NCBI GenBank assembly: GCA_002269645.1
Contig: NIVC01003952.1
Coordinates: 1 to 64,000 of the forward strand
Origin: Macrostomum lignano
Lineage: Eukaryota
Reading direction: 5' to 3'
Length of the DNA: 64,000 bases
The notes under the pieces were generated by a model that saw only the letters and a program-made list of their open reading frames with translations, was not told the origin of the DNA and searched no databases. This document shows, one piece after another, positions 1 to 64,000 of this stretch. Positions within the stretch are counted from its first letter, which is position 1. Every line of letters begins with the position of its first letter. Both the position numbers and the translations under genes were made by a program.

Positions 1-1270
1 CACTCACCTCTCTCTTCTCTCTTCACTCACCTCTGTCTTCTCTCTTCACTCACCTCTCTCTTCTCTCTTCACTCACCTCTTCTCTCTTCACTCACTCTCT
101 CTTCTCTCTTCACTCACCTCTGTCTTCTCTCTTCACTCACCTCTCTCTTCTCTCTTCACTCACCTCTGTCTTCTCTCTTCACTCACCTCTCTTCTTCTCT
201 TCACTCACCTCTGTCTTCTCTCTTCACTCACCTCTGTCTTCTCTCTTCACTCACCTCTGTCTTCTCTCTTCACTCACCTCTGTCTTCTCTCTTCACTCAC
301 CTCTGTCTTCTCTCTTCACTCACCTCTTCTCTCTCCACTCACCTCTGTCTTCTCTCTTCACTCACCTCTGTCTTCTCTCTTCACTCACCTCTGTCTTCTC
401 TCTTCACTCACCTCTCTCTTCTCTCTTCACTCACCTCTGTCTTCTCTCTTCACTCACCTCTCTCTTCTCTCTTCACTCACCTCTGTCTCTCTTCACTCAC
501 CTCTCTCTTCTCTCTTCACTCACCTCTTCTCTCTTCACTCACTCTCTCTTCTCTCTTCACTCACCTCTCTTCTCTCTTCACTCACCTCTCTCTTCTCTCT
601 TCACTCACCTCTGTCTTCTCTCTTCACTCACCTCTTCTCTCTTCACTCACCTCTCTCTTCTCTCTTCACTCACCTCTTCTCTCTTCACTCACCTCTCTCT
701 TCTCTCTTCACTCACCTCTGTCTTCTCTCTTCACTCACCTCTCTCTTCTCTCTTCACTCACCTCTGTCTTCTATCTTCACTCACCTCTGTCTTCTCTCTT
801 CACTCACCTCTGTCTTCTCTCTTCACTCACCTCTGTCTTCTCTCTTCACTCACCTCTTCTCTCTTCACTAACCTCTCTCTTCTCTCTCTCCACTCACCTC
901 TCTCTTCTCTCTTCACTCACCTCTTCTCTCTTCACTCACCTCTCTTCTCTCTTCACTCACCTCTGTCTTCTCTCTTCACTCACCTCTGTCTTCTCTCTTC
1001 ACTCACCTTTCTCTCTTCACTAACCTCTCTCTTCTCTCTCTCCACTCACCTCTCTCTTCTCTCTTCACTCACCTCTTCTCTCTTCACTCACCTCTGTCTT
1101 CTCTCTTCACTAACCTCTCTCTTCTCTCTCTCCACTCACCTCTCTCTTCTCTTCACTCACCTCTCTCTTCTCTCTTCACTCACCTCTCTCTTCTCTCTCT
1201 CACTCACCTCTCTCTTCTCTCTTCACTCACCTCTGTCTTCTCTCTTCACTCACCTCTCTCTCTCTCTCTC
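1..1270. repeat. ~23-bp pyrimidine-rich minisatellite (CACTCACCTCTGTCTTCTCTCTT)n, running off the window start
   Basis: Tandem units with 20-25-bp length variants, followed by CT low-complexity to ~1490. Confidence 0.95.
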
Positions 1271-1573
1271 ACTCACCTTTCTCCTCTCTCTCTCTCTCTC
1301 TCTACACTCTTCTCTCTCTCTCTCTCCACTTTCCTCTCTCCTCTCTCGTATCTCTCTCCCCCTCTCTCCTCTTACTCTCCCCTATCCTTTCTCTTCTCTC
1401 TCTCTTTGCTGTTCTATACCTCTCTCCCACTGTCTCCTCTCTTGTCCTTCATCTTTACTCTTTCTTTTCCCTCTCCCCTCTCTCTTCTTCCTTTGTGCAA
1501 TCTCACCACAGCTTGCTTTGCCAAAGTTTCCTCATGAATTTTGAACTTTTCTCCCATCTAAATGCCTACGCAG

Positions 1574-1773
1574 TCAGCCTCTCGTGTTCAATATTTACTG
1601 TGTAGCCGAGACTCTACAGTGGTAAGTCAGAGGGGAAAAAGCCAGCTGCCCTGTCATTTTTATCCCACAGGAGGATCTTTCTCCTGCCCCCAATGAAAAT
1701 CTCTATCTCTCAATCTTCATCCCCAAATCGCACGCCCGCCTGCTCGCGGCCCATTGATTTCGAATTCGAATAG
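1574..1773 (+). CDS. Possible last two small exons (1574-1621, 1671-1773) of an unidentified plus-strand gene
   Basis: cag|TCAG...CAGTG|gtaagt, a 49-nt intron ending tttttatcccacag; spliced frame QPLVFNIYCVAETLQW-RIFLLPP...DFEFE*. No recognisable homology. Confidence 0.3.
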
Positions 1774-2469
1774 TTGGCTTCTCAATGCAAAGCTCCAAAA
1801 ATTGCGCAGCGGAGCAAGCGGTGCGTGACCTTCATTCGTTTCTTGACTTGACTCGAAGATAAATTTCTTTGAAGAAATCGCCTCTAATATCCAAGCTTTT
1901 CAAGATTTTTTATTCAGATGGCCTTTGACTTCGTGCCTCTCTTGATTCATAGAAACTCGAGATTCGAGCAGCCATATTTTCGATCCGATTATTATCATCT
2001 TGGTTTATAAGTTCTCATCGATACAAATTTAGTCTGTATGGAGATTCAATACGCCTCATCGGAGTAACCGGTATTTTGAATGCATTCAGACTCGAGCAAT
2101 GCTTATTGTTGTTGTGTAATCATTGTAAACCCGCGTGGACACTAATGATGCTGGATTGTCTTGTCCGTCTCGATCATGCTAGATCAATGGTTTAGTGGCC
2201 CATGAACTCATTCCTTCTCGGGTTACTCGGTCTACTAGCATAACCCTGGCGAGGCTCTTTGCGCATTCCCTCATTCACTCATTTATGCATTGATGAAGCC
2301 ACAAGTTCTGGCATGAAATCATGAACTCTGTCAGAAAGCAATGAACTCAGTCATGAACCCAAAAACTCAATCATGAAGTCATGAATTCAGTTACGAATGA
2401 ACTCAGACATAAACTGTCATGAAATCAATCATAGATTCTGTTATGAACTCAGTATGATCACAAACTCAA

Positions 2470-3470
2470 TCATACTGTCATGAACTCAATCACTGTCATG
2501 AACTCAATCATACTGTCATGAACTCAATCATACTGTCATGAACTTAATCACTGTCATGAACTCAATCATACTGTCATGAACTTAATCACTGTCATGAACT
2601 CAATCATACTGTCATGAACTCAATCATACTGTCATGAACTCAATCATACTGTCATGAACTTAATCACTGTCATGAACTCAATCATACTGTCATGAACTTA
2701 ATCACTGTCATGAACTCAATCATACTGTCATGAACTTAATCACTGTCATGAACTCAATCATACTGTCATGAACTCAATCACTGTCATGAACTTAATCACT
2801 GTCATGAACTCAATCATACTGTCATGAACTCAATCACTGTCATGAACTCAATCATACTGTCATGAACTCAATCATACTGTCATGAACTTAATCACTGTCA
2901 TGAACTCAATCACTGTCATGAACTCAATCATACTGTCATGAACTCAATCATACTGTCATGAACTCAATCATACTGTCATGAACTCAATCATACTGTCATG
3001 AACTCAATCATACTGTCATGAACTTAATCACTGTCATGAACTCAATCATACTGTCATGAACTTAATCACTGTCATGAACTCAATCATACTGTCATGAACT
3101 CAATCACTGTCATGAACTTAATCACTGTCATGAACTCAATCATACTGTCATGAACTCAATCACTGTCATGAACTTAATCACTGTCATGAACTCAATCATA
3201 CTGTCATGAACTCAATCATACTGTCATGAACTCAATCATACTGTCATGAACTCAATCACTGTCATGAACTCAATCATACTGTCATGAACTCAATCACTGT
3301 CATGAACTCAATCATACTGTCATGAACTCAGTTATGGTCACTTACTCAGTCATGAATTCTGTCATGAACTCAATCATACTGTCATGAACTCAATCACTGT
3401 CATGAACTCAATCATACTGTCATGAACTCAATCACTGTCATGAACTCAATCATACTGTCATGAACTCAGT
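2470..3470. repeat. 18/20-bp minisatellite (TCAATCA[TA]CTGTCATGAAC)n
   Basis: Interspersed 18- and 20-bp variants, each containing the palindrome TCATGA. Confidence 0.95.
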
Positions 3471-3616
3471 TATGGTCACTTACTCAGTCATGAATTCATG
3501 AATGCTTCAGTCAAGAACTCAAGAAATCAGTTCAGCCATGAACTTATTCACTCGCATGGAAGATATGCATAGGCTAATTCTGCCCGATGTCGATAAAAAA
3601 GCTTACAGTAAAGCCG

Positions 3617-3898
3617 TCACTTAAACTCTAAATAGACTGGAAGCCATACCCCATCCCTGCCATATAGAGCCCTCGCCTCACTAATGACAGGGTTGCAGCT
3701 CCTAAGCCTACGGCGCCACGCCCCCCCCCCCCCAGGTGCATGGAAGCAACCGAGTGTGTCGCAATCTGGTGGTAGAGCTTCGATCAGATCCCCCATTGAA
3801 TATACCAGCTGTATCTCCTTGGCTCGGTGGGAGGAGATCGTAGTATTAGCTAAGGAAAGATCCTCAACCAACTCCCCCAAAAAGTCGTATAGAGCCAT
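3617..3898 (-). CDS. Hypothetical 93-aa intronless ORF (MALYDFLGELVEDL...)
   Basis: ATG start with TATATATT ~40 nt upstream. A C homopolymer at ~3720-3733 makes the distal frame unreliable. No recognised family. Confidence 0.3.
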   Translation of the reverse strand: MALYDFLGELVEDLSLANTTISSHRAKEIQLVYSMGDLIEALPPDCDTLGCFHAPGGGGAWRRRLRSCNPVISEARALYGRDGVWLPVYLEFK

Positions 3899-5330
3899 TT
3901 AAGTATAAGCGCGTATTCACAATAGGCTGAATAGCTAATATATAGATAAAAAAGTTGTCATGGCGTAACACGAGACCTTCAAGAGAGGGGGGGATGCGAG
4001 TCACCGAGGCGTGGCCAGGAAGCGCTTCTCCAACCGGAAAAAAGCCCTGGAAAAAAAGCAGAGCTCCCAATACTCAGCCTGGTCGAGTGGGTCGCGCTAG
4101 CAAGCGTCAAGACACGCTGCACGCTTTCAAAATCAATTTTTGCTGATCATTTTGTAGTGGGACTTCCGTTTATATCGGGATTGAAGCAGCGATTTTTAGC
4201 ATAAATAGCTTTTTTGTAAGGGCCATGTTTATGCAGGCAGTGTATTTTGTTTTTGATTAATTAATTATAGCAGGATACTCGAGGATTTTTTTAAACATTG
4301 GAACAGACAGGCTGCTATGAGAGCAATGTTTTGACTTGTACCAAAAAAGTTACACAGATATGTATAGAAATGCTAACTAAACAAATGATGCACTTCTATG
4401 CGGGCTAATTAGCATGCACAATAACAAAATAACTATTGAATAAACAGAATAAAAATAAATATAAAACTTGGGAATATTATAAAACTACACAAAGACTGAC
4501 GGATCAACATAAAAAAATGAAATTGAAAGTACACAGACACACAAGAACTAAATTGTAACGCACTAAAACAAACACGCTGTACAGAAAAATCAGGTTTAAG
4601 CCAGATAAACCATCTGGTCAAGGAGCAACCTTCTTTGTCCTTTTATGTTTCTTTAAATCGCAGATCATGAAATAAAATAAGGCAGTTGTTTCAGACTTTC
4701 AGTATAGAAAAATTATTAGAAAATCTTAGCACATGAAGACCTGCAGGTGGCTAATATAAACGCAATGCAAAAAATAAACTTGAAACTACAAAGTTTCAAA
4801 GTAAAAAGAAATTATACATAAACCCGAGTCCAGTCCAGTGCAAGCAAGTAAGAGACAGGAACAGATTAGCAAGTACACCGTGTCCTTATTCACACAAAAT
4901 GGATAAGAACAAGTTTGTGCAATCTGAAATAATTTTAATATTGTTTACTCAAACCGAGATTTTGCCTATATGAATAAATACTAAAACATAACAGTACAGT
5001 ATAAAAAATCAATACTATTAGCAGTAGTATTATAAGTAAAATTAACGACAAAAACGATCGATACCAACAATAAAAACTAACGAAATAACTAAATTTAACG
5101 AACGACGGGCTAAAAAACATAAAAAGTGGTTGAAATTTCTGTTTAGCTAGAAAGCTAGAAACCTGCAGGCAATGCTGGTGCTACTTATACAAATTAAAAG
5201 CTTGAATACAATATTATTCCCGATCGGGCTAGCCAAGTCTCTGGATATAGGCAGATTTAACAAATTATTAAAAAATACCTAAAGTACGCTTGTCTGCTTT
5301 CTAAGAAATAATGTTCGGATTTCCAGGAAA

Positions 5331-6074
5331 CTATTTAGTATAAACACCGCGTCTGGCCTTCACTGATGACAGAGCAGGCGGGACTCCGAGCAGCGAGGTG
5401 TCCTGTCCGCGGCTCAGCAGCTCCTCGTTCTGCAGGAACAAGTTGAACACCTCTGGGCTCAGCTTGGTTGCCGGGTCGTCAGGACTCGGAGGGATCACAG
5501 TCGGCGGCTGCTGTGCCACCAGATCGTCCAAGTAGGTCACCGCGTACAGAATGTAGCCGCCGTGAGCGCAGGGCACCACGATGACGTCATCCTTGCTGAG
5601 CAGGGCCAGCACCTCTTCGATTGATGAGGCTCTGGGGAGGCTGGCCACGTCCTCCTTGCTGGCAAGAAGCTGCAGGTCCTTCAAGCCGGGCTGGCACCAC
5701 CTGGCAGCCGCAGGCTTCTGGCCGTTGGGGGAGGCTGCACCACCAGCTGAGCTGCGAGATGAAGCTGATAAGGCGGACACGCATGATGAGGATGAGGCGC
5801 CGGAGGAGTCTGAGGATGAGGATCCGGTCAGGGAGCAGGGCGATGATCGCTGCGTATCATCTGGTGAGGTCGCGGACTCGTGCCTCAGTTTTTGGTCATC
5901 GTTGAGCACAGTGAGAGCGCTGGAGATGGCGGGGAACAGACCGAGCAGATCCCGATCAGCTGATTCCCAAGTGCTCAGCTCAAAGATTCGCTCGTCAGCG
6001 TGTCTGCCAAGCCGCTTGATGAGATGCGACTCGGCTTTGCTGAACTGCTCGAATGGAGTCACTGCGGCTGGCAT
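5331..6074 (-). CDS. Hypothetical 247-aa protein, copy 1 of a duplicated cassette (MPAAVTPFEQFSKAESH...)
   Basis: Intronless ORF with a Ser-rich linker; 10 nt differences over ~234 codons from the copy at 57564-58289. The ATG at 6074 is the start shared by both copies. Confidence 0.7.
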   Translation of the reverse strand: MPAAVTPFEQFSKAESHLIKRLGRHADERIFELSTWESADRDLLGLFPAISSALTVLNDDQKLRHESATSPDDTQRSSPCSLTGSSSSDSSGASSSSCVSALSASSRSSAGGAASPNGQKPAAARWCQPGLKDLQLLASKEDVASLPRASSIEEVLALLSKDDVIVVPCAHGGYILYAVTYLDDLVAQQPPTVIPPSPDDPATKLSPEVFNLFLQNEELLSRGQDTSLLGVPPALSSVKARRGVYTK

Positions 6075-6202
6075 CGTGCAGGCAGAGATGCTGAAGTTAG
6101 CAGGGCTTTGGTGAAACTGCAGATCAAACACCGTTGATGCTCTGTGCTTACTGGCAGCCTTTGGTCTTGGTGTAATTTGGAAGCCTTCGCTTGGATCGCA
6201 AC

Positions 6203-6307
6203 TTTAATAGCCCTGCCCGCGCCCTCTGCCTGGGGGAGAGAGAGCGATTTCGGAACAGCGCGCCTGCCTGCCCTCCAACCCCACCCCCATGGATCCGCCC
6301 AGCCAAT
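6203..6307 (-). promoter_or_regulatory. CCAAT box, GC box and TATTAAA promoter of cassette copy 1
   Basis: CCAAT 6303-6307, CCGCCC 6295-6300, TTTAATA (TATTAAA on minus) 6203-6209; all conserved in copy 2. Confidence 0.55.
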
Positions 6308-7239
6308 GGGCGCGCGACCTGGCTGGCGGCCCACCCCACAACCCCATTTTACTCCAACAAACCGACAACACCTCGCAAGCGGCCGTCCAAGTTCCAACAG
6401 GCGGCGCCTTGCCTTTCCCCTCAAGGCCTTCTCACCCACCACATCTTGCATAAGAGGACTTGCGCAAGCTGATTTAGCGTAACTAAACCCCCGCCGCGGC
6501 CGCAAGTCGGCCTCCTCCCCTTTCTCTAATGCGCCCCTTGTTGTCTTCTCTCTTATATAGTTTTAGTTTAGTCCCGTCCTTATACATACGCCACGAACAC
6601 AATACTACTATGAAAACTAAACCAAAGGCAGCTGCGCCCACCCCAACCACCCGGCGGCTTGTCACATCATTTTCACTTCGCTCCCTGGGTGGGAGGGTGT
6701 CGAGGGGAGTCGGAGACGAAATAAGGGGGGGGATAAAATGCTGGTCTATGGAGGGAAGGAAGGAATGCCTTAAAATCCCCAGAGGCCATGACAATCGCCT
6801 TGGCGGCTTGTGCAACTCGTGTGCCTTTATGACCCATTAAGCTAAACATTCAGCGCTTCGGCCATGAATATCCTCAGATATTCATTCCCAACCCTTCCCA
6901 ATTCCCAATTCCCAATCCCATTCCATTCCCCTGGTTCCACCCCGCCCCTAGCTCTCTCGGTTAGATCAGATCCTCTTACTCCTCTAAGTAATAATAATAC
7001 TAAATGCTCGTGTATTCTATAAGGATTTAGTAGATTAACTATTAGTAGTTCGTATGAGATATCTAAGTGAAATATTGTGGGCTTACTACATGTAAATACG
7101 TCAGGAATGTCAAAGGAGCCACTTGGGAATGTCAGAGCAAACTACTTCGAATGTCAGGGTCAAATTGCTTATCTCACCTTATGGATTTCCAAATCCAAAT
7201 GAATGAAGCAAGCATCGTCCGAGGTTCTCAAGTTTATCG

Positions 7240-7520
7240 AGGTTGTAGTTACGCTCGTAGAACGTTGGACTCACGACTTAAACGTCGGGGTTCGATTCCA
7301 GATCACACTGGAACAACTTGTGTCCTTGAGCAAGAGCTGTAAAATGGGTGCCAGCATTAGCTGCGGTAATTGAGGGTGTGTTTTGCGATACTCCCCAGAC
7401 CTTGGACTGAACAGCCGTACGCAGCCTTCAGATGCGCCGCGCAATAGCTGCGGCTGAGCTGTCAGTTGCACACCTGGCCCAATTGGGGCAGGTGTAATCA
7501 ATTATTATTATTATTATTAT
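7240..7520 (+). mobile_element. tRNA-derived SINE with CORE-like motifs and an (ATT)n tail
   Basis: B-box GGTTCGATTCC 7289-7299; TGTGTCCTTGAGCAAG 7319-7334 and CTGTAAAATGGG 7337-7348 resemble two CORE/MIR motifs; (ATT)n tail 7501-7520. Confidence 0.6.
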
Positions 7521-8240
7521 CAAGAAAAACTATCAATTCTGGAGAAAGTGCATGGCAATTCTCATAACAGATTTGTTTTTTTGCCCAGCGCTTCATGGGG
7601 TTTTGCCATAGACAAATTTGGTCGAGAAAAACCCTTCTATAGAAAAAGCGTCCTTCTAAGTAAGTTGTCCATGGACCCATTGACACCATTTGCAGTGAAT
7701 AATTAACTTTCCTTGATTAACTTATGAGGTTTTGTTTAAAGGCTCAAATAAAGTGTCGTGTCTAGAGATGTGTGCACAGCGCATCATATGTTAGTTATAT
7801 CATGATCGAATAAATATTGATATTATATTAAAGTCGTCATTAAGCAAGTCAAATATCAAGCATCATGGATGCAATTCCCTGCGGGTGGGCCCGACTGATT
7901 CGAATGGACCCAACCAGCAAAAGGCCACGAAAGTTTGAGGCTTAAGCGCGTGAGAAACAAAGAGAATTTGTAAAGTAATTAGCGCGACTGTCACCTTTGC
8001 ACCACCTCAAGAAAACCAATAGGTGCGAAAGCTTGAAGCCCAACGAGTGTCAAAGGCTGACTGACTCATTCGGCTTTTGCTATACACGCGACTATTCGTT
8101 TTTGAAAGCTAAAAAATTCTTAAATAATGTTAAGTCGCCTCAAGGCCTATACTCGTATTATACACGTAATTATTATTAATATATTATTAGGCGCTTCAAC
8201 CTTGAGGCGGCGAGTCGCAATAGCCAGGAGCTGCCGATCT

Positions 8241-8606
8241 ACGATCTAGGGGTTGCCGATCTAGGAGTTGCCGATCTAGGGGTTGCCGATCTAGGGGTTG
8301 CCAATCTAGGGGTTGGCGATCTAGGGGTTGCCGATCTAGGGGTTGCCAATCTAGGGGTTGCCGATCTAGGGGTTGCCAATCTAGGGGTTGCCGATCTAGG
8401 GGTTGCCGATCTAGGGGTTGCCGATCTAGGGGTTGCCAATCTAGGGGTTGCCAATCTAGGGGTTGCCAATCTAGGGGTTGCCGATCTAGGGGTTGCCAAT
8501 CTAGGGGTTGCCAATCTAGGGGTTGCCGATCTAGGGGTTGCCGATCTAGGGGTTGCCGATCTAGGGGTTGCCAATCTAGGGGTTGCCAATCTAGGGGTTG
8601 CCGATC
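8241..8606. repeat. 15-bp minisatellite (GGGGTTGCC[G/A]ATCTA)n
   Basis: About 24 near-perfect units. Confidence 0.95.
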
Positions 8607-9404
8607 GAGAGTTTGCCAATCTAATAAGCGGCAATCTAGGTGGGGAAGAAAAAATTTAAGAGGTGATAAATAATTTATTTAGACAGGTGCCACACCAAAT
8701 CACAGCTCTGCCAATGCCAAAAGACTTACTGATGGGGCCTGTTAGTTGACCTGGATTTCACTCTATTTAGTAAAATGAAATCCAAGCGATCAGATATTTG
8801 TCAGTCAGTCCCCAGCCCGGATTCGTGCCACAACCACAGGGTAAGGGGAATTCGGGGAAAAAATCCCCTCCAAAGCAAACAAATGCCAATGCAAAGGTGG
8901 GAATAGCTATAGGCCATGGAATAAAGTTTCCTCCTAAAGTCGAAAACCCGTTTTTAAGCGTCTGATGAAGATCAGTGACTCGAACTTCCATAGCCAACGC
9001 ACGGCCCATCTTGACAACGAATCCCAAACCTGTCTTTCCATGAGTTTGAGTCACGGTTTTTGTCAAAATAAAATAAATGAGCACAATTCTCAAATCGAAC
9101 AGTCAGAAATGATGGATTGATTAACTGACTGATTTGGTTTTCAGTTGAATTGTAGGTATTCGTTAAACGGTCGGTATACCCCATTAGAAATAGATATGTG
9201 AAAACTTGCACGGATAGTGTGCTACAGACTTTGTTTGAACTGGCTAAAAATAAAACAAAGTTGAAATCCTTCAAAGTTGTCGCATCGATTACATCAGTTA
9301 AGTGCAGAGCTTTGATTTCTCTTTAGTCAATAATCATATATACTCGTATTCTCTTTTTAGTTCTGCAATTTCCTTCGAAACACAAGAATCATAAAGTATG
9401 ATAA

Positions 9405-10992
9405 TCAGAGTGTGAGAATCATAAAATGAGATTCTCATTCGATGCGTGAGACTCATACAGTGAGATTCTCATTCAAAGCAAGAGAATCATAAAATGAGAT
9501 TCTCATTCGATGCGTGAGACTCATACCGTGAGAGTCTCATTCGATGCGTGAGACTCATACCGTGAGAGTCTTATTCAATTCGTGAGACTCATACAGTGAG
9601 ATTCTTATTCAATTCGTGAGAATCATGCAGTGAGATTCTCATTCAAAGCGTGAGAATCATGCAGTGAGATTTTCAATTCAAAGCGTGAGACTCATACCGT
9701 GAGATTCTCAATTCAAAGCGTGAGAATCATGCAGTGAGATTCTCATTCAAGGCGTGAGAATCATAGAGTGAGATTCTCATTCAAAGTGTGAGAATCATGC
9801 AGTGAGGTTCTCTTTCAAAGTGTGAGAATCATGCAGTGAGATTCTCTTTCAAAGTGTGAGAATCATGCAGTGAGATTCCCATTCAAAGTGTGAGAATCAT
9901 GCAGTGAGATTCTCATTCAAAGAATCATAGAGTGAGATTCTCATTCAAAGAATCATAGAGTGAGATTCTCATTCAAAGAATCATAGAGTGAGATTCTCAT
10001 TCAAAGAATCATAGAGTTAGATTCTCATTCAAAGAATCATAGAGTGAGATTCTCATTCAAAGAATCATAGAGTGAGATTCTCATTCAAAGAATCGTAGAG
10101 TGAGCTTCTCATTCAAAGAATCATAGAGTGAGATTCTCATTCAAAGAATCGTAGAGTGAGATTCTCATTCAAAGAATCATAGAGTGAGATTCTCATTCAA
10201 AGAATCATAGAGTGAGATTCTCATTCAAAGAATCATAGAGTGAGCTTCTCATTCAAAGAATCGTAGAGTGAGCTTCTCATTCAAAGAATCATAGAGTGAG
10301 ATTCTCATTCAAAGAATCATAGAGTGAGATTCTCATTCAAAGAATCATAGAGTGAGATTCTCATTCAAAGAATCATAGAGTGAGATTCTCATTCAAAGAA
10401 TCATAGAGTGCGATTCTCATTCAAAGAATCATAGAGTGCGATTCTCATTCAAAGAATCAGAGTGAGATTCTCATTCAAAGAATCATAGAGTGAGATTCTC
10501 ATTCAAAGAATCATAGAGTGAGATTCTCATTCAAAGAATCATAGAGTGAGATTCTCATTCAAAGAATCATAGAGTGAGATTCTCATTCAAAGAATCATAG
10601 AGTGAGATTCTCATTCAAAGAATCATAGAGTGAGATTCTCATTCAAAGAATCATAGAGTGAGATTCTCATTCAAAGAATCATATACAGTGAGATTCTCAT
10701 TCAAAGAATCATAGAGTGAGATTCTCATTCAAAGAATCATAGAGTGAGATTCTCATTCAAAGAATCATAGAGTGAGATTCTCATTCAAAGAATCATAGAG
10801 TGAGATTCTCATTCAAAGAATCATAGAGTGAGATTCTCATTCAAAGAATCATATACAGTGAGATTCTCATTCAAAGAATCATATACAGTGAGATTCTCAT
10901 TCAAAGAATCATAGAGTGAGATTCTCATTCAAAGAATCATAGAGTGAGATTCTCATTCAAAGAATCATAGAGTGAGATTCTCATTCAAAGCG
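9405..10992. repeat. 34-bp to 28-bp minisatellite (TCATAGAGTGAGATTCTCATTCAAAGAA)n
   Basis: Divergent ~34-bp units to ~9910, then homogeneous 28-bp units. Confidence 0.95.
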
Positions 10993-11564
10993 TGAGAATC
11001 ATACATGGCGAGATCATTTTTCAGGCAGGACTTTATAGCCTATAGGTTGAGTCTTGTCTGTCTGATTCTGCTAATTACTGACTGACTGACAAGCATTTAA
11101 CAACACATCCACCTGCGTAACGATCTCATTGCTGAATGTTCATGGAAAACTTGCCTATTTTCGTATAGAGCCGCAATGCAAAGAATATCTATAATAATTG
11201 ATTTTAGTCAGCGAGACCGCCGCCCACCTTTAATCTCTCATCATCTGAGTGTCGGACTGGTTTTCCTGTTCCAGGCTTCAGTGTTTCTCACAGTCCCTCA
11301 TACCAAAAGTCTTTTATGCAGAACTTCTGCAGAGCTGGAATCCATTAGCATTCAAGAGTTTAAAATTAATTTCTTAATTACTTTTGGCCTCGTGCCAGGC
11401 GTGCATTTCAAGTGCAATGAAAGTAGAAATTTCTGGCGCTCGGCTTGTGCACGGTTTCAATAAAAGTACAAAACAAATAATTCGGAGTACTTTTGATGCC
11501 AACTGTGTATTTGAATAGTAGCAGAATGTGATACTTGAGTAGCTTTCATTTTCTCATTTTTCGG

Positions 11565-12005
11565 ATTTCTCATTTTGTGGAGCCGATTTCTCATTTAGTG
11601 GAGCCGATTTCTCATTTAGTGGAGCCGATTTCTCATTCAGTGGAGCCTATTTCTCATTTAGTGGAGCCGATTTCTCATTTAGTGGAGCCGATTTCTCATT
11701 TAGTGGAGCCGATTTCTCATTTAGTGGAGCCGATTTCTCATTTAGTGGAGCCGATTTCTCATTTAGTGGAGCCGATTTCTCATTTAGTGGAGCCGATTTC
11801 TCATTTAGTGGCGCCTATTTCTCATTTAGTGGAGCCGATTTCTCATTTAGTGGCGCCTATTTCTCATTTTGTGGCGCCGATTTCTCATTTTGTGGCGCCG
11901 ATTTCTCATTTTGTGGCGCCGATTTCTCAGTTTGTGGCGCCGATTTCTCAGTTTGTGGCACCGATTTCTCATCCTGCGGCGTCGATTTCTCAGTTTGTGG
12001 CGCCG
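11565..12005. repeat. 21-bp minisatellite (GTGGAGCCGATTTCTCATTTA)n
   Basis: About 21 units grading into GTGGCGCCGATTTCTCATTTT. Confidence 0.95.
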
Positions 12006-12677
12006 ATTGCTTGACTAGCTTCGAATTTCAGCATTCTCCTTTGACATCAAGGTGCTAATAAGGTTAAGGTCAATAAGCTTAGCAATGAGCTCAGTACCGT
12101 CCCCATTGACGTAGGCGCAGCATCATTAAAAATTTGTTTTAAAATAAAATTTCGCGTCACAGGCCCACACGCGCTTCTGACAGCTGACTCGCGCATTGCA
12201 TCACTCGCGCATTGCCCACCGAGCCCAAGCTTAAAGCAGATTAATAATAAACTCGCGTCCATAAACACGGGCAGGCCACTTGGTCGCTCCTTGTTGGTTC
12301 TTTTTATATTCGAGAAACTTTTTTTGCTTTGTTTCGTCTGACGTGTGACATGCAGCCCATGCGCCCCTGGCCTCCCATGAACCCCATTGCGTCACAGCTC
12401 TACGCAACTGTCTGGGCCTGTCTGTCTGCCTGTCCGCAAACGAAGACAATTTATTGCGATAGCAGGCTGGAGAAGAAAAACTGATACACGAACTGTTTGC
12501 AGCTCGGGGTGGGCAGGTTTTTTACTTTCGATTGACTATTGAAACATATATAGGTGTAGGTTTGGGTGAAACTTTAAGCTGCCTATACCCTATTTGTTCA
12601 TGACGGGCTCAGAAAACCCCGCAGTGACGGTGATTGATTTATTGCCCCAATTCATTGCTTATCTACCTGACGTGCCT

Positions 12678-13700
<1,023 letters not shown>

Positions 13701-15363
13701 CATATTTCTATCATCTCTTGATTCTAGCACTACCGAGAGTAGTATTATTAGCATCTTTGAACTATTTCCTGTCGTATCTAACAAAAGTTTGTTAGCCATT
13801 TAACTTACCCAGCAAAAGCTACAGATGATTTCCCAGCGGGATTGAGAAGCTCCGAAATTTCTCGCACACAGTTAGAATAGAATCTGTTAGACATTTATCA
13901 TTTCCCAGTGATTAAGATTTTGAATGAAGGAAGTTCCGTTGAGGCTGCGGCAGTGGATACTCGTATAAACTTTCGAAGTGCAGCCTCATCCAAGTACAGT
14001 CATGGTCGATACTTGTGGGCAAAAATCAGAAGCAGCCCGTATATAGTACAAGCTGTACATGAATTCTCGGATATCAGACCAGGCAGGAAGAAGGAAGGAA
14101 AGCAAAATTTTACATGTTGGGGGAAAAATATCCCAATCTGTTGCTACACGCTCCGATTACTTTGGTACAGACAAACATCCGCTCACGGATCGATTCGGTT
14201 GAGAGAGAAGCAAACTGCATGAAAAAAAGATGGAAAATTTTGCATCTCGATTTCCGATATATGAGGCACATGGGCTGCCACTCTACATGCACATGATATG
14301 CATTAAGCCCTTCTCGAGAGGCTTATCAATCTAAGCGTGACTGTCGGTTGAGTCTATTCATTTTTTATAGAAAATCTCTTGGGGCTTAAGTTTAAATCGC
14401 TAGATTTCTTCGACTGTAAATCTGTATGCAAAGATTAGAACCTATAAGTAGTATGAAGCGCGGCGCGTTATCTTAGGAATGTCTTCTATGAAATTACTTT
14501 TAATTTTTAGAGTTTGGGCTTTCCTTTAGATAAAAATGGAAATTCTTCTGTTAGTTTAGAGAAATTTGTTACATTTATATTATTTAGCGGCACATTTCAA
14601 TTCAACAAAAGATACTTCTCTCATATTTCCTCTTTCCGCTCTCCCCTCCTCTCTCCTTTCGTCTCTCCCCTCTCGTCTCTTTCCTCCCTTCTCCCCTCTC
14701 TCTCTCTCCTCCCCTCCCTCCTCTCTCTCGTCTCCCTCTCTCCACTCTCCTCTCTCCCCTCACCTCTCTCCTCTCTTCTCACGCCTCTCCCATTCGACCT
14801 TTCTAGGATGTCCATCCCCACCGAGTGAGCAGTTGCTCGCAGCCCAGCCAGTCGCACGGAGGACTCAGCAACAGCAGCGCATAAGTGAGAGGAGCAATCA
14901 AACCCTTCCTGGAGGCGCTCCGAGGCAATTGCTGAGCTAATTCTGGCTCTCTCTCTGAGCAGCCCCAGAGCTTCATTGCGCCAGCACGAGTAGCCCATAT
15001 AGTCAATAACTGACAGGGCTTGGATAGCTCATGGGACTGAGGGTTGGAGAGGGGAGGCCACAGTCGGATATTATTACAAACTGCCTAGCATAAACAGACA
15101 GCCCTCTAGGACTTCTGAGTCCCAGTTCTTTCCAATCCCCCAGCAACTTCCCCTAAACCCATCGAGAAGGGAGTTAATCAATTTCCACCCTCTTGTTGTT
15201 GCGAGAGGCGTGAGGACGGAGCGACTCAACTTGAGGGGAAAAATGTGCTCAAGCGCGCGCTGCATCGGGCGAAAGAGATGCAAGTGGCTAGAGTAGGGAA
15301 CGCTGCATCATCATAGCTTGAAAATTGTAAGTTGTCCAGCTCGACCCTCTGCTCAGTGAGTAG

Positions 15364-15720
15364 ATGCTTCCGGTCATGCAGAGGGGATAATTAATATCTG
15401 CTTCCGGTCATGCAGAGGGGATAATTAATATCTGCTTCCGGTCATGCAGAGGGGATAATTAATATCTGCTTCCGGTCATGCAGAGGGGATAATTAATATC
15501 TGCTTCCGGTCATGCAGAGGGGATAATTAATATCTGCTTCCGGTCATGCAGAGGGGATAATTAATATCTGCTTCCGGTCATGCAGTGGGGTAATTAATAT
15601 CTGCTTCCGGTCATGCAGTGGGGTAGTTAATATCTGCTTCCGGTCATGCAGAGGGGATAATTAATATCTGCTTCCGGTCATGCAGTGGGGTGGTCAGTAT
15701 CTGCTTCCGTTCATGCAGTG
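15364..15720. repeat. 34-bp minisatellite (ATCTGCTTCCGGTCATGCAGAGGGGATAATTAAT)n
   Basis: About 10 units; CTTCCGG recurs at 15367 and 15401. Confidence 0.95.
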
Positions 15721-16269
15721 GGATGAAATAGCTGCTGTAAGAGATGTTCACTATTCGAATTTCAGTTATATATGTGAGCCTCTGCCTCGAGTTCATTAGA
15801 GTATAGAATTTCCTGTAGAAACGTGACTCAAAAATCGCAAAAGTCCGATGTGACCCCATTGCCCCGTGAAGCTCTGCTCAGCTTGCAACTTTTCCGTCTT
15901 TCTGACAATTCAACTCATGGCGAGGTGGCCATCAAAGCGGATGAAATGACAACGCGGCGCGCATGACACTTCAGCGGATTAGCAGGATGTAGCCCAAGGA
16001 TTATATATTTCCGATAATTACCCTATCGCGAATTAGCTAATTGATGGGCGAAAGTAAGACTGGCTTCAAGACTGTGACGCACGGAGGAAAGGTCAACCAG
16101 TGAAATGGCAAATATAATTAATTATTCATTAATTAGTAGATTTGTCTTGCTTTGGACATTTGCTAGAAGTTATTAATTATTACAGCTATTGGTTATATAG
16201 AGGTGTGTCTGAATATTGAGATCTAGGATGGCTGTTTGATGATTAGAGTTGCTGTGTGAATATTCCGGT

Positions 16270-17503
16270 GTGAATGCATTGCAAGAAATGAGTGAATAAG
16301 GAACGGGAACTGTGTGACTGCATTGCGAGAAATAAGTGAATAAGGAAGGGGAACTGTGTGACTGCATTGCGAGAAATGAGTGAATAAGGAACGGGAACTG
16401 TGTGACTGCATTGCAAGAAATGAGTGAATAAGGAAGGGGAACTGTGTGACTGCATTGCGAGAAATGAGTGAATAAGGAAGGGGAACTGTGTGACTGCATT
16501 GCAAGAAATGAGTGAATAAGGAACGGGAACTGTGTGAATGCATTGCGAGAAATGAGTGAATAAGGAACGGGAACTGTGTGACTGCATTGCGAGAAATGAG
16601 TGAATAAGGAACGGGAACTGTGTGACTGCATTGCGAGAAATGAGTGAATAAGGAAGGGGAACTGTGTGAATGCATTGCGAGAAATGAGTGAATAAGGAAC
16701 GGGAACTGTGTGACTGCATTGCGAGAAATGAGTGAATAAGGAACGGGAACTGTGTGACTGCATTGCAAGAAATGAGTGAATAAGGAAGGGGAACTGTGTG
16801 ACTGCATTGCGAGAAATGAGTGAATAAGGAAGGGGAACTGTGTGACTGCATTGCAAGAAATGAGTGAATAAGGAAGGGGAACTGTGTGACTGCATTGCGA
16901 GAAATGAGTGAATAAGGAAAGGGAACTGTGTGACTGCATTGCAAGAAATGAGTGAATAAGGAACGGGAACTGTGTGAATGCATTGCGAGAAATGAGTGAA
17001 TAAGGAACGGGAACTGTGTGACTGCATTGCGAGAAATGAGTGAATAAGGAACGGGAACTGTGTGAATGCATTGCGAGAAATGAGTGAATAAGGAAGGGGA
17101 ACTGTGTGAATGCATTGCGAGAAATGAGTGAATAAGGAACGGGAACTGTGTGACTGCATTGCGAGAAATGAGTGAATAAGGAACGGGAACTGTGTGACTG
17201 CATTGCAAGAAATGAGTGAATAAGGAAGGGGAACTGTGTGACTGCATTGCGAGAAATGAGTGAATAAGGAAGGGGAACTGTGTGACTGCATTGCAAGAAA
17301 TGAGTGAATAAGGAACGGGAACTGTGTGAATGCATTGCGAGAAATGAGTGAATAAGGAAGGGGAACTGTGTGAATGCCTTGCGAGAAATGAGTGAATAAG
17401 GAAGGGGAACTGTGTGACTGCATTGCGAGAAATGAGTGAATAAGGAAGGGGAACTGTGTGACTGCATTGCGAGAAATGAGTGAATAAGGAAGGGGAACTG
17501 TGT
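16270..17503. repeat. 44-bp minisatellite (GGGAACTGTGTGACTGCATTGCGAGAAATGAGTGAATAAGGAA[C/G])n
   Basis: About 28 units; produces spurious ORFs in all three minus frames. Confidence 0.97.
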
Positions 17504-17889
17504 AGTCGATATGAAAGCATTTGTAAAAACCAGCTGTTCTAAAAGAACTTGTCTAACAAGAAAAAAGAAACCAATTACGCATTCAACTTTGAATTGGCGC
17601 CATTAGTTTTCATGGCAACGAGGGTAGGGAGAGCCTTGAAGTGGGGCTTGAGGCAGAGGCAGCAGTGGCCAAGCAGCATTGTTCTATTTTAGCTGGCAGC
17701 AAAATAAAGCTTCGATTTTCTATTTTCAAGAGCTTGGAAGACTGGCAGATGTGAGATGCTGCAATGAAAACAGTGCACTGAGCAGAACTGAGAACTTCTA
17801 GCAGCAATGCAGCTGAAAAAGCCCCGCTAATGCTTTATTCATCGTGAAATACTATATAGAAGTATACATGGAGTAGAAGATGGTTTCCC

Positions 17890-18270
17890 CAAGCCAGATT
17901 CTATGTCTAGAACTCCATAGACTAAATTAAGCATTGACAGTTTCCCCAGCCAGATTTTATGCCTAGAACTCCATAGTTTAGGCTTGAGCACTAACAGCTC
18001 CGTCAACCAGATTTTATGCCTAGAACTCCATAGTTTAGGCTTGAGCACTAACAGCTCCCTCAACCAGATTCTATGTCTAGAACTCCATGGTTTAGGCTTG
18101 AGCACAACAGCTCCCTCAACCAGATTCTATGTCTAGAACTCCATGGTTTAGGCTTGAGCACTAACAGCTCCCTCAACCAGATTCTATGTCTAGAACTCCA
18201 TGGTTTAGGCTTGAGCACTAACAGCTCCCTCAACCAGATTCTATGTCTAGAACTCCATGGTTTAGGCTTG
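17890..18270. repeat. 57-bp minisatellite
   Basis: Unit CCAGATTCTATGTCTAGAACTCCATGGTTTAGGCTTGAGCACTAACAGCTCCCTCAA, about 6.5 copies. Confidence 0.9.
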
Positions 18271-18657
18271 ATTCTGTCAAGAAATTCACGGTAAAGCATT
18301 CTAAGTTTTTCTCTTGCTTTTTTCTGAGGTTGAAGCCGGTGCAGGAGGCAGAGAGGTAAAAAGAAAAAAGACAATAGACTCAATTTTCAGGCAAGAGAGG
18401 ATTTCTGTCGCGTGCCTTTGCTTGGGGATTCTGGAGCTTAATTGGTGCCTCATTTGCTATTCCGAAGACGCGCGGGCCCAGTTTCTCAATCCCAATCTAA
18501 TTATAAAAAGTTGGCGCGCTGTTTTCTCTGCAGTTAATGGAAAAGTGCAAACGCAAGGGACAAAGGAAGGGGACAAGGGAGATTGGGAGAGGGAGAAGTA
18601 GACAGCTGAATTCCAACGGATGGCGTGCGCTGCTCCTCCATGGCAAAGACTGCAAAT

Positions 18658-18713
18658 GAACAATGTAGGTAAGGGAAGTCGGCAAAATGGATCCGTAACT
18701 TCGGGAAAAGGAT
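18658..18713 (+). pseudogene. 56-nt fragment of 28S (LSU) rRNA
   Basis: GAACAATGTAGGTAAGGGAAGTCGGCAAAATGGATCCGTAACTTCGGGAAAAGGAT matches a highly conserved eukaryotic LSU core segment; the flanks are not rRNA. Confidence 0.85.
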
Positions 18714-18947
18714 ACTTAAAGAGAAGTCAAGAAAATGCAGTTGTAATATGCTCAACAATTGATTAGTTTTATTTACTCAAACGGCGGACCCGACGGTCGT
18801 GCCCTGCGTTTAGATGCTCGCTTGGGTGATTGCAAGGGATTTTATCAACTGGGGGGGGGAGGAGGCTGAAGCTGTAAAATATGCCGCTTGGATTGCATCG
18901 CGCTGCTGCGGAGGTTGAAGTAAAAAATATAGATGGTAAACGCCAGT

Positions 18948-19180
18948 CTGTCCACCTGTCTGTCTACCTGTCTGTCTACCTGTCTGTCTACCTATCCGTA
19001 TACCTGTCCGTCTACCTGTCCGTCTAACCGTCCGTCTACCTGTCCGTCTACCTGTCCGTCTACCTGTCTGTCTACCTGTCCGTCTACCTGTCTGTCTACC
19101 TGTCCGTCTACCTGTCTGTCTACCTGTCCGTCTACCTGTCTGTCTACCTGTCCGTCTACCTGTCTGTCTACCTGTCCGTC
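18948..19180. repeat. 12-bp repeat (CTACCTGTC[C/T]GT)n
   Basis: Direct tandem array. Confidence 0.9.
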
Positions 19181-19284
19181 TAGCTATTTATAGTCAAGGG
19201 GCAGAGTTTCAGTAAAGCGCGATCAATGTGTTCCGTCAGTTATTAATGTTTGTCCGCCAGAGCATCGGTAATTTCTACTGTTTC

Positions 19285-19661
19285 TCAATTGCTGGCCTTC
19301 TTCTTCTTTTTCTTGTCTTCGTCCTTGCCGTGACTGTCTTCGTCGTGATGGCGGCCGTGATGCTTCGCCGACTTCTTGCCTCGGGCGGCCCGGCGATAGT
19401 AGCGGCTGTAGTAGTCGCCAAGCAGGTCGTCAATGCCCTGATAGTTGCAGTCGGAGTCGCAGGAGGCTACAAGGCTGCCTCGGAATCCAACTGGACGGCG
19501 GTTGCAGCACTGGCCGGCCGGACAGTCCGAGTCCTGGGTGCAGCTGCGGGACAGGAAGCTGGGCTGGGCCGGCAGCTCGTAGCTCGAACTGGATGACGAG
19601 GCGGCGGAGACGGGCGGCGACGAATCGCCGTGACCGCGTCGGCGACAGAAGCCGCCCATGC
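19285..19661 (-). CDS. Secreted cystine-knot precursor, exon 3 (terminal)
   Basis: Acceptor cag|GC ATG in phase 1; encodes the last Cys of domain 1, RRR, a second 6-Cys domain, RRAARGKK and a His/Asp/Lys-rich tail; TGA at 19285. Confidence 0.85.
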
Positions 19662-19685
19662 CTGATGCGCATGAAAAAGAGGTAG

Positions 19686-20700
19686 ATGTGTGAATCGGGT
19701 TGGAGGTGTGTGAATCCGGTAGGATATGTGTGAATCGGGTAGGTGTGTGAATTGGGTAGGAGATGTTGTGAATTGGAAAGCTGTAGGAATCGGGAAGGTG
19801 TCTGTGTGTGTGTGTGTGTGTGTGAATCGGGTAGGAGATGTTGTGAATTTGGAAGGAGATGTGTGAGTCGGGAAGGAGATGTGAATCGGGAAGAAAAAGT
19901 GTGAATCAGGAAGCAGATGTGTGAATCGGATAGGTGTGTGAATCGGGAAGGAGATGTGAATCGGGAAGGAAGATGTGAATCGTATAGTTGCGTGAATCAG
20001 GTAGGTGCGTGAATCGGGAAGGAGATGTTTGGATTTGGAAGATGTGAATCGGGAAGATGTGAATTGGGAAGGAGATGTGTGAATCGGGAAGGAGATGTGA
20101 ATCGGGTAGGAGATGTGAATCGGGAAGGAGATGTGAATCGGGAAGGAGATGTGTGAATCGGGAATGAGATGTGTGAATCGGGAAGGAGATGTGTGAATTC
20201 AGTAAGTGTGTGAATTTGGTAGGTGTGTGAATCGGGAAGGAGATGTTTGAATTTGGAGGATGTGTGTTTCGGCTAGGTGTGTGAATTGGGTAATGTGTGA
20301 ATCAGGATGGAGATGTGAATCGGGAAGATGTGTGAATTGGGTGGGTGTGTGAATCGGGAAGGAGATGTGAATCGGGAAGGAGATGTGAATCGGGAAGGAG
20401 ATGTGTGAGTCGGGAAGGAGATGTGAGTCGGGAAGGAGATGTGTGAGTCGGGAAGGAGATGTGTGAATTCAGTAAGTGTGTGAATTTGGTAGGTGTGTGA
20501 ATCGGGAAGGAGATGTTTGAATTTGGAGGATGTGTGTTTCGGGTAGGTGTGTGAATCGGATATGTGTGTTTCGGCTAGGTGTGTGAATTGGGTAATGTGT
20601 GAATCAGGATGGAGATGTGAATCGGGAAGATGTGTGAATTGGGTGGGTGTGTGAATCGGGAAGGAGATGTGTGAGTCGGGAAGGAGATGTTTGAATTTGC
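19686..20700. repeat. ~20-bp degenerate minisatellite (GTGAATCGGGAAGGAGATGT)n in intron 2 of the cystine-knot gene
   Basis: Begins ~25 nt from the exon 3 acceptor. Confidence 0.9.
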
Positions 20701-21289
20701 ATGGGTACGAGCTCGTAGGTGTATGAATCGATTAGATTCGATCAAGTTCGAAATGCACTGCTAGGCTGGCTGATCAGCAGTGATGGTTGAATTTGCTCAT
20801 TTGCTCATAGCTCAGACATTTAACTAGCAAATCCGACCCCAGCTAGAACTCGACAAGTTCCCCCGTCAATCAGAAGTCTGCGAACTGCGAAAAAATATAT
20901 AGGAGAGGATGGAGAGGGTGCAGTGAGGGGAAGGGAAGGAGGAATCCCAATTGGGAATAGGCAATTGGGGAATATAACAGCACTCGCGGTGTCGTCTCTC
21001 TCCGTTCGCCAGAGTGGGTGGGGGCACCGCAGCGCCTGCGACCGAATTCAATTACCTCGAATTACCCGGAATGAGAGTCCGATGGCCAGAGTGGGAAGTG
21101 TCCCCTAGGGCGGGCTGCTTAAGCTGGGCTACTTGTTCTCGTGCGGTCAGCTGGCTCTGCACTATTTATGTATGCACGTATAGCCCCAGTATAAGAGTAT
21201 AGAGCCGCTCCACCAGAGAGCAGAAACTCGAATTTCTGCAGCCAAGGGAGACTCAATTGGCGGGCGAATAAGTAGGGGTTGGAGGGTTG

Positions 21290-21843
21290 GGGTATTCCCT
21301 ACTGATGAGTGTTTGAAGGGCTGGGGTATTCCCTACTTAGAGTTTGGAGGGCTGGGGTATTCCCTAGTGAGTGCTCGGAGTGCTAGGGTATTCCCTACTG
21401 AGTGTATGGAGGGCTGAGGTATTCCCTACTGAGTGTATGGAGGGCTGAGGTATTCCCTACTGAGTGTATGGAGGGCTGAGGTATTCCCTACTGAGTGTAT
21501 GGAGGGCTGGGGTATTCCCTACTGAGTGTATGGAGGGCTGAGGTATTCCCTACTGAGTGTATGGAGGGCTGAGGTATTCCCTAATGAGTGTATGGAGGGC
21601 TGGGGTATTCCTAGTGAGGGTGTTGGGAGGGCTGAGGTATTCCCTATTGAGTGTATGGAGGGCTGGGGTATTCCCTACTGAGTGTATGGAGGGCTGGGGT
21701 ATTCCTAGTGAGGGTGCTTGGAGGGCTGGGGTATTCCTAGTGAGGGTGCTTGGAGGGCTGGGGTATTCCTAGTGAGGGTGCTTGGAGGGCTGGGGTATAA
21801 TTATATTCCTAGTGAGGGTGCTTGGAGGGCTGAGGTATTCCCT
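21290..21843. repeat. 31-bp minisatellite (GGTATTCCCTACTGAGTGTATGGAGGGCTGA)n
   Basis: ATTCCC recurs at 21390 and 21421; ends ~20 nt from the exon 2 donor. Confidence 0.9.
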
Positions 21844-21866
21844 ACGGATAGAATAATCGAACCGAC

Positions 21867-21951
21867 CTTGCAGGTTGCTGTTGCCAACGGCGCACTGCAG
21901 TCCCTCGCAGCAGCCGCTGTCGCTCACGCAGTACGAGCCCTCGGCTTCGCA
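21867..21951 (-). CDS. Secreted cystine-knot precursor, exon 2 (CEAEGSYCVSDSGCCEGLQCAVGNSNLQ)
   Basis: cttgcag| acceptor and G|gtcggt donor; 85 nt, phase 0 to 1, matching both neighbours. Confidence 0.85.
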
Positions 21952-22055
21952 CTGCAAGATTATAAAACGCAAATTTTTTGAGAAATCAGCCCCGTATTTA
22001 CCAGAGTTCATGGTATGAAAACAGTCAAAATCTGTCATGAATAATGCAGGTTCAC

Positions 22056-22145
22056 CTGGACGTAGAAGTCAGAGTTGCCATTGAGTCGAACGAAAGCTTG
22101 GGCAGAGCCAGCGACCAGCAGGACGATGGCCAGAACAGCCGACAT
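22056..22145 (-). CDS. Secreted cystine-knot precursor, exon 1 (signal peptide MSAVLAIVLLVAGSAQA-FVRLNGNSDFYVQ)
   Basis: ATG at 22145, hydrophobic core with an A-x-A cleavage motif, CAG|gtgaac donor; 90 nt. Confidence 0.85.
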
Positions 22146-22404
22146 AGCTAGCTAAACTTTTAGCTTGAGATTCTATGCGCGGGTTTGAGAGATTTGGCGA
22201 AGAAGCAGTCCCGGTTGCTGGGACAATTCCGTCTGTTTTGTAGCTACTCAAGCTCAAGACAGCCAATGGGGCCATTGAGGCGCGGATGAAGGTAGCTGGG
22301 GGAGGCCCTGTCATTGGACCAAGCAGGCGGACACGGATCCTCTTTTATCAAGGAGTACGGTATGGGAAGTCATTGCCTGTCTTTGAGTATCTCTTTAGTG
22401 TCTG

Positions 22405-22415
22405 GCTGTCTGTCC

Positions 22416-22463
<48 letters not shown>

Positions 22464-22505
22464 GCCTGTCTGTCTGTCTGCCTGTCTGTCTGTCTGTGTC
22501 TGTCC

Positions 22506-22580
<75 letters not shown>
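22405..22580. repeat. (GTCT)n microsatellite
   Basis: Direct tandem array. Confidence 0.95.
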
Positions 22581-23810
22581 GAAGTTTGTCTTAGTGTCTA
22601 TCTGTTTACAATAAATCTGACTGCCTTATCTGTCTCAGATTATGTCTGCCTGTGTCTGTCCACTTCGCGATAGACAGGAAACCAAGCATTTCACCCTAAG
22701 AGGAAGGCTATGCTGAGTGGCAGCAGTGGGGAGGCGGCGGCCCAGCTGCAAATCAAAGAGAAAGTGAAAATAAAAAGTCAATTAACAATCAATCAATCCT
22801 CTTATAGCTGATAGGCCAACAAGTCGAGCAAGACTCAGTGCCTGTTCGAGAGAATAAAAGCAATATTAATGTATTAGTGAAGCATAGCAACCAATATCAT
22901 GATCTAATAAAAAATTATCATTTATAAATATTACATCAATAAACATAACATAAGCAGAACGATTGCACGGGCACCAATAGAACAGATAAATTCACAATCA
23001 AATGGGCCACTATCTATCCGTTTACTGCATGCTTAAGGCGATTGACTAAAATGACACAATAAAACGCGTATTAAGCAAAGCATGCAATAAATAATTAATT
23101 AGATGTAAAATATTTGTCCCAGAATTGTAAAATAAGCAATTACAAAGCTTGCTACACAGAAGATAGAATTTTACAATGTACATGCAATTCATTGATAAAA
23201 TTTGTTGCCCAAAGTACATTTAAAAATAAACTTTTTAAGCCGGACAGTAAAAGTAGTATATCAGTAGCATATATTCTACACAAGAAGATTATAATAGAAA
23301 TAATTTAAGCATGCAATTCGAATACTGATCGAGCGACTTCAGCGAATGAAGCGCGGTGTTGTTTGTTTAAAAGCACGAATTGAAACAAAGTAAAAAATTC
23401 CGAAATTTTGTTATAAACACGTAAGAGAAATAAAAAACCTGTACTGGGTAGTCTGTCGTTTGTTCTTTGTGTCAGCATCAACAATAGCATTCATCTCTAC
23501 GCTAAATAAAATACAATTAGAGAAAGCACAACGTCAAATCAAGGTTTCTTATTTATAATAATAACGAATGAATAAAATTGCCCACTGAAATAAAAATTTT
23601 ACTACTTTTTCCAACACAATACTACTCGCCAGTGACGTCAAAAGTAGAATAAACGAATTTCTGCGTTACTTTTGATGAAGCGCAAATTAAATTAAACTTC
23701 TTAGTAAGTTAAATCAATATTTATACTACTCGCTAATAACGTCAGTAGTAGAATAAATAGACTAATTTGCTATTTCAATCGGATCGGAAAAATCGGAAAA
23801 ATAATAAAAT

Positions 23811-47491
<23,681 letters not shown>

Positions 47492-49004
47492 GGTCTGATT
47501 TAAACACTTTCCACTAGGTGTGTTGACGAAATCAGAAAATGAGATCTTTAGTACAGTGCCACCAACAGCACTAGTTAAAGCGAGTACTGCTTGTAACTCG
47601 AACTTCCGAGTATAGAACAGACAGTTTCCTGAACAGTCACTGAAGTTGATATTATTTAAAGCATTAAATCATTAAAAATATTTACAGGTCTCCAATTAGA
47701 TAAAATAAAGCAAATGCTGTAAAATTATTATTCATTAGTACATGTTTAAATTATATACTTACATATATTAGTGTAAGTTTTATCTGCTTAACTAAAAACA
47801 ACAAAAACTATATGTCATAAAACAATGATACTCATTGCAGATGAGTCCATAAACTATTGGGGATTCCTCTCAAATATGACCTCAAGTTTGGGACTTGGTC
47901 AAGCCTAGACTAAGCTAGATTCTTCTTTTTTCCACCTTGCCATCTTTTAGTTAATTGATAGATAAAATGACTTTTTAAAAAAAGTCAAAGAATTTATTAG
48001 GACGATATTAGATTTTGAATGCTACAGTAATAATTCATGGATTTTTTGCATTTGTTGTAAGTGTTATATGAGTTTTTAACTCTTGGGGTTAGCTATATAC
48101 AAGCTATCTCTAGTATAGTGCATAGGCATATAGTAGTAACCAAATAATTTTTAATGTTTTTTGCATTTATCTATGACTTATATCATCTTGCAAATTTTTA
48201 GTCATAGTTTCAATATTATTTATTAGAGATGGAACAAATATCAGATTTTACCAAATCTGAATACCAAATATTTATATATAAACTTTCTGAATAATGAATA
48301 CCAAATACTGAATATCAAATACTGAAAACCAAATACCAAAGACTGAATATTTATAGGCATAAACTTCGAATGAATTGACATTTTTATCCCATTTAAAAAG
48401 CAAAACAACTGTTGGATTTTTTCAACTTATGACGCAAGTTGCACCAAATTCAAATATTACAGTCAGCCTCTATACCAGTTTTTCCCACTATTTCTAGGAC
48501 AACCCTTGTACTTTAAAATTGGACTGTATGTTAGACTGATAAACATAAAGAATATATTGCTTTTTAATGCTATGTCAATTTTTTATATCTATAGCCATTT
48601 TTTGTATCTAACAATATATTTTCATACTTATGATAAGGCATCAAAAAATCTTTGCTGATCATAAATAGTAACTTTATTCAATGTGACTATATTGTATAGT
48701 ACTTTCCCTGTTATAATAAATACCAATGCAAAGGTCATTATTATTATAGATTAAATATATTTATAATTCTAAAGAATAATGACACTTACTTAGTCTTGAA
48801 TTTAATTTCAATATGACTAAAAGCTATTAGTTTTACTAATACTATTACATTGCATTTGAAAATTTCTATTAATATTCTTAACTTGATAATATTATAGCTA
48901 TAAATAGGCCTACCTATTGAATAGGCCTAATATCTATGTTTAATATGATGTTTTAGTTATTTAATTATATTTATAGATTATAAATTTATATATATATATA
49001 TATA

Positions 49005-50850
49005 CAAAGGTTATCCAAAAGTTTCAACAATTGAATGGTTTTGTGCCATAGACAACTTCTGGGAGTATAGCACTTAGACCACAATAAAGATGAACATATT
49101 TTGGAATTTGGATGTCTGAGTAAGTTTTTAGCATTCTAGTTGTCAAATGCTATTTTCTAAAGAACATTTTGTGAGATATTAAATCAAACATTGGCTAACA
49201 ATGATTGATCAGAATTTCTGTTGAACTTGGAGCAGCACTCTTATAATAAAACAGAATGCCTTTGTGGTGTCCTTGCAGTTCAAGTTCATTATCAGTTGCT
49301 GCAAGCTCATGGGCCAAATGGGATAAGCCAGTAAGCTATATACAACTAGTACAATAAATTCAAGAATAGCTGCTTTGATGTCAAGGATGATCCACAATTT
49401 GGAAGGCCAAAGGAAACTTGCATAGATTTAAACATTTAATTTATCCAAAGGCTGCTAAACATTGATCACCATTGGAAATGCAAAGGAATAACAGAGCTAT
49501 TCTATGGAATTCCCTTGTCGAGTGTGCATTAGATCCTTATCCAAGATCTTAGACTACAGAAGGTCATAGCCAGGTGGGTGTAGTGATGGATCGAAATTCA
49601 ATTTCGATTTCGATATTCCAAATTTCGAAACTAATTTTGCATTGAAATAATTTCGATTTTGATTTCGAATTTCGACACCATTCTTTGAAAATCATTTCGA
49701 AATTTTGGTTATATTTTAACAATTTAGACATTGATGATCATGCTACACAGGAAAGAAAATCTATAGGAAGTGAAAGGAAGTGCGGTTCAAAGACTCAGTG
49801 GGGAGGTGAGAATCGCCTTTTCTACAAGAAAGATTGTGCGGGCACACACTGTTCCAGGCCTTGTGCTGCACCCACCTCAACCTCCACAAGCCCACTGGCT
49901 GAACTCATTGGTATGGATTTTAATTGGCTAAAGACTTAAAGCCTTAATGAAATGGATATAGGCTACTCGTATGTCGTATCTAGATCTTCAGCTTAAACAG
50001 CGGTGAAGTATAATACAATTTCTACTATATTCTTATGTACAAGTATATAATACATAATACACCAGCATTTTCTATTTCGTATTTTTAAAGTAAGTTAAAT
50101 CTTAAATATTCTGGTTTAAAAATATCAAAGATACTTTTTATAAAACATGTAAGCTCATACATGCAGAGGCAAGGTGTTAACCTTTTTGCATGATTAGCGA
50201 AAAAGTAAAAATTTGTTAAGCTCAAAAATTTCGATTTCGATTTTGATTTCAATTTTGATTCTAAGGAACTGAAAATTTCGATTTTGATTTTGATTTGAAA
50301 AATAATTTTGATCCATCACTAGGTGGGTGCCATACTATCTCACAAATGACAACAAGGCACACCAGGTGACAATTGCTTAGTAGCTTCTACATTGGTTCAG
50401 GAAAGAGTTCAGCTTTCTTAGACCATGTTGACTTAGATCTGCTTGTATAAGCCCAACCTCAAGAGACAGAACTCTGAGTGGCAGTCAAAAAAGTTCTGCC
50501 TAGCCATCAAGACCATCAGTTCTACGATGCACCAAGGGAACCAACAAGATAATGATCATTGCATGCTACTATAGTTTTGGTATTATTTTCATCCACTGCA
50601 TTCCTGAGGGCCAAAACATCAACCAGCAATATTATTGGAGCTTTATAATTCATTATCTTTGGCCTGCCCTATGCAAAAAGTAGCCATAGACCCTGGAACT
50701 TGGTCTACTCCTGCATAGCAATGCCAGTTTATATATAACCCACATTGTGTAGGACCTACTGCGGGACTACTAGTGGGATATGCTGCCTCATCCTCCTTAC
50801 TCTTCAGACCTCAGTCTTTATGATTTTGACCTTTTCCAAAGCTTAAAAAC
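49005..50850 (+). mobile_element. Highly degenerate mariner fossil split by a hAT MITE
   Basis: TIR-like start CAAAGGTTATCCAAAAGTT; remnants KIMII...GIIFIHCIPEGQNINQQYY, LLLHSNA and PPYSSDLS; right TIR not found. Confidence 0.7.
49581..50321. mobile_element. Non-autonomous hAT-type element (MITE), 741 bp
   Basis: TIRs TAGTGATGGATC[G/A]AAATT (17/18), 8-bp TSD GGTGGGTG (49573-80, 50322-29), subterminal TTTCGATT repeats at both ends. Confidence 0.92.
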
Positions 50851-52026
50851 TAGTTCCAAGGTGTTGTTTCCATTGCCTAGATAGTTTCAACCTAGGCCTA
50901 CTTTGGCAAAATAATTTATTTTAGGCTCCCCCTACATCTATTTTAAACTAAAAATTCACTTTCACCAAAGAATTCCTTCATTGAAATGGGCTGCACCCGC
51001 CTAGATAACCTGTTTACTGTGTTTAGTGAGGTTAGCTGCATTGCAAAAGACCTAGGGCCTATATAAATCTGGCCCTGCTGACAGCATCCAGAAGTTGCCT
51101 AGCTGCTACCTAGGAGCACACAATTCAAACCAACAGAAGTTATTTTTAATATTTTGAAAGGTTTTTGAGCTGTAGACAACCTTGGCTACTAGCCTGCTAC
51201 TAAGCCCTACACCATTATAACTAAAGGATCTAAACTAGGGTCTATGAAATTTTGCTAAAAATCCAAGCCAGGTTTCAACTTTTAGGTTTATGTAAATGTT
51301 AAAAAATAGAATTCTAACAAAGAAACTATTACTCTTATTGCTCTATTTTTACTAAAGCATGTAGCATCTAGTGATCTAGGCATAGGCATAGCATAGATCT
51401 ATACTGATACTGATAGATCATAGACCTAGTATATGGTCCAGATTTTTATCTTTGACTAGGGGGGCCTATAGTAAAATTTAGACATAACTGATTGAGCCAA
51501 AAATATTTTACAAAAAAACAAAACAAGTTAAAGATAAACAAACTATTTTTAAAACTGAATCTGGAGGCCTCAAGCCTGCTCTATAACCTCTGGCTCTATC
51601 TCTATTCTATGGTAAAAAACCATTGGCATTATCTACCTCAAATAGACTTGAAGAATTTATTTATTATATGCCACATCACTTTCTGTACTAACAAAAATAT
51701 ATCATAATTGGTCCTGCTCTTTGAGAAACTTACTTACTTTTACTTTACATGTCGGTGTGGTTGCAGTGCATGAGTTAGCTAATATTGTAGTCTTTAAAGA
51801 CGTACACAATTGTCGTACAAGTTCTTGGAAATCGAGTTTTAAAATGACGTTTCAAATCGTTAACTTTTGCGTCTTTCATGCGTGAAGACTTTCTGCTTCC
51901 AATGAGTGAATTTCTTAGTAGTACAGGCGAAATGCAAGATACATTTCCAATTATACTGACTTTTTATGGTAAAATTATGTTTCGTAATTTAGAGCGCTCA
52001 AGGGATGCCAATCTGACCAATATCTA

Positions 52027-52412
52027 GGGATGAAACCTGGATCCCATTTTTGACCCTGAAACAAGGGATGAGAGCCGTGTTTGGGCGAGAAGAGGACCCA
52101 ATCTCCTGGTCAAGGCTCACCGCGACAAGCACTCCAAGAGATCATCATGACGATTTTCTTTGATCGCTCTGGCCCACTCACAATTGAGTTCTTGCAAGAA
52201 GGGCCGACGACAAATGCTGACCGCTATTGCGCCACTGTACAGAAACTCAATTGCAAGTCGGACATCCAGAATAAGCGTCGGTCAGGTGAGAAGCCGTACC
52301 TTTTGCACCACGACAACGCACGTCCCCACGCGGCCAAGACGACAGAGGAGACGATCGAGGCTCAGGCAAATTTTTGAGCTGCTCTCACCCAACCCTACTC
52401 TCCGGATATCTC
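52027..52412 (+). pseudogene. Mariner transposase catalytic-domain fragment
   Basis: DETWI, IIMTIFFD..G, LLHHDNARPH and PYSPDIS motifs with frameshifts; no TIRs seen. Confidence 0.8.
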
Positions 52413-53294
52413 AGCAATCCCCCCAAGCCTTGACATCTCAAGACATAAACACTTTTAAATGACACTTCTAGTATGTTTGACTTGACGCTTCTTGCATTCT
52501 TGCGTACTCCTGAAAGCTCCTGCAGAAACTTTTGTACTCCCTGCAGGAACCCAATTTTGCACTTTTCTATACATTTTAAACAATCTATACATACGAGCGT
52601 ACGAGTATCTTTCAGTGCACATTTGGCTTGGCACATTCATGCTAATGCTTCATGCTAAATACTTCTTGCGCCCAAACAATTGACCGTGAACTATTGGTCC
52701 TATTATTCTATTTACTATAACAGAACTGCTAATTCTGCCTTATGCGAGGATATTGAAAGGTGCTAAATTTTTGTTGAAAAAATACACAAGCTCCAATCTA
52801 CCGTATATACAGCTGGAAGAAGTTGCATTGGTGACAATGACGCAATCAATTTTGATGCATTTATAGTTAGCGAAGATCTGTTGTTGGTGCTATTGTTCCA
52901 CACACCACAGGCAAGACCGAGAATTCGCACCTCAGTGTGTTTATACGTTAAGGAACCGAGCATCGGGGCTATATAATGTTGCACAGGTATTCTATTCATA
53001 AGTTACGCAAGCCTATGCAATATCATCATTAGAGTTTGCAGCAGATGTGCGATTTCAGTCTAAATAAAATAACTGTTTAAAACAGACGGTCAATTTTATA
53101 TGGCTACTAATACGAGCGTAGTAAATCAAATTTACCTTGAATTGTTTCAGTGTTTCTCCCGAGAGTTTGACGCCTGGCTATACCTTCATCACCCGAAACA
53201 CCTCATAATTGGGCTCTGAGCTGTGTATATTTCGAGGCATTTAGACTTTTAATATTTATTAAGGCACTGCACTGATCAAGTTTGTGAGACGCCA

Positions 53295-54860
53295 GTTTGA
53301 AGACCAAAGGGGTTTATGAGCCGTCAAATTGGTTTATGGAAGACCAAAAGTGGTTTATGAGCCGCCAAATTGGTTTATGAAAGACCAAAAGTGGTTTATG
53401 AGCCGCCAAATTGGTTTATGAAAGACCAAAAGTGGTTTATGAGCCGCCAAATTGGTTTATGGAAGATCAAAGTGGTTTATGAGCAGCCAAATTGGTTTAT
53501 GAAAGACCAAAAGTGGTTTATGAGCCGTCAAATTGGTTTATGGAAGATCAAAGTGGTTTATGAGCCGCCAAATTGGTTTATGGAAGATCAAAGTGGTTTA
53601 TGAGCCGCCAAATTGGTTTATGGAAGATCAAAGTGGTTTTTGAGCCGCCAATTTGGTTTATGGAAGATCAAAGTGGTTTATGAGCCGTCAAATTGGTTTA
53701 TGGAAGATCAAAGTAGTTTATGAGCCGCCAAATTGGTTTATGGAAGATCAAAGTGGTTTATGAGCCGTCAGATTGGTTTATGGAAGATCAAAGTGGTTTA
53801 TGAGCCGTCAAATTGGTTTATGGAAGATCAAAGTGGTTTATGAGCCGCCAAATTGGTTTATGGAAAATCAAAGTGGTTTATAAGCCGCCAAATTGGTTTA
53901 TGGAAAATCAAAGTGGTTTATGAGCCGCCAAATTGGTTTATGGAAGATCAAAGTGGTTTATGAGCCGCCAAATTGGTTTATGGAAGATCAAAGTGGTTTA
54001 TGAGACGCTAAATTGGTTTATGGAAGATCAAAGTGGTTTATGAGCCGCCAAATTGGTTTATGGAAGATCAAAGTGGTTTATGAGCCGCCAAATTGGTTTA
54101 TGGAAGATCAAAGTGGTTTTTGAGCCGCCAATTTGGTTTATGGAAGATCAAAGTGGTTTATGAGCCGTCAAATTGGTTTATGGAAGATCAAAGTAGTTTA
54201 TGAGCCGCCAAATTGGTTTATGGAAGATCAAAGTGGTTTATGAGCCGTCAAATTGGTTTATGGAAGATCAAAGTGGTTTATGAGCAGCCAAATTGGTTTA
54301 TGAAAGACCAAAAGTGGTTTATGAGCCGTCAAATTGGTTTATGGAAGATCAAAGTGGTTTATGAGCCGCCAAATTGGTTTATGGAAGATCAAAGTGGTTT
54401 ATGAGCCGCCAAATTGGTTTATGGAAGATCAAAGTGGTTTTTGAGCCGCCAATTTGGTTTATGGAAGATCAAAGTGGTTTATGAGCCGTCAAATTGGTTT
54501 ATGGAAGATCAAAGTGGTTTTTGAGCCGCCAATTTGGTTTATGGAAGATCAAAGTGGTTTATGAGCCGTCAAATTGGTTTATGGAAGATCAAAGTAGTTT
54601 ATGAGCCGCCAAATTGGTTTATGGAAGATCAAAGTGGTTTATGAGCCGTCAAATTGGTTTATGGAAGATCAAAGTGGTTTATGAGCCGTCAAATTGGTTT
54701 ATGGAAGATCAAAGTGGTTTATGAGCCGTCAAATTGGTTTATGGAAGATCAAAGTAGTTTATGAGCCGCTAAATTGGTTTATGGAAGATCAAAGTGGTTT
54801 CTGAGACGCTAAATTGGTTTATGAGACGCTAAATTGATTTATGAGATGCAAACTTGGTTT
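53295..54860. repeat. 40-bp minisatellite (TTTATGAGCCGCCAAATTGGTTTATGGAAGATCAAAGTGG)n
   Basis: About 39 units, each a dimer of two related 20-bp halves (TTTATG...GG). Confidence 0.96.
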
Positions 54861-55319
54861 ATGGAAGAGTAGGAAGACCAAAAAACTTTTAGAGGGTTGG
54901 ATTCGCTTCTAAGAAATTATTCCTGATTCTAGGGTTTATTATGTACTGGGCAAGCGAAGCGATTGTGCCTTAGTAGACGAAATACAGGTTTAATTACAGG
55001 TGAAATCTATTAGAGAACCTTCAAGACTTAACTAATTATTCAATTTTGGGGGTTGCGATTTTATATTTTATTTAAAAGCTTTCCTATATAGATTGTGGCA
55101 GCCCCTTACCCAGCTGGTATAGACACCTGATCAATGTGCAGTCAAGGATTTCAGATGCGATTCTATAATTGCCTGCATACATATATACCGAATTGCAAAT
55201 GCAGCTAAATGTATGGCTAATATAAATCTAAGATGTTAAAACAAACCCATGCAGTTTTAAATCACAATTAAGATCTGTCATTCAAAAGTCACACACTTTA
55301 CTAGACTTTAAATCTATAG

Positions 55320-56872
55320 AGTCAGATCCCGACTCTATATTGTGTCAGATCCCGACTCTATATTGTGTCAGATCCCGACTCTATATTGTGTCAGATCCCG
55401 ACTCTATATTGTGTCAGATCCCGACTCTATATTGTGTCAGATCCCGACTCTATATTGTGTCAGATCCCGACTCTATATTGTGTCAGATCCCGACTCTATA
55501 TTGTGTCAGATCCCGACTCTATATTGTGTCAGATCCCGACTCTATATTGTGTCAGATCCCGACTCTATATTGTGTCAGATCCCGAATCTATACTATGTCA
55601 GATCCCGACTCTATATTGTGTCAGATCCCGATTCTATATTGTGTCAGATCCCGACTCTATATTGTGTCAGATCCCGAATCTATACTATGTCAGATCCCGA
55701 CTCTATACTATGTCAGATCCCGACTCTATAATGTGTCAGACTCCGACTCTATACTGTCAGACCCCGACTCTATATTATGTCAGATCCCGACTCTATACTA
55801 TGTCAGATCCCCCACTCTATATTGTGTCAGATCCCGACTCTAAATTGTGTCAGATCCTGACTCTATATATTATGTCAGATCCCGACTCTATATTATGTCA
55901 GATCCCGACTCTATATTGTGTCAGATCCTGACTCTATATATTATGTCAGACCCCGACTCTATATTATGTCAGATCCCGACTCTATACTGTGTCAGATCCC
56001 GACTCTATATTGTGTCAGATCCCGACTCTATATTCTGTCAGATCCCGACTCTAAATTGTGTCAGATCCCGACTCTAAATTGTGTCAGATCCCGACTCTAT
56101 ATTGTGTCAGATCCTGACTCTATATTGTGTCAGATCCCGACTCTATACTGTGTCAGATCCCGACTCTATATTGTGTCAGATCCCGACTCTATATTGTGTC
56201 AGATCCCGACTCTATATTGTGTCAGATCCCGACTCTATATTGTGTCAGATCCCGACTCTATATTGTGTCAGATCCCGATTCTATATTGTGTCAGATCCCG
56301 ACTCTATATTGTGTCAGATCCCGACTCTATATTGTGTCAGATCCCGAATCTATACTATGTCAGATCCCGACTCTATATTGTGTCAGATCCCGACTCTATA
56401 TTGTGTCAGATCCCGACTCTATATTGTGTCAGATCCCGAATCTATACTATGTCAGACCCCGACTCTATATTGTGTCAGATCCCGATTCTATATTGTGTCA
56501 GATCCCGACTCTATATTGTGTCAGATCCCGAATCTATACTATGTCAGATCCCGACTCTATACTATGTCAGATCCCGACTCTATAATGTGTCAGACTCCGA
56601 CTCTATACTGTCAGACCCCGACTCTATATTATGTCAGATCCCGACTCTATACTATGTCAGATCCCCCACTCTATATTGTGTCAGATCCCGACTCTAAATT
56701 GTGTCAGATCCTGACTCTATATATTATGTCAGATCCCGACTCTATATTATGTCAGATCCCGACTCTATATTGTGTCAGATCCTGACTCTATATATTATGT
56801 CAGACCCCGACTCTATATTATGTCAGATCCCGACTCTATATTATGTCAGATCCCGACTCTATACTATGTCAG
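55320..56872. repeat. 23-bp minisatellite (GTCAGATCCCGACTCTATATTGT)n with an 854-bp higher-order duplication
   Basis: Rare variants recur 854 bp apart (CTCCGACTC at 55741 and 56595). Confidence 0.95.
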
Positions 56873-57036
56873 AGGCTGCATACTGTGGCTCTATGCTCAA
56901 TACTATTGTAGATGTGTAAGTCTATGAGTCTATCCGTGTCAAAAGTAGAAACAATACAGTGTAGCGATCAAATACTATTATTATATATTTTCTGCGCGTC
57001 CCCCCAGTTCATAAGGTCAGAAAGAGTTAGGGCTAA

Positions 57037-57166
57037 AGGCTCATTCACAATGCCATCAAACGAGCCACCAAATCACACGACCAATTTACAAAGGAATCAA
57101 ATTTGATGTACAAATTGTGTGATCAAACCTAATTTGGTATTATTTGATGGCAGTGTGAACGAGCCT
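57037..57166. mobile_element. PIF/Harbinger (Tourist-like) MITE, 130 bp
   Basis: 24-bp TIRs AGGCTC[A/G]TTCACA[A/C]TGCCATCAAA (22/24), TAA on both sides (57034-36, 57167-69). Confidence 0.8.
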
Positions 57167-57330
57167 TAAATTAGTGGAACCCTTCGCAATGTCGGTCCGA
57201 GTGACTGAGACCAGTAGGCCAGTGAGTTAACGCCAACGCCAATTCTGAATGACCAAGTTCAAGTTCAGAGTGCAGAAAGTCCGAGGAGAAGGGGAGGGTG
57301 ATGGGCGGCCGCCAGCCAGGTCGCGCGCCC

Positions 57331-57435
57331 ATTGGCTGGGCGGATCCATGGGGTGGGGGTTGGAGGGCAGGCAGGCGCGCTGTTCCAAAATCGCTCTCTC
57401 TCCCTCAGGCAGAGGGCGCGGGCAGGGCTATTAAA
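57331..57435 (+). promoter_or_regulatory. CCAAT box, GC box and TATTAAA promoter of cassette copy 2
   Basis: ATTGG 57331-35, GGGCGG 57338-43, TATTAAA 57429-35; ATG at 57564. Confidence 0.55.
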
Positions 57436-57563
57436 GTTGCGATCCGAGCGAAGGCTTCCAAATTACACCAAGGCCAAAGGCTGCCAGTAAGCACAGAGCA
57501 TCAACGGTGTTTGACCTGCAGTGACACCAAAGCCCTGCTAACTTCAGCATCTCTGCCTGCACG

Positions 57564-58289
57564 ATGCCAGCCGCAGTGACTCCATTCGAGCAGTTCAGCA
57601 AAGCCGAGTCGCATCTCATCAAGCGGCTTGGCAGACACGCTGACGAGCGAATCTTTGAGCTGAGCACTTGGGAATCAGCTGATCGGGATCTGCTCGGTCT
57701 GTTCCCCGCCATCTCCAGCGCTCTCACTGTGCTCAACGATGACCAAAAACAGAGGCACGAGTCCGCGACCTCACCAGATGATACGCAGCGATCATCGCCC
57801 TGCTCCCTGACTGGATCCTCATCCTCAGACTCCTCCGGTGCCTCATCCTCATCATACGTGTCCGCCTTCTCAGCTTCATCTCGCAGCTCAGCTGGTGGTG
57901 CAGCCTCCCCCAGCGGCCAGAAGCCTGCGGCTGTCAGGTGGTGCCAGCCCGGCTTGAAGGACCTGCAGCTTCTTGCCAGCAAGGAGGACGTGGCCAGCCT
58001 CCCCAGAGCCTCATCAATCGAAGAGGTGCTGGCCCTGCTCAGCAAGGATGACGTCATCGTGGTGCCCTGCGCTCACGGCGGCTACATTCTGTACGCGGTG
58101 ACCTACTTGGACGATCTGGTGGCACAGCAGCCGCCGACTGTGATCCCTCCGAGTCCTGACGACCCGGCAACCAAGCTGAGCCCCGAGGTGTTCAACTTGT
58201 TCCTGCAGAACGAGGAGCTGCTGAGCCGCGGACAGGACGCCTCGCTGCTCGGAGCCCCGCCTGCTCTGCCATGCCTGCAGCATTTCTAG
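57564..58289 (+). CDS. Hypothetical 241-aa protein, copy 2 of the duplicated cassette
   Basis: Matches 5331-6074 up to ...PPAL (58268), then has a different 7-aa tail. Confidence 0.65.
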   Translation: MPAAVTPFEQFSKAESHLIKRLGRHADERIFELSTWESADRDLLGLFPAISSALTVLNDDQKQRHESATSPDDTQRSSPCSLTGSSSSDSSGASSSSYVSAFSASSRSSAGGAASPSGQKPAAVRWCQPGLKDLQLLASKEDVASLPRASSIEEVLALLSKDDVIVVPCAHGGYILYAVTYLDDLVAQQPPTVIPPSPDDPATKLSPEVFNLFLQNEELLSRGQDASLLGAPPALPCLQHF

Positions 58290-59944
58290 AACTGTTACAA
58301 AAGTAACTTTTTATCTTCACAGGTCCTGGCATTTCTCAGAAAATCAATTTGTTTTAAAAAGTCGCGCATTTTGCACCAGCTATTCATTGTGGAAACTATC
58401 CAGTCTGCTCCATTAACTTTGCATGCTATGGTTTGCTAAAATATTTTAACTGGTTGTATTGACTGTTTTATTTTTTATTTGATATAGTAATGGCAGTCTG
58501 TACTGTACTATTTAATGTAGTATAGTATCCATGCGGAAATACCCTATTCTTCTTTTGCAATCAGTTTTTTTGAGTCTGTTAATTTGTTGTAAGTTAATTT
58601 GTTTATTTATTTATTTAGCTATTTGTCTGTATTTATAAGTTTCTATTTTGTTATAGCTAAGTTAGTTGTTTTGATATCTAGCTGGTAGCCAGCTAGCTAC
58701 TATCGAATGCTTATTGAATAACATGCATTGTAGCATTATTATTTATTGTTGTTTATAGTTATAGTGTAGTGTATTGCTGCATTTCCTGTGAGTTTTTATA
58801 ATAACTGCTATTTGTCGCTAGCCCCACTTCTATTGTATAGAATTTGTAAACATTTTCTTTTATTTTTTGCTATCAAAAAAACCTTCGACCAGCAATGCTG
58901 TAACCAACAGTTTCGATCGGGTGCAGAGCCTGCTGACTCGACAATGATTCGATGTTTATTAAAATAAAAACATTGTTGCTATAATGCCATAATACATGCT
59001 CTGTAGGTGTTATTATTACTGTTTAAGTTAGTAACGTTTCTTATCTACTAATATATATGGTACATTTGAGTATGTTGTTTGAATAATACAGATCTACAGA
59101 CGTAAAGTTCTGCATAGGGAGGTCAGATAGGAGAGGTGAATAGGGAAAGAAGAGAGAAAAGAGATTAAGGGTTGAGAAAGAAAAGAAAGAGAAGAGGAGA
59201 GATAGAGAAGAGAGAATAGAGAGAGAGAATCAGAGGAAGAGAAGAGAGAAGGGAAGAGAGAAGGGGAAGGAGAGGAGAATAAGGAGTTAGAGTACATCGA
59301 GGGGAGAGAAGAGGAAAATGGGGTAAGAAGAGAGAATATGGTACAAGGCAGAGAGATGTGGGTAGAGACTTGATTAGGTTTGGCGGAAAGAACTCATCTA
59401 TGTCATGCGAGAAGTGCAAAACTTCAAAGTTGAAAACCCAGCATTTGAATGAAGACTTATTTTGTAGCCAGCCCTGAAGTACGCAACGGTTCCAACTTTC
59501 AATCCAATGTTATGGCTACCCTAGCAACTGGCTAGAAACAGAGACTACACGTATTAAACTTTGATTATCCGTTATCTTAATAACCCATCAGGCCCACACA
59601 CGCATGTAAATTGCAGTTCCGAAGACCTTTCTTGCGGTTTGTTTGGCAACCAATCCCGCTTAAACCGGGCGAGTTCGAAGAATCTCTATCGAATATTATA
59701 TTTATCTATGCGGCATGTTTTTCTCTCCACGGGTATTTGAACGAGACTTGACAACAAGATGACAACGGTTTTATCGGCTTGTCAAGCGACATTTTTATAA
59801 AGCTGGCTTTGCTATGCGTACCAATTAGCCATCGTATTGCCCTGAAGCTTAATTAAGGAGAGAATTGAAGTGTGAAAGGCGACGCAATATGTAATTTTAT
59901 ACTAGCATACCTATGGAAGAGTGCTCAGACCAAAACAGAAAGGA

Positions 59945-60540
59945 CGGCACCAAAATGAAAATCGTAGCGCCAGAAAAAAATCGACGGCGCCAATAAAGAA
60001 TTGACGGCGCCAGAAAAGAATCAGTGGCGCCAAAATGGAATCGACGGTGCCAAATGGAATCGATGGCGCAAAATTGAATCAGTGGCGCTAAAACGGAATC
60101 GACGGCGCCAAAATGGAAACGACGGCGCCAAAATTGAATCAGTGGCGCTAAAATGAAATCGACGGCGCCAAAATTGAATCAGTGGCGCCAAAATGGAATC
60201 GACGGTGCCAAATGGAATCGATGGCGCCAAAATTGAATCAGTGGCGCTAAAACGGAATCGACGGCGCCAAAATGGAAACGACGGCGCCAAAATTGAATCA
60301 GTGGCGCTAAAATGAAATCGACGGCGCCAAAATTGAATCAGTGGCGCTAAAATGAAATCAATGGCGCCAAAATGGAATCGACGGCGCAAAAATGAAATCG
60401 GTGGCGCCAAAATGGAATCGACGGCACCAATGTTGAATCGGTGGCGCCAAAATGAAATCGACGGCGCCAAAATAAAATCGGTGGCGCCAAAATAGAATCA
60501 ACGGCACCAATGTAGAATCGGTGGTGCCAAAATGGAATTT
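59945..60540. repeat. 20-bp minisatellite (GGCGCCAAAATGGAATCGAC)n
   Basis: About 29 variable units. Confidence 0.92.
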
Positions 60541-61894
60541 ACGCCGACAAAAAGAAACGATGAAGAATCGAGAAGGCCAGCATTCCTCTAAATCAGAGCA
60601 GGAAAACCTCATTAAAATGATTGCAAACCGATGCTAAAGACAGTCCTACACACGTATTCATTAAAACAGTGGAAATTCAGTGCAGACCCTCAGACTAATT
60701 AGTGTCACTGTATACTTGAAAACTGCTGGCGGTCCTCAAGACTTACAAATTGGCGGACACACAAAACAGCTCACTTGAAGGCCACACAACCGTGAACGCT
60801 GGACGTTTCTACATAATACACCCGAAAACAAATACTACAATTCCTAGTTGTTAGGTGAGCAAAGGCTGGAGTACGTGACACTTGATAAGTATGTGATTGA
60901 TTGGCAGTGTCACTGACCGTATCCTGGTGGGGTTGAATAAGCGCCCAAAGTTACATGTACGAGAGCTAGATGGATATAAATTAGTGTAGAGAGCGTCCTT
61001 CGGCGACAGGGTCCCACAGCCAGCGCTGATTGCGCCCATTTCGCTGACTCCAGAGCACAGGAGCACATTCATGTAAAAGCGCGCCACGTGCGTCTTGAGC
61101 TTCTATGCCCCAAATTACTGTGGCTAATCTACAGATGTTGATTGACTAATCACTAGAAAAATCTCCAGCCAGAAATATACCGGATTTAAAAACACCCTGT
61201 TGAGTTTTGACACTACTGTCAGTCTGCTACTAAGTAGGCCAGTAAGTTTCAGTTGGTTCAAAATCAAACAAATTAAATAAAATCAACACAGAATTTAAAT
61301 GATAAGTACTCGCTGATTATATTCCAGTGCCAATTGCAAATTTCAATAGGCATACAGTTAAACAAATCATGTAAGATTTTTTGGGGTTTATATTTTTATA
61401 TGCAAGGACAAATTGTGACAAACAGTCATTGAAGAGTGCCTGTATATATTGGCATACTTACTTAATTTTGCACGCATATTTTACTTACCATGTTAGCCTT
61501 GTACTACTAAACTGGTTTATTTATTGAATAGATTTGCATTTTAATATAACCGCGCCTACTAGCTACTGTAAGTAGCTGCTACGCTAAATAAACAAAATTC
61601 AGAGACGCACAAAGTTAATCAATCGCAAAGAAAGGCTCAGAGAGAAGCAGTTAAAAACACAGTAGAAGAGGAGCGCAAATTCTCAGGGACAACTAATTAA
61701 TACTCGGCCAGACAGGCGGAATTACAATATATTGTAACACACTGAGAGGCATTCGGAGGTGCAGATGGAGATGGAGAGTGATACAGACACACAGCAGCAG
61801 TGTAAAGTCACTACCGACACTAGCAACTACAGCTATACTAGTAATAATAGTAATAATAATAATAATAATAATCTGATTTGCAACCATCCAACCA

Positions 61895-62259
61895 TCACAT
61901 CTGGTGCCGGAATCTGCAGTCGGTTCGTCGGCACTCGCCGGTGGAAAACCAGGCTCGACAGACGCCTCGCGGAGCCTGCTGCTGCTGGCCGGGTGGCCCT
62001 GGAGGCCGGTGATGCCGCTGCCTGGGCGACCCGTTGGCGGCGGCCTGTGCAGCACTGGAGGCGGATGCGGATACCGTTGATGTTGCTGCGGAGGCTGCTG
62101 AGGCGGCGGCCGGTAGGACGGATAGGAGGCTACGCCGGGCGGCGGATGGCTGAACGCGGAGGCCGGCGGTAGCGATGAGGACTGCGGCAGCATCTGCGGA
62201 TGAGGCAGATTCTGCTGCTGCTGCTGCTGCTGCTGACAGGCGGGCAGGCTGGCCAGGAC
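61895..62259 (-). CDS. Terminal exon of an unidentified Pro/Gln-rich protein ending in a CCCH-type zinc finger (one frameshift needed)
   Basis: tttcgcag|GTC CTG acceptor; Q/P-rich frame, then after +1 nt (for example at the C3 run 62030-32) ...GVCRAWFSTGECRRTDCRFRHQM*, TGA at 61895. Confidence 0.65.
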
Positions 62260-62304
62260 CTGCGAAATAGAAGGGGGAATAGTTCTATAATAATTGATTC
62301 AAAT

Positions 62305-63068
62305 TGATGGGCGATTCTTGATGAATTTGATGGGCGATTCTTAGAGAATTTGATGGGCGATTCTTGATGAATTTGATGGGCGATTCTTGATGAATTTGAT
62401 GGGCGATTCTTGATGAATTTGAGGGGCGATTCTTGATGAATTTGATGGGCGATTCTTGATGAATTTGATGGGCGATTCTTGATGAATTTGATGGGCGATT
62501 CTTGATGAATTTGATGGGCGATTCTTAGAGAATTTGATGGGCGATTCTTGATGAATTTGATGGGCGATTCTTGATGAATTTGATGGGGATTCTTGATGAA
62601 TTTGATGGGCGATTCTTGATGAATTTGATGGGCGATTCTTGATGAATTTGATGGGCGATTCTTGGGGAATTCGATGGGCGATTCTTGGGAATTTAAACAG
62701 GCGATTCTTGATGAATTTGATGGGCGATTCTTGATGAATTTGATGGGCGATTCTTGATGAATTTGATGGGCGATTCTTAGAGAATTTGATGGGCGATTCT
62801 TGGGGAATTTGATGGGCGATTCTTGATGAATTTGATGGGTGATTCTTGGGGAATTTGATGGGCGATTCTTGGGGAATTTAACAGGCGATACTTGATGAAT
62901 TTGATGGGCGATTCTTGATGAATTTGATGGGCGATTCTTGATGAATTTGATGGGCGATTCTTGATGAATTTGATGGGCGATTCTTGATGAATTTGATGGG
63001 CGATTCTTGGGGAATTTGATGGGCGATTCTTGATGAATTTGATGGGCGATTCTTGGGGAATTTGATGG
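62305..63068. repeat. 23-bp minisatellite (GATGGGCGATTCTTGATGAATTT)n
   Basis: About 33 units filling the intron 62260-63208. Confidence 0.95.
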
Positions 63069-63208
63069 GGTTTGTAGAGCGCAGGAAAAAAGCAGCAAAA
63101 TTTGGTGCACAGCAATTCTTTATGAGATGTGACAAAGGCAAATTTCGCTTCAAAAAGTTGGCATAGCGGTCACTGAATCGGCCGAGTTAAAATTAAGCAT
63201 CCAATTAC

Positions 63209-63489
63209 CTGCGGGAACATGCCGCTGGCGGCCAATTCCTCTTTCAACGGTTCAAGCAGGCTTCGAATTCTATCCACAGTAAGATCCTCGGTTCTCTGCA
63301 GGTGCAAATCTGGATACCTCGAACGCAGCAGTCGCCAAAGAGCCTCTTTGGGCGTCTGGTTGGCGGCAGCGGTGGCAGAGGTGGAGCGGCGGCGGAGGCG
63401 GCGGTGTCAACTGCGGGCGACGGCTGGTTCGGGACACCGGCGGACGCCGTGGTGAGGTTGCGGGTGACCTGTTTGAGAATGTCGGCCAC
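63209..63489 (-). CDS. Penultimate exon of the same gene (one frameshift needed)
   Basis: ctcgcag|GTG GCC GAC ... CCG CAG|gtaatt; 281 nt with stops in all three frames; +1 nt near 63386 gives VADILKQV...TPKEALWRLLRSRYPDLHL...GMFPQ. Confidence 0.6.
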
Positions 63490-63551
63490 CTGCGAGGTGG
63501 GGGGATGGAGTTTCAGTTTTCCGGTTGGTTATGAAATTACTACTAACGCTC

Positions 63552-64000
63552 GCTTCCGCTTCCAGCTTCCGCTTCCAGCTTCCGCTTCCAGCTTCCGCTT
63601 CCAGCTTCCGCTTCCAGCTTCCGCTTCCAGCTTCCGCTTCCAGCTTCCGCTTCCAGCTTCCGCTTCCAGCTTCCGCTTCCAGCTTCCGCTTCCAGCTTCC
63701 GCTTCCAGCTTCCGCTTCCAGCTTCCGCTTCCAGCTTCCGCTTCCAGCTTCCGCTTCCAGCTTCCGCTTCCAGCTTCCGCTTCCAGCTTCCGCTTCCAGC
63801 TTCCGCTTCCAGCTTCCGCTTCCAGCTTCCGCTTCCAGCTTCCGCTTCAGCTTCCGCTTCCAGCTTCCGCTTCCAGCTTCCGCTTCCAGCTTCCGCTTCC
63901 AGCTTCCGCTTCCAGCTTCCGCTTCCAGCTTCCGCTTCCAGCTTCCGCTTCCAGCTTCCGCTTCCAGCTTCCGCTTCCAGCTTCCGCTTCCAGCTTCCGC
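63552..64000. repeat. 13-bp repeat (CAGCTTCCGCTTC)n running off the window end
   Basis: Near-perfect GCTTCC + GCTTCCA composite array. Confidence 0.97.

Follow-up and report, generated by a model that had tools for sequence, protein, structure and literature searches.

Cystine-knot modules are familiar above all from the peptides of arthropods, cone snails and plants, and the inhibitor cystine knot (ICK) among them follows the consensus C-x3-7-C-x3-6-C-x0-5-C-x1-4-C-x4-13-C. The spider double-knot toxins DkTx (TRPV1) and Hi1a (ASIC1a) carry two modules on one chain that act bivalently. The prokineticin/colipase fold has ten Cys, five disulfides and two finger subdomains, and in the prokineticins AVITGA is the receptor-activating N-terminus. 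In DkTx and Hi1a the two modules are ICK duplicates with linkers of 6-12 residues (PMC9950431). Xt3a, of xibalbin family 3, is a double-ICK toxin from the remipede Xibalbanus tulumensis that activates the ryanodine receptor; its structure (PDB 7RZ3) comprises two ICK domains with a short semi-rigid linker and an additional linker disulfide (PMC9950431).

We describe here a gene on the minus strand of a 64,000-nt stretch of DNA (the window) which, if expressed as predicted, would extend cystine-knot modules to free-living flatworms. Its product would have an unusual architecture, in which a knot is joined to a three-disulfide module of another type and to a Tyr-rich helix.

The three-exon locus and its relatives

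Joining the three exons (Table 1) across two GT-AG introns gives 552 nt, a length divisible by three, which translate into the 183-aa product with a signal peptide and 12 Cys (residues 31, 38, 44, 45, 50 and 64, and 99, 105, 110, 111, 126 and 130) that the sequence-only reading had proposed. The elements MSAVLAIVLLVAGSAQA, RRR, a Ser-rich spacer, CTQDSDCPAGQCC, RRAARGKK and a His/Asp/Lys tail were each found in the spliced product. The reading frame begins at an ATG with an in-frame TAG 9 nt 5' of it and ends at a TGA (19287-19285). Besides this ATG, exon 1 contains the code for a canonical predicted signal peptide (residues 1-17, 22145-22095) and for the mature N-terminus FVRLNGNSD, which is conserved. 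Domain 1 is completed by its sixth Cys in exon 3, and all that follows it, from the linker through domain 2, Tyr-rich motif and basic cluster to the tail, is encoded there too. In the mechanical list of open reading frames (ORFs) the gene is represented only by an exon-3 piece of 124 aa (19285-19659) and by read-through fragments, so that it would escape an ORF track, just as that reading had said. Short multi-exon genes for secreted peptides with repeat-filled introns escape ORF-based annotation in such genomes.

Table 1. Features of the three-exon gene and its predicted product (window coordinates)
Feature	Position	Strand	Description
Exon 1	22056..22145	-	90 nt, ends in phase 0; supported by translation, GT donor, codon score and homologue alignment
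Intron 1	21952..22055	-	104 nt, GTGAAC...TTGCAG
Exon 2	21867..21951	-	85 nt, ends in phase 1; first five Cys of domain 1 (CEAEGSYCVSDSGCCEGLQC...)
Intron 2	19662..21866	-	2205 nt, GTCGGT...CATCAG
Exon 3	19285..19661	-	377 nt including stop; tblastx match to M. lignano exon 3
Domain 1	19645..21951	-	residues 31-64, split by intron 2; C-x6-C-x5-CC-x4-C-x13-C
Linker	19543..19644	-	residues 65-98; RRR, then Ser/Pro-rich spacer; pLDDT below 50
Domain 2	19447..19542	-	residues 99-130; C-x5-C-x4-CC-x14-C-x3-C; spacing kept across the family
Tyr-rich segment	19381..19437	-	residues 134-152, DDLLGDYYSRYYRRAAR; conserved, predicted helical
Basic cluster and tail	19288..19380	-	G-K-K at residues 153-155; His/Asp/Lys-rich tail at 156-183

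A DENND5-like gene lies on the same strand, and the three-exon gene is found 1.67 kb downstream of it. That gene finishes with an exon for the RUN domain; the end of this exon, at 23817, is upstream of the candidate ATG. The possibility that the candidate exons are 3' exons of DENND5 was rejected, since the RUN exon has a terminal stop (23814-23816) and the candidate has its own ATG after an in-frame stop; the two genes are thus separate. The best matches of the neighbouring DENND5 exon are vertebrate sequences that are just 41% identical. Codon-usage log-odds trained on the DENND5 exons revealed a frame-specific bias in all three exons of the candidate, exon 1 scoring 0.55 in the proposed frame and lower or negative in the others. 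The GC3 of the gene is 0.78, compared with 0.62-0.78 in the DENND5 exons.

Relatives were found by an exhaustive HMMER scan only; a word-index search that took the full protein as query found nothing at E<=10. With phmmer against 1.84 billion proteins, Mlig005172 (P0040) was matched at E 6e-16 over query residues 12-158 and Mlig031025 (P0041) at E 9e-8 over residues 5-149, the alignments spanning all three exons. The top HMMER match, P0039 (6326 aa, E 2e-26), is a compositional artefact of Gly/Ala/Asp-rich repeats that lacks a matching Cys motif. The M. lignano relatives comprise BOX15_Mlig005172g1/g2 (PAA53895.1, PAA74677.1, PAA82649.1; UniRef A0A1I8GME6) and BOX15_Mlig031025/Mlig019154 (PAA46256.1, PAA94324.1), and a profile search brought in two further homologues, P0048 and P0049. 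The contig that encodes P0049 comes from a public sequencing run; it is 925 nt long and intronless, has in-frame stops 5' of the ATG, and is read here as an mRNA. Elsewhere the searches were empty: a look-up with the exon-3 ORF recovered no exact product in a 15-billion-protein collection, the phmmer scan with the spliced protein gave no match at E<=1e-30, metagenome contigs yielded no relative, and tblastn found no paralogue in the rest of the window.

Although overall identity is just 33-44%, none of the 12 Cys columns varies in the family. The family spacing is 6,5,0,4,10-14 in the first module and 5,4,0,14,3-4 in the second, and the window protein fits it. The N-terminal motif F/Y-x-R-[LI]-x-G that follows the signal peptide is conserved across the family, and so is the C-terminal YYxRYY, which is invariant (Y143, Y146 and Y147 in all five sequences) and lies in a stretch, LLG[DE]YY[SN]RYYR, that is near-identical in P0040 and P0049. 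The family also follows one intron rule, in which a phase-0 intron abuts the codon of the first Cys on its 5' side and a phase-1 intron lies five residues ahead of the sixth; both positions and phases are identical in the window gene, Mlig005172 and Mlig031025. The exon lengths are 90/85/377 nt in the window gene, 111/76/263 nt in Mlig005172 and 135/85/281 nt in Mlig031025, exon 2 ending in phase 1 throughout. The counterparts of intron 1, at the identical position, measure 147 nt in Mlig005172 and 243 nt in Mlig031025, and that of intron 2 is 2555 nt in Mlig005172 with position and phase unchanged. The window protein and its M. lignano relatives, at an identity of just 33-46%, have in common the signal peptide, the N-terminal motif, 12 Cys, YYxRYY, a basic cluster and three exons. 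The window protein differs from them in its longer Ser-rich linker with RRR, in having GKK for RKKR, and in a 28-residue His/Asp/Lys tail that the relatives lack.

Might the spliced ORF have arisen by chance, or be a pseudogene copy in decay? Most of intron 2 consists of minisatellites, in two arrays (19687-20696, period about 20; 21280-21798, period 31), the 500 nt next to the stop contain a TATAAA at 19192 but not the canonical AATAAA, and the window and the M. lignano loci have no common flanking genes within 6-kb flanks. Against this stand an intact ORF, GT-AG introns, the retention of all 12 Cys, the codon bias in each exon and the conserved intron positions, and we consider a non-functional locus barely credible. 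At the level of sequence, the three-exon gene is confirmed as real, far beyond chance.

As judged from these searches the family is small and uncharacterised, as had been anticipated, and beyond the window protein was met in Macrostomum flatworms only. This distribution, together with a shared element of roughly 190 bp, makes it plausible that the window is of flatworm origin. Sources name its members 'hypothetical protein' or give them mutually inconsistent automatic names, with Ixodegrin, WAP, CC, Calglandulin and Prokineticin all attached to near-identical proteins. The literature on flatworm knottins and Cys-rich secreted proteins, like the Macrostomum papers searched for the gene identifiers of the M. 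lignano relatives, returned no expression or functional data for any family member. Lineage-restricted secreted Cys-rich proteins are common, so that such a family is no surprise in principle. Since methods for RNAi, in situ hybridisation and transgenesis exist for M. lignano, what the family does can be tested directly in that animal.

Two cysteine modules

The two modules were previously both read as cystine knots, and our results separate them. The loops of domain 1 (6,5,0,4,13) are within the ICK consensus, and a profile of this domain searched against the PDB matched the solved structure of Xt3a (7rz3) at E 4.7e-8 (36.4 bits), with both Xt3a knots matched. The next 20 or so matches (E 0.04-1) were ICK or related small disulfide-rich chains, three of them Dickkopf-1, and include DkTx, purotoxin, ProTx-II and tachystatins. 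Pfam thresholds were not reached for domain 1 by Toxin_12 (PF07740; 13.9 bits in the window protein and at most 16.8, in P0049, against a cut-off of 21) or by Conotoxin_I2 (14.8 bits against 27). The AlphaFold pLDDT in this segment is 71-79, and Foldseek matches to ICK toxins were all at E>0.1. By its spacing and its profile match, domain 1 is an ICK-type module, in agreement with the sequence-only reading.

Domain 2 does not share this assignment. Its loops (5,4,0,14,3) are outside the ICK rule, the fourth being 14 rather than 1-4 and the fifth 3, below 4, and hhalign gave a probability of only 4% for a relationship with domain 1. The best PDB matches of domain 2 (E 0.37-5) all ran through the CxxDSDCxxG motif. 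The same motif underlies the view that the protein is a secreted protease inhibitor on a knottin-like scaffold of squash or WAP type, for which domain 2 provides sub-threshold matches to Squash (E 0.013-0.034), WAP (E 0.008-0.02) and squash trypsin inhibitor structures (E 2-5). These matches are all confined to about 18 residues at CxxDSDCxxG and below the curated cut-offs, and the Cys spacing that follows, with a CC pair and a 14-residue loop, differs. We regard an inhibitor of this kind as very improbable.

A second proposal for this region, that domain 2 begins as a colipase or prokineticin domain does, was borne out only weakly and in part. Against a profile of MIT1, Bv8, PK1, PK2 and DKK1-C, from a prokineticin/Dkk-C reference alignment validated with 1imt, 2kra and DKK1/2, hhalign produced a weak match (probability 32%, P 4.7e-4, 26 columns) that covers the first five Cys of domain 2 in Cys register. 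The remainder of the fold does not agree: domain 2 has six Cys, not ten, and Pfam Prokineticin and Colipase gave no match at E<=10 in any member. Dickkopf_N stayed at 15.5 bits, under its cut-off of 25, and its match in the window protein falls on domain 1. It is thus suggested that domain 2 weakly resembles the first half of prokineticin/Dickkopf domains.

This resemblance could be extended to an endogenous ligand of prokineticin, astakine or Dickkopf type, with domain 2 as a reduced colipase fold and the invariant N-terminus activating a receptor. The conserved motif directly after the signal peptide would suit such a ligand, one UniRef member carries the source name 'Prokineticin domain-containing protein', and the best Foldseek match for both predicted models was the Cys-rich domain of Draxin (5z5k_B, E 0.15-0.18, probability 0.98-0.99). 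However, the second subdomain is absent, with a Cys-free helix in its place; AVITGA is absent, and the mature N-terminus FVRLNG precedes domain 1, not domain 2; no Foldseek match was obtained at E<=1e-3, and the source names contradict one another. We therefore regard a ligand of this type as quite unlikely.

Structure prediction, which had been suggested as a check of knot topology, was poor. The Cys cores reached a pLDDT of 71-77, and in domain 2 a long beta-hairpin was predicted between the CC pair and the fifth Cys (strands 110-116 and 121-127, pLDDT about 72-77). The overall pLDDT was only 53-54, with or without the 5-sequence alignment, and neither model had a Foldseek match at E<=1e-3. 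A C-terminal helix (134-153) was predicted with low confidence.

Processing and the probable form of the product

The window protein has basic sites at RRR (65-67), RR (148-149) and GKK (153-155), and it had been proposed that convertases release two peptides from it and that G-K-K directs amidation. As a polyprotein or prohormone, the chain would be cut at RRR and at RR or G-K-K to give two different knotted peptides with an amidated C-terminus. Consistent with such cleavage, an RR precedes domain 2 by three residues in P0040, the last residues of P0041 are ...YYPRRFGR and could yield an RF-amide, and the C-terminal basic cluster keeps its place in the homologues (RKKR, RKKR and the RRFGR end). 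The details fit poorly, however. RRR is missing from the linker in two of the three homologue types, P0049 and P0041 have no dibasic site in the linker at all, and the RR of P0040 is at the end of the linker opposite to RRR. The amidation Gly, present as GKK here and FGR in P0041, is missing from P0040 and P0049 (SYRKKR), where RKKR takes its site. Furthermore, the predicted C-terminal products vary by member (R-amide, free Tyr or RF-amide), unlike a conserved bioactive peptide. Neither the release of two peptides nor the amidation signal is therefore sustained across the family. The protein is probably not a polyprotein, and we rate this form of processing as unlikely, with the proviso that, since RRR directly follows domain 1 in the window protein, a species-specific cleavage into two peptides is possible there.

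Since the inter-domain RRR and the amidation Gly are not conserved and the C-terminal basic cluster is, an intact two-domain ligand is the most likely product. We propose that the signal peptide would be cut after AQA, exposing the conserved N-terminus F-V-R-L-N-G, and that two independent three-disulfide modules would then fold on either side of a linker that is flexible and little conserved. It is 34 residues long here and corresponds to Cys-to-Cys gaps of 17-27 residues in the homologues, neither length nor sequence being conserved; its Ser/Pro-rich spacer is probably disordered according to the models. Module 1 would form an inhibitor cystine knot, and module 2, with its own fixed Cys spacing and long beta-hairpin, would lead into the Tyr-rich helix. 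The His/Asp/Lys tail, which is species-specific, would probably be trimmed by a convertase that cuts at the conserved basic cluster. By analogy with two-domain disulfide-rich peptides, the intact product would most likely be a two-headed extracellular ligand with a surface target such as a channel, a receptor or a protease. Taken as a whole, the reading of a functional gene for a processed secreted protein of ~14.5 kDa that acts as an intact two-domain ligand seems to us reasonably probable.

A bolder form of the intact-ligand proposal would see in the family flatworm-restricted hybrid two-headed ligands, in which a true knot, a reduced prokineticin/Dickkopf-like finger and a possibly sulfated Tyr-rich helix are combined. 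These might serve as a peptide toxin or defence knottin, the first to be described from a free-living flatworm, or else as an endogenous cytokine-like signal with an invariant, receptor-activating N-terminus. We offer this as a speculative and rather doubtful extension.

Comparison with described proteins

Outside the flatworms, a Tetrahymena thermophila protein (XP_001031946.2, P0042, 'transmembrane protein, putative'; E 1.2e-4) has two modules with the exact spacing of domain 1 and CC-x-GL-x-C, and it passes the Pfam cut-off for Toxin_12 (22.1 against 21 bits). It has a different architecture, without domain 2 and the Tyr-rich motif, and its resemblance to the window protein is probably that of a generic ICK module only.

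In the weak alignment described above, domain 2 is in register with prokineticin, MIT1, Bv8 and Dickkopf-C over the pattern C-x-x-D-x-x-C-x-x-G-x-CC and over the hairpin loop, predicted for domain 2, that leads to the Cys after it. It differs from them in the features discussed above, namely its six Cys and the lack of a second subdomain, of AVITGA and of a Pfam match.

The knots of DkTx are related to domain 1 by weak profile matches (E 0.08-0.14) and a weak Foldseek match. Unlike the modules of DkTx and Hi1a, those of the window protein show no detectable relationship to each other by hhalign, and only domain 1 is ICK-like.

With Xt3a, domain 1 has in common EG-x-[FY]-C, S-D, CC-x-GL-x-C-[RK] and [YG]-G-V-C. 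The likeness extends to the general plan, since Xt3a is a secreted, two-domain, disulfide-rich protein and the window protein is predicted to be one. In contrast to Xt3a, the window protein would present a second domain of another type, joined to the knot by a disordered linker of 34 residues and followed by a C-terminal helix.

A spliced gene downstream of DENND5

Joining 22145-22056, 21951-21867 and 19661-19285 on the minus strand (exons of 90, 85 and 377 nt) gives a 552-nt ORF whose translation reproduces the spliced 183-aa protein proposed in the sequence-only reading. An in-frame TAG lies 9 nt 5' of the ATG, both introns are canonical, and two minisatellites make up most of intron 2. At this locus the mechanical ORF list gives nothing but 124 aa of exon 3 and some read-through segments, and the gene is therefore invisible to the ORF track. 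When codon log-odds were computed with the adjacent DENND5 exons as the training set, the proposed frame scored 0.55, 0.40 and 0.25 bits per codon in exons 1 to 3, the remaining frames being negative save one in exon 1 (+0.13). The GC3 of the candidate (0.78) is inside the range of the DENND5 exons (0.62-0.78). The DENND5-like gene ends with a stop in its last exon, 1.67 kb short of the candidate's ATG, which makes the candidate a gene in its own right. The product was absent from the protein collection, both by look-up and by a HMMER scan at E<=1e-30, and no second copy was found within the window.

The window, from an animal genome rich in repeats, is extremely loaded with minisatellites: it has about 50 arrays (50 TRF rows with a score of at least 200, periods mostly 13-60 bp), and many of them account for lengthy false entries in the ORF list. 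The DENND5-like gene has the domain order uDENN/DENN, RUN, PLAT, RUN, and the best database matches of its exon are vertebrate and at most 41% identical. Microsatellites of (GACA)n type lie on both sides of the candidate and also adjoin the M. lignano homologue; no shared synteny was found between the flanks of the window gene and of the M. lignano homologue loci. An element of ~190 bp, present once in the window, includes a tRNA T-arm-like GGTTCGATTCC and has a counterpart 3-4 kb upstream of all three M. lignano Mlig005172 copies (L001 to L003). It matched no Rfam family and is either a SINE family common to Macrostomum or a conserved non-coding element. This shared element and the confinement of the homologues to Macrostomum suggest a macrostomid or related flatworm as the probable origin of the window. 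Each copy of an inverted duplicate carries a Ser-rich ORF (241-266 aa) without a Pfam match; the pair may represent a segmental duplication, two members of a gene family or a mobile element.

Coordinates of features in the window and of related elements
Feature	Position	Strand	Remarks
Intron 1	22055-21952	minus	104 nt, GTGAAC...TTGCAG
Intron 2	21866-19662	minus	2205 nt, GTCGGT...CATCAG
(GACA)n-type microsatellites	18946-19182, 22399-22580		
DENND5-like gene	23814-45820	minus	>22 kb, repeat-filled introns; upstream of candidate
uDENN/DENN exon	45095-45820	minus	domain match
RUN	28330-28758	minus	domain match
PLAT	24837-25691	minus	domain match
Terminal RUN exon	23817-24035	minus	domain match; stop at 23814-23816
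Mariner/Tc1-type transposase remnants (Transposase_1, DDE_3, HTH_32)	26904-27844, 42906-43821, 44225-44974	plus	inside DENND5 introns, antisense
tRNA-Ser(CGA) gene	36332-36413	plus	Rfam 66.8 bits; ARAGORN; inside DENND5 intron
~190-bp element	7241-7432; L001 2753-2965, L002 1917-2128, L003 1601-1813		~71% identity
Inverted duplicate	5366-6331, 57307-58272		966 bp, 97.9% identical, 51 kb apart
Minisatellites (examples)	1-1405, 9405-11005, 12678-13716, 16268-17503, 30732-32779, 53299-54868, 55321-56873		TRF

A small Macrostomum family

A word-index search with the window protein returned no homologue. Scanning 1.84 billion representative proteins exhaustively with HMMER returned P0040 (E 6e-16, alignment spanning residues 12-158) and P0041 (E 9e-8); P0048 and P0049 came from a further search with a profile. 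All homologues are from Macrostomum. P0040 and P0041 are M. lignano 'hypothetical proteins' (BOX15_Mlig005172g1/g2 and Mlig031025/Mlig019154, respectively), and their mutually contradictory UniRef names (Ixodegrin, WAP, CC, Calglandulin, Prokineticin) are treated here as automatic labels. No expression or functional data for any family member turned up in the literature searched. The window gene is thus a new member of a small family that is visible in databases and, as had been anticipated, unstudied.

In reconstructed M. lignano gene models, the exons are 111, 76 and 263 nt in Mlig005172 (introns 147 and 2555 nt) and 135, 85 and 281 nt in Mlig031025. In both, as in the window gene, intron 1 (phase 0) lies immediately 5' of the first Cys codon and intron 2 (phase 1) five residues ahead of the sixth Cys. 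The P0049 coding sequence comes from public sequencing data (Logan, run SRR28338164), on a contig of 925 nt that is unbroken across both junctions and has in-frame stops 5' of the ATG. This contig is probably an mRNA of a homologue; read as such, it means that the family is transcribed and spliced in the layout of the window gene. Since frame-specific codon bias, homologues, matching gene structure and this probable transcript are four independent lines of evidence, the hidden gene is real, and a non-functional locus is the least probable of all the readings considered.

Overall identity across the family is only 33-44%. Invariant or nearly so are the predicted signal peptide, the F/Y-x-R-[LI]-x-G start of the mature protein, the 12 Cys with both spacing patterns (in the window protein residues 31, 38, 44, 45, 50, 64 and 99, 105, 110, 111, 126, 130, with loops of 6,5,0,4,13 and 5,4,0,14,3), and in domain 2 the C-x-x-D-x-D-C-P motif and the R-G of the long loop. 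Within the N-terminus MSAVLAIVLLVAGSAQA, residues 3-13 form a hydrophobic core (mean Kyte-Doolittle 3.05), and there is an A-x-A motif for cleavage; the predicted secretion of the product is supported. Towards the C-terminus is a Tyr-rich motif that reads LLG[DE]YY[SN]RYYR in three of the proteins and keeps Y143, Y146 and Y147 in every one; it is followed immediately by a basic cluster (RKKR, RKKR, RGKK, or terminal RRFGR). The linker is variable (Cys-to-Cys gap of 17-34 residues), and the 28-residue His/Asp/Lys tail is found only in the window protein.

Two dissimilar Cys-rich domains

The Cys spacing of inhibitor cystine knots (ICK) follows a consensus, with which domain 1 (residues 31-64) agrees. 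Searched against the PDB, a profile of four domain 1 sequences matched the solved remipede toxin Xt3a (7RZ3; E 4.7e-8), with both Xt3a knots aligned. ICK chains and similar small disulfide-rich ones followed at E 0.04-1, namely DkTx, purotoxin, ProTx-II, tachystatins and sea-anemone Ms11a peptides, together with three Dickkopf-1 chains; every Pfam knottin family scored under its cut-off. Xt3a is a double-ICK toxin that activates ryanodine receptors (PMC9950431). Judged by spacing and profile match, domain 1 is therefore an ICK-type module, as predicted. A Tetrahymena thermophila 'transmembrane protein' (P0042, XP_001031946.2) has two modules of identical spacing (C-x6-C-x5-CC-x4-C-x13-C, with CC-x-GL-x-C) and exceeds the Pfam Toxin_12 cut-off (22.1 vs 21 bits), a ciliate being an unexpected source of a match to a spider-toxin-type family.

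The description as tandem cystine knots is not supported, since the domain 2 (residues 99-130) loops of 14 and 3 break the ICK consensus and the two domains have no detectable kinship (hhalign probability 4%). Domain 2 had no significant match in PDB or Pfam, and against the Squash, WAP and Dumpy models it scored solely through the common CxxDSDCxxG motif, always sub-threshold; a protease inhibitor is considered highly improbable.

A colipase-fold reference alignment (MIT1, Bv8, PK1, PK2 and the DKK1 C-terminal domain) recovered 1imt (E 2e-42), 2kra, DKK1 and DKK2 in the PDB. Against it, domain 2 aligned weakly with its first five Cys in register (hhalign probability 32%, P 4.7e-4), and domain 1 gave a probability of 6%. 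Two AlphaFold models, poor overall (pLDDT 53-54; Cys cores 71-79), have a long beta-hairpin from the CC pair to the fifth Cys and then a helix at 134-153 (low pLDDT). Foldseek found no match at E<=1e-3 for either model; the best for both was the Dickkopf-like Cys-rich domain of Draxin (E 0.15-0.18, probability 0.98-0.99), with ICK toxins ranking after it. The prokineticin/colipase fold has ten Cys and domain 2 has six, lacking the second subdomain, and the protein lacks the AVITGA of prokineticins. Domain 2 is for these reasons not a member of that family, and what survives of the colipase-fold lead is that it may resemble the first finger. An endogenous prokineticin/Dickkopf-like signal is a doubtful reading.

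Processing and a proposed mode of action

The sequence-only reading had proposed a precursor releasing two peptides, which depends on cleavage between the domains. The family does not conserve the RRR that follows domain 1: the linkers of P0049 and P0041 contain no dibasic residue, and the RR in the P0040 linker is at the end opposite to the RRR. The Gly of the supposed G-K-K amidation signal is likewise missing in P0040 and P0049. Neither proposal is supported, and a polyprotein or prohormone is regarded as unlikely. Trimming at the C-terminus would fit the conserved basic cluster that follows the Tyr-rich motif; the predicted chain F18-R152 would have a computed mass of 14.5 kDa and pI of 5.3. 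In P0041/P0045 (Mlig031025/Mlig019154) the C-terminus is ...DDQYENYYPRRFGR, which if processed would give an acidic, Tyr-rich peptide with an RF-amide end, superficially like sulfakinin/NPF-type C-termini and not conserved among the other family members.

We favour, with some reserve, an intact secreted two-domain protein. Such a protein would bind an extracellular target through two different disulfide-rich heads, and the conserved N-terminus and Tyr-rich helix may supply extra binding determinants; acidic residues beside the Tyr of this helix make sulfation possible. Its architecture is a variation on the known double-knot toxins and colipase-fold ligands.
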